Below, in pieces: positions 1-64,000 of a stretch of DNA of 64,000 nucleotides; the first letter of the stretch is position 1, and the number at the start of each line of letters is the position of its first letter. The stretch is from NCBI GenBank assembly GCA_016700035.1, contig CP064998.1, positions 135,021-199,020 on the forward strand, written 5' to 3'. Both the position numbers and the translations under genes were made by a program. The stretch is from a bacterium. GTDB lineage: Bacteria; Patescibacteriota; Saccharimonadia; CAILAD01; GCA-016700035. The notes under the pieces were generated by a model. The model had not been told where the DNA came from, ran no database searches, and worked only from the letters and a program-made list of their open reading frames with translations.

Positions 1-50
1 TTTTTGGTACACAAATTGATATATTTTTTGCTCAGGCCGGCCTTGCTTTA

Positions 51-341
51 ATGTTGGTGGCAGTACCTCTGTTTATTATTTCAACAATTTTTGTAGATCG
101 CTACAGAAGCGTCCACCCCGATGTTGATACGACTGGTATGAAGAAAATAGCCTACTTCTTTATGGTTTTGGCTGTCTTGAGTGTTATTGGTTCCTTATCA
201 ACAGAGATTTACCTACTAATTACTAATAATATGTATAAAGAGAATGCCTTAGTAATCGCCGCCCCAATAGCGGAATTATTCTTTGCTGGGGCCTATATAT
301 TTTGGCTCTACACTACTGTTTCGGAGGATAGGAAATCATGA
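51..341 (+). CDS. hypothetical small integral membrane protein (two predicted TM helices)
   Basis: ORF track; hydrophobic segments; stop overlaps next ATG (ATGA) suggesting an operon with 338..976. Confidence 0.4.
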   Translation: MLVAVPLFIISTIFVDRYRSVHPDVDTTGMKKIAYFFMVLAVLSVIGSLSTEIYLLITNNMYKENALVIAAPIAELFFAGAYIFWLYTTVSEDRKS

Positions 342-976
342 AGATGGTGCGCTCGACCCACACGATTATTACACTTATAATTGCCAGTATTCTGTCTGTA
401 CTATTTATGGTTGGCTATGCTAACTTAATCAATCCCAATGAAAAGCAAGCTCTCAAATATGACCAGCAGAGAGAGGATGATTTTGAGAAGCTCAAGACGG
501 CCATTCAGGGGTATCATACGAAAAAGTCTAAACTACCCGAGACCCTGGAAGACCTTCAAGAAGAATATGAACGAAACTCTGAGGATAAGGATAGTCTCGA
601 TTCTTTGGGTGGACTCTTGTCTTATCAGTCAGTACCACAGCGTGACCCATATTCTAATCGGCCATACACTTTGAAAGTTGAAAATTCATCTTTAACAAAA
701 TATCAGCTTTGTACCAAATTCTTTAAGGAAAATAAAGGCGACGATGAGGCGGTTGACAAGGGGAGTAGTAAAAGCATTAAGCATGGCTCTGGTGAGCAGT
801 GTATTGATGGTGAAGTAAAAAAGAAAGCTAGCACAAAATCTTTCACACCTTCTATGTATCAGTATAATTCTCGTTCAAATAGCGGGTTGTCGGATGAAGA
901 AGAGCAACAAATGCTAGACGAGCTAGAGCAACAGCAGAATAAGTCTACATCTGGCGATAAATCTAGCTATAATTAG
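338..976 (+). CDS. hypothetical membrane-anchored/secreted protein with low-complexity acidic Gln/Glu-rich C-terminus
   Basis: N-terminal hydrophobic helix, then charged low-complexity region; no recognisable family. Confidence 0.45.
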   Translation: MKMVRSTHTIITLIIASILSVLFMVGYANLINPNEKQALKYDQQREDDFEKLKTAIQGYHTKKSKLPETLEDLQEEYERNSEDKDSLDSLGGLLSYQSVPQRDPYSNRPYTLKVENSSLTKYQLCTKFFKENKGDDEAVDKGSSKSIKHGSGEQCIDGEVKKKASTKSFTPSMYQYNSRSNSGLSDEEEQQMLDELEQQQNKSTSGDKSSYN

Positions 977-1286
977 AGTAGTATTTACATAGCAGATCTT
1001 ATGGTTCTATTGATAACTAAACCAATGCTAACCTTATTTTAATTCACTTATTATATTTATAGCGGTAAAGATTTAGATTATAGATGGTCTTGATTGGTCA
1101 ACTGCTTACTCTATAAAGAGTAATTGTCGATAGCTGGCCTTATAAATTAGGTGTAGCTTCTAGTATTTTTTAAAAAGAGTAAGTGGCTTTAAAAGCCGCA
1201 CTATCTATATCTTAGCCATATAACAGAAGTAGTTAAATGTGTATAATAATGATTAGACTACTAGATTAGAATAGGAAATTGAGACT

Positions 1287-2033
1287 ATGCTAGATGCTCG
1301 TGCGATGCTTGCAAAATTAGATCTTACTGAGGCTGAAATTGATGTATACCTAATGGTATTAAAAGGCGTACAGTCTGCGCGGGAGATAATTAGCGCTACT
1401 ACTCGAAGTCGACCAACTGTCTATTATGCTTTGACTGCACTAGAGAGAAGGGGGCTAATCACCAGATCTGGTAATTCCGAGGAGTATCGTTATCAGGCAG
1501 AGCCACTAACTAGGCTCAAGGCTATCTTGCAAGCCCAAGAAGACACACTGGCGATTACAAGAACTCAACTCGAGGAGTTTATGGCCATACAGCAGGAAGG
1601 CGATAGGCAGCCACAGGTAGTATTTTATGAAGGCTTACAAGCTGTCAGGGGTGTTATTTTAGAATCTTTATATTGTCGTTCAGGTAAAATAGATTCCATT
1701 GTTCCGTCTGATAATTTTTTTTGGCAACTTGGATCAGACTTCGTCGATCAATATACTGAGCTGAACTACACGCTCGGCATATCAACACGTAATCTTTGGG
1801 ATAAGAGCATAAAAAAGGGTGGCTCAGAAGAGTATTATCGGAAAACAGAGACACGTATATTGCCAGATAGCATGAGAGATAAATTTAATACTACAGTATT
1901 CATCTATGATGATTTAGTGCTCAATATTTTACCCAGGGCAAGTGGCTATGCATTTGTGGTGCGCTCTCGCGAGCACAGTGAGATGATGCGGGTGTTTTAT
2001 GAGACTCTCTGGGGTTTAGGGAAGAGTTATTGA
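1287..2033 (+). CDS. TrmB-family winged-helix transcriptional regulator
   Basis: N-terminus LDLTEAEIDVYLMVLKGVQSAREI...RPTVYYALTALERRGLI matches the TrmB HTH pattern; C-terminal TrmB-like domain. Confidence 0.6.
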   Translation: MLDARAMLAKLDLTEAEIDVYLMVLKGVQSAREIISATTRSRPTVYYALTALERRGLITRSGNSEEYRYQAEPLTRLKAILQAQEDTLAITRTQLEEFMAIQQEGDRQPQVVFYEGLQAVRGVILESLYCRSGKIDSIVPSDNFFWQLGSDFVDQYTELNYTLGISTRNLWDKSIKKGGSEEYYRKTETRILPDSMRDKFNTTVFIYDDLVLNILPRASGYAFVVRSREHSEMMRVFYETLWGLGKSY

Positions 2034-2147
2034 GTTATAAAAAGTCTCGAGACGTGTATCTCGAGTGAATGGCCAGCAAGTGGTCGACTTTAAGTGTCTG
2101 CATCGCGTAGTACGCTGTCATCAGTGCTGGTGAAAGGCTTGTCCATA

Positions 2148-2444
2148 TTACCTGAAAGGGTCAATGGTTTCGACGAAGCCCATGTTTTCTAGCTCATACA
2201 GGCAGTCCAGTAAACCTGGGAGAATCTCTTCGCCCACTAGTTCGATGACTACATTCCCGTTTATTGGGTGAAATGTTACAGACTTTATAGGGACATCCAC
2301 CTCTGTAAAGATGTCTGCTGCAAGGCCAAGATCAATGGTTTCACCCTTATTGGGGAGGCGAGGCCAGGGGCACGTCTCGTAGTGGCGTACAAAGTCTCTG
2401 TCGTCTCCACCCTGGATATGGAGAGTAACGAGTAATGTGATCAT
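2148..2444 (-). CDS. hypothetical protein
   Basis: ORF only; no recognisable motif. Confidence 0.3.
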   Translation of the reverse strand: MITLLVTLHIQGGDDRDFVRHYETCPWPRLPNKGETIDLGLAADIFTEVDVPIKSVTFHPINGNVVIELVGEEILPGLLDCLYELENMGFVETIDPFR

Positions 2445-2688
2445 GTCAGGTACCTCTACTTCCTTGGGAGTAGGTCTGTTGAAATATAATCTCTATAAGA
2501 GGTCAATAATTTCATACTAATCACTATGATTTGGTGATTATATATTACGGTCTTAGTAAGTAAAGATAGGACTTATTTTTGATTAGTATACAAAAAAGGC
2601 CCCGGAGGCTCTTCCGGCATACTCAAAGTATGTTTGATAGGAAGAAGCTACCAGGACGTAGCGAGCGTAGAGCTCTATGGAGTTAAGC

Positions 2689-3120
2689 CTAGATATCTTG
2701 AATTGGTGATACACGTAGCCTCCCGTCACCAAATTCGAATCTCAATCGGCAGAGTTGTTCTATGGTGTCCCGCGCTTCATGGCTAATACCTCTCTCTGCC
2801 AAGTGTTGGGTATAGAACTTGATCTGACCGTATGGGGTGGTTGCGTAATATTTATGTCCTTGCTTGGCGACTGCCCAGGTTGCTCGGTCATCTATTGGCA
2901 TACCTGCAAGGTCTTCAGGGTGGACTCCACCACAGTAGGAGCACTGTCGATATGGCTTGTTATCTCGAATCTGCCACTGCCAGTCTTCGATGTGTACCGG
3001 TTGATCCACGGTGGACGGATAGTAGGTGCTGTACCATTCGCTCCAGCTCATGTCATCTCCTTTCGGGAGTGATGGTTTGTTGAGTAGGATCTGAAAAAGC
3101 ATTAGATACAATAACATCAT
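2689..3120 (-). CDS. hypothetical protein (CSYCGG motif)
   Basis: ORF only; longer than the overlapping + strand ORFs. Confidence 0.3.
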   Translation of the reverse strand: MMLLYLMLFQILLNKPSLPKGDDMSWSEWYSTYYPSTVDQPVHIEDWQWQIRDNKPYRQCSYCGGVHPEDLAGMPIDDRATWAVAKQGHKYYATTPYGQIKFYTQHLAERGISHEARDTIEQLCRLRFEFGDGRLRVSPIQDI

Positions 3121-3344
3121 TCTAATATATAGTCAATAAAAGAGATTCCTCACGAAGGATCAAAGATTAGTTATATGGCGGGCGAAGGCTGGATAGTAGC
3201 AGATCCTTTTCGAGCTTAAGCTTACTTTAAGTAAACTGCCACAATGGCTTTGGCTACCCTGTACCAAATCTCTGGCTTCATCCTTTGAGTAATCTCATTA
3301 GGCATAAAACAAAACCACCCATAGCAGGTGGCTTTCCTATACTG

Positions 3345-3363
3345 TTGGCGGGCCCGACCGGAT
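3345..3363. repeat. 19-bp direct repeat copy 1 (ttggcgggcccgaccggat), identical to the tRNA-Asp 3' end; preceded by ccacc hairpin
   Basis: exact 19/19 match to 3504..3522; the same hairpin+spacer+repeat unit is present twice. Confidence 0.6.
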
Positions 3364-3503
3364 GAACGCTTTACTACTATCTGCGCACCATGCTCGGAGC
3401 GAGCTCCTGTGCGTGGTGCTTGCTATCGAACCGCGGTTTCGAATCACGAGTTGAAACTCGTCCAATAATAAAAATAACCACCTAAAGGTGGCAATCTTTA
3501 TTA

Positions 3504-3522
3504 TTGGCGGGCCCGACCGGAT
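3504..3522. repeat. 19-bp direct repeat copy 2 = genuine 3' end (T-stem 3' strand + acceptor + CCA) of tRNA-Asp
   Basis: see copy 1. Confidence 0.6.
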
Positions 3523-3581
3523 TCGAACCGGCGATCTCCTCCGTGACAGGGAGGCATGTTAGGCCTCTACACCACGGGCCC
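3505..3581 (-). tRNA. tRNA-Asp (anticodon GTC), CCA encoded
   Basis: manual cloverleaf: acceptor GGGCCCG/CGGGCCC, anticodon arm CCTCC-CTGTCAC-GGAGG, T-arm GCCGG-TTCGAAT-CCGGT; followed on minus strand by hairpin ccacc-ttta-ggtgg + T-run (terminator). Confidence 0.85.
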
Positions 3582-3871
3582 ACAGGGCAACTCGGATATT
3601 TTAGCATTTTTATGGTATAAGTTCAATGTTTTAAGTAAGCCAAGAGTTAATGTAAGGGGTCAGATAAATATGTGTCGCACATTTTTGTGAGAAGGATATA
3701 TTGAACACAATTTGCCAAACATTGAATCATAAATAGTATGAATAAATATAGAAATAAAAATGACTACATAATTTATACAAAAGTCTGGATAGTTATTCCA
3801 TTCAGACATAGTTCCCTTGAAGTAGGAGTCTGGATATGGAGTGAATTACTCTTATTGTCTATATCATTTAA

Positions 3872-3900
3872 TTGAGGTTGATAGTTTTGTGTGCTACAAT
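3872..3900 (+). promoter_or_regulatory. sigma70-like promoter for the tRNA-Gly/tRNA-Thr pair (TTGAGG-17-TACAAT)
   Basis: -35/-10 hexamers with 17-bp spacer about 28 nt upstream of tRNA-Gly. Confidence 0.45.
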
Positions 3901-3927
3901 TTTGGCGTTCTTATATCTGGGCAGCAG

Positions 3928-4001
3928 GCGGGTATCGTTTAATGGCAGGATGCGACCTTCCCAAGGTTGAGACACGGGTTCGATTCCCGTTACCCGCTCC
4001 A
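3928..4001 (+). tRNA. tRNA-Gly (anticodon CCC)
   Basis: acceptor GCGGGTA/TACCCGC, anticodon arm CGACC-TTCCCAA-GGTTG, T-arm ACGGG-TTCGATT-CCCGT, CCA encoded. Confidence 0.85.
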
Positions 4002-4015
4002 TAAACTATAGTTTT

Positions 4016-4092
4016 GCCGATGTAGCTCAGCTGGCCAGAGCAATGCTTTCGTAAAGCAGAGGTCGGCGGTTCAAATCCGCCCATCGGCTCCA
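4016..4092 (+). tRNA. tRNA-Thr (anticodon CGT), discriminator U
   Basis: acceptor GCCGATG/CATCGGC, D-arm GCTC..GAGC, anticodon loop TTCGTAA, T-arm GGCGG-TTCAAAT-CCGCC, CCA encoded. Confidence 0.8.
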
Positions 4093-4174
4093 GATATGCA
4101 GTCTGTCTAATTATTTTTATCAGATTTAAAGGTCGTTTTCTTTAGGTAGGATTGGTATACTACAAAGTATATTT

Positions 4175-4561
4175 ATGGTGCGTGAATTACAAAAGAAGCA
4201 ACTCCTCAAGGGTGAGTTCTGGCAGAATAACTGGCTAGTTGCCATGGTTGTACTATTAGTATTATTAAATCTTGCAATGACTATTATGGTTATATATCAA
4301 GTTAGACAGGTAAATTCGCCGGTTCCTATCAGGTTTACTAGCTTTGTAAATTTTGATAAGCTTGGGGGCTGGACCACTTTTTATTTAATGCCAGCTACAA
4401 GTTGGCTCGTGACGTTAATAAATGTTTATTTAGCCCAAATAGTATATAAACGTAGCCGTATTACAAGTGTAGTGATGATGGTGGCAACATTGGTTATGGT
4501 GTTGTTGGTATTTCAGACTACAGCTTATTTTATTGGAGTGAGCTATGGCTCGGGTCAATAG
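4175..4561 (+). CDS. hypothetical polytopic membrane protein (first gene of glycan locus I)
   Basis: about 4 hydrophobic helices; overlaps the start of the GT2 gene. Confidence 0.5.
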   Translation: MVRELQKKQLLKGEFWQNNWLVAMVVLLVLLNLAMTIMVIYQVRQVNSPVPIRFTSFVNFDKLGGWTTFYLMPATSWLVTLINVYLAQIVYKRSRITSVVMMVATLVMVLLVFQTTAYFIGVSYGSGQ

Positions 4562-6236
4562 TCTTTCTGGGTCTAACATAGAAGTATCGCATAGGTTGGT
4601 ACGGATTTTTGAAATATTACCAGGCTTGGCAACATGGATAACCATTTTTTTACCAATCGTTCTTTCGATTTATGCCCCCGTGGTGGTTGCATACTTTATT
4701 ATTGCCTTTGATCTTTTTTGGTTGATGAAATCATTTCGTATGAGCTCAGCTTTATTGGTGGGGCATAGGAGGCTACGAATTGCTACTCAGCTAGATTGGG
4801 TGGCACGATTAAAGCACCTGGAAACTATGATGGATGGAGGTGGAGTTCAGGAGGTGGAGCAGGCCATTGTTGAAGGTAAGCGAGAACAGAGTTTTTTCTG
4901 GTATTTTTCTCGAGTAGGTAGACGAAAACATGAGAAACTACAACAGCTTCAGGTAGAGCTGGATAATCTACGCAATACGGGAGTATTTCAAAAGACAATA
5001 AAGCCTTCAGATGTTATACATGTAGTAATTTTAGCAACGTATAATGAAACATTAGAAACATTAAGGCCGTCACTTGAGGCGCTTGCTCAGGTTAATTATG
5101 ATTTAAGTAAGATTTGGTTGGTTATTGCACACGAAGAACGGGGTGGTGATGTGGATCGTGAGCGTATTGCGACTTTAAAACAAGAATTTGATGGTAAATT
5201 TGCCCGACTCATGAGCTTTGAACATCCAGATGGTATTGTTGGTGAAGAAAAGGGTAAGGGGGCTAACATTACCTATGCTGGACGACAGGTCTTAAAAGCT
5301 ATAAGAAAAGATAAAATCAATATAAAGAGTGTAGTTATTACAACACTAGATGCAGATCATCGTCCTGATCCAGAATATTTTAATCATCTTACTTATTCAT
5401 TTGTCACATCGGAAACACCTAAGCATTATTCATATCAACCAATTCCAATGTTCTTTAATAATATTTGGCATGTACCAGCACCAATGAGAGTGATTGCAAC
5501 TGGTAATTCTTTCTGGGTAATAATCAATTCGGTGCGCCCACATCTTTTGCGTAATTTCGCCAGCCATTCACAGCCCTTGGAGGCACTTGTAGATACGGAC
5601 TTTTGGGCAACTTGGTCGGTGGTGGAAGATGGGCATCAATATTGGCGGAGTTACTATCGTTATAATGGACAATATCGAGTTGAGCCAATATATGCTCCAA
5701 TTTATCAGGATGCAACATTGGCATCGGGTTATTTTAAGACTTTTAAAAATCAATACTTACAGATGAGGCGTTGGGCTTATGGAGTGTCGGACGTACCATA
5801 TGTGGCCATTCAAAATATGCGACACCCTAAAATACCAAAAAGCTCACGGACTGTTCATTTTTGGCGCCTTTTTGAAGGGCACTTCTCCTGGGCAACCGCT
5901 CCATTAATATTAACCTTCGTTGCTTGGATGCCACTATTTTTGAATGCCAGCTTTAAATACAGCGTATTAGCGCATCAGTTGCCAATTATTGCCTCGCAGA
6001 TTATGACAATTGCCATGGTTGGCTTATTCCTTACTATCTGGCTTTCAATTATTTCACTACCGCAGAGACCTAAGAGTAAGAAAAAAATTCACGGTTTATT
6101 CATGATCTTACAGTGGGCACTGCTACCAATCGTGGCGCTTGGGTTTGGAGCTTTGGCTGCAATTGATGCGCAAACACGCTTGATGCTTGGTAAGTATCTT
6201 GGCTTTCGTGTTACCGAAAAGGCGGTTAAAGAATGA
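4545..6236 (+). CDS. membrane-embedded family-2 glycosyltransferase, processive-synthase-like (DxD and QxxRW motifs)
   Basis: VVILATYNE..., TLDADHRPD (DxD), LQMRRWAYG (Q-x-x-R-W), N- and C-terminal TM helices as in cellulose/chitin-synthase-like GT2. Confidence 0.75.
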   Translation: MARVNSLSGSNIEVSHRLVRIFEILPGLATWITIFLPIVLSIYAPVVVAYFIIAFDLFWLMKSFRMSSALLVGHRRLRIATQLDWVARLKHLETMMDGGGVQEVEQAIVEGKREQSFFWYFSRVGRRKHEKLQQLQVELDNLRNTGVFQKTIKPSDVIHVVILATYNETLETLRPSLEALAQVNYDLSKIWLVIAHEERGGDVDRERIATLKQEFDGKFARLMSFEHPDGIVGEEKGKGANITYAGRQVLKAIRKDKINIKSVVITTLDADHRPDPEYFNHLTYSFVTSETPKHYSYQPIPMFFNNIWHVPAPMRVIATGNSFWVIINSVRPHLLRNFASHSQPLEALVDTDFWATWSVVEDGHQYWRSYYRYNGQYRVEPIYAPIYQDATLASGYFKTFKNQYLQMRRWAYGVSDVPYVAIQNMRHPKIPKSSRTVHFWRLFEGHFSWATAPLILTFVAWMPLFLNASFKYSVLAHQLPIIASQIMTIAMVGLFLTIWLSIISLPQRPKSKKKIHGLFMILQWALLPIVALGFGALAAIDAQTRLMLGKYLGFRVTEKAVKE

Positions 6237-7285
6237 CTTGGACTTATATAGTTGTGTTTTTACTGAGTCTTTTTTCTGCCCTTGTTCTTACACCTTTGGT
6301 AATTAGGCTGGCGATACGTATTGGTGCAGTTGATAACCCTAGTGAGGCTACTCGCAAGATCCACGAGAGAATAATGCCACGTGCAGGTGGGATTGTAATT
6401 GCTGGTATCTTTGTAGTGTTGAGCTTAATATTTACTCCTGGTTCGCCAACGGCAGCTTACTGGGGTGCATTGCTGGCGAGTGTAGTAGTTTTTGTTGTTG
6501 GTCTTATAGATGATGTTAGGCGTCTTAGCCCTTGGGTTAAGCTTGTTGCTCAAATTACAGCATCTTTGATTGCGATTTTTATGTTTGGAGTAGGGGTTGA
6601 GGTAATCTCTAATCCACTAGGGCAGCAGTTTGATTTAGGTAAGACCATAGTCGAGATAGGCAATGTAGCCATACCGATTATTTCAGTAATGTTTAGTCTG
6701 GTTTGGATGGTTGGAATGACAAATACTATGAACTTTTTAGATGGCCTAGACGGTCTAGCTACAGGAGTTGGAGGGATTGCAGCACTTATTTTGTTCTTAG
6801 TTTCGATAAACCCTCGGATTGATCAGCCAGCAACTGCCGTGATGGCATTGATTTTGCTCGGTGCTTGCTTGGGCTTCTTACGATATAATTTTTATCCTGC
6901 TAAGATTTTTCTTGGAGACAGTGGGGCGTATTTTCTAGGTATGATGCTGGGTAGTCTGGCGATTATCTCGGGGGCTAAGTTAGCTACAGCACTTTTGGTG
7001 CTTGGAGTGCCGGTCATTGATGCGCTTTGGTCTGTAGTGCGACGCTTAGCTCATGGTAAATCACCTTTTTCAGCGGATCGTGGTCATTTTCACTACATAT
7101 TATTAGACGCGGGGCTTAGTCAACGTCAAGCGGTACTCTTAATCTATGCACTTTCATTAGCCTTTGGTTTATTCGCATTATTGGGCAGTGGCCTAGAAAA
7201 ATTATTGGCACTTATTGTCTTAATTTTTGTAGTAGCGCTACTGATGATAACATTTACGTTAACTCGTAAGCGCCATAAAGCGTAG
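6233..7285 (+). CDS. polyprenyl-phosphate N-acetylhexosamine-1-phosphate transferase (MraY/WecA/TagO family)
   Basis: 10-11 TM helices; motifs NPSEATRKIHERIMPRAGG and NTMNFLDGLDGLA typical of the family; ATGA overlap with upstream GT2. Confidence 0.8.
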   Translation: MTWTYIVVFLLSLFSALVLTPLVIRLAIRIGAVDNPSEATRKIHERIMPRAGGIVIAGIFVVLSLIFTPGSPTAAYWGALLASVVVFVVGLIDDVRRLSPWVKLVAQITASLIAIFMFGVGVEVISNPLGQQFDLGKTIVEIGNVAIPIISVMFSLVWMVGMTNTMNFLDGLDGLATGVGGIAALILFLVSINPRIDQPATAVMALILLGACLGFLRYNFYPAKIFLGDSGAYFLGMMLGSLAIISGAKLATALLVLGVPVIDALWSVVRRLAHGKSPFSADRGHFHYILLDAGLSQRQAVLLIYALSLAFGLFALLGSGLEKLLALIVLIFVVALLMITFTLTRKRHKA

Positions 7286-7355
7286 GGTATATCTGGTAAC
7301 AGATTGACTAATTGGGGTTATTTTAAGTAGAATAAGGGGCGAAGAGGGAGTACCA

Positions 7356-7700
7356 TTGAATCCAAAGGCATTAAATGAACTGATTAATAACTTGCGTGTG
7401 TTTTATCACTGCCCTTCGTGCAGTGCTGAATATCAGGCAGATGATATCAGGTTTCTTGGCAAGGTAGATCAGCATTGTTTTATGCAGCTAAATTGCCAAA
7501 AGTGTTCTTTGCCAGTTTTGGCGACTGTCCTAATGGGGCATACAGTCAATTCTAAAAATAAGCGTAATCGTCGTAAGGTTGGAAAGTCTTCACTAGGTAT
7601 GGACACTTCACGTCGTGAGAGGGCACAGTTTCAGCAGCGAGGCGCTATCACGGCATCTGAAATAGCTGATTTTTATAGCTTTTTGAACTCACAGGATTAA
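7356..7700 (+). CDS. hypothetical zinc-ribbon protein (two CxxC pairs)
   Basis: CPSC...CQKC; basic C-terminus. Confidence 0.4.
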   Translation: MNPKALNELINNLRVFYHCPSCSAEYQADDIRFLGKVDQHCFMQLNCQKCSLPVLATVLMGHTVNSKNKRNRRKVGKSSLGMDTSRRERAQFQQRGAITASEIADFYSFLNSQD

Positions 7701-7758
7701 GTTTTAGTCAGTAGATTAAGTGGTACTCTTATTCAAGCGAGAAAGTTAAGGAGAAAAT

Positions 7759-8418
7759 ATGGATATTATAAAGCTTCAAGTAGATAGTCGAACGGATCTT
7801 GGCAAAAAGGCTAAGCAGGTTCGTGCTACAGGTCAAGTACCAGGGGTAGTCTACGGCCGCAGTCAAGAGAGCCAGTCGATTGCTGTTGATGGGCTAGTTT
7901 TTAGTAAGATATATCATCAAGCCGGTCATTCAGGATTGATTGAATTGTCGGTTGGGGAGGCTAAGCCAGTTAATGTCTTAATTCATGATGTCCAGACTAA
8001 TCATTTGGGGCGTCCCATCCACGTTGATTTTTATCAGGTAAAGATGGATGAACTAATTCGGACGGAAGTACCATTACGGCTGGTTGGCGATGCTCCAGGT
8101 GCCTTTAACTTAGGTGGTTCGCTTGTACAGGCATTGGAAGAGGTTGAAGTGGAGGCTTTGCCGGCTAATTTACCAAGTGCCATCGAGATAGATGTATCAG
8201 TACTCGAAGAGTTAGAAAGTAGTTTAAGCGTAGCCGATCTTAAGGCTCCAGATAAAGTGACTATTTTGACAGATGGGCATGAAATGGTGTGTAAGATTGA
8301 ATCACCGCGCTCCGAAGAAGAGATGGCTGAGCTAGATGCCGAAATGGGTGAAGAAGTAGCGCCTGAAGATGCTGAAGCTGACAGTGCAGATAGTGTGGAA
8401 GAGCAAACGGCAGAATAA
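7759..8418 (+). CDS. rplY: 50S ribosomal protein L25 / general stress protein Ctc, with acidic C-terminal extension
   Basis: N-terminus MDIIKLQVDSRTDLGKKAKQVRATGQVPGVVYG is the L25 signature. Confidence 0.85.
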   Translation: MDIIKLQVDSRTDLGKKAKQVRATGQVPGVVYGRSQESQSIAVDGLVFSKIYHQAGHSGLIELSVGEAKPVNVLIHDVQTNHLGRPIHVDFYQVKMDELIRTEVPLRLVGDAPGAFNLGGSLVQALEEVEVEALPANLPSAIEIDVSVLEELESSLSVADLKAPDKVTILTDGHEMVCKIESPRSEEEMAELDAEMGEEVAPEDAEADSADSVEEQTAE

Positions 8419-8441
8419 ACATAAAAGAGCCTCAACTCTAT

Positions 8442-8469
8442 AAAAAGACCCCGTACTGGGGTCTTTTTT
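8442..8469. terminator. bidirectional intrinsic terminator (aaaaaGACCCC-gtact-GGGGTCtttttt)
   Basis: GC stem flanked by A-run and T-run between convergent rplY and nrdR. Confidence 0.6.
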
Positions 8470-8530
8470 AGTTATATAGATACTTATTAATATACACATA
8501 ACTTATGCTATAACATGAGTTATGTGTATA

Positions 8531-8971
8531 TTAATATTTTTTAATCTCCGCCTTCAAATCTGATTTATTACGAAAATTCATATGAAGGGCCATATAGCGC
8601 ATAAAGGCGTTCATATCGATTGACTTAAGAGTCTCTAAGCAAAGGCGACGAATAAGGTCGGCTTCAATTTCATCTTGTCCACGAATAATAATCTTTTGCT
8701 CGATAGTATCCACAAGATTATCAACATCTATATCAGTAAGATGTTCGGCATCGAGTACTCGGAGAATTGAAATAAATAAAACCGAGCGGCGATAGGGGGA
8801 GGTTTTACTGCTGCTCACCACCTGAATGAATGATAAATCTTGCCGCTCGTAAGTCGTTATGACCTTGCCACAGTCCGCACATCGACGTCTGCGCCATATC
8901 TGGCTACCACCTCGTGTCGAGCGCGTGTTTACCACCTCACTGTGGGGTGACCTGCATTTCATGCAAATCAT
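8531..8971 (-). CDS. nrdR: transcriptional repressor NrdR (zinc ribbon + ATP-cone)
   Basis: MICMKCRSPHSEVVNTRSTRGGSQIWRRRRCADCGKVITTYE matches NrdR N-terminus; about 146 aa. Confidence 0.8.
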   Translation of the reverse strand: MICMKCRSPHSEVVNTRSTRGGSQIWRRRRCADCGKVITTYERQDLSFIQVVSSSKTSPYRRSVLFISILRVLDAEHLTDIDVDNLVDTIEQKIIIRGQDEIEADLIRRLCLETLKSIDMNAFMRYMALHMNFRNKSDLKAEIKKY

Positions 8972-9071
8972 GTCTATATATTGTCATATCTCTGGTGGTT
9001 AGGGCAAGTGGATAACTAAAAAAAGTTGTGGATAACTAGGATTTCTTGAATTAGTAAAGAGCTGTCGATAG

Positions 9072-12000
9072 GTGATATCAGGTATAATAAGCACAAGTAG
9101 TTTTATGGTGCTCTTACAAGAGGCTGTTACCAAGAATTTTATGAAGAAAAATACAATTGAACATCTGGGGCAAGCCTCAAAAAAAGTCTTAGCTACACCT
9201 GGCAGGTGCTATGTTGCGGCATCTTCTACGCGAAGTCGCACAATTATTCCAGTTCATCAGAAGCTATCTAAAAAATTTGGCTGGTATGAGAAGTGGCACA
9301 AGCATCCTCATCACAAGAAGGTGCATGGGGCGGTGTTGGGTGCTTATCTGATTGCTTTAATTGTATCCTTTAGTATTTTTCAGATGGCAAAGGCTGGAGA
9401 CCTTAATGATGTTTGGGATTTTTCGAATGATACCGGCCTTACGCTATCAGATTCTAACCTGATTGAAGTAAGTAATGGGGTGGTTCGCTTGAAAGCCCAG
9501 AACTACGCTAGCGACGGAAATACAGTGGGTTTGTGGCATAGTGATGAAAATAGTGGATCAACCATGGCTGATAGTTCGGCAAACGGCAATACAGCTACTT
9601 TGGTAGGTTCTCCAACTTGGTCGGTAGGTAATTTAGTAAATGCTATTAATTTTAACGGCACCAGTCAGTATGCTAGCGCGAATGATTCGGCCTCACTCTC
9701 CATAACTGGAAATAATACGCTGGAAAGTTGGGTAAAATTCTCTAACCCATTTAGTGCTGGTTCGTCGCAATATCGACAAACCATACTGGATAAAGGTAGT
9801 TATCAACTTTATTATGATAGCGAGACAGGTCGAGTAACTTATGAGCTCGAAAATAGTGGGGCAAACTCTTGGACTCAGCAAGCTGGGTACGACATGTTAA
9901 ATAATAACGGTGCAAAAATAAAGAAGAGTTGGGATCAAAACGGCAAACAAAATGCACAAGCAACCGTTAAGATGGGCGATAAAATTTATGCAGCTTTGGG
10001 TGGAAGCACGAATGATGCAGAAATATGGGAGTATGATACTTTAACCAATGACTGGAGTCAGGTTGCTGGAGATGGCATCAACTCCAGTTGGAATAACGAA
10101 ATAAGCACCAATGCATATGAATCTGTTTTGTCGTTGGCAACAAATGGTACAGACACTTTGTATGCAGGTCTAGGCACTGGGACTAACGACGGAGATGTTT
10201 GGCGTTTTAAAAGCGGTTCGTGGTTAAAAATAGGTGGTGATGGCATCAATTCAAGTTGGCCAGGTAACTCTTTTAACGGTGTATATTCATTAGCCGTAAA
10301 TGGCTCCACCGTTTGGGCAGGACTTGGCAGCGGTGGTAACGCAGCTCAAGCGTGGGTATGTAATGATTGTGAAAATAATCCTAATTGGGGCGGAAGCCGA
10401 TTAGGTGGCTTTAATGGAACTGCTCGTGGTTGGCCAGCTAACTATGAAATTGTATATGCAATGACGTTGGTTGGAGGCAATCCAGTGGTTGGGTTAGGAG
10501 CAAGTGCGGGTGATGGCGAAGTTTGGCAGTGTACGGCTAATTGTTCTACTCCAGGATCGGCTACGTGGGTTAAACTGGGTGGTGACGGGAGTGGATCTGG
10601 AGGTCAGAGTTGGGGGTCGGCTGCCGAATATGTGCTTACACTTGCATCCAATGGTAATACTATCTATGTTGGCACCGGTGTTACAGCTAATGCAGACACT
10701 GAAGTCTGGTCGTGTGATGTGACGGTTAATTGCACGCCAACTGGTACTGGCTGGACAAGACTTGGTACTAATGCTACTTTTGGTTCGACTAAACTCGGGG
10801 TTTATAGTATCTCGAACAATGGCAGTACATTGTATGTGGGGGTCGGTGGCTCAACTGGAGACGATGAAGTTTGGCGTTATGATGGGTCTTGGACAAAAGT
10901 TGGTGGCGATAATCTTAATAGCGGTTGGAGCTCTACTCATCAATATGCAAGGTCAGTTTTAGTGGATGGCACAACTGTTTATGCAGGCCTGCAAAATACC
11001 ACAGAAGCATATATGTGGAAGTGCTCTAACTGTGATAGTTCACCTAACTGGGGCGGTATACGTATCGGCGGTAAATACGTTAATAAAAGTTGGGGTCAAT
11101 ATAATTTACAAAGTATTGAATCATCGTCAACGGCTGGTGGAAAATTGTATGTTGGTACGGGCAGCACGGTTGCTGGAAATGCAACGGTATGGGAACAAGA
11201 TCCATCTTCTGGAAATTGGACTATGGTTGGGGGTCAAGGTATAAATTCAAGCTGGAGTCCGGATACTTACGAGGCGGTCTGGTCGATGACCAATTATAAA
11301 AATAAACTATATGTGGGCTTGGGAAGTACAGTTGGTGAGGCAGAAGTTTGGCGTTATGATAACCCTGGTTGGACTAAAGTAGCCGATGGTAATCCATCGG
11401 TTGGTAGTGCATGGGGCAATAACTATGAGCAGGTGTTGTCTTTAGGGGTTGCGAACGACAAACTTTATGCTGGGCTAGGTGCAAGTTCTGGTGACGGAGA
11501 AGTTTGGGTTTGTAATGGATGTGATGGAGCAAGTCCAAATTGGGGTGGTGCAGCAATCGGTGGAACAGCAACTGGCAATTGGGGCACAACGCCACATTCT
11601 GCGGTTAGCTCAATGGTTACATATAAAGGATCTTTATATGTGGGCCTGGGTAATTATACTACTGGGCTTGCAGAAGTTTGGCGTTACAGCGGTGCTGGCA
11701 CAAACTGGACAAAAGTTGGCGGAGATGCCATTAACTCTAGTTGGGCAAATAGCCAGTATGAAGATGTGCCAAACTTAGTTGTTTGGAATGACAAGATCAT
11801 TGCTGGACTTGGATCTAGTGGAGTTGGAGCTCCAAATAATGACGCAGAGGTGTGGTCATGTACGGATTGCGACGGAGGTTCACCAACCTGGGCTAAAATC
11901 GGTGGTGATAGTAATGGGTCTGATAATTTGGGCTGGTTGGATGCGAGCAATTATGATAGGGTAAAATCTTTAGCGGTTTATAACGGTGATTTATATGCTG

Positions 12001-15000
12001 GGCTCGGACTGAGTACTGGTGACGGAGAAGTTTGGCGGTTTAACGGATCTGCCTGGTCGCAAGTTGGTGGTGACGGTACAAATAACGGCTGGATAGATTC
12101 TGTTGTCGAAGAAGTCTCGGCAATGATTGTTTATCGTGGAAAGCTGTATGTAGGTACTGGCAACAGCGCAAATAGCGATGCTATGGTCTGGTCATATGGA
12201 GATAACGGCTATTTACAATCTTCGACCACCAGCCAAGATACTAGTTGGCACCACGTGGCAGCTCGCTATAACGGTACCACTATGGAGCTTTTGATAGACG
12301 GCACCAGTGTTGGTACAGCTACTAAAACAGTTACCATGCCGGATGGCAATTTGCCACTTTTGCTTGGTAAATCTTATGGTGGTTTTGACAACGGTCGCTC
12401 ACAAGGGTTTTTTGAAGGAACTTTAGATGAAGTCCGTATTTCAAATATTAATAGAAATTCATTTACTACAAGTCCCTATACGAGCAGTGTGGTTACAGTA
12501 GAGCTAACAGATGCTATACGTAAAAATGGTGTTTGGAATTGGGATTCGCTTATGGCTACAGAAAATCCAGCCGGTGGAACCATTGCTTATCGACTGAGTG
12601 ATGATGATGGAGTGAGCTGGAAGTATTGGGATGGTTCGAGTTGGGCAAATTCAGCGTCGGTCACTCAGGTGAATGCTATATCTGTAATTGATACAAATAT
12701 TGATTCATTTCCAGTGAGCTTTTCGGGTATTAAATGGCAGGCAGTTTTGCAGGGGAACGGCAATCAGCAAGTTTCGGTTGGTGATATATCATTATCTTCG
12801 GTTTCAGATAGTGATGATCCTAGTGTAAATGCATCATCTATTCAGATGCAGAAATCAAACGGTGGTCCTGCGGTAATCAGTAATGGCTGGACTAATGGCT
12901 CAGCGCCATATTTTAGCTGGACGGCAGCCAATGACGCAAAATCCGGGATTAAAGGGTACTGTTTAAGCTTGAGTCAGACACCTTCAGATAATCCAATTAC
13001 AACAAAGGGGATCTTAGGTACTAGCCCAGCTAACACGGGTGGCAATTGTCAATTTGTTGTGACTACTACATCAATTGATCTAGCAACTGCTGGCTATCTA
13101 GCAACACCCCTAACATCATCAAGCTCCCCATATTATCTAAGTATTAAGGCAATAGATAATGCAGGTAATGTTTATAGTACCACTGAACAGTTCCAATTTA
13201 GGTTTGACAATACCAATCCTGCAAATCCGGGCTATATAACTGCTCCATCTGGCTTTATTAACACTAAACAGGCAACATTGACTTGGCCGAGTTCTGGTGG
13301 GACTGCGGCCCAAGATACTAACTCGGGTGTAGCCGGCCTACAATATCGCATTAATGGCGGCACTTGGTATGGAGATAACCATAATGGTAGTCAGGATGCT
13401 ACTGATCTACTATCAAATGATGGTAATTATGCGACAGTTGATCCAATAGATTTTAATGTGCTTGTTGATGGAATTAATACTTTTGAATTTAGGACATGGG
13501 ATAATGCCGGTAATTATACGACAAGCTTTGTTACAGCGGATTTAAAGATAAATACAAATGGTGCACCATCGCAGCCTCAAAATGTTACTGCGAGCCCGAG
13601 TACTAATACGGCCAATGCTTTTGCTTTTAGCTGGGATGCACCCACAACTTTTGTAGGGGACGAGAATAACCTAACTTATTGCTATACGATTAATACGGTA
13701 CCAAATGCAAGTAATTGTACATTTACACCACCAGGTATCACGTCTCTTGGATCGAATGCCTATGCGACTCAACCTGGTGCAAATATTTTCTATGTAGTCG
13801 CTAAAGATGAATCAAACAATATAAATTACACAACATATTCACAGGTGACTTTTACTGCTAATACTGTTGCTCCGGGTATCCCACTAAACTCAGATATAGT
13901 CGATGTTTCTATTAAGTCGACGAGCAATTGGCGCCTTGCTCTCACCTGGGATCCACCGACCAATATTGGTTCAGGTGTTGCTTCATATAAGATCTACCGG
14001 TCAACAAATAATGCCACATTTGTTTATATTGGATCCAGTACGAGTACAACGTATATTGATGCGGGACTTTCCCAGGTTGAATATTATTATCGTGTAAAGG
14101 CATGTGACTCTACTAATAATTGTGGCGCTGAGAGCTCATCAGTTTCAATGATCCCAACGGGTAAATTTACCTCACCAGCTAATCTTACAACAGACCCTAG
14201 TGTAGCTAATATTACAACACGTAGGGCTAGTATTGATTGGTCCACGGATAGACCAAGTGATTCAAAAATTGCAATCGGTACCAAAACTGGTGAGTATAGT
14301 CCTTCTGAGCTCGCTAACTCCGATCAAGTTACCAGTCATATGATTGACTTAACAAATCTCCAAGCTGGTACGACGTATTATTATGTTGCTAAATGGACCG
14401 ATGAGGATGGTAATACAGGTATGAGTTCAGAGCTGTCGTTTACGACCTCTCCAGCTCCAATAGTTAAAGAGGTACAAGCAACTAGGATCGGTTTAAGCTC
14501 TGCTACGATTCAGTTTTCAGTGCGACAAGCCACACAGGCTAAGATTTATTATGGCCAAAGTGAAGGGTTTGGTGGCCTAAAGTTGGTTAATACATCCACG
14601 GCTGAATCTAGTTATACTGTTGATTTAGCAGATCTATCGGATGGGGTAAAATATTTTTACAAAGTTAACAGTGTAGATAGTGAAGGCAATGAATATGAGG
14701 GTAGTGTTCTAACTTTTACAACACCACAAAGGCCAAAGATATCAAATGTTACGCTTCAACCTGTAGAAGGCGAGCCAACAAGCACCCAGCGTGTTGGTTG
14801 GATAACTAATGTGCCTACCACTTCTCAGGTAGTGTACGGTCGTACAGGCGGAGTGACTCAAGAGATTAGTGATTCACAATTGGTTACAGAGCATGAAGTA
14901 GTAATGCGTGACTTGCAGGATGATAGTCAGTATTCACTAATAGTCCAGTCGCGAGATGATGGTGGTAATCTTGCGACAAGTGAGCGTCAGGTTTTTAAGA

Positions 15001-15395
15001 CAGCATTAGACACTAGGCCACCAAAAGTGTCTGATGTAAGTGTAGAAACTACAATTCGTGGAGTGGGTAGCGAGGCTCGTGGTCAATTAGTAATAACCTG
15101 GAAGACGGATGAGCCCTCAACCAGTCAAGTTGCTTTTGGAGAGGGTGCTAGCACTGCATCATTCTCCAGTATGACAACTGAAGATGCTATTTTAACCACT
15201 GAGCACATTGTTATTGTCTCGGATCTATCAACAGCAAAGGTTTACAATGTACAGGCGCTATCAAAGGATAGGTCGGGTAATCAGGTTAAATCTGACCCCC
15301 AGTCTACAATAGTGGGGCGTGCTTCTGACTCTGTACTATCCATTATCTTTAATACTTTACAGAAGATGTTTGGTTTTTTGGGTAAGGAAAGTTAA
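9072..15395 (+). CDS. giant (2107 aa) membrane-anchored surface protein: N-terminal basic tail + single TM, about 14 beta-propeller-like repeats, LamG/concanavalin-like domain, long array of FN3/purple-acid-phosphatase-N-like domains, conserved C-terminal tail
   Basis: single uninterrupted ORF; repeats of type LYxGxG...GDGEVWxC..C....NWGG; LamG-like segment HHVAARYNGTTMELLIDG...LDEVRISN; C-terminal 1000 aa homologous to 46277..50794. The true start may be the internal Met at about 9141. Confidence 0.85.
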   Translation: MISGIISTSSFMVLLQEAVTKNFMKKNTIEHLGQASKKVLATPGRCYVAASSTRSRTIIPVHQKLSKKFGWYEKWHKHPHHKKVHGAVLGAYLIALIVSFSIFQMAKAGDLNDVWDFSNDTGLTLSDSNLIEVSNGVVRLKAQNYASDGNTVGLWHSDENSGSTMADSSANGNTATLVGSPTWSVGNLVNAINFNGTSQYASANDSASLSITGNNTLESWVKFSNPFSAGSSQYRQTILDKGSYQLYYDSETGRVTYELENSGANSWTQQAGYDMLNNNGAKIKKSWDQNGKQNAQATVKMGDKIYAALGGSTNDAEIWEYDTLTNDWSQVAGDGINSSWNNEISTNAYESVLSLATNGTDTLYAGLGTGTNDGDVWRFKSGSWLKIGGDGINSSWPGNSFNGVYSLAVNGSTVWAGLGSGGNAAQAWVCNDCENNPNWGGSRLGGFNGTARGWPANYEIVYAMTLVGGNPVVGLGASAGDGEVWQCTANCSTPGSATWVKLGGDGSGSGGQSWGSAAEYVLTLASNGNTIYVGTGVTANADTEVWSCDVTVNCTPTGTGWTRLGTNATFGSTKLGVYSISNNGSTLYVGVGGSTGDDEVWRYDGSWTKVGGDNLNSGWSSTHQYARSVLVDGTTVYAGLQNTTEAYMWKCSNCDSSPNWGGIRIGGKYVNKSWGQYNLQSIESSSTAGGKLYVGTGSTVAGNATVWEQDPSSGNWTMVGGQGINSSWSPDTYEAVWSMTNYKNKLYVGLGSTVGEAEVWRYDNPGWTKVADGNPSVGSAWGNNYEQVLSLGVANDKLYAGLGASSGDGEVWVCNGCDGASPNWGGAAIGGTATGNWGTTPHSAVSSMVTYKGSLYVGLGNYTTGLAEVWRYSGAGTNWTKVGGDAINSSWANSQYEDVPNLVVWNDKIIAGLGSSGVGAPNNDAEVWSCTDCDGGSPTWAKIGGDSNGSDNLGWLDASNYDRVKSLAVYNGDLYAGLGLSTGDGEVWRFNGSAWSQVGGDGTNNGWIDSVVEEVSAMIVYRGKLYVGTGNSANSDAMVWSYGDNGYLQSSTTSQDTSWHHVAARYNGTTMELLIDGTSVGTATKTVTMPDGNLPLLLGKSYGGFDNGRSQGFFEGTLDEVRISNINRNSFTTSPYTSSVVTVELTDAIRKNGVWNWDSLMATENPAGGTIAYRLSDDDGVSWKYWDGSSWANSASVTQVNAISVIDTNIDSFPVSFSGIKWQAVLQGNGNQQVSVGDISLSSVSDSDDPSVNASSIQMQKSNGGPAVISNGWTNGSAPYFSWTAANDAKSGIKGYCLSLSQTPSDNPITTKGILGTSPANTGGNCQFVVTTTSIDLATAGYLATPLTSSSSPYYLSIKAIDNAGNVYSTTEQFQFRFDNTNPANPGYITAPSGFINTKQATLTWPSSGGTAAQDTNSGVAGLQYRINGGTWYGDNHNGSQDATDLLSNDGNYATVDPIDFNVLVDGINTFEFRTWDNAGNYTTSFVTADLKINTNGAPSQPQNVTASPSTNTANAFAFSWDAPTTFVGDENNLTYCYTINTVPNASNCTFTPPGITSLGSNAYATQPGANIFYVVAKDESNNINYTTYSQVTFTANTVAPGIPLNSDIVDVSIKSTSNWRLALTWDPPTNIGSGVASYKIYRSTNNATFVYIGSSTSTTYIDAGLSQVEYYYRVKACDSTNNCGAESSSVSMIPTGKFTSPANLTTDPSVANITTRRASIDWSTDRPSDSKIAIGTKTGEYSPSELANSDQVTSHMIDLTNLQAGTTYYYVAKWTDEDGNTGMSSELSFTTSPAPIVKEVQATRIGLSSATIQFSVRQATQAKIYYGQSEGFGGLKLVNTSTAESSYTVDLADLSDGVKYFYKVNSVDSEGNEYEGSVLTFTTPQRPKISNVTLQPVEGEPTSTQRVGWITNVPTTSQVVYGRTGGVTQEISDSQLVTEHEVVMRDLQDDSQYSLIVQSRDDGGNLATSERQVFKTALDTRPPKVSDVSVETTIRGVGSEARGQLVITWKTDEPSTSQVAFGEGASTASFSSMTTEDAILTTEHIVIVSDLSTAKVYNVQALSKDRSGNQVKSDPQSTIVGRASDSVLSIIFNTLQKMFGFLGKES

Positions 15396-15396
15396 T

Positions 15397-16344
15397 ATGG
15401 CAATTCAAACACCACAAGCACTGATTAGCCTTGAGCAAGTTGATAAGAAGTTTGTCTTGAGCACAGAGACGGTTCACGCATTAAAGAGTGTAAGTTTTAG
15501 TATTCCTAAAGAATCCTTCTCAATTATTTATGGGCCATCTGGTTCTGGTAAGTCTACTCTACTAAATACTATGGTTGGGCTTGAACCACCGACTGCAGGA
15601 CGAGTGGTAATTGAAGGTCAAGATTTATACAGTCTAAATTCAGATCAACGGGCTAATTTTCGGGCTCGTACGTTAGGGATGGTATATCAAACAAATTATT
15701 GGGTAAATAGTCTTACTGTGCTTGAAAATGTTTGCATGCCTTTATTTCTTGCGGGATATTCAAAACGACAAGCAATATCGGTAGCGTTGGACAGCTTAAC
15801 AATGGTAGGAATGGCGGATTTCACCAAGAAGCGCCCAACGGTATTGTCAGGCGGTCAACAGCAACGTGTTTCGATGGCTCGGGCTATCGTAGCTAATCCT
15901 GAGCTGATAGTAGCCGATGAGCCAACTGGTAACCTGGATACTAAAAATGGTGATATGATTATGAACTTGTTATCAGATCTCAACCATAAGCTTCATAAAA
16001 CAATTATTTTAGTAACACATAATTTAGAATATCTATCCTTAAGCACTCATCGAGTTCAGATTAAAGATGGTACTGTTGTAGAAGATGCCGGTATATATGG
16101 CCTTACTCCAAAACAAAAGAAAGAAAGAATAAAACGCCTCCAGGAGAGTTTTACGCAGAAGGGTGGACCAGCTAAAAGCAATATGACTATTGCTGAAATG
16201 CAAAATCAATTGGCCGGAGGAGATGCAGATGAAGTGGATTCGAATGAATCGGGCTCAAAAATATCTAAGGTGAATGAAGAAAAATTACAGTCAAAAAAAG
16301 GATTAGTTGATGGTGTGTCTAAGAAAAAAGGACATAAATCATGA
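15397..16344 (+). CDS. ABC transporter ATP-binding protein, MacB/LolD/FtsE-like, with Lys/Glu-rich C-terminal extension
   Basis: Walker A GPSGSGKST, signature LSGGQQQRV, Walker B LIVADEPT; start 2 nt after the giant-protein stop. Confidence 0.85.
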   Translation: MAIQTPQALISLEQVDKKFVLSTETVHALKSVSFSIPKESFSIIYGPSGSGKSTLLNTMVGLEPPTAGRVVIEGQDLYSLNSDQRANFRARTLGMVYQTNYWVNSLTVLENVCMPLFLAGYSKRQAISVALDSLTMVGMADFTKKRPTVLSGGQQQRVSMARAIVANPELIVADEPTGNLDTKNGDMIMNLLSDLNHKLHKTIILVTHNLEYLSLSTHRVQIKDGTVVEDAGIYGLTPKQKKERIKRLQESFTQKGGPAKSNMTIAEMQNQLAGGDADEVDSNESGSKISKVNEEKLQSKKGLVDGVSKKKGHKS

Positions 16345-17606
16345 ACTTAGAGCATCATAACCAGCTGAATAGCCCTAAAAAGAAAAACAAAACAAAGTAT
16401 ATTCGTATGCGTATTTTGCTATCGATGGCTTATAGAAATTTACTATTTAAAAAGTTACGTACCTTTTTAACGGTACTGGGTGTTGTTATTGGGATTGGTG
16501 CAATTGTATTCTTGGTTTCACTTGGACTGGGGCTACAGCAGGTTGTGACAAATGAGATTGTAGGTTCTAAGTCGGTTAAAGCAATTGATGTTTCTTCACC
16601 TAAACCAAAAACCATTAAGCTCAATAAAGATGCAGTTAATAAATTCATTAAGTATCCTAAAGTTGATAGTGTGGCACCAACCTTCTCATTTGCGGGTAAA
16701 GTGGTATTTCAGAGTTCAAATACAGATAGTGTCATAAACGGATCTGACCAAAATTATTTTGATCTGAGTTCATTTAAGTTAGTTGAAGGCAAGAAGATTG
16801 CCTTGGAATCTGATGATCAAGTAGTAGTTAACACATCGCTTTTAAAGACCATTGGTATTTCAGATAGCTCTAAAATTATGAATCAGAAGATCAAGCTAGT
16901 TATACCAAAAGAGAAGCGTCAAGAAGCCAGCGGTAATAATGAGGTCAAAGATGATTTTGAAAGAATTATGACTGTTGTGGGGGTGGTTGATTCTGGGTCT
17001 GGTGCTGAGGTATTTACAACAGATACGCTACTTTTGAGTTCTGGTTTTCAGGACTATAATCAAGTAAAGGTGGTTGTCGAAACAAAAGAAGATGTTGCAA
17101 TGGTACGAAAACAAATCGAGGGCCTTGGATTTATCACCGCTTCACCAGTTGATACTTTAGATCAAATTAATCAAGTATTTACTATCCTGAATATTCTCTT
17201 AGCCGGATTTGGTGGTATTGGTATGGTGATTGCCGTATTGGGGATGTTTAATACGCTCACTATCTCGCTTTTAGAGCGTACCAAAGAAATCGGATTGTTA
17301 GTTTCTTTAGGGGCTCGCCGAAAAGATGTGCGGAGATTATTCATTATTGAGGCATTAGCATTATCATTTATGGGCGCATCATTTGGCATTATGGCATCGT
17401 GGGGATTAGGCGGATTAATTAATACGGCTTTATTTAGCCTTGCTAGATCTAGAGGGGTATCAGAAACTTTTTCAGTATTCTATATACCAATATGGTTAAT
17501 TTTGGTTATTCTGGTCTTTACTACTATCGTGGGATTGCTAGTAGTAGCATATCCTGCGCACAGGGCTTCACGTATTAGTCCGATAGATGCATTACGGCAT
17601 GAGTAG
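16341..17606 (+). CDS. ABC transporter permease, FtsX/MacB type (TM1, about 220-aa extracytoplasmic domain, 3 C-terminal TMs)
   Basis: FtsX-family C-terminal motif ISLLERTKEIGLLVSLGARRKDVRRLFIIEAL; ATGA overlap with the ATPase gene. Confidence 0.85.
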   Translation: MNLEHHNQLNSPKKKNKTKYIRMRILLSMAYRNLLFKKLRTFLTVLGVVIGIGAIVFLVSLGLGLQQVVTNEIVGSKSVKAIDVSSPKPKTIKLNKDAVNKFIKYPKVDSVAPTFSFAGKVVFQSSNTDSVINGSDQNYFDLSSFKLVEGKKIALESDDQVVVNTSLLKTIGISDSSKIMNQKIKLVIPKEKRQEASGNNEVKDDFERIMTVVGVVDSGSGAEVFTTDTLLLSSGFQDYNQVKVVVETKEDVAMVRKQIEGLGFITASPVDTLDQINQVFTILNILLAGFGGIGMVIAVLGMFNTLTISLLERTKEIGLLVSLGARRKDVRRLFIIEALALSFMGASFGIMASWGLGGLINTALFSLARSRGVSETFSVFYIPIWLILVILVFTTIVGLLVVAYPAHRASRISPIDALRHE

Positions 17607-17723
17607 ATCGATTGGCTCTAAACTAATTTTATAAATTTAATTATTAATAGTATTTTCTGTTAGCAATATTGCATGAAGTAATTTATTGCGGTATGATATC
17701 TGCGCTCTTTAGAATAGTGTTAA

Positions 17724-17800
17724 GGGTCCTTAGCTCAGTTGGCTAGAGCGCTTCCTTGACGTGGAAGAGGTCAGAGGTTCGAGTCCCCTAGGACCCACCA
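17724..17800 (+). tRNA. tRNA-Val (anticodon GAC)
   Basis: acceptor GGGTCCT/AGGACCC, anticodon arm CTTCC-TTGACGT-GGAAG, T-arm AGAGG-TTCGAGT-CCCCT, CCA encoded. Confidence 0.85.
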
Positions 17801-17836
17801 TAGAAATAGATTATACTTAACTTATATAATGAATAG

Positions 17837-18004
17837 GGCGTATGTAGCTTAACCAACTATTAGTCCCGTAGCTGCGGGCGTAACACGTAGCAAAACAGTG
17901 ATTCACCTTATCTCGATAGTGAATAAGCCTGGTGGAACCCCCCAATAACTTGGGGCCAGGCAACGAGATAGGTGTATTTTAATATTAATCGGAGAGAATT
18001 AGTT
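17837..18004 (+). promoter_or_regulatory. T-box riboswitch leader (Thr) of thrS; antiterminator at 17927..17961
   Basis: -10 TATAAT at about 17825-17830. Antiterminator: A1 GCCUGG / 7-nt bulge UGGAACC / A2 CCCCAA-UAAC-UUGGGG / A1' CCAGGC. This equals the canonical T-box AGGGUGGNACC architecture, and N=A pairs with the U discriminator of tRNA-Thr. Confidence 0.6.
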
Positions 18005-19807
18005 ATGAATAGCGAAATCCATGCCATGCGACACAGCTCAGCTCATGTGTTAGCTGCCGCATTATATAAGATATATCCAGGTATTATGTTTGGGGTTGGT
18101 CCAGTTATTGATAACGGTTTCTACTACGATGTATGCACTGAAGAAGCAATATCAGATAAGGAATTGAAGCGTATTACAAAAGAAATGCGCAGTATTATAG
18201 AGCAAGACTTACCAATTGAAAGAGAAGAGTGGACATTACAACAGGCTCTAGAATACTTTAAAAAGCACAACCAGAAATATAAGGTTGAATTATTGCAAGA
18301 TTTACAACAGTATGGTACGACAAGTATAAAAAATATAGATTCCTCAGACCTTGGTATAGATGATACTAATGTAAAAATCACTACAGTGTCGGTATATAGG
18401 ATTGGTGATTTTGTCGATTTGTGTCGAGGCCCTCATATTGCTTCAACTGGTCAGATTAAAGCATTTGAGTTAACCAGATTAGCTGGGGCTTACTGGCGGG
18501 GTGATGAAGCTCGGGATCAGTTACAGCGTATCTATGGAATAGCTTTTGATTCACAAGACGAGTTGGACAGCTATAAGGCAATGTTAGAGTTAGCTAAAGA
18601 GCGAGATCACCGTAAGCTGGGACGTGAACTAGATTTATTTACCTTTTCAGATTTGGTTGGACCAGGACTCCCATTGTGGACACCGCGTGGAACGGTTGTG
18701 CGTAATGAACTAGATCATTTTATACAAGAACTTCGAACTCAGTATGGATTTGAGGAAGTTACAATTCCACATATCACCAAAAAAGAGTTATATGAGCGGA
18801 GTGGTCATTGGAATAAATTTAAAGATGAGCTATTTAAGATTAAGTCACGCGATGGGCATGAGTTTGCGATTAAACCCATGAATTGCCCGCATCATACTCA
18901 AATATTTGATTCAAAACCTCGTAGCTATCGAGAGATGCCGGTTCGCTATCGTGAGACCACTATGGTTTATCGCGATGAGCAGAGCGGAGAATTACATGGT
19001 CTTTCTCGTGTTCGGTCGATTACCCAGGATGATGCACATATCTTCTGTCGCCCTAGTCAGGTTGAGCAGGAAGTATTGAATGTGTGGAGTGTTATCGAGC
19101 GATACTGGAAGACTTTTGGTGTGGATTTACGAGTTCGTCTGTCAACTCATGATCCAAAAAATATGAAGGCCTATTTGGGAGACGAAAAGCAGTGGAGGTT
19201 TGCCGTTGATCAGCTCAAGGCGGTTATTGTGGGGCAGGGAGTAGAATATGTTTTGGGTGAAGGCGAGGCTGCATTTTATGGCCCTAAGATTGACTTTATT
19301 GGCTCGGATGCTTTGGGTCGAGAATTCCAAGCCTCAACTATTCAGCTAGATTTTAATATGCCAGAACGGTTTGATTTGGCTAGTATTGATGAAGGTGGGA
19401 ATAGAGAGACTGTCGTAATGATTCATTGTGCTATAGCGGGTTCATTAGAGCGAAGTATTGTATTGTTGCTAGAGCATTTTGGTGGTAGTTTTCCAACCTG
19501 GCTGGCACCACAGCAAGTTGCGGTACTGCCAATATCAGAAAAGTTTGTAGGCTATGCTGATGATATTACAACAAAACTACAAGGTAGAGGAGTGCGAGCT
19601 GAGTTAAGTGCCGAAAATGAATCACTAGGTAAGCGTATTCGCTTAGCAGAGATTAAGAAAGTCCCGTATATAATTATAGCTGGTGAGCGTGAAGTTGAAG
19701 ATAATACAGTAGCGGTACGAAAATTTGGTGAAGGTGATATTGGGGTTATTCAATTTGAAGAATTTATAGAAAATGTCACAAGTGAGATTGAACAACGCAA
19801 ACTCTAG
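18005..19807 (+). CDS. thrS: threonyl-tRNA synthetase (lacks N-terminal TGS domain; starts at the N2 editing domain)
   Basis: class II aaRS motifs, RHSSAHVLAAAL editing-domain start, C-terminal anticodon-binding domain; RBS GGAGAG 7 nt upstream of ATG 18005. The track ORF 17972 start is probably inside the leader. Confidence 0.9.
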   Translation: MNSEIHAMRHSSAHVLAAALYKIYPGIMFGVGPVIDNGFYYDVCTEEAISDKELKRITKEMRSIIEQDLPIEREEWTLQQALEYFKKHNQKYKVELLQDLQQYGTTSIKNIDSSDLGIDDTNVKITTVSVYRIGDFVDLCRGPHIASTGQIKAFELTRLAGAYWRGDEARDQLQRIYGIAFDSQDELDSYKAMLELAKERDHRKLGRELDLFTFSDLVGPGLPLWTPRGTVVRNELDHFIQELRTQYGFEEVTIPHITKKELYERSGHWNKFKDELFKIKSRDGHEFAIKPMNCPHHTQIFDSKPRSYREMPVRYRETTMVYRDEQSGELHGLSRVRSITQDDAHIFCRPSQVEQEVLNVWSVIERYWKTFGVDLRVRLSTHDPKNMKAYLGDEKQWRFAVDQLKAVIVGQGVEYVLGEGEAAFYGPKIDFIGSDALGREFQASTIQLDFNMPERFDLASIDEGGNRETVVMIHCAIAGSLERSIVLLLEHFGGSFPTWLAPQQVAVLPISEKFVGYADDITTKLQGRGVRAELSAENESLGKRIRLAEIKKVPYIIIAGEREVEDNTVAVRKFGEGDIGVIQFEEFIENVTSEIEQRKL

Positions 19808-20669
19808 CGAAAATAAGTTAGTTGCTTTTGTTGGTCCGACGGCTTCTGGTAAAACGCAGGCAGCACTAGATTTAGCTAAGATAATACCTTCGGAGATTAT
19901 ATGTGCTGATTCGCGTACGGTTTATAAAGAGCTTGATATAGGTACAGCAAAGCCTACGGCAGAAGACCAGTCTCGAATTCCTCATTATGGGCTAGATTTA
20001 GTTTCACCAGGTGAAAAATATTCGGTTGCTGATTTTGTGATATGCGCAGAGGGTGCCTTACGCGATATTTGGGCACGAAATAAAACGGCAATTCTGGTCG
20101 GTGGAAGTGGCTTATATATAGATGCAATTTTGTTTGGTTATAAATTTCGTAATCAGGCTCGAGACATAAAAGACTGGGAAAAATATAGTAATGACGAACT
20201 TATGCAGTTAGCTAAAAAGCTTTATCCGGGCGCCATAAACACAATTGATGTAAAAAATACTAGGAGATTACAGCAACTTATACTTAGAGGCCCTACAAAT
20301 ACCTCAGATCGTGAGTCATTAAAATATGAAGTAAAGATTATTGGAATTGACCCAGGTTTAGAAAATCTACAGATAAGAATTGAAAAGCGGACGGACAATA
20401 TGTTGGGCCAAGGATTTGTTCAAGAATGTGATAACCTTATAAAAAAGTATGGTAAGGACTGTCCGACACTACAAACAACTGGTTACTCGGCAGTGGCTGA
20501 ATATCTAACTGGTAAGCAAGACTTAGATACGATGCGGAGGCAAATTATTACTGATACAAAAAGATTAGCCAAGAAGCAGCGTACTTGGTTTAGGCGTAAT
20601 TCATTGATAACTTGGGTGCGAGACGAGAATACGGCAATCGATATGGCAGTCTCCTACTTATCGAAATAA
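19773..20669 (+). CDS. miaA: tRNA dimethylallyltransferase
   Basis: P-loop VAFVGPTASGKT, IICADSRTVYKELDIGTAKPT. Confidence 0.85.
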   Translation: MSQVRLNNANSSENKLVAFVGPTASGKTQAALDLAKIIPSEIICADSRTVYKELDIGTAKPTAEDQSRIPHYGLDLVSPGEKYSVADFVICAEGALRDIWARNKTAILVGGSGLYIDAILFGYKFRNQARDIKDWEKYSNDELMQLAKKLYPGAINTIDVKNTRRLQQLILRGPTNTSDRESLKYEVKIIGIDPGLENLQIRIEKRTDNMLGQGFVQECDNLIKKYGKDCPTLQTTGYSAVAEYLTGKQDLDTMRRQIITDTKRLAKKQRTWFRRNSLITWVRDENTAIDMAVSYLSK

Positions 20670-20686
20670 CAGGGTACAATAATAGT

Positions 20687-22042
20687 ATGAAGCGTTTACG
20701 TAACACAATTGGGGTTGGAGCAGGTAAGGCTACCGGCTGGACGATGAGAGCTCTGGGTAGGTCAAGCACTGCCTTGCCGGGATATGTTGCAGAACGGATT
20801 GGTCGGAATCCGCTACAGCACTATTTGCGTAACCGTCACTATGCTAAGACAATCTTAATAACGGGTACGAACGGTAAGACAACTACAACTATGCTGATAG
20901 CTGAAGTAATGAAGCTAGCCGGGTTGAGGGTTGTTAACAATAGATCTGGGTCAAACTTAACTCGAGGAGTATTAACGGCCCTACTTGCAGATACTAGAAG
21001 GGGCGACGATACAGTACTTTTACTGGAGGTAGATGAGGCTAGCATGTCGGCTGTTTGTCAGGCAACTAATCCAGATATAATTGTGGTTTCAAATATTTTT
21101 CGTGATCAGTTGGATCGATATGGTGAAGTTGATACTACGCGGAGACTTTTGCGCCAGGCAATTGAGTTGGCGCCAAATGCTGAGTTGGTACTGTGTGCTG
21201 ATGATCCACATGTTGCTAGTCTAGCCTTGGATCTGAAGAGAAAAGTCCATTATTTTGGTATGAATACTAATGGTATTAAAGCTTTAGAACATGATCACGC
21301 TAGTGATATACCACTTAGCCCTATTACTGGTGTGCCACTGAAATATAGTCGGCGATATTTTGGTCACGTTGGAGTATATAGGGCAACGGATGGAAGCTTC
21401 TCACGACCTACACCAGATGTATCGGTTGAAGATATTGGCCTGCATGATTCAGTGCAGGTGGTTACTTTTAAGCTTAAAAATCAATCCAGTAAGATGGTTG
21501 TGAAGAGCCCGTTATTAGGGGTATATAATGGCTATAATCTGGCCTCTGCAATTACGGTGGCACTTGCTTGCAATCTAGGTAATGATGTAATAATTTCTGC
21601 ATTGCAGAATAATAGCAGGGCTTTTGGTAGGCAGGAATCAATCACATATCAGGGGCGACAATGCACATTTTTACTAGTTAAAAATCCTACCGGCTTTAAT
21701 CAGGTGATTCAATCATTCTTTACTAAGCCCACGAACTCACCAATATTAATTGTAATTAATGACAATTTTGCTGATGGTCGGGATGTATCCTGGCTGTGGG
21801 ATGTGTCCATTGAGGACATTTCAACGGATGGCCCAATTATTGTTTCTGGTTTGCGCGCATACGACATGGCATTGCGGCTAAAATATGCCGATAAGAATTG
21901 TCGAGTTATTGAAGATCCGATGCAAGCCATCTCGGAGCTGGTGCAAGTTGGAGGGGATGAAACGATATATATTTTGCCGACCTATACAGCTCTACTAGAT
22001 ATACGTAAGCAGTTATCGCTTAAACTGGAGCACAGTTCATGA
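20687..22042 (+). CDS. murT: Mur-ligase-family protein, lipid II isoglutaminyl synthase MurT-like
   Basis: Mur ligase P-loop ILITGTNGKTTTT; N-terminus aligns with the MurT start; immediately followed by a GatD-like amidotransferase gene (ATGA overlap). Confidence 0.65.
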   Translation: MKRLRNTIGVGAGKATGWTMRALGRSSTALPGYVAERIGRNPLQHYLRNRHYAKTILITGTNGKTTTTMLIAEVMKLAGLRVVNNRSGSNLTRGVLTALLADTRRGDDTVLLLEVDEASMSAVCQATNPDIIVVSNIFRDQLDRYGEVDTTRRLLRQAIELAPNAELVLCADDPHVASLALDLKRKVHYFGMNTNGIKALEHDHASDIPLSPITGVPLKYSRRYFGHVGVYRATDGSFSRPTPDVSVEDIGLHDSVQVVTFKLKNQSSKMVVKSPLLGVYNGYNLASAITVALACNLGNDVIISALQNNSRAFGRQESITYQGRQCTFLLVKNPTGFNQVIQSFFTKPTNSPILIVINDNFADGRDVSWLWDVSIEDISTDGPIIVSGLRAYDMALRLKYADKNCRVIEDPMQAISELVQVGGDETIYILPTYTALLDIRKQLSLKLEHSS

Positions 22043-22749
22043 CGGCAAAGAGAGTCTCAATTTTATATCTATATCCATACGAGATGAATACTTATGGTGA
22101 CTGGGGCAATGTGTGTGTCTTGCAGAAGCGTTTAGAATGGCGCGGATGTCAGGTAGACGTTATCAAGCACCATCCAGGCTCCAGGTTATCAAGGCGTCCT
22201 GATATTATATTTTTTGGAGGCGGTCAGGATAGTGGACAGAGTCTTATTCTGGATGATTTACATAAGCAGGCGCCAAGATTGCGCGAGTGGATAGAGGATG
22301 GAGTGGCTACACTGGCAATATGTGGTGGTTATCAACTGCTTGGACGAGAGTTTATTACGGCAACTGGAGAGAATTTGGAAGGTGTTGGGGTGTTTAATAT
22401 TACAACTCAAGCTCAACCTGGTCGGTTAATTGGTAATGTCGTACTGACGAGTGATAGATTTGGGTCTATTGTTGGTTTTGAGAATCATTCCGGTAGAACC
22501 TTTTTAGATGGCGATACGGAGCCATTTGGGGTGGTAGATAAGGGTAGTGGTAATAATGGTGAAGATAAAAAAGAGGGGATTATTACTAACTCTGCGATTG
22601 GTACATATCTACATGGCCCACTACTGCCGAAAAACCCTCAAGTAGCGGACTGGTTGATTGCTCATGCCCTAGGCGTTTCGCATAAAGAATTAGTTCAATT
22701 GCCGGATCAGTTTGTTATACAGGCTAGGTTAGTTGCTACTAGACGATAG
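22039..22749 (+). CDS. gatD: CobB/CobQ-type glutamine amidotransferase, GatD-like partner of MurT
   Basis: GATase1 nucleophile elbow AICGGYQLLG; size about 236 aa; gene order murT-gatD. Confidence 0.65.
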   Translation: MTAKRVSILYLYPYEMNTYGDWGNVCVLQKRLEWRGCQVDVIKHHPGSRLSRRPDIIFFGGGQDSGQSLILDDLHKQAPRLREWIEDGVATLAICGGYQLLGREFITATGENLEGVGVFNITTQAQPGRLIGNVVLTSDRFGSIVGFENHSGRTFLDGDTEPFGVVDKGSGNNGEDKKEGIITNSAIGTYLHGPLLPKNPQVADWLIAHALGVSHKELVQLPDQFVIQARLVATRR

Positions 22750-22799
22750 CAAATGTACTCATTTGAGAACTAAACCAGTTCAATCTAATTAAAGTAGAA

Positions 22800-22823
22800 A
22801 GTTCTCGATATATATTGAGAACT
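22800..22823. promoter_or_regulatory. perfect 7-bp inverted repeat AGTTCTC-N10-GAGAACT (plus a further GAGAAC..GTTC copy at 22765..22780): candidate operator
   Basis: seen directly; lies 55 nt upstream of the gene for an HTH-domain protein. Confidence 0.35.
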
Positions 22824-22878
22824 TGAACCTATTTCGTGTACACTAATGAGTAAGAAAAATATATAAGGAAATTGGCCT

Positions 22879-23589
22879 ATGCAAATCGAATCGCTTTTTG
22901 GTTCAAAGACCCGGGTAAAATTATTGAGCCTTTTTTATAACAATCCCGAACGGCCTTTTTATGTCCGAGAGATTACTCGTAAAATAAATGAGCAAATTAA
23001 CTCTGTTAGGCGCGAGCTGCAGAATCTGTTAAATATTGGTATCGTAAAGTCGGTCAACCAGTCTAATAGATTATATTATGAGATTGATCCATCCTTTAAG
23101 TTTCATTCTGAGCTGATGTCAATTTTTCAGAGGATTCCCGCTAAATCAAAAGAGATTCGGGAGACTAAAGAAGAAGATCAGATTTTAAAGAAGATCCAAA
23201 AAGCTGGCAATGTAAAAGTTTTATTCCTGTCGGGAGCATTTGTGCGCGGTAGCCTGCAGAATGTTGATATCTTTATAGTTGGCGATATGAATAAGGCCAA
23301 GCTGGCCCAGGTGATTGGCGATATGGAATCAGCCATGAATCGAGAGTTGAACTATACTGCCTTCCGATTGGAGGACTTTGATTATCGCCGTAACCTCAAT
23401 GATAGATTTTTACTAGATATGTTGGATGCCCGTAAGATTGTTTTGCGAGATGACCTGAAGCTTTTTGGCGATACTCAGAAGCAACCAGCCGGTGAAGAGG
23501 GCACGTCCGCCTCAGTTCAGGTGAATGTATCGGCCCCGCATCCAGAGATCACTACTGAAGAGGCTATCCGTATGGCAGAAATGAGCTAG
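22879..23589 (+). CDS. hypothetical protein with N-terminal winged-helix HTH and nucleotidyltransferase-like central segment
   Basis: N-terminal HTH-like segment; GS...DIFIVGD resembles the minimal NTase motif. Confidence 0.45.
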   Translation: MQIESLFGSKTRVKLLSLFYNNPERPFYVREITRKINEQINSVRRELQNLLNIGIVKSVNQSNRLYYEIDPSFKFHSELMSIFQRIPAKSKEIRETKEEDQILKKIQKAGNVKVLFLSGAFVRGSLQNVDIFIVGDMNKAKLAQVIGDMESAMNRELNYTAFRLEDFDYRRNLNDRFLLDMLDARKIVLRDDLKLFGDTQKQPAGEEGTSASVQVNVSAPHPEITTEEAIRMAEMS

Positions 23590-23591
23590 GT

Positions 23592-24659
23592 ATGGCAAAT
23601 GGCCGACCATCAACTGTAACCATTCAGGTATCCTGGAAGACTATTCTGGCTATTCTCGGGTTAATTCTTGGTATTTGGGTGGTATATATGGTTGGTGATT
23701 TCTTAATCTTACTATTTGCCAGTATTGTTGTGGCAGCTGCCCTGGCTCCCTATGTGCGAAAACTAGAGAGGAAAGGATTGCCACGTTGGGCTGCAACAAC
23801 GGCAATTTATTTAACTATTTTTTTAGTACTTGGGTTAATTCTGGTTCTAGTGGTGCCAACAATTACCAAGCAAGTTGCCGACTTAGTTCGTGATTGGCCA
23901 AATATTAATAGCTCACTACAGGCAACTATCAGCCAGAATGAAACATTACGCGGATTATATAGCTCGTTAACACAGGGGCCGGCGAATGGTAGTGGCTCAC
24001 TTGTCTCTCAAGTGGTGAATATTACATCTGTATTTGTAAATGGGGTAGCTACGACGGTCTTATTTTTTGTACTAACCTTCTATATTTTAATGAATGGACG
24101 TAAGATAGCTCACTTTATGATTGGATTAGTGCCAGCTGGGAGGGATCGTGAACGGTACGGTAGGCTCGTAACAAAGATGTCGGAGCGTATGGGATTTTGG
24201 TTTAGGGGGCAGTTTATTATTTCTACTATGACTTTTCTGGTGGTTTGGGCAGTGCTTTCTCTTCTGCATGTAGAGTATGCTCTAACCCTGGCGTTGATTG
24301 CTGGTGTGGCAGAGTTTATTCCGTTGGTTGGGTCATGGGTTGGTGGAGCACCGGCCGTGATAGTAGCCTTTGGGCAGTCGCCGGTATTAGCGCTATTTGT
24401 CATTATATTCTTCTTTGCTTGGCAGTCATTTCAAGGCTACATCATTAGCCCTCAGGTGATGCGCCGAGCCATTGGGGTGCCTTCAATCTTTATACTTATA
24501 TCAGTATTGATTCTGGCAAAGCTAATTGGGTTTGTGGGGGTGTTTTTAGCAGCTCCGATTGCCGCCGCTGTTGCCGTATTGGTGGAGGAGTATGCTGATG
24601 GAGTGCATAGTCAGCTCAAGAAGGGCTTTGCTGCGCGGACTGGGCAACGGAGGGGCTAA
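23592..24659 (+). CDS. AI-2E family (PerM/YhhT, UPF0118) transporter
   Basis: 8 TM topology and typical N-terminus ...ILAILGLILGIWVVYMVGDFLILLFASIVVAAAL. Confidence 0.75.
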   Translation: MANGRPSTVTIQVSWKTILAILGLILGIWVVYMVGDFLILLFASIVVAAALAPYVRKLERKGLPRWAATTAIYLTIFLVLGLILVLVVPTITKQVADLVRDWPNINSSLQATISQNETLRGLYSSLTQGPANGSGSLVSQVVNITSVFVNGVATTVLFFVLTFYILMNGRKIAHFMIGLVPAGRDRERYGRLVTKMSERMGFWFRGQFIISTMTFLVVWAVLSLLHVEYALTLALIAGVAEFIPLVGSWVGGAPAVIVAFGQSPVLALFVIIFFFAWQSFQGYIISPQVMRRAIGVPSIFILISVLILAKLIGFVGVFLAAPIAAAVAVLVEEYADGVHSQLKKGFAARTGQRRG

Positions 24660-24677
24660 TCTGGTATACTGGTAGAA

Positions 24678-25217
24678 ATGGATATTTCACTCGGAAAAGA
24701 TAATGCATTGCACTTGCAGGGTCGGGGCGTGTCGATGGCTATTGGTCCATCGTTATTGACTAAGGCAGATGTATTTTTTACTACAAATGGTATTGAGCCA
24801 AAGATCGAGGTAGATAAATACTTCCAAGGTGCAGGTGAATATGAGGTTCAGGGTGTGATGGTTGATGGTGTTGCAACTGGAAAGGGGGTAACTTCTTATC
24901 ATGTTATAGCCGAGAGTATTAGTTTGGCAGCGGTAACCTTAAATAAGGCCGAGGATTTAACTGATGATATGCTTGAGAGCCTGCAGCCGTCTAAGGTGCT
25001 TGTCTTGTGGCTAGCAGAAGGTTCTGTCCAGGATGTTGCGCAGTTAATGTCGCGCTTTGATGTTGGTCGGCTAATTCCAGCTAAAATACCTTGCGATATT
25101 GATAGTTTAGAAAAAGAGCTCCAACTTAAGGCTGAAACAGTATCGAGATTAAAGCTCACGCCAAAGGATAATATAGAGGAAATACGCTTACTTACGGTAT
25201 TGGACGAAGTGCAGTAG
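24678..25217 (+). CDS. hypothetical protein
   Basis: ORF with good coding character; no family recognised. Confidence 0.45.
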   Translation: MDISLGKDNALHLQGRGVSMAIGPSLLTKADVFFTTNGIEPKIEVDKYFQGAGEYEVQGVMVDGVATGKGVTSYHVIAESISLAAVTLNKAEDLTDDMLESLQPSKVLVLWLAEGSVQDVAQLMSRFDVGRLIPAKIPCDIDSLEKELQLKAETVSRLKLTPKDNIEEIRLLTVLDEVQ

Positions 25218-25241
25218 ATATTGCAAATTGCAAGCGATATT

Positions 25242-25268
25242 AAAAACCACCCTAACGAGTGGTTTTTA
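25242..25268. terminator. bidirectional intrinsic terminator (aaaaACCACcctaacgaGTGGTtttta)
   Basis: stem-loop with flanking A/T runs between convergent genes. Confidence 0.6.
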
Positions 25269-25303
25269 ATATCTTAAGTGTTTAATCCAAGTAGCAAACT
25301 AGG

Positions 25304-25507
25304 TTAGTTTACCTCGGTATTTTTAGCGTATTTTTTGAGAGTACGAATTGTTGAGGCAGCAAGCTTAACTCGGACCTTCTCACCATTTATGATGAGGGTT
25401 TTCTTCTGGAGGTTTGGTTTCCAGACCTTTGGCGTTGCGCGCATAGAGTGGCTGACATTATGGCCAAACTGCTTACCTTTACCTGTGATGTCGCATTTAT
25501 AAGACAT
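25304..25507 (-). CDS. rpmB: 50S ribosomal protein L28
   Basis: MSYKCDITGKGKQFGHNVSHSMRATPKVWKPNLQKK is the L28 signature. Confidence 0.85.
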   Translation of the reverse strand: MSYKCDITGKGKQFGHNVSHSMRATPKVWKPNLQKKTLIINGEKVRVKLAASTIRTLKKYAKNTEVN

Positions 25508-25549
25508 AGTGAATTCCTAACCCAAGAATAATAACAGATATAGACTTAC

Positions 25550-26212
25550 TTGACAAGACCTGCGCTGGCCATAAACTGGTATACTAAGTTTATGAGTTTG
25601 TTAGAGATTGTTAATCTTATTTTTATTTATGTGGTGGCTATCACTATTCATGAGTATAGCCATGCGTTTGCAGCCCATCAGCTCGGTGACCCAACCGCTA
25701 AGGAAGAGGGACGTTTAACATTAAACCCGATGGCTCATATTGATCCGCTAACCACGCTAGCGCTACCGGTGCTGTTAATTTTAGCGGGTAGCCCGGTGAT
25801 TTTTGGGGCAGCTCGGCCAGTTCCTTTTACGCCCTATATGGTTCGCGGTGGGAAGAAGGGGGCAGCTCTGATTGCTCTAGCCGGCCCAGCAAGTAATCTG
25901 GTATTGGCTGCTATTATCGCCCTGGTAATTCGTTTAGTTCCAAGCTTGGCCTTAGCTGGTAGCGGACTGCTGATATCGATGATGACGGTGAATATTGCAC
26001 TAGCTTTATTTAACCTGTTACCAATTCCACCACTTGATGGCTCTCGTATATTGTATGCTTTTGTGCCATCTAATATGCAGGATGTGATGGAGCGTTTTGA
26101 GCGTACGGGACCAATCATTATACTGGTACTATTCTTAGTGGGCTATCCTTTTATTGCGCCGTATCTAGGTACTGCAACTCAAGTCATTACACGCTTTTTA
26201 CTTGGTATGTAG
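25550..26212 (+). CDS. site-2 protease family zinc metalloprotease (peptidase M50-like)
   Basis: HEYSHAFAAHQLGD (HExxH in a TM helix) and NLLPIPPLDGSRIL (LDG motif). Confidence 0.7.
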   Translation: MTRPALAINWYTKFMSLLEIVNLIFIYVVAITIHEYSHAFAAHQLGDPTAKEEGRLTLNPMAHIDPLTTLALPVLLILAGSPVIFGAARPVPFTPYMVRGGKKGAALIALAGPASNLVLAAIIALVIRLVPSLALAGSGLLISMMTVNIALALFNLLPIPPLDGSRILYAFVPSNMQDVMERFERTGPIIILVLFLVGYPFIAPYLGTATQVITRFLLGM

Positions 26213-26407
26213 AGCTCTGCTATACTTGTAGATGACCCTCGGGCGCTCGATATGGGCTAATATCTTTTCTGCTTAAAGAATAAAATGGGAGACCTAGATT
26301 GTGTTCAGTATGACCTCTTTATGAAGTGTGCTGGATGACTGCGGACACCCACCTGGATTTTGTGCCAGGGAAGATATTTTGCTAATCGGCGTCAAAGGGG
26401 ATTTTAT

Positions 26408-26965
26408 TTAGAGCTTAAATCGGCGTTTCCAGGTGGCAGCTTGAGATATAGAATCGGCTCGCAGGATATCAATATGGCCTTCAATGCCTAGATGAGTGGC
26501 AATTTTATTGATCTGTAGGCTAACATCGTAGGGGAAAATCCAGAGTGCGGAGCTAAAACGTAGGAAGCCGATTCGTTTTAGTTCGATAAGAAATTGGTTA
26601 CGCTGAATTTTGTGTGATTCGGGTATTTGGTAAGTGACAAAAAGCCAGCGTTTATTCCAGCTTTTAGGTGAATGTAAGGTGGTTGATTCAGATTTACGAA
26701 GCTCGCCGCGTTTGAGCTGAGCGGTACCACGGGCTGTAATTTTATAGAGTTTTTCGGTGTCGATACGGCCTTGAGTAATTGATCCCTGGCGCGAGAGGAT
26801 TGCTAGGGTGTCTTTGATGCGAGCACGTGGAGAGCGACCAGTGTTCCAACTAAAAAGCTCCAAGAGGGCTTTATCTCCGAGAAGGAAATCTTCAGTTGCC
26901 ACACCTTTTTGAGCAATTTTTTTGAGCAATTCTTGTGATTTAAAAACTTTCTTCATACTTTTCAT
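26408..26965 (-). CDS. hypothetical protein, possibly DNA-binding (winged-helix-like N-terminal half)
   Basis: ORF only; weak pattern resemblance, no confident family. Confidence 0.35.
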   Translation of the reverse strand: MKSMKKVFKSQELLKKIAQKGVATEDFLLGDKALLELFSWNTGRSPRARIKDTLAILSRQGSITQGRIDTEKLYKITARGTAQLKRGELRKSESTTLHSPKSWNKRWLFVTYQIPESHKIQRNQFLIELKRIGFLRFSSALWIFPYDVSLQINKIATHLGIEGHIDILRADSISQAATWKRRFKL

Positions 26966-27031
26966 GCTTAAGCATGATTATCGTGTATAAACTACTACTA
27001 AGTCAACTAGATTTGATACAATTATAGGAGG

Positions 27032-27108
27032 CGGGGTGTGGCGCAGTTGGCTAGCGCGTACGGCTGGGGGCCGTGAGGTCGCAGGTTCAAGTCCTGTCAC
27101 CCCGACCA
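27032..27108 (+). tRNA. tRNA-Pro (anticodon GGG)
   Basis: acceptor CGGGGTG/CACCCCG, anticodon arm TACGG-CTGGGGG-CCGTG (G37), T-arm GCAGG-TTCAAGT-CCTGT, CCA encoded. Confidence 0.8.
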
Positions 27109-27267
27109 GATTAAGGGATATATTAGATATGAGTATTGAATCTGCATTCTCGCAAAAACCCGCATACCAGCATGGTAAGACGGAATTACAGGAGCAACTT
27201 CTATCTCCAGAACTACAGAGGCCAGAGCATTTATAGTTATCACTGAGATTCCTGTACAATTAAAGTC

Positions 27268-27681
27268 ATGATAAAAAGTATTTTTACAAAAATTCGTGAG
27301 GGTGAGGTGTCAGGTGGTGAGATTATTTACCAGGATGAATTGGTGTTTGTGTTAATGACTATTGCGCCACACAACCCGGGGCACTGCTTAGTTATCCCAG
27401 TTGAAGAGATTACAAATTTTGAAGATGTTCCCGAGGAGACATATTTGCATATGATGCGGATCGCTCGGGCGCTGGCTCGTTTGGAGCGCAAGCTGTATGG
27501 TAGTCCAAAGGTCGCGATGATTGCAGCCGGCATGGAGGTGGAGCACACGCATATTCATATATTCCCCCTATACTCAGAAGCTGATATCGCATTTACGAGT
27601 GCTAAGCACCCAGATTTTTCAGAGGTACGAGTAGAGGCGCAAAAACTACGGCGGGCAATTAAGGAGAGTCCACTTATATGA
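27268..27681 (+). CDS. HIT-family (histidine triad) hydrolase
   Basis: HTHIHIFP histidine triad; HNPGHCLVIP. Confidence 0.8.
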   Translation: MIKSIFTKIREGEVSGGEIIYQDELVFVLMTIAPHNPGHCLVIPVEEITNFEDVPEETYLHMMRIARALARLERKLYGSPKVAMIAAGMEVEHTHIHIFPLYSEADIAFTSAKHPDFSEVRVEAQKLRRAIKESPLI

Positions 27682-28457
27682 TTTGGGCTATTTTACTCGG
27701 TACCATTCAGGCAATTACGGAGTTTCTACCAATTTCTTCCAGTGCACATCTTTTAATATTGCCGTGGTTGTTTGGTTTTCCAACTCAAGGCTTGGCATTT
27801 GATGCAGCATTACATATCGGTACTTCTGTAGCATTGCTATTTTTCTTCTGGAAAGATTTTTGGGTGATGTTTAAAAAGCGCGATAAATTTCTGTGGCTCA
27901 TTATAATTGCTTCTGTACCTGGTGCTACCATTGGATTCTTTGGCGATAAGATTATTGAGCAATATCTACATGAAGGGAGTATGGCGGTCTTAATTGCTGC
28001 GGTTGGGATGATCTTAATGACGGGTGTTATATGGTATATCGATGCAACGGCTAAGTTAAAAAAAGACCTTTCTGCGATGGGTCGTAAGGAAGCATTTTGG
28101 GTTGGCTTAGCTCAGGCTCTGGCACTTATACCAGGTATGTCGCGATCTGGCGCAACGATTGCCGCCGGCTTGGCTGCTGGCTATACGCGCGAGGCAGCGG
28201 CTCGATTTAGTTTTTTAATCGGCACGCCCATCGCATTGGGGGCGGGTCTATATAAGGCAACGAATATTGTCCAAGCTCAGCCAAGTAATACGGAGCTATT
28301 GCAGTTGCTTGTTGGTGTTATAACAGCAGCTTTGTTGGGCTTTGTGGTGATTCGCTGGCTACTAGAGTATGTACAAAAACATAGCCTCAAAGTATTTCTA
28401 ATTTATCGTCTAATATTTGCGTCTGTCGTAATAATTGTTTGGCTGGTGCGTCAATGA
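27678..28457 (+). CDS. uppP: undecaprenyl-diphosphatase UppP/BacA
   Basis: N-terminus MIWAILLGTIQAITEFLPISSSAHL and PGMSRSGATI motifs. Confidence 0.85.
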   Translation: MIWAILLGTIQAITEFLPISSSAHLLILPWLFGFPTQGLAFDAALHIGTSVALLFFFWKDFWVMFKKRDKFLWLIIIASVPGATIGFFGDKIIEQYLHEGSMAVLIAAVGMILMTGVIWYIDATAKLKKDLSAMGRKEAFWVGLAQALALIPGMSRSGATIAAGLAAGYTREAAARFSFLIGTPIALGAGLYKATNIVQAQPSNTELLQLLVGVITAALLGFVVIRWLLEYVQKHSLKVFLIYRLIFASVVIIVWLVRQ

Positions 28458-28858
28458 GTGGGCGAATACGCGTTCATGGTGATGGTGGTTCGCGCGGTAA
28501 TCCCGGTCCAGCTGCTGCCGCCGCGGTATTACTTACGGCAAGTGGTGAGATAATTGAGAAGCGAAGTGAGTTCATGGGGGTGGCCACCAATAATCAGGCT
28601 GAGTATTTGGCAGTGGAGCTGGGTTTACGAGCCTTGCATGAGCTGGGTCATACTCAGGCCGATTTCTTCTTAGACAGTCAGCTGGTTGTGCGACAACTAA
28701 ATGGACAATATAAGGTAAAGCACCCAGATATGAAATTGGCTTTTGACCGTATTCAAAAACTAAAAAAAGGCCTAGATGTGACTTTTACACATGTATTGCG
28801 AGCAGATAATGCCATTGCTGATACGGTAGTGAATGAGTGCTTAGATGCTCATTTATAA
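28439..28858 (+). CDS. RNase H-like (RNase HI-type) protein
   Basis: RVHGDGGSRGNPGPAA motif characteristic of the RNase H domain in bifunctional RNase H proteins. Confidence 0.7.
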   Translation: MAGASMSGRIRVHGDGGSRGNPGPAAAAAVLLTASGEIIEKRSEFMGVATNNQAEYLAVELGLRALHELGHTQADFFLDSQLVVRQLNGQYKVKHPDMKLAFDRIQKLKKGLDVTFTHVLRADNAIADTVVNECLDAHL

Positions 28859-28897
28859 AATTATAGACATTTTATAAAAATCTGGTAAAATAATATT

Positions 28898-29282
28898 GCA
28901 AGTAAGCAGGTGACCGCTCCATATTTTTGGAGAGGAAAGTCCGAACAGCTTGAGTACAGGATGGTTGCTAACGGCAACCCGGGGTAACCCGAGGGAAAGT
29001 GCCACAGAGACAATACCGCCAGATGCATGTCTGGCAATGGTGAAAAGAGGGCGGTAAGAGCGCCCAGCTTGTATCGGTGACGATACAAGGAGGTAAACCC
29101 CATCCGCTGCAAGGCTTATGGATCCCGATTTTATCAAAGTGTACTCACTTTTCTCGGCTCGAGAGGGATATGTCGCATGATTGCGGGAGAACTGCAACAC
29201 TGTATTTTTTACAAGAGATAGATGGTCATCACCCTATAAGATAGGCTTATAGGGGACAGAATTCGGCTTATCGCTTGCTTGT
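28898..29282 (+). ncRNA. rnpB: RNase P RNA, bacterial type A
   Basis: conserved blocks GAGGAAAGUCCG (P4 5'), GGGAAAGUGCCACAGAGACAAUACCGCC, GGUGAAAAGAGGGCGGUAAGAGCGCCCAGC, ACAGAAUUCGGCUUAUCG (P4 3'); extended -10 TGGTAAAAT upstream; hairpin terminator 29283..29315. Confidence 0.85.
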
Positions 29283-29343
29283 CCGCAAAAGTTACTATGC
29301 TAGTAGTTTTTGCGGAAGCTTTTAACCTGATACAATAGAGGAA

Positions 29344-30756
29344 ATGCGCAAACGTAGCGAGCTATTTTTTAACCTTCTCCTAGTACCACTTGATGTATTG
29401 GCGGTGCTGGTGGGCTTTGTTGTGGCCTATATTATTCGTGTTGAGTACAGTTTAAAGCCAACGGTTTATCAGGTTCCGGGGTGGGAATATCTGTCAGCAT
29501 TAGTGGTATTAACGCCATTTATAGTGCTATTTTTTGCATTAGCTGGTCTATATCGCTATGAGTCTATGAGGAGTCGGTGGCGAGAGTACTTACAGGCTAT
29601 AATTGCTGTTTCTGCTAGTACTATGTTTCTTATTATTGTAGACTTTTTTGCAACAAAGCCGTTATTTCCATCCAAGGCGGTGGTGTTTTATGGTTTTATT
29701 TTTGCAATAGTTTTTGTTGTTGTAGAGCGATTTATCATAAATCTGTTTCAGCGTTGGCTTTTCCATTTCGGTATTGGTGTTCGTCAGGTTGTCATAGTTG
29801 GAGTGGGGCGTATTGCCGATGATGTGACCTATTCATTACAGCGTAACCCGGGTTTTCGTTTAGTAAAAACTTTAGAGCGCAAGCAAGATACACTAGCCAG
29901 ACTTGAGAAATTAACCAAGAAGAATCATATTGATGAGCTTTTTATAGCCGATAGAACACCAGCAGAGGCCGATCAGTTGGAATACATTCGATTTGCACAT
30001 AAAAATCACATTGTATACAAATTTATTCCAAGTTTGGCTGGAATATACCAAACTCGTAGTCAGCCCTCTCTTTATGCAGATTATCCTGTATTAGAGATTG
30101 TGCGTACACCACTCGATGGTTGGTGGCGAGTGTATAAAACAGTATTTGATTATTTGGGTGCTCTTTTGGGCGTGCTACTATTGAGTCCGGTATTTTTAAT
30201 TATTGCTATTATTATTAAGCTAACCGATGGTGGTAGTGTCTTTTATGGGCATAATCGGATTGGTCGGCACGGCCATGTGATTCGAGTATGGAAGTTTCGC
30301 TCGATGTATGCGCAGTATTCCACTGGTGGAGCATATAGTGGTAAGACTGATCTTGAGATTATCCGTGAGATTGGTAATGATGCTATGGTTGAAGAGTTTA
30401 AGCTCAATCAGAAATTAAAGAAAGATCCACGCGTAACACCAGTTGGGCGCTTTATTAGGGCAACTAGTATTGATGAATTGCCACAATTATTTAACGTCTT
30501 AAAGGGGGAGTTGAGCTTAATTGGTCCAAGGCCGGTTACTGAGGTAGAATTAGTGCGCTATAAAGATAAGGCGCCAACTTTTCTATTGATTAAGCCTGGT
30601 ATCACTGGTTTATGGCAGGTTTCTGGGCGCAATGATATAAGCTATGACGAGAGAGTAAAGCTGGATGTATACTATGTTGAAAACTGGAGAGCCTCCATGG
30701 ATTTACGAATTTTATTACGTACATTGGGAGTAATTTTTAAGCGTAGGGGGTACTGA
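29344..30756 (+). CDS. polyprenyl glycosylphosphotransferase (bacterial sugar transferase, WbaP/EpsB-like initiating enzyme)
   Basis: C-terminal domain LSPVFLIIAIIIKLTDGGSVFY...RVWKFRSM...DELPQLFNVLKGELSLIGPRP; 4-5 N-terminal TMs. Confidence 0.8.
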   Translation: MRKRSELFFNLLLVPLDVLAVLVGFVVAYIIRVEYSLKPTVYQVPGWEYLSALVVLTPFIVLFFALAGLYRYESMRSRWREYLQAIIAVSASTMFLIIVDFFATKPLFPSKAVVFYGFIFAIVFVVVERFIINLFQRWLFHFGIGVRQVVIVGVGRIADDVTYSLQRNPGFRLVKTLERKQDTLARLEKLTKKNHIDELFIADRTPAEADQLEYIRFAHKNHIVYKFIPSLAGIYQTRSQPSLYADYPVLEIVRTPLDGWWRVYKTVFDYLGALLGVLLLSPVFLIIAIIIKLTDGGSVFYGHNRIGRHGHVIRVWKFRSMYAQYSTGGAYSGKTDLEIIREIGNDAMVEEFKLNQKLKKDPRVTPVGRFIRATSIDELPQLFNVLKGELSLIGPRPVTEVELVRYKDKAPTFLLIKPGITGLWQVSGRNDISYDERVKLDVYYVENWRASMDLRILLRTLGVIFKRRGY

Positions 30757-30757
30757 G

Positions 30758-31906
30758 ATGACCGAGCAAGATTTATCGAAGCTAAAGGTGGCAGTTGTGC
30801 ATGACTGGCTAACAAATCTAGCGGGTGCTGAAAAAGTTGTCATCGAAATACTCAAGCTGTTTCCGCAGGCTGATATCTATACCAGCGTGTATAAGCCCAG
30901 TGCCTTCAAGCAGGTTTTTAGTGGCCACAAGGTATATACTTCATTTTTGCAGAAAGTTCCACTAGCAAAAACCAAACATCAACTTTTTCCTGTTTTGAGA
31001 CGATATGCTTTTGAATTGTTTGATTTTTCTGACTATGATCTAGTGATAAGCTCATCGACAGCCGAGGGTAAGGGTGTCATTACTAATGAGTCAACCATAC
31101 ATATTTCATACGTACATACCCCTACGCGCTACTTTTGGAGCCACTATCAGCAATACCTTAAAGATCCGGGTTTTGGTGCGCTAGATCCTATTGTGCGGTT
31201 TCAGTTAAAACGTACCATTAAAGCATCACGTCGATGGGACTATGCTGCAGCTCAACGTCCAGATAGATTATTAGCTAACTCTAAAACGGTGCAGGAAAGG
31301 ATTGAAAAATATTATAAGAGACCAGCTCAAGTGGTTTACCCCCCAGTAGATATTGAGCGGTTTGCTACAATTCAGGTGCGTCCACAAGATGTGCCAGATA
31401 AGTATTTTATTGTAGCATCACGACTAATTCCGTATAAGCGCTTCGATATTGCAGTTAAGGCCTGTGAAAAAGCTAACACTCAACTGGTTGTAGTGGGTGA
31501 TGGTAGCGAACTCGCTAAATTAAAAGACTTGGCTGGTGATAAGGTAATTTTTAAAGGGCGCGCATCAAATAGTGAATTGACAGCCTATATTCAGCATGCT
31601 GAAGCCCTCCTATTCCCTGGAGAGGAAGATTTTGGCATTGTGCCAGTAGAAGCTATGGCGGCTGGTACGCCAGTTATAGCTTATGCGGAGGGAGGAGTAA
31701 CCGAAACTATCATTCCATCTGTTACGGGGGAGTTGATTGATTCCCAGTCAGTGGGGGCGTTTGCGGAAGTTATTGGTAGCTTTGATGCACAGCAATATGA
31801 TAAAAAAGATCTCGCAAGACAGGCGGAAAAATTTAGCCAGAGAGCATTTAGGACTGGTTTTGAAGAGGTTGTACGGACAGGATTACGTGCCACGTCTACT
31901 ACATAA
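30758..31906 (+). CDS. glycosyltransferase family 1 (GT4-type)
   Basis: C-terminal EX7E-like region LFPGEEDFGIVPVEAMAAGTPVIA. Confidence 0.8.
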   Translation: MTEQDLSKLKVAVVHDWLTNLAGAEKVVIEILKLFPQADIYTSVYKPSAFKQVFSGHKVYTSFLQKVPLAKTKHQLFPVLRRYAFELFDFSDYDLVISSSTAEGKGVITNESTIHISYVHTPTRYFWSHYQQYLKDPGFGALDPIVRFQLKRTIKASRRWDYAAAQRPDRLLANSKTVQERIEKYYKRPAQVVYPPVDIERFATIQVRPQDVPDKYFIVASRLIPYKRFDIAVKACEKANTQLVVVGDGSELAKLKDLAGDKVIFKGRASNSELTAYIQHAEALLFPGEEDFGIVPVEAMAAGTPVIAYAEGGVTETIIPSVTGELIDSQSVGAFAEVIGSFDAQQYDKKDLARQAEKFSQRAFRTGFEEVVRTGLRATSTT

Positions 31907-33284
31907 AAAGACTATCCTTATATCTGTTGTAATTTTTAGTATTTTCTTGATTGTTACACAGCCTCTATACCGATTCTTGATGCCTGTCACGCAGCTTAAT
32001 GAAATAACATCAAAGCCAGCCTTTCAGGTTTATAGAGCCCTTACTGGGGGTAGTCATCCTACGCGAACATTACTAGTGTTCGCCAATAATGCAGAACAGC
32101 GTATTGGTGGAGGGTTTGTTGGTAGCGTGGGTATCTTAAATGGCGCTCACAACCGACTTCAGATTGAGTCTGTTAGGAGTATTTACTACTACGATCATAG
32201 ACTGGAGGAAAAAGGAGCATTCTTAAGTGCTCCGGAGTATTTACAGAATCTAACTGCTAAGATCTACGCCAGGGATTCACTGCTTACAACATCTAATAGT
32301 GAAAATTCTCAAAAATTTAGAGACTTATATGCTCGTGAAACAGGTGAATATATAGATAATGTAGTAATAATTACACCAAAAGTACTTTCATTACTTATAA
32401 AATATATTGGCCCAATTGATCTACCGGGCTACAACTTAACAATTACAAGCGATAACATCTTAACTACATTACAGCAAGAGGTTGAGTCGGGCCAAGATAA
32501 AGCCGACGGTAGAGATCCAAAAGCTATATTAAAAGTTCTTGCCGAACAGTTAGTTATTAGAGTCCCCAATCTTACATCTATACAGCTGACACAGCTCAGT
32601 GACGATATTATAGGGCTGATGCAGACCCAGCAGATGTATGTTTATTTGCAGGATCACTCAGTAATGGAGAAGTTATCGATGTATCAAGAGCCTATAGCTC
32701 AGGCTGGCGATCCAAATACCATCAATATAGCAGTGGCAAATCATGCCGCCAATAAGTCGTCACAAGCTATTGAGCAGGAGGTACGGGTTACTATGCATAT
32801 CTCACAAGATGGTATGGCGCGACTGAGTGCACAGATTAGTCGTATGCATACCTCTGATTATGCTGGTTATTATATTGATCCTAAAACTGGACAGGGTAAT
32901 TTCTTAATTGGCGATGATTTAAGCTGGGTTCAGTTAACGTTACCTCGAGATACTAAGATGATTACGGGGGGACCCATGAAGGCCCAGAAAGAACCAGGGG
33001 TCTTTGGTGCGGATGTTAGTACTAAGCCACTTACTACCAGCAAGGTAATTGCAGAGTTTGTTCTTCCAACACGTTATGCAATGCTTGAACAGATTACAAT
33101 TGATGAGACTTTTCTAGCCCAGTTTGGTTGGCTTGGTCAGAAAGTTCAATTTAAAGTTGAGGTTCCGGACAACTATAGGTTTATGTATGGCTCTGATGGG
33201 GTGCAAGGCAATTTTAATATGGCCAGTCGTAGTTTTTTCCAGATTGATGATGAGAAGATGCACTTTGTATTTAGTAAGCAATAA
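31887..33284 (+). CDS. hypothetical N-terminally membrane-anchored extracytoplasmic protein (last gene of glycan locus II)
   Basis: long ORF; probable GTG start at 31887 with AGGA upstream (track start 31737 overlaps the GT1 gene by 170 nt); single TM VVIFSIFLIV. Confidence 0.5.
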   Translation: MPRLLHKKTILISVVIFSIFLIVTQPLYRFLMPVTQLNEITSKPAFQVYRALTGGSHPTRTLLVFANNAEQRIGGGFVGSVGILNGAHNRLQIESVRSIYYYDHRLEEKGAFLSAPEYLQNLTAKIYARDSLLTTSNSENSQKFRDLYARETGEYIDNVVIITPKVLSLLIKYIGPIDLPGYNLTITSDNILTTLQQEVESGQDKADGRDPKAILKVLAEQLVIRVPNLTSIQLTQLSDDIIGLMQTQQMYVYLQDHSVMEKLSMYQEPIAQAGDPNTINIAVANHAANKSSQAIEQEVRVTMHISQDGMARLSAQISRMHTSDYAGYYIDPKTGQGNFLIGDDLSWVQLTLPRDTKMITGGPMKAQKEPGVFGADVSTKPLTTSKVIAEFVLPTRYAMLEQITIDETFLAQFGWLGQKVQFKVEVPDNYRFMYGSDGVQGNFNMASRSFFQIDDEKMHFVFSKQ

Positions 33285-33308
33285 CACCACGGCAGTGTGG
33301 TGTTATTG
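33280..33308. terminator. bidirectional intrinsic terminator (AATAACACCAC-ggcag-TGTGGTGTTATT)
   Basis: 11-bp perfect stem between convergent genes. Confidence 0.55.
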
Positions 33309-33327
33309 AGTAATCTTGGCTTTATGG

Positions 33328-33678
33328 CTACTTTGCTTTGGTAGTGGCACGTACTATTGCGCTAAAAGCTTGAGGTTCACGGGCAGCAATTTCTGCTAGC
33401 ATCTTGCGGTTGAGAGTAATATCAGATTTTTGAAGGCTAGCAATCAATTGAGAGTAGGTAGTACCTTCTTGGCGAGCCGCAGCATTAATTCGGGCAATCC
33501 AGAGTGATCGAAAGTCACGTTTTTTATTGCGACGATCTCGGTAGGCATAGCTTAATGATTTAAGTACAGCTTCATGCGCCTTACGATATGAAGCACGACG
33601 AGTGTGCCCCATACCCTTGGTCATCTTAAGAATCTTTTTATGTCGACGACGAGCGGTGACTGAACGTTTAACGCGCAT
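33328..33678 (-). CDS. rplT: 50S ribosomal protein L20
   Basis: [18 protein letters not shown]... signature. Confidence 0.9.
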   Translation of the reverse strand: MRVKRSVTARRRHKKILKMTKGMGHTRRASYRKAHEAVLKSLSYAYRDRRNKKRDFRSLWIARINAAARQEGTTYSQLIASLQKSDITLNRKMLAEIAAREPQAFSAIVRATTKAK

Positions 33679-33875
33679 TATTTGGCTCCCAGCATTTTTT
33701 TAATTGCTTTTACGTTAGCTGCTTCAATTGCGTGTTCCTTGGAGTACATACGCTTACGTGCGCCACTTTTAGCAATTAGCTTGTGGGTGCGGTATGCGCG
33801 ACGTCGAAGTAGATTACCTTTGGCGGTAATCTTAAAGCGCTTTGCAGCGGTCTTGCGGGTCTTAACTTTTGGCAT
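33678..33875 (-). CDS. rpmI: 50S ribosomal protein L35
   Basis: [20 protein letters not shown] signature. Confidence 0.9.
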
Positions 33876-34386
33876 CTTTTTTCCTTGCTAATACTGTCGA
33901 CATTTCTCGTCCGCTCAGAGCGATTTGTTGCTCAACGGTAGCTTCATCCGTAAGCTGCTCTACAAAACGTTCGAGAACACCACGACCCAGATCGGGGTGG
34001 GTGATCTCGCGGCCTCGAAAACGCAAATTGATGCGTACTTTATGACCTTGATCGAGAAACTTGCGGGCTGCCTTGACCTTAGTTTCGATATCATGCTTAT
34101 CGGTTTTAAGTCCAAGACGAACCTGCTTTATGTCGGCTTGTTTTTGATTGCGTCGACTCTTCTGCAGGTGCTTATCCTGCTCGTAACGATACTTACCCCA
34201 ATCGATGACGCGAACGACGGGTGGAGTTGACTGAGGAGCTACCTCAACTAGGTCGAGGCCCGCATTTTCGGCTTCCTGGAGGGCTTTCCCCAGAGAGACG
34301 ATTCCGAGCTGTTCGGATTCCGCACCGATCAGACGCACCTCACGGGCTGTAATCTGACGATTGATGCGGATACGCTTCTTATTAAT
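33862..34386 (-). CDS. infC: translation initiation factor IF-3, AUU start codon
   Basis: IF-3 domains; upstream in-frame extension reads [21 protein letters not shown] from ATT at 34386 (the track ORF starts at the internal GTG 34338). Confidence 0.85.
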
Positions 34387-34443
34387 GCTTTCAGTACTCC
34401 TGTTCGTTTGTATGCATCATCATACCACTGAATAGCAGGAAAA

Positions 34444-35292
34444 TCAATATTTTAGGATGTCGTTTTTACCAGTTATCATCTTGATTGAGAATTTTGATGG
34501 CTCAATTTGGAAATTTTTGATTGGATCCACTGAAAAAACGGAGCTTGAAAAGCTATAAGGAGCTTGAGTGAGTATCTTGGTGGCATGGATATGGAATATA
34601 TCTTCACTGGCTTTCTGAATATTTTTAGTTCTCAACTGTTGTTCAAGAATATTGTCTTTGGTTTTATTAGCATTTAACACGGCTGTAGAAGAACTATATT
34701 TTTTTTCGGCTAAAACTGTTACCAGGTTCTGATCCTGATTGGTTATATCCTCGTGTACAGATATGGTGATTGCATCTACTGGAGCATCAATGCGCAGATT
34801 GCTACCTTGAGGGGTAGCTATGGTGAAGCGAGCTGGGGCACTGCTAATACCGGTATCGTTGACCAGCTTTAAAGTATGGGTGAACCATATCATGTCAGCG
34901 CATACAAAAGCTTTCTTCTCGATAATTTTACGTGCAGCAATAGCTTGCAAGGGGCGTTTAAGGCTATGCTCCATGTAGGGGGTTATGCGCCACGTTGCTG
35001 TTAGTTTTTCTGGCGGAGATATGTGGGCAAAAATTGGTATTGGTTTTTTATGTATCTGAGTAAGGCGGCATGATTCTGAGATGATTATGTCTAGCCAGTT
35101 AAAACTTCCGAGTGCGATGATGGTATCTGCTGAACTGGCTAGTATTTTCTCTAGATGTTCAGGTAGATTTGCACGATTTTGGATGGGGTGAATATCGATA
35201 TCTAATCTGGTTGAGAGGGCGATTTTCTGGAGGAGGGGGGTAAGCTTTTGATTGTTGAAGGGGAGATCTGGCTCAATAAGTAGGCTATTCAC
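34444..35292 (-). CDS. hypothetical protein
   Basis: ORF only. Confidence 0.4.
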   Translation of the reverse strand: MNSLLIEPDLPFNNQKLTPLLQKIALSTRLDIDIHPIQNRANLPEHLEKILASSADTIIALGSFNWLDIIISESCRLTQIHKKPIPIFAHISPPEKLTATWRITPYMEHSLKRPLQAIAARKIIEKKAFVCADMIWFTHTLKLVNDTGISSAPARFTIATPQGSNLRIDAPVDAITISVHEDITNQDQNLVTVLAEKKYSSSTAVLNANKTKDNILEQQLRTKNIQKASEDIFHIHATKILTQAPYSFSSSVFSVDPIKNFQIEPSKFSIKMITGKNDILKY

Positions 35293-35668
35293 TATGCTCG
35301 ATCACTTTCTTATTGAGATTTTTAATACGAGCATCTACCTGGGCGCCAGCATCAACGCTAATTCGAGGTGTAATGATTATTCCGTGAACTTTTGCAGATT
35401 TTTTTACAACAACTGTATCTTCTCCATGGATTTCACCGTCAGAGTTACCCAAGATCGTTATACTTTTGGCTTTGAGATCTCCTTGAAAGTTACCATTTTC
35501 ACTAATCTCGCAAAAGCCACCCGTTTGGATTCGACCAATAAATTCCCCATCTATTACGATATCTTCTTGCTCATTTAGTTGACCTTCGACTTTAGCTAGT
35601 GCAGAAAAGTAGAAACTAGCAGTTTGCCGATAATCAAAGGGTGATCTTTTAGTGGGCATGTGGATCAC
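35285..35668 (-). CDS. bactofilin-like cytoskeletal protein (beta-helical repeat)
   Basis: repetitive V/I-x-G pattern (ITILGNSDGEIHGEDTVVVKKSAKVHGIIITPRISVDAGAQVDARI) typical of the bactofilin/DUF583 domain. Confidence 0.55.
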   Translation of the reverse strand: MIHMPTKRSPFDYRQTASFYFSALAKVEGQLNEQEDIVIDGEFIGRIQTGGFCEISENGNFQGDLKAKSITILGNSDGEIHGEDTVVVKKSAKVHGIIITPRISVDAGAQVDARIKNLNKKVIEHSE

Positions 35669-36131
35669 GTGGGTTTTGCTTAGTGGCCTTAGTCAGGGCA
35701 GCAGATTCTTCTTCGGATAGGTTATGTGAACTATGACCTTGTTGTACCGGCTTAGCATAGACACGCGTTCCGGTCCGAGCATGAATGCTTGAGAGAATAT
35801 AGCCATTTCCCAAGCTATCAATAATTGCTAAGCAAAAGCTTTGATCTCCACCGGTGTCGTTGAAGGGATTAAAGCGTACAAAGCCCAGTCTTGTTCCGGC
35901 TTTTTCGGCTAGTATTGTAGTTTCTGTGAGGCTGGATTGAATTTGATCTATATCTTTTGCTTGTTTTTGAATTTTTTCAGCATATTGATTGAGGGCTCGC
36001 ATAATTGGCTGTGGTTGAGTGTGTGAAAAAAAAATTCCAAATTCCTTCTCTATTTTCCGTACTTTAATACCAAGCCAGATACATGCACTGGCTAGTACTA
36101 ATACGCAGATAAGTAAGATAATTTCCAACAC
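35649..36131 (-). CDS. hypothetical N-terminally membrane-anchored protein
   Basis: TM helix then globular domain; overlaps the bactofilin gene start (operon). Confidence 0.45.
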   Translation of the reverse strand: MLEIILLICVLVLASACIWLGIKVRKIEKEFGIFFSHTQPQPIMRALNQYAEKIQKQAKDIDQIQSSLTETTILAEKAGTRLGFVRFNPFNDTGGDQSFCLAIIDSLGNGYILSSIHARTGTRVYAKPVQQGHSSHNLSEEESAALTKATKQNPRDPHAH

Positions 36132-36221
36132 CTTCCCCTTTAAAAAGTTAATCTATATTATAGTCTTTCAGGTGAGAACTTGGCAAGATAAGGAGGAGGA
36201 CGTAGAATAGGGGAAGTATGA

Positions 36222-36566
36222 ATGGAGGCAGATGTGGCTCGAAAAAAACAACATCTACGATATCAGGCTAAGAAAGGTCGTTCACAATCTATTAAAAGTG
36301 AATCGACTAAGCTTAGGAAACCAGATGTTAAAAGTGATAATGATGTAGTGAATACATCAAAAAACCTAAAGAAGAAGCATGATAATAGTGTACCTGCAGA
36401 AGTAACAAAATTATCGGATACTGAGACGAAATTTATTCGGAAGGAGATTATCTACATTGGGTTTATTAGTTTAGTATTGGTGATTTTTTATGTCATAATT
36501 TTTCTAGTTTTTAAATATACTTCAATCGACGAGTGGTTAAGTAGTTTTATTCAATTGGGGCAGTGA
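36222..36566 (+). CDS. hypothetical basic protein with C-terminal TM (tail-anchored)
   Basis: ORF only. Confidence 0.35.
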   Translation: MEADVARKKQHLRYQAKKGRSQSIKSESTKLRKPDVKSDNDVVNTSKNLKKKHDNSVPAEVTKLSDTETKFIRKEIIYIGFISLVLVIFYVIIFLVFKYTSIDEWLSSFIQLGQ

Positions 36567-38085
36567 TAGTCTGCGCCCTGTAGAGACTGTTCTTAAATTG
36601 GAGTGCTTCAGAAAGATGGGTGGCTTCAATAAGGGTAGAATCTTCCAGATCGGCAATGGTGCGTGCAACTTTTAGCGTGCGTGCGGCGCTACGTTGAGAA
36701 ATGCCAAAGTGATTGAGGGCGGTTTCAATAAGTTTTTTAGCATCTGGGCTAACATTACAGATAGTGGAGAGTTTTTGTGGAGGAATATTATTATTTGTTT
36801 TGTATGGTTCATTGGTGAAGCGCTTACTCTGAATAACCCGAGCTTTTTCTATTCTTGTGCGTAGGTATTGAGAGTTAATAGTTTCCTCTACTGTCTCTAG
36901 TGGGCTGGATACAGAGGGGCTTGATATAAAGCAATGCATATCGAAACGGTCTAGTAGTGGGCCCGATATTCTACCTTGATAACGAGAGATTGCCGATGGA
37001 CTACAGGTGCAACTCTGTTGTACGGAACCAAAGTAGCCACATGGGCAAGGATTCATGGCGCCCAGCAAGATAAAATTTGCAGGATAAGTAAGTGCAGTTT
37101 GGGCACGGGCAATATGAACTACATTATCTTCAATTGGTTGTCGGAGGGCTTCTAGGACGGAGCGTCTAAATTCTGGTAGTTCATCTAAGAAGAGGACTCC
37201 ATGATGAGATAGTGTTACTTCGCCTGGCTTTGGTATTTGCCCACCACCAACGAGTGCCACATCACTGGCGGTATGGTGTGGTGAGCGCATGGGGCGCGCT
37301 AAAGAATACTGGTAGCTTTCATTGTATATACCATGTAGATAAGTGACTTCTGCTAGTTCTTCGGTATCAAGATCGGGAAGGATAGATGTGAAAGCATGAG
37401 CCAATAGGGTTTTTCCGCTTCCCGGCGGACCAATAAGGAGCACATTGTGTTCACCGGCGGCTGCAATTTCTAAGGCTCGCTTAGGCATCTGTAGGCCTTT
37501 AACACTCGAGAAGTCGGTGTAGGATGGCTGTTTGTTAGCCTGTGGTTTTGGAGCTGGATAATTAGGTTGGTTGTCTTCACTTGCGAGCCAGCGATATATT
37601 TCACGTAGGGTTTTTGCTCGTACAACTTGAATACCAGGGTTAATTTTGGCTGGTAGTGCTGGTGTGTCGTGGGCGATTACGATAGTTTCACAATCCAGCT
37701 TATTTGCCGTAATGATACTAGCGATAGTATCTCTTGTGGTGCGTAGCTCGCCATTCAGCGACAGCTCTGCAGCAAAAAAGATGCTATTTGGCTGTTCAGG
37801 GATCTGTTTGGAGGCTATCAGGATGCCGATGGCCATGGCTAGCTCAAAACCAGTGCCATGCTTGGCGGTATCGGCTGGTGCTAGATTGAGAACAATTTTT
37901 CGAGCCGGGAATTCAAGGCCACTGTTACGAATTGCGCTACGCAATCGTTCGCGTGACTCCTCTACACTTTTTGAAGGCAATCCAACCAGTGATATACCGG
38001 GTAAGCCGGCAAAAATATCGGCTTCTATAGTAATACGATGAGGTTTTGCGCCATAGTGTGTGATAGCGTGTGTTCGTGCTAGCAT
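36547..38085 (-). CDS. Mg-chelatase-like AAA+ protein, YifB/ComM family
   Basis: Lon-like N-domain, Walker A LLIGPPGSGKT, C-terminal Mg_chelatase_C-like region. Confidence 0.85.
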   Translation of the reverse strand: MLARTHAITHYGAKPHRITIEADIFAGLPGISLVGLPSKSVEESRERLRSAIRNSGLEFPARKIVLNLAPADTAKHGTGFELAMAIGILIASKQIPEQPNSIFFAAELSLNGELRTTRDTIASIITANKLDCETIVIAHDTPALPAKINPGIQVVRAKTLREIYRWLASEDNQPNYPAPKPQANKQPSYTDFSSVKGLQMPKRALEIAAAGEHNVLLIGPPGSGKTLLAHAFTSILPDLDTEELAEVTYLHGIYNESYQYSLARPMRSPHHTASDVALVGGGQIPKPGEVTLSHHGVLFLDELPEFRRSVLEALRQPIEDNVVHIARAQTALTYPANFILLGAMNPCPCGYFGSVQQSCTCSPSAISRYQGRISGPLLDRFDMHCFISSPSVSSPLETVEETINSQYLRTRIEKARVIQSKRFTNEPYKTNNNIPPQKLSTICNVSPDAKKLIETALNHFGISQRSAARTLKVARTIADLEDSTLIEATHLSEALQFKNSLYRAQTITAPIE

Positions 38086-38161
38086 AGCTTGTGTACCTGA
38101 TTAATTACGAACACTATACCGAACAAAAAATATATAAACAAGCTTGAGCGTTATACTTAAC

Positions 38162-39199
38162 TTATCGATACCATTCAGCGGATGCTTCGGGTGGAATAGT
38201 ATTAATTATGACGCCCGTCGAGACCTCTAGGCCACCCCAGGGTGAAACAACATTACGACCCTTAAATTTGAGAGTTATCCTCTGGTGGGCTACCAATCCC
38301 TCTTCTATTGAGAGGTTATAGTTAATGTTATTAGAGTTCAGTTTATAGGTAATTTGTTTCACTAGTGGTGCTAGGGTTGCGATTTCATGGCCTTCTAGGT
38401 CGCTGAGGTGGATTTTTTGGTACTTTGGCATAATCCAGGCCTCCATTTGCCACTGCGGTGCATAGGGAGAAAAAGCTAGCCAGTCATTATTTTCGGCGAT
38501 AATACGAAGGTTCTCACGTTTTTCAAAGTGAATAATATCATCATATGGGTCACGACTATTGTCTAGTACGAATTTTTGGATGGTGTGGGCTTCTTCGCGC
38601 AGTCGAGGCGGCTCAAATGGTAGTGCAAAAATCTGAGAATGGGCATGCGCCAGTGAAGCACCTGCTTCATAGCCATCATTTCGAAAGATACTGACGTATT
38701 TAATGTGCGGCATGTCATGGAGAGCTTGAGAACGAGCTTGGTAGGTGAGGAGTATTTTTTCAATTTGCCCAACTGGTAATTCACCAAGTGCGGTATTACG
38801 TAGAGGGGTATCAATTACAATTTCTTGTGAGCCGTAGGCGTCAGGATTATCTATGGTGAGAGCAGGGAACTTATTGGCTACAACTTTTACAGCCCAGCCA
38901 TCACCCCGTTCATTTGGGAGGGTATAGATTTCCTCTTGCAGGTCAAGACGAGGTGAACTGGAGGTCTCCACTAGGGGATGGTCGCTACTGACGGCATCAT
39001 AGGGGCGCCCGGCACGTTTGGGTGCAATGAGAACATAATAATCGTGTATATAATCACGCCGAACCTCTGTTTTCATACCTTCTGTTTTTAAGTCTAATTG
39101 GTTATGCGATGAAGATGTGCTATTGGTGGACGATCCTTGCAGTGAGGATTCTTCAGGAGTATTGAATGGCTGTATTGGGGTTGGTGTAAAGTTGTTCAT
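38162..39199 (-). CDS. galactose-1-phosphate uridylyltransferase-like (HIT superfamily branch III) nucleotidyltransferase/phosphorylase
   Basis: active-site-like H-A-H-S-Q (LAHAHSQIFA) and GalT-like N-terminal half. Confidence 0.6.
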   Translation of the reverse strand: MNNFTPTPIQPFNTPEESSLQGSSTNSTSSSHNQLDLKTEGMKTEVRRDYIHDYYVLIAPKRAGRPYDAVSSDHPLVETSSSPRLDLQEEIYTLPNERGDGWAVKVVANKFPALTIDNPDAYGSQEIVIDTPLRNTALGELPVGQIEKILLTYQARSQALHDMPHIKYVSIFRNDGYEAGASLAHAHSQIFALPFEPPRLREEAHTIQKFVLDNSRDPYDDIIHFEKRENLRIIAENNDWLAFSPYAPQWQMEAWIMPKYQKIHLSDLEGHEIATLAPLVKQITYKLNSNNINYNLSIEEGLVAHQRITLKFKGRNVVSPWGGLEVSTGVIINTIPPEASAEWYR

Positions 39200-39238
39200 T
39201 ACACTTATGATACCCGAAGCAGAGATAAAACGTAAGTA

Positions 39239-40381
39239 CTATGAGTCTTGCGTAAGCCTTGCCGCAAGAAAGTGGAGGATAGTATAAGCTGCTTCAGGAT
39301 GGCTAATCTCCGTCAGACGAGCAACATAGGCTTGGTAGTCTTTTTGAATCTCGCTAATAGCCGTGATAATTTCACTGCTTTTGCGAGCAATATGGCCAAT
39401 TTTATAGCGTTCAACAAGCTCAGCGTTGCCTTCTTCTTGACCAGGGATAACTTTATTGATGATAAGTGGTTTTTTAGCAGCTATACATTCCATAACTGTC
39501 GAACCACCAGCTTTAGTAATGACGATGTCGCTTGCTTTAATGAGCTGTGGCATATTATTTGTCCAGCCAATTAGGTGTCTATTGGGGGTTTCCCAGAAAT
39601 TATATTCTTTAATTTGACGATGTAATTCTTTATCTCGTCCAGTAACAACGACGAGAGTCATTTCAGGATAATGAGTGTCGATAGCTCGTATCACACGCAG
39701 TACATAAGGGGCGCGTAGGGCAGATGCACTGAACAATATTATTTTCCTATCTATTGATATGTGTTTTTTACTTAGTATTGATGTAATATCCTCATCATTA
39801 TTCATAAAACTTTCATGCACAGGGTAGCCAAGAGAGAATATTTTATTATTACTTACACCAAGCTGATGGAGGCTAGAGGCTGTTGGTTCGTTAGCCACCA
39901 GATAAAAATCGCTATCAGGAATTGTCCAGGATGAATGAACTGAGATAGAGTCTGTAATGAGTGTAGCAAATTCTAGATTAGGAAATGACTTCTTTGAAAT
40001 TTGCAAAGCCAGGTATTGCCAGACCGGATAGTTTGAAATTATAAGATCTGGATTATATGAAGATAGGAGGTTTTTAAGATGATTTTGCCTTAACGGGTAG
40101 CTCAGTAAGTTAGCAAGCCGAATTGGTGTATGGGTGATGTCGGTCGAAACATACATCCATTTATAAAGGGCGGGAAGGTGTTTTGTATTGATTTCGTATA
40201 GTTTCTTCGATGTTTTATTAAATAGTTTGCCAATTTCTTCAGAAAAATCGATAATTTTTACATCAATCAATAGCTCAGGGTGGTTGATAGCGACATTTTT
40301 TAAGGCCTTAGCTGTTGCGAGATGCCCCTGGCCAAATGATGATGATAGAATGAGTATTGTTTTTTTTACATCTTTACTCAT
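39239..40381 (-). CDS. glycosyltransferase family 28 (MGDG synthase / UgtP-like diacylglycerol glycosyltransferase)
   Basis: N-terminus KTILILSSSFGQGHLATAKAL resembles the MGDG-synthase N-domain; GT-B C-terminal half. Confidence 0.65.
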   Translation of the reverse strand: MSKDVKKTILILSSSFGQGHLATAKALKNVAINHPELLIDVKIIDFSEEIGKLFNKTSKKLYEINTKHLPALYKWMYVSTDITHTPIRLANLLSYPLRQNHLKNLLSSYNPDLIISNYPVWQYLALQISKKSFPNLEFATLITDSISVHSSWTIPDSDFYLVANEPTASSLHQLGVSNNKIFSLGYPVHESFMNNDEDITSILSKKHISIDRKIILFSASALRAPYVLRVIRAIDTHYPEMTLVVVTGRDKELHRQIKEYNFWETPNRHLIGWTNNMPQLIKASDIVITKAGGSTVMECIAAKKPLIINKVIPGQEEGNAELVERYKIGHIARKSSEIITAISEIQKDYQAYVARLTEISHPEAAYTILHFLAARLTQDS

Positions 40382-40384
40382 GTT

Positions 40385-41602
40385 CTAGACAACCCTCTGA
40401 TATATTTTTTCTAGCTTAGTAGCCTGATGGTCAATTGTGAATTTGGATGCTTTTTTATGTGCGGCATCACCCATCTTTTTGCGTAGCGTGGGGTTATGGG
40501 CGAGCTTTAAGATGGCTTGAGCAAAAGGTTCTGGTTTAGGTGGAGTTAGGATGCCGGATACATCGGCCTCTGCAACAAGCGAGATGTCGGGGTCTGAATA
40601 GATGAGTGGTATATGTGCATAAGCAGCTTCATTTAGTACAAGGGCTTGAGTGTCGGTCATGGATGGGAAGGCAAAGATGTCAGCGTAGGAATATCTATCC
40701 AGGGCTTCTTCTCTAGGCAATCCACCAGTTGTAACGGCAGCTCGTGCTAGGCCTAGCTCTCGGATACGAGCTCGCATACGCGGCAGATAGGGTCCAGGCC
40801 CTACCACGCATAATCTCAAGCTGGGATCTTTCTTATAGGCTATGGCAAAGGCCTTAAGAAGGACATTCATATTCTTTTCTTGCGCAACACGCCCAACATA
40901 AAGAACCGTTGTAGTTTTATCATCTTTATTCTTAGGGGCTTTTTTACGAGATGAAAATTCTTCTGGATTCATACCGGTTGGTAAGATTGTAATAGGGTGG
41001 GTCACACCATAACTCAGAAGTTTTTCTTTCATTTTTGCGGAAGGGACTATAGCTTCATCAAAGGCATCTACTGAGGTGCGAATAAGATTTTGCACCATTG
41101 ATTGATTCCACTTATCAAATGATCGCTTAGGCTTCACTCCTTGTAGTGTTTCTGGCCAAGATTTTGGCTGATTAACTACTAGTGGACCAATTAATGATGC
41201 TGTGAGAATACCAGCCCACATACCACGATAGACTTTGGCATATTCTTCATAGTCGGTGTGGTAGCTAAAAACTGAAGGCATTTTATTCTCGGACATCAGG
41301 CGCATTCCAGCAAGGCCAGTTTGACCATTGGTGTGGAAGTGGTACAGATCAACATCTAGTTCTTTTATGATTCGGCCGTATTTTGGTGTTAGGATGCCGT
41401 CGCGCAAGCCCTTATGCCAAACACTTGGGATAGATGGAAGGCGAATGACATCAGGATGGTCATTGACTGGCTGATCACTGGCTGGAGCTACAATATAAAT
41501 ACGGTGGCCACGTTTGCGTAGAGCGTCAGCAAAAAGATCGATGGCAGCCGTTACACCATTTAGTGATGGTGTATAAAAGTCGGTAAAAAATACAATCTTC
41601 AT
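40385..41602 (-). CDS. glycosyltransferase family 4 (GT-B)
   Basis: MKIVFFTDFYTPSLNGV... N-terminus and GT4 C-terminal motifs. Confidence 0.8.
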   Translation of the reverse strand: MKIVFFTDFYTPSLNGVTAAIDLFADALRKRGHRIYIVAPASDQPVNDHPDVIRLPSIPSVWHKGLRDGILTPKYGRIIKELDVDLYHFHTNGQTGLAGMRLMSENKMPSVFSYHTDYEEYAKVYRGMWAGILTASLIGPLVVNQPKSWPETLQGVKPKRSFDKWNQSMVQNLIRTSVDAFDEAIVPSAKMKEKLLSYGVTHPITILPTGMNPEEFSSRKKAPKNKDDKTTTVLYVGRVAQEKNMNVLLKAFAIAYKKDPSLRLCVVGPGPYLPRMRARIRELGLARAAVTTGGLPREEALDRYSYADIFAFPSMTDTQALVLNEAAYAHIPLIYSDPDISLVAEADVSGILTPPKPEPFAQAILKLAHNPTLRKKMGDAAHKKASKFTIDHQATKLEKIYQRVV

Positions 41603-42621
41603 GAGTAGTCACCAATCAAGCTTTTGTATAGAGTCTTATAGCGATGTACTAGTGTTTCAGATGCATAGCGTAGAGCTAGCTCTTCTGATAATTTTTGTTG
41701 TTTTTTATACAACTTATTGTCTGTGATGAGTTTTTTTATGATCGCAGTAAATTCTTTATTCGTTTTGGCGTGCTGGTAAGTGCCGGAAAAGATATCTTTA
41801 TATACCGGAATATCGCGCAATATAACGGGGAGTCCGCAGGCTGCAGCTTCTACTACCACGAGGCCAAATGTTTCTTGGTAAGATGGTAGCCAAAATACAT
41901 CTGCTAGGTGATATAGTTTACGCGCTGTTTCAAGCTCAACAACGCCAGTAAAGGTTACGTTATTAGGTGCCGAGGCCATCATTTGCTCCATATCGGAAGT
42001 TTTATCGGCGAACTTACCAAAAGGAATTCCGCCAATCCATAAAAAATGATAGTCAGTTAGTTGTTCTGCCACTAAGCGCCAATCGGCAACTCCTTTGCGA
42101 GGTTGAACCTGGCCACTACAGACAATAACCGGCTTATCGGCCGGTACGTTAAAATGCCGGCGTAGAGAGGATAATTCATGTTCGGCTGGTCGATTAAAAT
42201 TTGATAATTCAATCATATTTGGGATAACACTCATCGGTTTTCGAATACCGAGCTCTCGTAACTCCATTTCTGTATTAGGGCTGACGCAGATAATATGGTC
42301 GGCTTGGCTATAAACAAATTTAAGATATTTTTTTGCTAGAGGTGCCCAAAGCTTTGCGCCCTTTAGGCTGCCTATGAATGAACCTGGAGTAACATGGGCA
42401 TTGATGATACGGCCTTGTTTAGCCAGCTTGAACTTCCGCCAACCATAGGGCCCGACTGTGTGTACGTGTACAATGTCTGACGGACGCTTGGAGTTAATCT
42501 TGACGCTGTATGGGGTGTATTTTTTAAGGGCGCTAACGTGTTCCTCGAAGGCAGTATGGACGCCATGCCCCCGCACCGTAAAGACGCTTTCGCTCACAAC
42601 ATTTACGCTAATTGGTTTCAT
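41599..42621 (-). CDS. glycosyltransferase family 4 (GT-B)
   Basis: GT4 C-terminal motif ETFGLVVVEAAACGLPVI; ATGA-type overlap with the downstream GT4. Confidence 0.8.
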   Translation of the reverse strand: MKPISVNVVSESVFTVRGHGVHTAFEEHVSALKKYTPYSVKINSKRPSDIVHVHTVGPYGWRKFKLAKQGRIINAHVTPGSFIGSLKGAKLWAPLAKKYLKFVYSQADHIICVSPNTEMELRELGIRKPMSVIPNMIELSNFNRPAEHELSSLRRHFNVPADKPVIVCSGQVQPRKGVADWRLVAEQLTDYHFLWIGGIPFGKFADKTSDMEQMMASAPNNVTFTGVVELETARKLYHLADVFWLPSYQETFGLVVVEAAACGLPVILRDIPVYKDIFSGTYQHAKTNKEFTAIIKKLITDNKLYKKQQKLSEELALRYASETLVHRYKTLYKSLIGDYS

Positions 42622-42662
42622 ACCTAAAATCCTACCATATTACAGCTAAGAAAGCTTATGCC

Positions 42663-42691
42663 TTTACGAAATATTTAATAAATGGCATAAT
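42663..42691 (+). promoter_or_regulatory. candidate ssrA promoter (TTTACG-17-CATAAT)
   Basis: hexamers positioned about 10 nt upstream of the tmRNA 5' GGGGCUG. Confidence 0.35.
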
Positions 42692-42701
42692 AGATGGTCT
42701 T

Positions 42702-43105
42702 GGGGCTGACATTAGCTTCGACAGAGTGATCATTGACAGGCATATCTCGCAAGCCGGGTTGAGATGAACGTTATCCGTCTCATATCAATAAGTGTAAACT
42801 CACTTGTTAGCAAGGTACGCAGTGCTTTTGTAGCACCCGCTCTTGCACCAGCTTTCGCTTAATTCGTGGAAGCCATCCTGTAAGCTCATACTAGCTAGAG
42901 CTTCAATGGGTGTCATATCTTTGCTAGTTGCTTCAAGGCGTGTTCTGTGTCCGCGTTTTGACTAAGACTTTAGATATCGGGAAAGGCGTGAGGATTGGTT
43001 CGTTTTTGTCTCGCTGTCTTTCTAAAACAAGTTAAGCGAACTAAGCTTGTAGTGAGTATGCGTGGCACACACTGGACGAGGGTGCGATTCCCTCCAGCTC
43101 CACCA
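42702..43105 (+). ncRNA. ssrA: tmRNA (SsrA)
   Basis: 5' GGGGCUGACAUUAGCUUCGACAG and 3' GGACGAGGGUGCGAUUCCCUCCAGCUCCACCA (tRNA-Ala-like T-arm/acceptor); internal ORF ending ...GCACCCGCUCUUGCACCAGCUUUCGCUUAA (tag about ...APALAPAFA*). Confidence 0.8.
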
Positions 43106-43419
43106 AAAGGGACTTTCGAGCATTTCGGAGGTCTTTTTTGTTTATTAAATTTAATGATTGTGCTGGCTTGAGCCTTAGGCTGCTTGAGCTTCTGTAATAA
43201 TTTTTTAAATGCCATAATTAATTATTCATCAATACATACTATGTTATGATGACATACTTTACTTATATATTATATCAGTAGTTATTAGGATTGCTGCATG
43301 GTGAGTGATGGTAATTTGTGTAGGTTTGTAATTAAATTTAGTATATTGTTGTAAAAAATATCACACTATATTATTCTATACTATACTATAGATGTACCTT
43401 GTAGAGAAAGGAAGATGGC

Positions 43420-44232
43420 ATGACGATGCCGGTCGATCTGGTTTTGGTCCGACATGGACAATCCGAACAGAACTTAGCTGTGCAAGCGGCTAAAAATGGC
43501 GATATAAGCCTCATTACAGACGAATATCGGCAAACTCCAGATTCGCAGTTTCGACTTTCGGCCAAAGGTCGTGATCAAGCTCGGGAAACGGGTGAGTGGT
43601 TACGGCATAATGGGCTTGGCTATTTTGAGCGTCGCTATGTTTCAGACTATGTTCGAGCTAAGGAAACAGCCGGCTATTTGCAGCTGATGGGTCCAGATTG
43701 GTACGTAGATCCTTCCTTGCGTGAGCGTGAATGGGGTTCTCTGGAAGGTTTGAGCTGGGAGGACTTAGAAGACAAGATAAGGCATGATGCGCAAGTGCGA
43801 CACAAGGACCCGTTTTACTGGGTACCCCCGAATGGTGAATCGATCGCGCAATTGACAGTGCGCTTGCGTATACTGCTCGATACATTGCATCGTGAGTGTA
43901 GCGATATGCGTGTTGTTGTGGTGTGTCACGGTGAGGTGATGTGGGCCCTGCGTTTTATGCTTGAACGCATGTCGGTTACTACCTGGGAAGCACTAGAGTC
44001 CTCTCAAGAACCTGGTGTGGCAATCTATAATTGCCAGATTTTGCATTACACGAGGCGGGATCCGGAGTCGGGGGCATTGGCGCCACATTTGGATTGGATG
44101 CGCTCACTCTGTCCTTGTCAGCCACCCAACAATGGTCCTGGTTGGCAGAGGATTGTACGCGAAACTTTCTCAAATGATGAGCTTTTGGATCAGGCAAGCA
44201 AATCTCCTCATCTTTTTAGAGTGAATTACTAG
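43420..44232 (+). CDS. histidine phosphatase family protein (phosphoglycerate-mutase-like)
   Basis: LVLVRHGQSEQN (RHG catalytic motif). Confidence 0.75.
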   Translation: MTMPVDLVLVRHGQSEQNLAVQAAKNGDISLITDEYRQTPDSQFRLSAKGRDQARETGEWLRHNGLGYFERRYVSDYVRAKETAGYLQLMGPDWYVDPSLREREWGSLEGLSWEDLEDKIRHDAQVRHKDPFYWVPPNGESIAQLTVRLRILLDTLHRECSDMRVVVVCHGEVMWALRFMLERMSVTTWEALESSQEPGVAIYNCQILHYTRRDPESGALAPHLDWMRSLCPCQPPNNGPGWQRIVRETFSNDELLDQASKSPHLFRVNY

Positions 44233-44283
44233 AGCCTGTGGGCGACTTTTAAAGGGTCGCCTTTTTATATTAATAACCTGGTG

Positions 44284-46113
44284 TTAATTAGTAATTGTTA
44301 TGATCTTTTCTCGAGCCATACTTTGAATGCCGGTAGTTGTAGTGAGGTAGTTTTGAATAATCCAAGTACCTGGTATTAGGTTTGCACTATATATGTCTTG
44401 CTGAAGGTTTCGTGTACCAACTGGATTAAAGTTTGGTGTAATAGTGACTATTTGGTTTGTCTGCTGGTTAATAGCTCGTGTTGTACACAATACATCGTTA
44501 GTGTAAGAGGTACAGGTAGAGTTGAATTTATCATATTCATATCCATCTAAGACTTTATCCAGTTGAGAGAGTGATATGAGTGATGTTGATATGGGTGATC
44601 CATATAATGATGTAGCTGATACATCATTAAGTGCTGATAAGGTATTAAGCAGGCCATACCCATAGTATTTCGTGAAATTTGCTCCACCCATTGGTGTGAG
44701 TTTTGTGGCGGTGCTTATTAAGGCATTATTTACTTGAGCTGGCGTAAGGGTTGGATTTTGAGACAATAGTAGGGCCACGGCACCAGCCACCAATGGACTT
44801 GAAAATGATGTGCCATTAAGTCCACAAGTGTTGAGTCCGGTAGTAGCTGTGTTGGTCCAAATCACCGAACACAAGTTTACGCCAGGTGCTACTATATCTA
44901 GATTGGTTCCGTAGCTAGAAAAACCAGCAAGGCCATTGGCTGCATTGGTTGCACCAACAGCGATAACGCTTGGATAGCGTGCAGGGTAAGAGACGCAGTC
45001 ACAACCATCATTACCAGATGCAGCAATCACAATAACTCCATTTTGGGTTGCGTAATCAATTTGCTCAGAAACTAAAGGGTCGTCAGAGTTAGTACCAAGG
45101 CTCATGTTGATAATATTCACTCCTTGATCTACTGCGTAGCGTATACCCAGGGCAACACTTATTGTGTCACCATCGCCACTATCATCTAGGACTTGGACCG
45201 GTAGCACTTTGGACCCCCAGCTCATACCAGATCCCCCAATACTATTATTGGCTCGCCCAGCGATTAGGCTGGAGACAGCTGTACCGTGGTAGGCAGCGCT
45301 AGAATTTGGAGTAAACTGACCGGCAGCCACATTATTACTATCACTAACAAAATTCCAACCCCTATAGTTATCGATGTAGCCGTCATTATCATCGTCGATA
45401 TTATTACATCGTTTATCTAGAGTTAAGGAGCGACTAGTGCAGTTAGGGGTAGGGCCTTCACTGGCTGTAATACCTAATTCATTACTGTTTTCGGCCCACT
45501 TACCTGTAAGGTCGGTGACATTCAGACCAAAGCCAGTATCAATAACAGCTGTAGTGATATTTGCATTACCAGTTTGATGGTTCCAGGCTGGTAGGGTATT
45601 GGTACTACTGAAGTGCCACTGGTTGGCTTGCAGAGGGTCTGTCGGTGTAAGTAGTGCCTTATATGGTTGGTTTACAAAGCTATCCATACCAGAATGCGCA
45701 ATCAGGTTGGCCGCGCGTACGCTGTAGGCGTTAAGTTCTGGAAGTGGCGTGAGCTCCGATGCGGAAAGGTTGTTTTGGGCAAGAAAAGTTTGCTTAACTC
45801 GGTCATTTTGGAAACGCACAACATGTGTGGTTACTTTTGTGGCCATGGATGGGGCGACAACAGGTGGTATGGCGCTGGTAGTTGGGTAAGGTGTTGGTGT
45901 GTTTGATTGCTTCGCTTCAGAGTTTTGAGACAGCGGTGCGTGAGCCGGCGGTGCAAGCGATCGAGGCACCGTCTGTATGATACTGAGACTTATTACGAGA
46001 GACAGAACAACAACTCTAGATAGCCATCTCCATATGAGTAGGTTGGTATTTTTGTTTGGGTTTATGGGTTTGTTGCCAGGATTTTTGTATGGTTTGAGCA
46101 TATGTATATTCAT
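44284..46113 (-). CDS. subtilisin-like serine protease (peptidase S8), N-terminal signal anchor
   Basis: catalytic triad contexts VIDTGF (Asp), HGTAVSSLIAG (His), GTSFSSPLVAGAVALL (Ser). Confidence 0.85.
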   Translation of the reverse strand: MNIHMLKPYKNPGNKPINPNKNTNLLIWRWLSRVVVLSLVISLSIIQTVPRSLAPPAHAPLSQNSEAKQSNTPTPYPTTSAIPPVVAPSMATKVTTHVVRFQNDRVKQTFLAQNNLSASELTPLPELNAYSVRAANLIAHSGMDSFVNQPYKALLTPTDPLQANQWHFSSTNTLPAWNHQTGNANITTAVIDTGFGLNVTDLTGKWAENSNELGITASEGPTPNCTSRSLTLDKRCNNIDDDNDGYIDNYRGWNFVSDSNNVAAGQFTPNSSAAYHGTAVSSLIAGRANNSIGGSGMSWGSKVLPVQVLDDSGDGDTISVALGIRYAVDQGVNIINMSLGTNSDDPLVSEQIDYATQNGVIVIAASGNDGCDCVSYPARYPSVIAVGATNAANGLAGFSSYGTNLDIVAPGVNLCSVIWTNTATTGLNTCGLNGTSFSSPLVAGAVALLLSQNPTLTPAQVNNALISTATKLTPMGGANFTKYYGYGLLNTLSALNDVSATSLYGSPISTSLISLSQLDKVLDGYEYDKFNSTCTSYTNDVLCTTRAINQQTNQIVTITPNFNPVGTRNLQQDIYSANLIPGTWIIQNYLTTTTGIQSMAREKIITITN

Positions 46114-46276
46114 TGCGTGCTTTTATATGGAGGATTGTTTTAGTATTATCCTCACTTTATACCTCTATTGCTTTTGAAGCAACACTACTTATGCTTTTTA
46201 TATGATTATTTGAGATAAATAAGTATTCAATTTGTGGTATAGTAAATAGTGATCTAGCATAAGCATTTATTTAATC

Positions 46277-49200
46277 ATGGCCAACAAGAAAAAGAATAAT
46301 CAGCACGAGTATGTCAATTCAGTCGACGGTTTGCGTCGGGCTGAGCCTGTCTTACGGGTGGAAAGCTCGAGTGTGGTTGAGGTAGATGAAGTCACGCGGT
46401 TGGAGTTAATCGGGAAATGGCTACGAAAGACTGTACCATCTATAATCCTCCAACTAAAATCTATAGCTCTCCAGCTAAAAAGCATTGTGAGTACTGTAAG
46501 GCTACATATCTTGGAAATTTTTACTAGGATTACTGCTCGTATCCCTAGAGTTAGACTGCCAAGATTTGCTGTGAGTAACAGAGTGAGAAGTGTTGTAGCG
46601 AGTACATCATTAGTATTTATGGTGTTATTGATGTTCTTTAATCTGGGTATTGGAAATATTGCTCAAGCCTTTGACACTTTTAGTCAGTCAGATTGGAGTG
46701 GAGGAGTTGGGGCGAGTCCAGTTAATCAATACAGTGAAAAAGATAATGTTGTAACTACTACACCAAATAGAATAGACATAGATAGTCAGCAGAATACTAA
46801 TTGGTGCGCGACAGCAAATTGCAATAACCAGTGGCAATATAGAAAGAAGGTTATATTATCCGACTACAGCGGTAATATAGTGGCTCAGAGCAGTCTGCAG
46901 TATGAGGTTACTCTAGACTACACGGCAAATATGAAATCTGATTTTAGTGATATTAGGTTCGTAAATGAGCTGGGTGGAGCCGATATACCGTTTACTTTAA
47001 TCTATAAAACAGACAGTCAATCGGCTAAATACATTGTAAAAATATCAGTAAGTGGCGGGGTGGCAGACAAAGAGTTGTATGTTTACTATGGAAACTCTTC
47101 GGCGGTAGGCTTCGATAACCGTACCGGCACTATGGACTGGGCGGATGACTTTAGGAGTGGCACATGTGCTAAGATCCTGAATTGTAGCCAGGTGGGTCTG
47201 GTAGTTGGCAATGGAGAGCTGTCGTCTATACAGGATCATCAGTCGATCGAAGCAGCCCTATCTGGTAAGACGTTTGACAGGGCGATAAACAGGGTCTTTG
47301 AATATGATTTTCAATATGATTTTTCTAGCCTGACTGACTGTAGCGATGGTGGTTATAGTATGGCATCTAACTTCGGAGGTAATACTTATGACAAGTATTC
47401 GAACTTAGGTACATACATACGTAGAGGTAGCTGTGACCGTGATGTTTTCGGTAGTTTTAATTATGTCTCAATGAGAGATGATTCTATTGGTTACGAAAAT
47501 GGTGGCTGGCTTGAAAATTGGGATAATCCGAGTCCAAAAGCTAGTTTTAATAGCCTTGAGTGGGCACGACTTCGGATGGTGAGCTATCCAGGGAGTGGAA
47601 TGGATTTTTTTCTTAGTAAAGATAATGGTAAGACATTTAATAAGATAAATATAGCTCCGTATAGTTCGAGTAATTTAACTTTTGATATACACAGGTTTGA
47701 ATTGTATACATCTAGCAATGCAAGTAGTCTATCCCTAAAGATAAGAAATATGCAGGCGTATTCGATACCTTCTCTGGCCGCACCGCCAGTTTATCTGGGC
47801 GTGGAAGAAAAACTCGGTGGCTACACGGGGGTGATCGCGTCAGCCGAGATAGACCTTAGTGCCTCGGGGGCTTACTTTGGAGCGATTACGGCCAGCACGG
47901 TTGGTAGTGGTAAAGTTAGCTTCCTAATCTCTGGATCTGCAACGGCTGGTGGTACAAAAACATTTGCCGAAGCTGGTAGTTGTGGCTGGATAAATAATGG
48001 CGCGCTAGCTAGTGCTAGCAAATGTCTAGAGCCAAATACAAGGTACGTAAAATATTTTGCGGTATTGCAAGATGATGATGGTGTGCGTGACTTATCTGTG
48101 ACTAATATCGGCCTAGAATACGGCATGGATAATACCGACCCGAATGGGGCGACAAACATTATCGCCAAACGAGATAGCGTGTTGGGGGCACAAATCACAA
48201 CGGGCTGGATAAATACGATACCATACTTTAGCTGGAGCACGGCTACGGATAATCCTGGTGGTAGTGGTATTGGTGGATATTGTGTGTATTTTGGTACGGA
48301 TCAGACGGCAGATATGGCTACGACATCCGGGTTGTTGCCTAGCAGTGGTCCGGTGAATACAAATGGTCTATGCCATTATGCGACAGCCGATGCTAGCCTT
48401 AGTTTGTCTGATATTAATTTGCAGGGTAGCCTAGACTCTGGGCAAACTTACTACTTTAAGATTCGATCCTTCGACCAGTCTGGCAATATGTCAGGTGAGG
48501 AAGTATACCAGCTAGGCTATGATACCGAAGAGCCTGAGTTTAATACCTTGGCAACAGGACCAAATGGCGCTGTGAATTCACCGCTTGCTAATATCAACTG
48601 GCTAACGACACCACCGGCAAGTGCGGATGATAGTGGAGGGTCTGGCATCGCGGGTGTCAGATATTGTGTCAATTATTTTGGTAGTGTGCTCCCGGAATGT
48701 AATATCGAAACTGGAGGTGGCGAAGATACCCCGGACTGGATATGGTTTGGGGCTTCGGGCAATCCGGGCGGACTATATGATTTATCGGATACCATTCCAT
48801 TTACAGATGGAGGATTTCAGATATCCACGAACGCACTTTCTCATTTGACGAATGAAGGCATAAATTATGCCTATGTCGTATTGCTTGATAGAGCTGGTAA
48901 TGTTGGCGGTGGTGGCGTGGGTTATATTAATACCACCCAACAGACTGCTTCACCACCCCGAAATCTAGTAGTATCTCCGCCTATTAGCAGTCAGAACCAG
49001 TTCTCTTTTAGCTGGGAGGCGCCTTCCAGCCTGACCGGTCCAGCTAGTGAGGTAGATTACTGCTGGACTGTAAACGCTCCAATATTGCAGGACGCTAGCA
49101 ATTGTAATTGGACTGGCAAGGGAATTACCCAGCTGGCGAATGGTGCTTATGCGACGCAGCAGGGGGAGAATACGATGTATGTTATGGCGAAAGATCAATC

Positions 49201-50794
49201 GCAGAACTTCTCGAATATGAATGTGGCAACGGTAAAATTTACAGCATTTACGACAGCACCAGGTGCTCCGCAAAATCTTGAGCTGTCTGATGTGTCTACT
49301 CGGGCGACTGCGAGCTGGAAAATTGCCCTAAGCTGGAGCGCGCCACAGCTGCCGGGTTCCGGTGTGACAGGCTATAAGATTTATAGGTCTACCAATAATG
49401 TAGATTTTACTGAAGTCGGCACCACGTCAAATACCAATCTTAGCTTTATAGATTCTGGTCTCTCGCAAACTGACTACTATTATTATGTAAAAGCCTGCGA
49501 TAGCGCTAATAGCTGTGGTGTAGCCAGTAATACTGAGATAGAGTATCCGAGTGGTCGATATACCACACCAGCTCGACTAACCGATGACACCGATCAGCCG
49601 AAAATCCGAGATATCGGTACGCGTAAAGCTACAGTTTATTGGTTTACTGACCGAGCAAGTGATTCTAAGATAGCTTATGGTACCGCGCCTGGACAGTATT
49701 TCCCTGAAGAGGTCGGTAATTCGGCACAAATTTCTACACATGTTGTAAATCTTACAAATCTTGAGCCTGGTAAAACATATTATTATGTAGCTCGGTGGAC
49801 AGATGAAGATGGCAATATGGGGGTTTCCACAGAGAGATCTTTCACAACGCTACCAGCGCCAACCGTAAAGGAAGTTTCGGCATCAAATCTGACCATAGGT
49901 TCTGCTGTAGTTAATTTTACAACTGATAATGCACATAAGGCTAATGTATATTTTGGAGCCAATGATGCCTTTGGTGGCGTGAAGAGTGTTAATACTTCAA
50001 CATCATCTTCTAGCTATAGTTTAAGTTTGGATAATCTGCGGGATGGGCAGAAATACTACTTTAAGATCAGTACGGTCGATGCCGATGGCTATGAATATCA
50101 GGGAGATATTTATAGCTTTACCACACCAGCTCGTCCACGGATTATAAATTTGCGCTTTGATACGGTCGAAGGTGAGCCAAGTAGCACCCAGAAGATTGTT
50201 TGGACGACCAATGTTCCGACTACTAGTGAGGTGGTGTATGGTCTGAGGGATGGTAAGCAGATCGAAGCCGTAGACTCGGTGCTTGTGGTGGAGCATGAGA
50301 TGGTGGTTCGTGGACTTGAAGACGATGCGGATTATCAGCTAGTTGCCCGCTCGCGCGATGCTGCTGGCAATCTGGCAATATCTGATCGGCAATCTTTCCA
50401 GACTGCCGAGGACACGCGTGCTCCAAAGATTAGTAACTTGAAGATTGAGACAGATATTCGTGGATCCGGAGGCGAAGCTCGAGGCCAGGTGATTGTGTCT
50501 TGGCGCACCGATGAGCCGGCGACCAGCCAAGTAGCCTTTGCTAAGGGTCGCACCGATGAGCTAAGTAATCGATCACAACAAGATACACGTCTAACGACTG
50601 AGCATGTGGTGGTGGTGTCAGATCTGACGACCTCGAGTATTTATCAGGTTCAGGCGGTCTCATCTGATAAGGCTGGTAATGAGTCATCTTCGGATGCTCA
50701 AACTGCAATCATTGGTCGTGGTACAGACAGTATTTTTAGCGTTATCTTTAATGCCCTGCAAGCAATCTTCGGCTTTGGGGATTCTAGTATATGA
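46277..50794 (+). CDS. giant (1505 aa) membrane-anchored surface protein, paralog of 9072..15395: long N-terminal cytoplasmic tail + TM, DUF2341-like domain, shared C-terminal FN3/PAP-N-like array and conserved C-terminal tail
   Basis: C-terminal 1000 aa alignable to giant #1 (for example YKIYRSTNN..F..GTTSNTNLSFIDSGLSQTDYYYYVKACDSANSCG vs YKIYRSTNNATFVYIGSSTSTTYIDAGLSQVEYYYRVKACDSTNNCG); DUF2341-like WQYRKKVIL...DIRFVN...YVYYGN. Confidence 0.85.
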   Translation: MANKKKNNQHEYVNSVDGLRRAEPVLRVESSSVVEVDEVTRLELIGKWLRKTVPSIILQLKSIALQLKSIVSTVRLHILEIFTRITARIPRVRLPRFAVSNRVRSVVASTSLVFMVLLMFFNLGIGNIAQAFDTFSQSDWSGGVGASPVNQYSEKDNVVTTTPNRIDIDSQQNTNWCATANCNNQWQYRKKVILSDYSGNIVAQSSLQYEVTLDYTANMKSDFSDIRFVNELGGADIPFTLIYKTDSQSAKYIVKISVSGGVADKELYVYYGNSSAVGFDNRTGTMDWADDFRSGTCAKILNCSQVGLVVGNGELSSIQDHQSIEAALSGKTFDRAINRVFEYDFQYDFSSLTDCSDGGYSMASNFGGNTYDKYSNLGTYIRRGSCDRDVFGSFNYVSMRDDSIGYENGGWLENWDNPSPKASFNSLEWARLRMVSYPGSGMDFFLSKDNGKTFNKINIAPYSSSNLTFDIHRFELYTSSNASSLSLKIRNMQAYSIPSLAAPPVYLGVEEKLGGYTGVIASAEIDLSASGAYFGAITASTVGSGKVSFLISGSATAGGTKTFAEAGSCGWINNGALASASKCLEPNTRYVKYFAVLQDDDGVRDLSVTNIGLEYGMDNTDPNGATNIIAKRDSVLGAQITTGWINTIPYFSWSTATDNPGGSGIGGYCVYFGTDQTADMATTSGLLPSSGPVNTNGLCHYATADASLSLSDINLQGSLDSGQTYYFKIRSFDQSGNMSGEEVYQLGYDTEEPEFNTLATGPNGAVNSPLANINWLTTPPASADDSGGSGIAGVRYCVNYFGSVLPECNIETGGGEDTPDWIWFGASGNPGGLYDLSDTIPFTDGGFQISTNALSHLTNEGINYAYVVLLDRAGNVGGGGVGYINTTQQTASPPRNLVVSPPISSQNQFSFSWEAPSSLTGPASEVDYCWTVNAPILQDASNCNWTGKGITQLANGAYATQQGENTMYVMAKDQSQNFSNMNVATVKFTAFTTAPGAPQNLELSDVSTRATASWKIALSWSAPQLPGSGVTGYKIYRSTNNVDFTEVGTTSNTNLSFIDSGLSQTDYYYYVKACDSANSCGVASNTEIEYPSGRYTTPARLTDDTDQPKIRDIGTRKATVYWFTDRASDSKIAYGTAPGQYFPEEVGNSAQISTHVVNLTNLEPGKTYYYVARWTDEDGNMGVSTERSFTTLPAPTVKEVSASNLTIGSAVVNFTTDNAHKANVYFGANDAFGGVKSVNTSTSSSSYSLSLDNLRDGQKYYFKISTVDADGYEYQGDIYSFTTPARPRIINLRFDTVEGEPSSTQKIVWTTNVPTTSEVVYGLRDGKQIEAVDSVLVVEHEMVVRGLEDDADYQLVARSRDAAGNLAISDRQSFQTAEDTRAPKISNLKIETDIRGSGGEARGQVIVSWRTDEPATSQVAFAKGRTDELSNRSQQDTRLTTEHVVVVSDLTTSSIYQVQAVSSDKAGNESSSDAQTAIIGRGTDSIFSVIFNALQAIFGFGDSSI

Positions 50795-51597
50795 GTCAGG
50801 CACTAGTAGAGTTTCAAAAGGTGTCGCGTGATTTTAGGGCGGTTGATGGCACGATAAGTGTTTTAAAAGATATAAACTTTAAGGTGGAGACTGGTAGCTT
50901 TACGATTATCTATGGACCTTCTGGTAGTGGCAAGACGACGATTTTAAATATGATCTTGGGGCTTTTACCGCCAACCAAAGGGGATGTTGTGGTAAGCGGA
51001 GAGAAGTTATATGGTTTGACACAAGATGGTCGTGCAAAATTCAGGGCAGCCCATTATGGTATTGTGAGTCAGGTTAATAACTGGATATTGAGTATGAATG
51101 TACAGGAGAATGTGGCACTTCCGCTGTATCTCTCGGGAACTCCACGGCATAAGGCAATGCGAAAAGCAGCCGATAGTATTGAGCGGGTAGGACTGACGAA
51201 ATATATGCATTATAACCCAGCGGTGTTGTCGGTTGGTCAACAGCAACGTATTTCGATGGCGCGGGCGACAGTTAAAACGCCACGGCTTTTAATTGCTGAT
51301 GAGCCTACTGGTAACCTCGATACGACAAATGGCGACATGATAATGCAGCTCATGACTAGCTTTAGAAATCATGAGAATACAACCGTAATACTGGTGACTC
51401 ATAATTTGAGTTATCTTTCATTGAGTAGTCATCGACTCTTCTTGAAAGACGGCGTTTTATCAGTGGATGAGGGTGGCTTCCAGCTAGAAGAAGAGCGTCG
51501 ACGTATGTTGATGACAAGCTTTTTGGAGGCTAATAAAACGGACACTGCTCAACAGGGCAAGGCGGCGTCTGTGAAGAAAGGCGGCAAGCGTGGCTGA
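50791..51597 (+). CDS. ABC transporter ATP-binding protein, MacB/LolD-like (paralog of 15397..16344)
   Basis: Walker A GPSGSGKTT, LSVGQQQRI, LLIADEPT; ATGA overlap with the giant-protein stop. Confidence 0.85.
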   Translation: MSQALVEFQKVSRDFRAVDGTISVLKDINFKVETGSFTIIYGPSGSGKTTILNMILGLLPPTKGDVVVSGEKLYGLTQDGRAKFRAAHYGIVSQVNNWILSMNVQENVALPLYLSGTPRHKAMRKAADSIERVGLTKYMHYNPAVLSVGQQQRISMARATVKTPRLLIADEPTGNLDTTNGDMIMQLMTSFRNHENTTVILVTHNLSYLSLSSHRLFLKDGVLSVDEGGFQLEEERRRMLMTSFLEANKTDTAQQGKAASVKKGGKRG

Positions 51598-52873
51598 GCG
51601 TAACCATAAAACCAATGAGAAAGCGAATGAATTGAAGGTTATGCCTAGGCTAAAAAAGCACCGATTTAAGAGAGAAGGCGTGGTGGCAACATCCATTCTG
51701 GTGCGTATGGCGGCCCAGAATCTTTTCTTTAAGAGGCTACGAACTACGCTGACCATTCTTGGCGTGGTGATTGGTATTGGTGCGGTGATATTTTTGCTCT
51801 CGTTTGGGTATGGTTTGCAGAATTTAGTTAGCCGTCAAGTGATTGGGGCAAAATCGGTTAAGAGTATTGATGTCAATAAGCCACGCTCGACAGCCATTAA
51901 ATTTGATGGTGAAAATATTACTCGGCTCAAAAATATTGGTTCGGTGGAATCGGTGGCTCGCGTTTTTACCGAAGCTGCTAAAGTAAAATCGGGTAGCTCA
52001 CAGATTGATTCGGTGCTGTTTGGCGTTGATTCAGAATATCTAAACCTAGCCTCCGTACGCGTGGTGACTGGCAAAAGTTTATTGGCGGGCGGCTCGACGG
52101 ATGAGACCCTAATCAATACTTCACTTGCAAGAGCAGTGGGCTTACCACAAGGCGATGAGGTACTCGGCAAGGTGATTAATATGAGTTTTGATGTTGTGCA
52201 GGCTGATGGGGTCAAGAAAACTGTTCAGAAGGACATGAGAATTATCGGCCTTGTTGAAGGGAGTGGGGGTGCTGAAGTTTTTGTGCGTAGTCAGCTATTT
52301 ATTGATAATGGTGCCCAAGATGCCGGTCAAGTAAAGATACTGGCAACTGATCGGGCGGCTGTACCGCAGATTCGTAAGGAGATTGAAAGTATTGGCTTCG
52401 CTACCGCGTCACCACTTGATACTCTAGACCAGATTTCTCAGGTGTTCGGTTTGCTACAGATGGTCTTTATTGGTTTTGGAGGGATTGGTATGGTGATTGC
52501 GATACTCGGGATGTTTAACACGCTGACTATTTCTTTATTGGAGAGGACTCGGGAAATTGGGCTCCTGATTGAGTTTGGTGCGCGACGACGAGATATTAAA
52601 CGGCTATTTATCATTGAGTCTTTAATGTTATCAATATTGGGTGGCCTAATTGGGTTAATTAGTGCCTTCATGCTCGGTAAGATCGCTGATGTGGCAATTA
52701 GTAGCTTTGCGCGTAGTCGAGGAGTGCAGGAGTCGGTGTCAGCTTTTATGGTGACACCTCAGTTAGCAATTATGACGTTGGTATTGAGCGCATTGTTTGG
52801 GCTGGCGGTTGTTTATTTTCCGGCGCGTCGGGCATCACGAATTGATCCGATTGACGCATTGCGTTACGAATAA
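51590..52873 (+). CDS. ABC transporter permease, FtsX/MacB type (paralog of 16341..17606)
   Basis: ISLLERTREIGLLIEFGARRRDIKRLFIIESL motif; 8-nt overlap with the ATPase gene. Confidence 0.85.
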   Translation: MAERNHKTNEKANELKVMPRLKKHRFKREGVVATSILVRMAAQNLFFKRLRTTLTILGVVIGIGAVIFLLSFGYGLQNLVSRQVIGAKSVKSIDVNKPRSTAIKFDGENITRLKNIGSVESVARVFTEAAKVKSGSSQIDSVLFGVDSEYLNLASVRVVTGKSLLAGGSTDETLINTSLARAVGLPQGDEVLGKVINMSFDVVQADGVKKTVQKDMRIIGLVEGSGGAEVFVRSQLFIDNGAQDAGQVKILATDRAAVPQIRKEIESIGFATASPLDTLDQISQVFGLLQMVFIGFGGIGMVIAILGMFNTLTISLLERTREIGLLIEFGARRRDIKRLFIIESLMLSILGGLIGLISAFMLGKIADVAISSFARSRGVQESVSAFMVTPQLAIMTLVLSALFGLAVVYFPARRASRIDPIDALRYE

Positions 52874-53180
52874 TTTTTTTGAGACTAGTCGCACAATTAA
52901 TTTGGGTACGACTTTTTTATTTTGAGCCAAGAACTTTGACTGAGCTCTAGTATTAATTATTTTTGTAGCTTTGATTAATGACGTGTTGGTATGCAGTTTG
53001 TAAAATATATTCTGCGCGTGAATAAGTTAAGAAGAGAATAAAAAGTATGCAATAAAAAAACCAGGTTAGGGGGTTGTGGGGACCATCCTAACCTGGAGAA
53101 TTTTCTTGTGTGTTTGTTTTTGAGTAATATATGTGTGCAGCAGCACTACATCGATAATACGTCTTATACATAAGCTTTGT

Positions 53181-53220
53181 CAACAAAAAAGCTGTGGAAA
53201 ACCACAACTTTTTTGTTGGG
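53181..53220. terminator. bidirectional hairpin terminator downstream of fba (caacaaaaaagctgtgg-aaaa-ccacaacttttttgttg)
   Basis: imperfect 13-bp stem with T-runs on both strands; 16 nt after the fba stop. Confidence 0.5.
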
Positions 53221-53235
53221 AGGGGATTTTACAGG

Positions 53236-54279
53236 TTAGCTATCCTGGGAGGCACTAACAAATTCATCTTTTGGGCTAGACTTAGATGATTGAAGCTGTC
53301 CGTGACGAGCTTCGGCGCAAGCCTTAGTGAGGTCATAGTAGGTTTTTTGTGCGGCATCAATATTTTCTGGTTTTCCAGACCATACTTTCATGGCGGGGTC
53401 TTGTACGGCGCGCGAGAACGAGAAGGTAATTGGCCAAGGTTGTTTGCCACTAGTGCCGATGGTTTGCAAATTATCGCGGGCTTGCTCCGGAGATTGACCA
53501 CCGGACAGGAAGACCACACCACCCATAGATGCTGGGACTGCTTGGTTGAGTACAGCTAGTGTTTGTTCGGCAACTTCTTGAGTAGACGAGGTAGTACCAG
53601 ATTGCTTACCGGCTAGCACCATACTGGTCTTCACAATACAGCCAGTTAGATCGACGCGGTAAGCTTTAAGCATTTGAGCAAGAAGGCTTAGGGTGGCTTC
53701 CGTTACGTCATGAGCTTGCTGGAGGCTCTGAGGGCCGTCATAGAGCACTTCTGGCTCAACAATAGGCACTATGTTGGCTGACTGGCATAGGCTTGCGTAG
53801 CGTGCCATTGTATGCAAATTAGAGTGCAATGCAGTCTGTGTTGGGGTGGTGTCGGAAATCTGAAAGGCAGAGCGCCATTTTGCAAAGCGAGCTCCAAGAT
53901 CATAATACTCAGTCAGTCGGCCAGCCAGTCCGTCTAGACCTTCAGTGATTGTCTCTGGCTTAAAATTATCGAGTTCGACCAAGCCCTGATCTACTTTAAT
54001 GCCAGGAATAATGCCCTTGTCGCTAAGATATTTTGGAAAAGGTATGCCGCTATCAGTTGCTTGTCGAATAGTTTCATCATAGAAAATGACTCCAGATAAG
54101 TATTTTTCAATACCGGGTGTCGTGATAAGCATTTGCCGATACTGCCGACGCGTTTCTTCGGTGCAGGGGATAGCTAGGCTATCAAATCGTTTTTGCGCAC
54201 TTTTACTGCTTTCATCGGCGGCAAGAATTCCCTTAGAATCGGCAAATAATGCTTGTACAGTTTCTTGTAGTTGACCCAT
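53236..54279 (-). CDS. fructose-bisphosphate aldolase, class I
   Basis: GILAADESSKSAQKRF active-site region typical of class I FBA. Confidence 0.8.
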   Translation of the reverse strand: MGQLQETVQALFADSKGILAADESSKSAQKRFDSLAIPCTEETRRQYRQMLITTPGIEKYLSGVIFYDETIRQATDSGIPFPKYLSDKGIIPGIKVDQGLVELDNFKPETITEGLDGLAGRLTEYYDLGARFAKWRSAFQISDTTPTQTALHSNLHTMARYASLCQSANIVPIVEPEVLYDGPQSLQQAHDVTEATLSLLAQMLKAYRVDLTGCIVKTSMVLAGKQSGTTSSTQEVAEQTLAVLNQAVPASMGGVVFLSGGQSPEQARDNLQTIGTSGKQPWPITFSFSRAVQDPAMKVWSGKPENIDAAQKTYYDLTKACAEARHGQLQSSKSSPKDEFVSASQDS

Positions 54280-54403
54280 ATATACTTCCTTATTAGTTGT
54301 TATGCTTATTCTACTTAAAGTTAATAGTTTTGGTCAAACTACCCATACAGACTTCGAGAGAAATCTTTAAAATTTACATATATTATGTGCTATAGAATAT
54401 ATG

Positions 54404-54859
54404 TTATGTATTAAATTTACGCTTTGCTTCAAGCGCAACATCAATTTTCATGGTTTTTTTGCGACTGGCTTCACGCTTGTCATAGTGCTTTTTACCTCGA
54501 GCAAGTGCAATATCAATTTTAATACGCCCACGATCCAGACCGATAGCTAAAGGTATGACAGATAGTCCAGCGCCTTTTTTCTCAGCTTCCAAGCGGTCAA
54601 TTTGCTTGCGGTGGAGTAATAACTTACGTGATCGAGTTGGATCGTATTCTTTAAGGTTTGTAGCATGACTATAGCGTCGAATATGGGCATTGACTAGATA
54701 GGCCTCGTGATTATTGAAGTGCACAAAGCTGCCTTTAAGGCTTATTTGACCAGAGCGAATACTTTTCACTTCATGCCCCAAGAGCGATAAGCCTGCCGTA
54801 AAGGTTTCTAATATTTCATAGTCGTAGTAGGCTCGACGATTTTTGGCAATAACTTTCAT
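54404..54859 (-). CDS. smpB: SsrA-binding protein SmpB
   Basis: MKVIAKNRRAYYDYEILETFTAGLSLLGHEVKSIR signature. Confidence 0.9.
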   Translation of the reverse strand: MKVIAKNRRAYYDYEILETFTAGLSLLGHEVKSIRSGQISLKGSFVHFNNHEAYLVNAHIRRYSHATNLKEYDPTRSRKLLLHRKQIDRLEAEKKGAGLSVIPLAIGLDRGRIKIDIALARGKKHYDKREASRKKTMKIDVALEAKRKFNT

Positions 54860-54911
54860 ATAGCTATTATACCTGGTTTGGAGCTAATCTATCAGATATA
54901 ATATAGATGAT

Positions 54912-56525
54912 ATGTTTTTACGCAAATATCAGGATATTCTTAAAGATTTACACTCAAGTATTGAGGTGGTGCTAGGCGGGCAAGCTGAATTTGCTGAATT
55001 TGCCCAATCGGTATCATTTTGCGACATACGCTTTGGTGACCTCGCAACGAACATTGCCTTGCAGAAATCTAAATTATTAAAGCGTCATCCTCGTGATTTG
55101 GCTCAGCAGGTTGTTGATCAGATTAATAAAGATGGTAGGTTTGCAATTAGTGAAGTTGCGGGGCCTGGATTTATTAATATACGACTACATGAGAAGAGCT
55201 ACATCAAGCTTTTTCAGGCACTTGAGGCAGAATTCTATACTTCACAAATTGGTAATGGGCGGCGTGTAAATCTGGAATTTATCAGTGCTAATCCAACTGG
55301 TCCACTTGTTTTGGTGAATGCTTGGGGTGGTTATTATGGTGATATTTTAGCTTCGTGCTATCAAAGCCAAGGTTATGAGGTGCAACGCGAGTACTATCTT
55401 AATGATGGTGGAAACCAAATTACTCAACTTGGCAGAGCAGTTCAGCGAGCTGCTGGTGCTAAGTTTAGCTCTGAGCAAGCTAAGGAGTTATATCGGGGTG
55501 AATATATAGATAGTCTGGCGGTGGAATTTATAAAAGACTATGGCGATGCTAATAGCTTAATCCAGGCTGACCCGCAAGAAGTTGGAGATAAGGCGCAGGC
55601 GCAGATTTTAGAGCAATACATTAAACCTACTCTTAAACGTTTGGGTATTAATCACGATAAAGTTTATCCTGAAACTCAGCTTGATAATCAGACTACCATT
55701 GAGAGATTAAGGCAGGCAGGGGCCATTCTAGAGAAAGAAGGGGCTATTTGGTTGAGTGGAGAGAAGGCTGGCCTAGACAAGGATGAGGTACTCGTGCGTT
55801 CAACTGATGGCCAAGAAACCTATTTCTTAAAAGATATTACATATCAATTAACTAAATTAGAAGATCGGCGCTTTGACAGAGCAATTACAATTGTTGGGCC
55901 TGACCACCATGGACAGGAGCAACGACTATTGGCGGCCCTACGTCTCTTGGGGCATGATGGGTTTGTGCCACTTTGGACACAAACAGTCCGCCTAACTAAA
56001 GACGGGCAAGAGTTTAAGATGAGTAAACGTCGAGGAAATTACATCGTTTTGGATGAATTTTTAGATATTGTACCAACTGATACGGCTCGCTTCTTCTTTG
56101 CTTTACGTGATACGAATAGTCATTTAGATTTGGATCTAGACTTGCTTGCTACTCAAAATAAGCATAATCCACTATTTTACGTAATGTACTCTTATGTTCG
56201 AGCTGGTTCAGTGTTAGACAAGGTTGATGCGGTTGATGAGCCGAGTGAGATCGAGCTAGACGAGACTCAGAAGCAAATTTTACGAAGTTTTATCGAGATT
56301 GCTCAATTAATCGGGCAGACAACAGAGACCCAGCAAGTCCACCATGTTCTACATAAAATGATTGAGGTTGCCCGTTATTTTCATGATTGGTATGAAAATA
56401 ACCCAGTTATTAATGAGGGTGATGGCGATTTGCGCCGTAGTCGAATATATTTCCTGCAAAAGTATCGCATAGCTCTTGCAACCCTATTCGATTTGATTGG
56501 CATTGAAGCGCAAGAGAAAATGTAG
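54912..56525 (+). CDS. argS: arginyl-tRNA synthetase
   Basis: class I HIGH-region FISANPTGPLVLVNAWGG, KMSKR (KMSKS), ArgRS anticodon-binding C-terminus. Confidence 0.9.
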   Translation: MFLRKYQDILKDLHSSIEVVLGGQAEFAEFAQSVSFCDIRFGDLATNIALQKSKLLKRHPRDLAQQVVDQINKDGRFAISEVAGPGFINIRLHEKSYIKLFQALEAEFYTSQIGNGRRVNLEFISANPTGPLVLVNAWGGYYGDILASCYQSQGYEVQREYYLNDGGNQITQLGRAVQRAAGAKFSSEQAKELYRGEYIDSLAVEFIKDYGDANSLIQADPQEVGDKAQAQILEQYIKPTLKRLGINHDKVYPETQLDNQTTIERLRQAGAILEKEGAIWLSGEKAGLDKDEVLVRSTDGQETYFLKDITYQLTKLEDRRFDRAITIVGPDHHGQEQRLLAALRLLGHDGFVPLWTQTVRLTKDGQEFKMSKRRGNYIVLDEFLDIVPTDTARFFFALRDTNSHLDLDLDLLATQNKHNPLFYVMYSYVRAGSVLDKVDAVDEPSEIELDETQKQILRSFIEIAQLIGQTTETQQVHHVLHKMIEVARYFHDWYENNPVINEGDGDLRRSRIYFLQKYRIALATLFDLIGIEAQEKM

Positions 56526-56545
56526 CTCAACGGGGGGGTTAATAC

Positions 56546-59419
56546 GTGGTGAAAAAGACTACATCAAAATATATGGATGGCCTCAATGCGGAGCAGGAAA
56601 AGGCGGTTTCACATATTTCAGGTCCTGCTATGGTGATTGCTGGAGCTGGGACGGGGAAAACTAAAGTTATAACTTCGCGCATAGCCTATCTGATAGAGCA
56701 GGGGCATGCATTGCCAGAGGAGATTTTGGCTCTGACTTTTACCGAAAAAGCCACTACCGAAATGGAGGAACGAGTAGATAAACTATTACCCTACGGGTAT
56801 GTAGATACTCATATCAAGACTTTTCATGCTTTAGGTTATGAAATATTGCAGGAGCATGGCTTTGAAATAGGCTTACCTCCGCAGCTTAAAGTAATATCAA
56901 GCTTACAGCAACATATTTTATTGCAGGAAATATTAGAGTCTTTCGATGAGGTTAAATATTTTCGACCATCACATAATCCTCAGCAGTTTAGGTCAGTATT
57001 ATTACAGCTTTTCTCTAGATTAAAGGATGATGGCTTGCACCCAGAAGAGTATTACAGCGAGCTCCAGATACTCCAGAAGAGTAACCCTAATCTTTTGGAT
57101 GCTGATGAATGGGATAAATACTATGAAGCATCTAAAATATATGCAATCTATCAAGATAGTATGAGCAGTCGAGGATTTTTAGATTATGGAGATCAGTTAT
57201 TATATGTTTATAATTTATTGTTAAAAAAACAACATTTACGTCGTAAATATCAAAAGTTGTATAAATATGTGCTAGTTGATGAGTATCAAGACACTAATAA
57301 GCTTCAGGCAAAAATTGTTAATCTCATGCTATCCGATAGTAAGAACTTAATGGTGGTAGGAGATGATGATCAGTCAATTTATCAGTTTCGTGGTACAGAT
57401 CTGGATAATATGCTGAAGTTTGAAGAATCTTATTCGGATGCAAAGTTTTATACTCTAACTGAAAATTATCGTTCAACTCAGCATATTATTGATGTAGCTT
57501 ACTCACTAATCCAGCATAATAATCCAGCCCGATTAGAGATTCAGACTGGCTTATCGAAAAAACTACATGCCCAGCGCCGTGGGCGTAAACCAGTCGTAAT
57601 TCAATATGGTAATAATCATGAAGAAATTCATGCAATTGCATCGGCTCTGCAGGAAAGAATAAAGCATGGTGAAGGTCCAAATGGTATTGCAGTTTTGTGT
57701 CGCAATAATACGCAAACGGATGAAATGATACATTATTTACAACACTTGGGTATTGCTGTGGCGTCACAGTCTAATTCGAATTTATTGCATGCTCCAGTTG
57801 TGCGTCAGTGTATTGATTTTGTCCGAATCTTGCATGATGAAGATGATTCGGCAGCATTATACCGTTATTTAGTCTCGCCTAAGCTAGGTGCTTCGACCGC
57901 TAGAGTGATGGAATTGAGCGCTAAGGCTCACAGCAATCGAGTGTCTCTTAGTCAGGTAATATCCGAACATCGAAATGATGCACAGTATGAATTTAATGCG
58001 GTAAAAGCTTTAGGTGGCTATCGAGAGATAGCTCATAATCATACTATTGGTGAAATTTTATACCGTTTTATTACAGATGGTGGATATTTAGAGCAGTTAG
58101 CAAATACTGCGCTAAATGATAGTGTTGCGGCCCGCGAGGTTCAGCAATTGGCAGCTTTCTTTACAATTGTGAAAGAGTTTGAGGCTGTAGAAAAGCATCG
58201 GGATAGCTATCATTTCTGGAGTTACATTCAGGATATGTATAGCTCTGATATTTTAGATGAGGTTGAATTGATGGATGAAGCTAATGGGGTGCATGTCTTA
58301 ACTGCGCATCGTGCTAAGGGCTTAGAATTTGAAACTGTTTACTTATATGACGTAACAGAAGGCAATTTTCCTGCAACCAGGCGGTCTAACCCGATGAAAA
58401 CCCCGCATGATTTAATTTCTGAACCACAAGATATTGTGCGTAATCATGAGAATGAAGAGCGTCGGCTGATGTATGTTGCAATGACGCGCGCAAAAAAGAA
58501 TCTAATCTTAACATTTTCCCCCGATCATGGCGGCAAGCGGACTCGTAAGCCATCTCGGTTCTTATTGGAGGCCTTTGGTGCAAATTTATTCATTGAAAAC
58601 GAAACAGTATCGGGTGGTATACCGTCAATTCTTACTCGATATGGAACCCATAATAAAAATCAGGAATATGATTTACCGGTATTCCCGATAGATGATGATG
58701 GCTATTTAACTTTGACACCTAATCAGATTGCTGATTATTTGGCCGACCCATCACGTTTTTATGTCCGTCATATTCTAAAATTTCCTTCACTACCGTCGCA
58801 CCAGATGGTTTACGGGGTGTCGATTCATGCTGGATTAGAGTATTTTTATACCGAGAAATTAGCAGGTCGCAAGCCTCAACTCGCCACAATGTTAGAGGTT
58901 TTTAGGGGCGCCTGGAGGAGTGAAGGATTTGTTTCATTGCGGCACGAGAATGAGCGTCGAAAGCAGGGAGAGGTTAGCTTGAGTCGTTACTATAAGACTT
59001 TTATTGATGTGGCAGATCCAGTTGTAGCTGTTGAGAAAGAGTTTTTATTGCGTGTTCCTGAATATAAAATATATATTAAGGGACGATACGATATTGTTGT
59101 AAAAAATACAGATAGTAATGGGGTTACAATCTGTGATTTTAAGACAAGCCATGTTGCAAATGAGAAGACAGCCAAAGATAAGGTACGTGATTCGGTGCAG
59201 ATGGGTATCTATGCTCTAGCCTGGGATGAGTTAAATGATGAAAAAGTTACATCAATAGCTCTGTATTTTACGGAATCTCAAATATTGGCAGAGCGAACAA
59301 AGATTGAGCATGCAAAGACACTGAAAAAAATAGCTGAAGTAGCAGAAGGCATAAGAGCAAATCTCTATCCGAAGCGTGGAAATCTAACTGACTTAGAGAC
59401 GGAAGGACTATTTAGTTAA
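56546..59419 (+). CDS. UvrD/PcrA-family SF1 helicase fused to a C-terminal PD-(D/E)xK (RecB-like) nuclease domain
   Basis: LNAEQEKAV...GAGTGKTKVITSRIAYL (motif I), VDEYQDTN (motif II); C-terminal GRYDIVV...ICDFKTSHV nuclease motif. Confidence 0.8.
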   Translation: MVKKTTSKYMDGLNAEQEKAVSHISGPAMVIAGAGTGKTKVITSRIAYLIEQGHALPEEILALTFTEKATTEMEERVDKLLPYGYVDTHIKTFHALGYEILQEHGFEIGLPPQLKVISSLQQHILLQEILESFDEVKYFRPSHNPQQFRSVLLQLFSRLKDDGLHPEEYYSELQILQKSNPNLLDADEWDKYYEASKIYAIYQDSMSSRGFLDYGDQLLYVYNLLLKKQHLRRKYQKLYKYVLVDEYQDTNKLQAKIVNLMLSDSKNLMVVGDDDQSIYQFRGTDLDNMLKFEESYSDAKFYTLTENYRSTQHIIDVAYSLIQHNNPARLEIQTGLSKKLHAQRRGRKPVVIQYGNNHEEIHAIASALQERIKHGEGPNGIAVLCRNNTQTDEMIHYLQHLGIAVASQSNSNLLHAPVVRQCIDFVRILHDEDDSAALYRYLVSPKLGASTARVMELSAKAHSNRVSLSQVISEHRNDAQYEFNAVKALGGYREIAHNHTIGEILYRFITDGGYLEQLANTALNDSVAAREVQQLAAFFTIVKEFEAVEKHRDSYHFWSYIQDMYSSDILDEVELMDEANGVHVLTAHRAKGLEFETVYLYDVTEGNFPATRRSNPMKTPHDLISEPQDIVRNHENEERRLMYVAMTRAKKNLILTFSPDHGGKRTRKPSRFLLEAFGANLFIENETVSGGIPSILTRYGTHNKNQEYDLPVFPIDDDGYLTLTPNQIADYLADPSRFYVRHILKFPSLPSHQMVYGVSIHAGLEYFYTEKLAGRKPQLATMLEVFRGAWRSEGFVSLRHENERRKQGEVSLSRYYKTFIDVADPVVAVEKEFLLRVPEYKIYIKGRYDIVVKNTDSNGVTICDFKTSHVANEKTAKDKVRDSVQMGIYALAWDELNDEKVTSIALYFTESQILAERTKIEHAKTLKKIAEVAEGIRANLYPKRGNLTDLETEGLFS

Positions 59420-59423
59420 TAAT

Positions 59424-59843
59424 ATGAGCTATCGAGATCAGGAGTGGCTAGAGAATTTATTAGCTGATATATGGTATAAGCATTTTGACGATGTCGAGCA
59501 AAACAATGACGTAGTAATTATATGGGCTAAGCGCGCCAAGCGTCGTTTAGGCTCTATTGAAGTAGACGCAAGGGATGGGCATACCTCTATTATTAAAGTA
59601 AATCGGTTATTTCAGGATTTAGAGGTTCCGGAATATGTTATTCGGGCCACGATTGTGCATGAGATGACTCATTACGCCCACGGCTTTGGCTCACCACATG
59701 AGCAGAAGCAAAAGCATCCGCATAGCGGTGGTGTGGTGCGACGTGAGTTTGCTGAACGTGGGTTAGTTGATTTGTATATTCAGCAGAAGCGCTGGCTAAG
59801 AGAAAACTGGCGAGATTTTTTGTTGAAGAAAGGTATGATGTAG
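59424..59843 (+). CDS. SprT-like/WLM-type zinc metallopeptidase domain protein (HExxH)
   Basis: IVHEMTHYAH zinc-binding motif in a small basic protein directly downstream of the helicase-nuclease gene. Confidence 0.5.
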   Translation: MSYRDQEWLENLLADIWYKHFDDVEQNNDVVIIWAKRAKRRLGSIEVDARDGHTSIIKVNRLFQDLEVPEYVIRATIVHEMTHYAHGFGSPHEQKQKHPHSGGVVRREFAERGLVDLYIQQKRWLRENWRDFLLKKGMM

Positions 59844-59880
59844 GTATTTTGTTCGTGTTTTAGGGTATACTAGTAATGTT

Positions 59881-60963
59881 ATGGAAGTTTTGATTATAGT
59901 TTTACTGGTAGGGATCTTTATTGCATTGGCCTTTCTTGTTTTTCGCAATTTAGGTATGGGGTCTGCTAAGTCTAGCGATCTTGATACTAGTGCGGTTCAG
60001 CTTTTAAAACAAGATCTTCAGAATATGCAACAGCTCTTAGTCCAGACGCAATCCAATATGCAGGATAGATTAGATAAGAATAATACAAATGTACAGGAAA
60101 GTGTGCATCAACAGATGAAGCAGTCATCTGAGATTATTCGTCAAGTAACCGAACGATTAACGCAATTGGATGAAACCAATAGGCGCGTTGTGGATATTAC
60201 ATCGGAATTAAAGACCTTACAGAATGTTCTGCAGAACCCAAAGCAGAGGGGTGTATTGGGGGAGTACTATTTATCGCAAGTTTTAGAGAATGTATTACCT
60301 CCAACGCAGTATAAATTACAATATGGCTTTAAGAATGGTGATATTGTAGATGCTGTTATCTTTCTAGATAAAGGTAAGATCTTGCCGGTTGATTCAAAAT
60401 TTAGTCTGGAGAACTATAATCGAATTATAGAGCGTAAAGATCCTGGTGAGCGTGAAAAATTAATACGGCAGTTCAAGCAGGATCTAAAAAGTAGAATTGA
60501 TGAAACATCTAAGTATATTAGGCCACATGAGGGTACAATGGATTTTGCTTTTATGTTCATTCCCTCGGAGGCGATATATTATGATTTGCTGGTTAATAAG
60601 GTAGGAACAGCCAATACTACTGCGCGCGATCTAATCGAGTATGCTTTCCGAGATAAGCATGTGATTATTGTGTCGCCAACTTCATTTATGGCATACCTAC
60701 AGACGGTCTTGCAGGGCTTACGGTCGCTACAAATAGAGGAGCAAGCCAGAGACATTCAGGAGAGAGTTGGCTTGCTTGCGCGTCACTTAAAGAGTTACGA
60801 TACATATATGCAAAAGATGGGGAATTCACTTTCAACGACAGTTGGGCACTATAATACGGCGTATAAAGAGTTCAAGAAGGTAGATAAGGATGTCGTTAAG
60901 ATTGCTCAAACTGAACAGGTAATTGAACCATTGCTAGTTGATAAGCCAACAACAGATGATTAA
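59881..60963 (+). CDS. rmuC: DNA recombination protein RmuC-like (N-terminal TM + coiled coil, C-terminal RmuC domain)
   Basis: Gln-rich coiled coil; MDFAFMFIPSEAIYYDLL matches the RmuC core. Confidence 0.65.
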   Translation: MEVLIIVLLVGIFIALAFLVFRNLGMGSAKSSDLDTSAVQLLKQDLQNMQQLLVQTQSNMQDRLDKNNTNVQESVHQQMKQSSEIIRQVTERLTQLDETNRRVVDITSELKTLQNVLQNPKQRGVLGEYYLSQVLENVLPPTQYKLQYGFKNGDIVDAVIFLDKGKILPVDSKFSLENYNRIIERKDPGEREKLIRQFKQDLKSRIDETSKYIRPHEGTMDFAFMFIPSEAIYYDLLVNKVGTANTTARDLIEYAFRDKHVIIVSPTSFMAYLQTVLQGLRSLQIEEQARDIQERVGLLARHLKSYDTYMQKMGNSLSTTVGHYNTAYKEFKKVDKDVVKIAQTEQVIEPLLVDKPTTDD

Positions 60964-60975
60964 AGGGGATTTTTT

Positions 60976-61968
60976 ATGAAGAAGCGAATACTATCAGGTA
61001 TTAAGCCAACCGGAGATGTGCATCTGGGAGGATATTTAGGGGCAATGCGTGAGTGGCCTAAATTTCAGTCTCCTGATAATGAGGTTTTTTATTTTATTGC
61101 TGACTTGCATGCCCTAAATATTCGCCCCAGTGCCGATGAATTGCGCAGTAAGACCTATGATTTGGTGGCTTGGCTTCTTGCACTAGGTATTGATAGTGAG
61201 AATAATTCGATATACTTACAGTCTCAGGTTCCAGAGCATAGTGAGTTGTGTTGGTTGCTAAACAATTTTGTAACTATGGGGGAGCTCTCCAGGATGACTC
61301 AGTATAAAGATAAGGCCAGTAAGAATGGCTCAGAAGGACAGTTGGTGGCGTTATTTACTTACCCTGTATTGATGGCGGCAGATATCTTGCTCTATGATGC
61401 CGATGAAGTGCCAGTTGGTGCAGACCAGACCCAGCATGTGGAGCTGACGCGCGATATTGCCCAGCGCTTTAATGGAATATATGGCAGTGAGTCGCTAAAG
61501 TTACCTAAGTTTACGAATCCTAGTCATTCAGCTCGAGTTATGATGCTCGATGATCCGACTAGCAAGATGAGTAAGAGTGAGGGTGGGGATGGTTGTGTGT
61601 ACCTATCAGACTCGGAAGACGTAATCAGCCGTAAATTTAGCCGTGCTGTAACGGATTCTGAATCTTCTGTGAGATTTGATAAGGAGAATAAGCCAGGGGT
61701 AAGTAACTTACTGGAGATATTGGCATCGGTTAATGGAGAAAGTATTGAATTACTTGAAGAAAAGTTTTCTGGATCTGGCTATGGAGAATTAAAGCAGGCA
61801 GTTGCACAGGCCGTTTTGACAGAAATATTGCCTCTCCAGAAGGAGTATCGCAAGCTACGTGCGGATGAGGGGCATTTAGATACTATATTGCATAGAGGTA
61901 GAGAAAGAGTTGCTCCGCTTGCCCAGTACAAATTGGCTCAACTCAAGTCTATCATTGGACTAGTGTAA
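60976..61968 (+). CDS. trpS: tryptophanyl-tRNA synthetase
   Basis: ILSGIKPTGDVHLGGYLGA (HIGH-type), KMSKSEG (KMSKS). Confidence 0.9.
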   Translation: MKKRILSGIKPTGDVHLGGYLGAMREWPKFQSPDNEVFYFIADLHALNIRPSADELRSKTYDLVAWLLALGIDSENNSIYLQSQVPEHSELCWLLNNFVTMGELSRMTQYKDKASKNGSEGQLVALFTYPVLMAADILLYDADEVPVGADQTQHVELTRDIAQRFNGIYGSESLKLPKFTNPSHSARVMMLDDPTSKMSKSEGGDGCVYLSDSEDVISRKFSRAVTDSESSVRFDKENKPGVSNLLEILASVNGESIELLEEKFSGSGYGELKQAVAQAVLTEILPLQKEYRKLRADEGHLDTILHRGRERVAPLAQYKLAQLKSIIGLV

Positions 61969-62019
61969 AAAATACAATACTCTTTTACAGAGTAGAGATG
62001 ATAAAAATCATAAAATATA

Positions 62020-62048
62020 TTGACAAAGCATAAGGAGTTTGATAAACT
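62020..62048 (+). promoter_or_regulatory. sigma70-like promoter TTGACA-17-TAAACT immediately after trpS
   Basis: perfect -35, 17-bp spacer, -10 with T1/A2/T6. Confidence 0.45.
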
Positions 62049-62054
62049 AGAGTC

Positions 62055-62594
62055 AATCTAGTTCATTTAAAACCAAAAACAAAAACAAAAACCAAGTAAC
62101 ATTTTTCCCATAAAACTTTGTAAGTCGCTTGGTCTCCATAAAGGCGACTTACTTGTTTTGTGAACAGTAGGGTAACTCCGACCTGTAGACATCCCCCTTG
62201 TCTCGGGTCGGGCTTCCCCTACTGTTCTAGGGTGCCTCATCGAGAGAGGCGAATCATCCCCGACAGATAAATCCTTGTTAAAGCTAAGATAGGGTAGGTC
62301 ACCGACTTGTACTATCACCAAAGCTTTATAGATAACCAGCCAAGCCTACAAGGCAAAGTTGGTTAACAGAGACTTGTCTAGACGGATGGTAGGGAAATAG
62401 GCTAGACAAACAAAAGTGTACCTTATCTCGAAAAAAGTCAGCCTAAACTTGGATAGCTAGGCTTAAATAAGCTTAGATACCCGTATATCGGGGCAGCACG
62501 TGCCAATTGAATCTTTCTCTTTAGGGCAGATGTGACTGCCCCGTAACCAATTACTTATTTTAGAGATCACCCATTTGTTAGGGTGATTTTTTGT
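62055..62594 (+). ncRNA. candidate about 540-nt structured non-coding RNA of unknown class (promoter to intrinsic terminator, no ORF of 60 aa or more on + strand)
   Basis: multiple perfect long hairpins: GTAAGTCGC/GCGACTTAC (62120..62152), GAACAGTAGGG/CCCTACTGTTC (62162..62227) enclosing CCGACC/GGTCGG, CGGGGCAG/CTGCCCCG (62488..62543); ends at terminator 62566..62594. Confidence 0.4.
62566..62594 (+). terminator. intrinsic terminator GATCACCC-atttgtta-GGGTGATC... followed by TTTTTT
   Basis: 7-8 bp GC-containing stem + U-run on + strand only. Confidence 0.6.
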
Positions 62595-62807
62595 TAGGGA
62601 ATGATTATTCATGAAAAGACTTCGGCTGATTGCGATATTAAGTAGAAACTGTTTGGTATTGAGTGGAAATATCAAACAGTTAAATGACGAGTCGTATAAG
62701 AAAGTAGGTCAGTATAATGAATAAAAAAAGTAGTCGATAGAAAATTCCAAATACTGTAAATAAAATTGGTATTCAATATTATATAATTTGTATTCAAATA
62801 ATCTACT

Positions 62808-63242
62808 GTGGAAAAACTGTCGAAAAATAGCGATAATAGTAATAGTATGCGTGATGCACCCCACCGACAGCTTGCCCTCTATATTTCGGTAACGATTTTT
62901 GCTTTACTGCTCTCGTCTAGCGTAGTGGGCTTCTTGCTGCTTACTACATCACCTAGGGATATTGGTAGCTTAGGGGTGACCATTTGGTTTATTGCACTAT
63001 TCATACTAGTAGTATCTGGCTTGATTCTGCTGCGCTACGGCTTTTCTTACCGTAAACATCCTGAAGCTCAGGAGAGATTATTAATTTATAAATCTTCGAT
63101 TAGAAATAGTGTTGTGATGGGGCTATTTATTGTAATTGGTCTGGCAATGCAGAGTTTACGTATGTTGAATCTGGGTGATATACTGCTCTTCTTGCTAACT
63201 CTTGCTATAATTGAACTATATTTTCGAACAAAGAAGTCATGA
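62808..63242 (+). CDS. hypothetical integral membrane protein (4 TM)
   Basis: hydrophobic helices; stop overlaps pheS start. Confidence 0.5.
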   Translation: MEKLSKNSDNSNSMRDAPHRQLALYISVTIFALLLSSSVVGFLLLTTSPRDIGSLGVTIWFIALFILVVSGLILLRYGFSYRKHPEAQERLLIYKSSIRNSVVMGLFIVIGLAMQSLRMLNLGDILLFLLTLAIIELYFRTKKS

Positions 63243-64000
63243 AAAATCCACTAGAAATACTTGATCAGGTTGAATCCGAATATATTACACTAATAGCCTC
63301 TGCTTCAAAACAGCAGGATTTACTTGATATTAAATCAAAGTTGATTGGCCGACAGGGGAGATTGCAACAGGTATTGAAGTCACTCGGTTCGCTGAATGTT
63401 GAGGAACGGCGCGAGGTTGGCTCTAGAGCTAATATACTCAGACAAAAAATTGAAGAAGCTATAATCTCTCGAGAGAAGACAATTGCACAATCCGAGGATA
63501 ATGCATTGTCAGCGGTTGACTTATCACTTCCGTTACGCACAGAACAGCTAACTGGACATGGACATCCGACACAGTTAGTGCTTGATGATATTTATGAAGT
63601 ATTTTTAAGGCTTGGCTTTGCAGTTGTTGATGGGCCGGAGGTGGAGACTGACTGGTATAATTTTGAGGTTCTAAATATGCCACCCGATCATCCGGCACGA
63701 GACATGCAGGACACCTTTTATCTAGAGGCAGATACCGGCAGGGTGCCACTTGTGCCACGTACGCATACTTCGGCGGCACAAATTCGCTATTTGGAGAATA
63801 ATCAACCACCATTTAAGATTATTGTTCCAGGTAAGGTGTATCGTAATGAGGATGAAGATAGGACACACTCCTGGACTTTCTATCAAGTGGAGGGCTTGGT
63901 GGTTGGTGAGGATGTGAGTATGGCCGACCTTAAGGGAACACTATTGCATTGTGTACAGTTGTTATTGGGTCAAGACGTAAAGATACGATTTCGACCGAGC
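63239..64000 (+). CDS. pheS: phenylalanyl-tRNA synthetase alpha subunit, 5' portion (runs off window end)
   Basis: manual translation: MKNPLEILDQVE...PDHPARDMQDTFY...VPRTHTSAAQIRYLE...FKIIVPGKVYRNE (class II motif 1/2 region of PheS); not in the ORF track because no stop in window. Confidence 0.85.
   Translation, partial: MKNPLEILDQVESEYITLIASASKQQDLLDIKSKLIGRQGRLQQVLKSLGSLNVEERREVGSRANILRQKIEEAIISREKTIAQSEDNALSAVDLSLPLRTEQLTGHGHPTQLVLDDIYEVFLRLGFAVVDGPEVETDWYNFEVLNMPPDHPARDMQDTFYLEADTGRVPLVPRTHTSAAQIRYLENNQPPFKIIVPGKVYRNEDEDRTHSWTFYQVEGLVVGEDVSMADLKGTLLHCVQLLLGQDVKIRFRPS

Follow-up and report, generated by a model that had tools for sequence, protein, structure and literature searches.

A predicted transcription unit lies between trpS and a small membrane protein gene

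The window, by which we mean the whole 64-kb stretch of DNA that was analysed, contains a gap between trpS and the next gene at 61969-62807. An earlier note on this DNA had put its length at 840 bp. Counting to the listed GTG start codon gave 839 bp, so the length stood, but that end of the gap did not hold up as well, an ATG at 62847 being the more likely start of the downstream gene. A + strand promoter (62020..62048) opens the gap, with a -35 element TTGACA (62020-25), a 17-nt spacer and a -10 element TAAACT (62043-48). It had been called consensus-like, and indeed 10 of the 12 positions match the consensus; because a TG (62040-41) precedes the -10 element, we class it as an extended -10 promoter. 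The pattern TTGAC-N13-17-TGnTAnnnT recurred at the equivalent place in all sequences scanned with a regular expression (28/28), and in the relatives L099 and L049 it was read by eye.

At the other end lies an intrinsic terminator (62565..62592, + strand), formed by GAUCACCC (62565-72), the loop AUUUGUUA and GGGUGAUU, followed by a U run that reaches near 62592. Hairpin and U run were clear in both the sequence and the folds. An automated terminator scan of the locus returned 0 sites, which we infer to be most likely an artefact of the tool, a false negative, since A-U and G-U pairs extend the stem into the T run and leave too few T residues behind it. As the earlier note had stated, the terminator reads on the + strand only, because on the - strand no T run follows the hairpin. 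Every homologue with available sequence carried a GC-rich hairpin with a U run at this place, the stems differing in sequence and the linker between the last conserved hairpin, P6, and the terminator being variable.

From these two motifs we predict transcription to start near A62055 and to yield a primary transcript of ~538 nt (62055..62592, + strand), the ends of which are inferred and unmapped. The RNA body has a GC content of 0.43-0.48 versus 0.27-0.31 in the flanking spacers; it resembles coding DNA set between AT-rich spacers. The element is present in single copy and without mobile-element context.

The element is conserved at a fixed position in Saccharibacteria

We found the element directly 3' of trpS in 28 other Saccharibacteria/Saccharimonadia loci, representing 26 distinct sequences of 380-620 nt, and in a reduced version of ~300 nt at one additional locus (L049). 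Within the clade sampled, it was present 3' of trpS at every Saccharibacteria locus for which sequence was available, always between trpS and the small membrane ORF. Full-length homologues were detected by nhmmer with E-values from 1e-190 to 1e-25. Nucleotide identity was ~79% in relatives whose TrpS is ~80% identical, and homologues remained recognisable at a TrpS identity of ~50%. The element is vertically inherited in Saccharibacteria/Saccharimonadia. The check in relatives that the earlier note had proposed thus returned strong conservation, with covariation present; a class-level family at a fixed position, with a closed core, a variable insert and an invariant C5 loop, had not been foreseen.

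Relatives were found more effectively by synteny, using TrpS homologues, than by a metagenome scan with the pattern TAGGGCAGATG-N4-14-CCCGTAACCA. The scan yielded 8 loci, with 3 chance matches inside coding DNA (L081, L085 and L088); the pattern was too clade-specific. A search of viral contigs gave no match.

The RNA is predicted to fold into a multi-helix core with a variable insert

The minimum free energy (MFE) of the + strand RNA was -189.9 kcal/mol versus -136.3 +/- 6.7 for shuffled sequences (z = -8.0), and z was -6.3 for the - strand. All three perfect helices singled out in the earlier note were recovered: the 9-bp GUAAGUCGC/GCGACUUAC forms P1, the 11-bp GAACAGUAGGG/CCCUACUGUUC, nesting CCGACC/GGUCGG, belongs to P2, and the 8-bp CGGGGCAG/CUGCCCCG to P6. 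The opening stretch AAACCAAAAACAAAAACAAAAACC had been described as poly-purine and is actually A/C-rich. The A/C-rich 5' tail UUAAAACCAAAAACAAAAACAAAAA (62067..62091, + strand) is unpaired in the MFE structure. The core of this tail, AAAACAAAAAC, is conserved even in the reduced variant L049, and columns A37-A46 of alignment A1 are invariant.

Three long-range helices close the multi-helix core, from which the variable insert protrudes; each is present in the single-sequence MFE structure and shows compensatory changes. Pa pairs CCAAGU (62092..62097) with ACUUGG (62447..62452), the latter inside the conserved CUUGGAUA. Its form in the close group is CCAAGU(U)/(A)ACUUGG; L086 carries the compensated CCAAGCU/AGCUUGG, and the helix extends to 8 bp in L007 and 11 bp in L087. 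Pb pairs UUUCCC (62104..62109) with GGGAAA (62392-62397) and is replaced at the same place by GUUUCCC/GGGAAAC (L087), ACUUCCC/GGGAAGU (L093 and L095), GCUUCC/GGAAGC (L006) or GCUUUCC/GGGAAGC (L094); its support is weak in L001-like sequences. P4 pairs AUCAUCC (62253..62259) with GGAUGGU (62384-62390). Here a U-A to C-G exchange distinguishes ACCAUUC/GAAUGGU of L001-like sequences from (A/U)CAUCC/GGAUGG elsewhere, and AUCAUAC/GUAUGGU of L099, read by eye, represents a C-G to A-U exchange.

Between the 5' strands of Pb and P4 lie three local hairpins. The P1 hairpin (62120..62152) has a conserved loop starting with CUUGGUCUC. Its stem varies among relatives yet still pairs (GUCGC/GCGAC, GCUAC/GUAGC, ACCGC/GCGGU, ACUGC/GCAGU, GCCCG/CGGGC), the loop motif YUGGNCUC is kept, and the hairpin is missing from L097 and L098. 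P2 is a long hairpin of 27 bp (62162..62228) with a 7-nt apical loop UCCCCCU (62192-62198), and the CCCCCUU at this loop (62193-62199) is invariant across all members. J2/3 (UAGGG) and the P3 hairpin (GCCUC-AUCGAGA-GAGGC) follow at 62228..62251; a hairpin at the P3 position is predicted in most lineages, with differing sequences. P4 encloses the variable peripheral insert (62260..62383). In relatives the interval from P2 to the P4 3' strand, which comprises P3, the P4 5' strand and the insert, ranges from ~12 to 225 nt, with little conservation.

The insert is followed by an almost invariant junction element, GGAUGGUAGGGAAA (62384..62397), in which a single A joins the 3' strand of P4 to that of Pb. 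The element shows complementarity to the P2 3' strand as well. P5 (62400..62443) has the stem GGCUAGAC/GUCAGCC closing a large loop, within which an A/C-rich stretch accompanies a conserved RYACCUU motif (GUACCUU, 62418-62424). The stem changes in relatives to GCAGAC/GUCUGC, GAAGUAGU/ACUACUUC or GUAUCUC/GAGAUAC, and the loop motif is kept as GCACCUU/GUACCUU. The P5b hairpin CUAGGCUU-AAAU-AAGCUUAG (62457..62476) shows compensated changes among pairs at alignment columns 458-477. P6 (62488..62550) is built as CGGGGCAG-CAC-G-UGCC ... GGCA-GAU-GUG-A-CUGCCCCG; conservation extends over its internal loops and some of the apical region, and UAACCA (62544-62549) was noted after it. Between P4 and P6 the details of the fold are uncertain.

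Covariation supports the P2 and P6 domains and speaks against a protein gene

In P2, 90.9% of the alignment cells were paired versus 36-48% when the strands were slid against each other, and 10 pairs had changed on both sides. The corresponding figures for P6 were 93.1%, 30-50% and 6 pairs. These statistics derive from 19-22 related sequences and lack a phylogeny-aware null such as R-scape. A covariance model of P2 (R1) scored 92 bits on the + strand versus 47.5 on the - strand, an asymmetry that places the RNA on the + strand; the P6 model (R2) scored 81 bits. The held-out sequence L099 was recognised by both, at 43.4 bits by the P2 model with a new stem AAGCA/UGCUU and at 52.6 bits by the P6 model with new compensations. 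The reduced locus L049 matched the P6 model weakly (22.5 bits). Elsewhere in the window neither model matched, and 25 trpS loci of other phyla gave no match either. As far as aligned sequences can tell, P2 and P6 are supported as domains held by covariation.

The same comparisons bear on whether the region might instead be a degraded protein-coding or small-protein gene on either strand. The earlier note had reported no + strand ORF of 60 aa or more, and the longest we found on that strand inside the element have 36-37 aa. A mechanical ORF of 84 aa does lie on the - strand (62067-62321), and at L091 a 109-aa gene in the public annotation overlaps the homologous region. However, from one homologue to another the ORFs change strand, frame and extent, L097 has none, and the ORFs of the element had no Pfam match. 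Substitutions in P2 and P6 track base-pairing rather than codons, and indels among homologues are not multiples of three. In the absence of a conserved ORF and of a Pfam match we conclude that this is not a pseudogene; a protein gene at this site is effectively refuted and extremely unlikely.

The element matches no known RNA family

We searched 62014-62600 with the 4227 covariance models of Rfam 15 and found no match at gathering scores. Relaxing the threshold to E<=10 returned four chance-level matches only, of which CyaR ranked first with 21.7 bits (threshold 47 bits); the sub-threshold matches to CyaR (E 0.34) and RsaD (E 5.1) fall on the P1 region. For the RNAs of L097, L098, L009, L022 and L049, Rfam gave nothing at E<=1. 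The earlier note had recognised no RNase P, tmRNA, SRP RNA or 6S features here, and the models of these RNAs gave no match to the element. Since no family matched in the Rfam check it had suggested, its reading as a novel non-coding RNA (ncRNA) is not refuted. RNase P RNA (28898-29286) and tmRNA (42702-43105) are encoded elsewhere in the window as full-length matches. A literature search returned no description of this RNA.

The element shares with the housekeeping RNAs (RNase P, tmRNA, SRP and 6S) a strong promoter, a single copy, and a conserved core with lineage-specific inserts and class-level conservation. It is branched and far longer than 6S RNA, whose ~185 nt form a rod with a bubble at its centre, and its architecture is not that of SRP domain IV. 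A resemblance of P6 to that domain (GCAGCC..GGCAGAUGA) was dismissed, the likeness lying on opposite hairpin strands and no SRP model matching. Motifs reminiscent of the 16S 3' end (GUAGGGGAA, UUGGAU and CACCUCCUU) were set aside too, as they are not collinear and a pairing partner of its own accounts for each. Group I and II introns and known self-cleaving ribozymes were likewise set aside, as no model matched and the element is intergenic with its own promoter.

ROOL and GOLLD are large ornate RNAs for which oligomerisation has been described (PMC12286853). The element is similar to them in size class, ornate multi-helix architecture, variable peripheral parts and orphan function. It differs in having no Rfam match, no phage or tRNA-cluster context and no viral contig match, and in being a single chromosomal syntenic copy.

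With no Rfam match, no conserved ORF, and conservation with covariation, the proposal of a novel structured ncRNA is borne out. We describe a previously undescribed family of large structured ncRNAs and, in the absence of expression data, consider it highly probable that the family is real and independently transcribed.

The RNA probably acts in trans rather than as a leader of the downstream operon

Downstream of the element lies an operon in the order membrane ORF-pheS-pheT. An RNA with a terminator at its end, upstream of an aminoacyl-tRNA synthetase operon and in the same orientation, recalls T-box leaders (RF00230), and we considered whether the element might be a cis leader or attenuator, T-box-like or a riboswitch, with regulated termination at 62565-62592. 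T-boxes do occur in the lineage, as judged from a sub-threshold match elsewhere in L022 (41.3 bits, E 7e-6), and a conserved UGGU in GGAUGGUAGGG bears what we take to be a superficial likeness to the T-box bulge.

However, T-box and other riboswitch models gave no match in the window even at E<=10, and none on the RNA of the divergent loci; the T-box model is sensitive in this lineage, given that it detects the T-box-like element of L022. The terminator hairpins are wholly different among members, and no conserved competing antiterminator was seen among the homologues. The downstream operon further has its own conserved promoter, TGGAAA-17-GATAAT (62809-62837), 9 nt before the ATG at 62847, so the element is not its leader or a T-box. 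Together with an AT-rich spacer, which measures ~60-250 nt from terminator to ORF start among loci, this promoter separates the terminator from the ORF, and the supposed leader would not be contiguous with its gene. At one related locus, known from gene calls only with the gap DNA unread, purD replaces pheS beyond the small ORF. A cis-acting leader is therefore very unlikely, and we are confident, short of certainty, that the RNA acts in trans.

The RNA resembles OLE RNA in several general features

The neighbouring small ORF raises the question of a membrane-associated ribonucleoprotein (RNP). OLE RNA is a structured RNA of ~600 nt with many conserved unpaired nucleotides; it is lineage-restricted, vertically inherited and without an established biochemical function, and its gene adjoins that of a small multi-pass membrane protein (PMC9723947, PMC12054373). 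The element shares all of these traits: size, conserved unpaired nucleotides, lineage restriction, vertical inheritance, the lack of an established biochemical function and a membrane-protein gene as neighbour. By analogy with OLE (RF01071), which forms an RNP with OapA, OapB and OapC, the RNA might work with the downstream protein, which is conserved and predicted to have 4 transmembrane segments (no RNA-binding data). An ORF of 118-162 aa follows the gap at every locus where sequence or gene calls continue, including L049 with its reduced RNA and, from gene calls only, the locus bearing purD. Its product belongs to a conserved protein family with invariant residues and no Pfam or NCBIfam match.

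Against this, the RNA and the small ORF have separate promoters and are not co-transcribed by design, and their adjacency is weak evidence, since these reduced genomes generally keep a rigid gene order. OLE belongs to Bacillota and the element to Patescibacteria; the OLE covariance model did not match at the locus, no likeness in sequence or structure was found, and no homology to OapA has been shown. A partnership of the OLE and OapA kind is thus conceivable, and in our judgement unlikely.

A recognition or scaffold role is our best guess for the function

At best we can guess that the element acts in trans, as an RNP or recognition RNA of unknown mechanism. Such an RNA would act as a stable RNA of the housekeeping type, most likely as the scaffold or recognition subunit of an RNP, although neither a protein partner nor a target has come to light. 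The rigid P2 arm would present the invariant CCCCCUU loop, the 5' A/C-rich tail would stay single-stranded, and the invariant unpaired elements may be where a partner makes contact, be it a protein or a G-rich stretch of RNA. Whether a structural or RNP housekeeping role should be preferred to that of a simple antisense regulator seems to us evenly poised, and the full account, an undescribed large ncRNA gene plus the inferred RNP or recognition role, has about an even chance of being right.

An RNA regulating by base-pairing would use the CCCCCUU loop to pair with G-rich or Shine-Dalgarno (SD)-like mRNA segments, blocking translation or altering stability. This is how RsaE/RoxS and the RNAIII hairpins work in Firmicutes, through UCCC or C-rich loops, and RNAIII is similar in length to the ~540 nt of the element. 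Like RsaE/RoxS and RNAIII (hairpins 7, 13 and 14), the element is an independent gene with its own promoter and terminator and displays an unpaired C-rich motif in a hairpin loop. Its loop resembles the 16S anti-SD CCUCCUU, remains an unpaired C5 loop on a covarying stem in all members, and is joined by a second conserved unpaired pyrimidine motif, RYACCUU in the P5 loop.

The window, the only part of the genome screened, offers no support for such targets. AAGGGGG, the complement of the C-rich loop, was not enriched in these 64 kb (6 found versus 6.2 expected), and none of its + strand sites there lay at a start codon or ribosome-binding site. The usual SD of the window, AAGGAG, mismatches the C5 loop. 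The ribosome-binding site of the adjoining trpS, AAAGGGGA, was rejected as a target, as its AAGGGG SD is not conserved in relatives. The element also differs from RsaE/RoxS and RNAIII in having one C5 loop only, a more elaborate core and deeper conservation, and no RsaE or RNAIII model matched it; it is unusual for antisense small RNAs to combine class-level conservation with so elaborate a covarying core. We doubt, without excluding it, that base-pairing with mRNAs is the function.

The junction invites a further interpretation, namely a conformational switch between P2a plus P4 and a pairing of the P2 3' strand with GGAUGGUAGGG, or else a catalytic core at the junction. Many junction nucleotides are invariant. 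An alternative 11-bp pairing of 62217-62227 with 62384-62394 is possible in all 23 of 23 sequences, with 96% canonical pairs, and in a blind helix scan it scored as high as P2a. Forcing it on the RNA of the window, however, cost +12.8 kcal/mol, and in the divergent members L009 and L008 it is the P2 5' strand, not the junction element, that compensates for changes in the P2 3' strand. As the main fold this pairing is disfavoured on both grounds. The two halves of the junction element moreover have covarying partners of their own, in P4 and Pb, and known ribozyme families gave no match. We regard a switch or ribozyme as improbable.

Retention in reduced genomes argues for an important function

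Saccharibacteria are ultra-small symbiotic bacteria with genomes of ~1 Mb that have shed many genes. An RNA gene of 0.5 kb, with its near-consensus promoter, has nevertheless been retained at a fixed locus across class-level divergence despite this gene loss, which argues for an important function. To our knowledge, bacterial structured RNAs of >400 nt with deep conservation are rare. Such large RNAs have historically proved to be ribozymes, RNP cores or unusual assemblies, as with RNase P, OLE, HEARO and ROOL/GOLLD. On a bolder reading, the element would be a new large ornate RNA class, universal to a major Saccharibacteria lineage and with a core cellular function, either as an OLE-like membrane RNP together with the neighbouring 4-TM protein or as a catalytic or switching RNA; in the latter form, the activity would rest on the C5 loop together with the invariant junction. 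We put this forward only tentatively and with the odds against it. If it is true, epibionts with ultra-reduced genomes use an RNA for a task that falls to proteins elsewhere.

The family is compact. It offers a handle for genetics in those few Saccharibacteria that can be cultivated, provided that they carry the RNA. The P2 and P6 covariance models are already usable for annotating Patescibacteria genomes and for mining metatranscriptomes.

The RNA gene and its transcription unit

We show that the predicted ~538-nt gene 3' of trpS (62055-62592, + strand) is an independent, conserved, structured RNA gene. The window derives from a Saccharibacteria (TM7, Patescibacteria) genome, and every one of the nearest public TrpS relatives carries a Saccharibacteria or Saccharimonadia annotation. 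Locally, rmuC (59881-60963) is followed by trpS (60976-61968), a gap, a small membrane ORF and pheS (from 63242). The promoter proposed in this gap, TTGACA-17-TAAACT (62020-62048), matches the consensus at 10 of 12 positions and carries a TG extension. Sequence and folds likewise supported the proposed terminator, a hairpin GAUCACCC/GGGUGAUU followed by a U run ending near 62592. A terminator scan tool did not report this hairpin and U run, which we infer to be an artefact of its stem extension entering the T tract. All three helices quoted in the earlier note are present in the sequence; the opening it called poly-purine is actually A/C-rich. GC content of the RNA body was coding-like (0.43-0.48), compared with 0.27-0.31 in the AT-rich spacers.

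As had been claimed, the gap lacks substantial reading frames, the longest on the + strand being at most 37 aa, and a Pfam search of the window ORFs in the region gave no match. A decayed protein-coding gene, which would have refuted the RNA reading, was not what the homologues revealed: their ORFs vary in strand, frame and extent, with none in the homologous locus L097, and indels are not multiples of three. A public gene call places a 109-aa hypothetical protein inside the RNA gene of another relative (L091:3378-3707, - strand), and an analogous 84-aa mechanical ORF lies at 62067-62321 (- strand) of the window. Both are probably spurious, resulting from the unannotated RNA.

Distribution in Saccharimonadia

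Conservation in relatives, on which the earlier note had staked its proposal, was found by nhmmer with single-sequence and profile queries, which placed the element directly 3' of trpS in eight loci (L001-L007, L071). Its identity is ~79% where TrpS is ~80% identical. A pattern scan of metagenomes contributed L082, L083, L084, L086 and L087; three further matches, in coding DNA, were rejected as chance. In four more distant Saccharimonadia (L008, L009, L010, L022), the same synteny surrounds an ORF-free gap of 620-650 nt in which the hairpin and 3' element are recognisable by eye, each locus having a promoter and terminator of its own. Contigs were located for eleven more TrpS homologues, 75-53% identical; each has a gap of ~620-1000 nt, and the element was present wherever the DNA could be read. 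Besides the window, the total is 28 loci, or 26 distinct sequences (L090 is identical to L086, and L091 to L084). A regular expression for TTGAC-N13-17-TGnTAnnnT matched 28/28 scanned sequences, and the same promoter pattern was read by eye in the divergent loci L099 and L049. The latter, from a more distant Saccharibacteria genome (L049:6020-6370), encodes a reduced RNA of ~300 nt at the same locus, which keeps the promoter, an A/C-rich CAAAAACAAAAAU tail, a P6-like hairpin (22.5 bits) and the terminator, without the C5-loop hairpin P2.

Structure of the RNA

The + strand folds with an MFE of -189.9 kcal/mol, compared with -136.3 +/- 6.7 for dinucleotide shuffles (z = -8.0); the - strand of the region gave z = -6.3. 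P2 (62162-62228) forms a hairpin of 27 bp capped by the 7-nt loop N-CCCCC-U, and CCCCCUU is invariant in all members. Of the P2 cells in an unbiased MAFFT alignment (22 distinct sequences), 90.9% pair, compared with 36-48% when the partner is slid, and ten pairs show both-side changes, such as AGACA/UGUCU to AAAUA/UAUUU. For P6 (62488-62550) the values are 93.1% and 30-50%, with both-side changes in six pairs. P1 is a covarying stem with a conserved loop, YUGGNCUC.

Covariance models of P2 (R1) and P6 (R2) found exactly one copy each per RNA locus, and no match in 25 trpS loci of other phyla or elsewhere in the 64-kb window. The + strand scored about twice the - strand (92 vs 47 bits), which fixes the orientation of the RNA. 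Both models also recovered L099, which had been left out of model building, with 43.4 and 52.6 bits; its sequence added new compensations.

The single-sequence MFE contains three long-range helices, all with compensatory variants in relatives. P4 pairs AUCAUCC (62253-62259) with GGAUGGU (62384-62390), exchanging U-A for C-G, and C-G for A-U in L099. Pb joins UUUCCC (62104-62109) to GGGAAA (62392-62397), with variants GUUUCCC/GGGAAAC, ACUUCCC/GGGAAGU and GCUUCC/GGAAGC. Pa joins CCAAGU (62092-62097) to ACUUGG (62447-62452); it reads CCAAGCU/AGCUUGG in L086 and reaches 11 bp in L087. The insert enclosed by P4 is poorly conserved, and the stretch from P2 to the P4 3' strand, P3 included, ranges from ~12 to 225 nt. 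The RNA is thus modelled as a closed multi-helix core with an A/C-rich single-stranded 5' tail, the long P2 arm with its invariant C5 loop at the tip, a second conserved unpaired pyrimidine motif (RYACCUU, P5 loop) and the conserved P6 arm. Uncertainty attaches to the fine structure between P4 and P6 and to Pb within the L001 subgroup.

The P2 3' strand CCCUACUGUUC (62217-62227) is also complementary to GGAUGGUAGGG (62384-62394) in the junction element, which comprises the P4 3' strand, an A and the Pb 3' strand (62384-62397). This complementarity holds in 23/23 sequences compared (96% canonical pairs). The pairing would exclude both P4 and P2a, a part of P2; forcing it costs +12.8 kcal/mol, and compensations in distant members favour P2a. 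Separately, 12-13 of 18 members have, after the terminator U run, a GUU (UUUUUUGUU; window 62587-62596) that could pair with the 5' AACAAAAA tail as a predicted pairing of the two ends, as in the window's centroid structure.

Comparison with known families

Rfam 15 at gathering scores gave no match on the element, while recovering RNase P RNA, tmRNA and five tRNAs elsewhere in the window. A permissive scan of the element (E<=10) returned only four chance-level matches, all far under threshold, and a permissive scan covering five divergent homologous loci returned nothing on the element. Full-text literature searches turned up no account of it. The RNA belongs to no described family, and we class it as a new family of a kind already known in bacteria, the large structured orphan ncRNAs.

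At L022:3569-3764 the permissive approach did return a T-box leader match below threshold (41.3 bits and E 7e-6, against a gathering score of 93), which shows that the T-box model is effective in this lineage. The match sits upstream of another gene, off the RNA element. The L022 genome is labelled Parcubacteria, yet has Saccharimonadia synteny and the RNA.

Possible function and the downstream operon

The RNA could be a cis leader or T-box of the membrane-ORF-pheST operon that follows it. Separate transcription units and dissimilar terminators argue against this. In several relatives a terminator of trpS itself precedes the RNA promoter; terminator hairpins are wholly different between members, and no conserved antiterminator was seen in the terminator regions compared. 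Beyond the RNA terminator and an AT-rich spacer lies a conserved promoter, TGGAAA-17-GATAAT (62809-62837), with 9 nt separating the end of its -10 from ATG 62847; the GATAAT/CATAAT-to-ATG arrangement recurs in relatives. Because of this promoter, the operon starts independently and nearly leaderless. The membrane ORF probably begins at ATG 62847 (131 aa), not at the mechanically listed GTG 62808.

We infer that the RNA acts in trans. Its conservation is vertical and class-level, it is single-copy with a strong promoter, its conserved core is accompanied by a variable insert, and many unpaired nucleotides are invariant; such traits are closer to those of housekeeping or RNP RNAs than to those of antisense sRNAs. 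This resemblance leads us to favour a role as scaffold or recognition RNA, in which the invariant C5 loop and the A/C tail would touch a partner. Antisense, anti-SD-like action is a concrete proposal but unsupported here: AAGGGGG is neither enriched nor located at start codons in the 64-kb window, and the SD of neighbouring trpS is not conserved in relatives. Strict adjacency is all that suggests an OLE-like partnership with the neighbouring 4-TM protein. The 4-TM ORF lies 3' of the RNA gene wherever sequence or gene calls extend that far, including the reduced-RNA locus L049 and one locus with purD instead of pheS after it (gene calls only, no DNA), and its protein family is itself conserved.

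No Pfam or NCBIfam family could be assigned to these proteins of 118-162 aa (window 62847-63242, L089:4047-4442 and equivalents). Their invariant residues are P36, G40, W47, R86, S103, D111, E123 and Y125, and they end in ELYFRT. In the spacer ahead of the operon promoter (62726-62798), operator-like motifs repeat around TATAAT (62782-62787): AAAGTAGTCGA (62727-62737), GGTATTCAAT (62768-62777) and TGTATTCAAA (62789-62798). Related motifs, GTGTTCA, GTATTCAA and AGTAGTCAA, recur in the same spacer of relatives. Further downstream, the PheT beta subunit has 777 aa and no NlpC/P60 match in L097, and 941-949 aa in three other relatives (L091:5333-, L094:5313-, L095:5448-), where a precomputed NlpC/P60 match (PF00877) lies among the usual PheT domains; such a fusion or insertion is unusual in a subunit of a tRNA synthetase.
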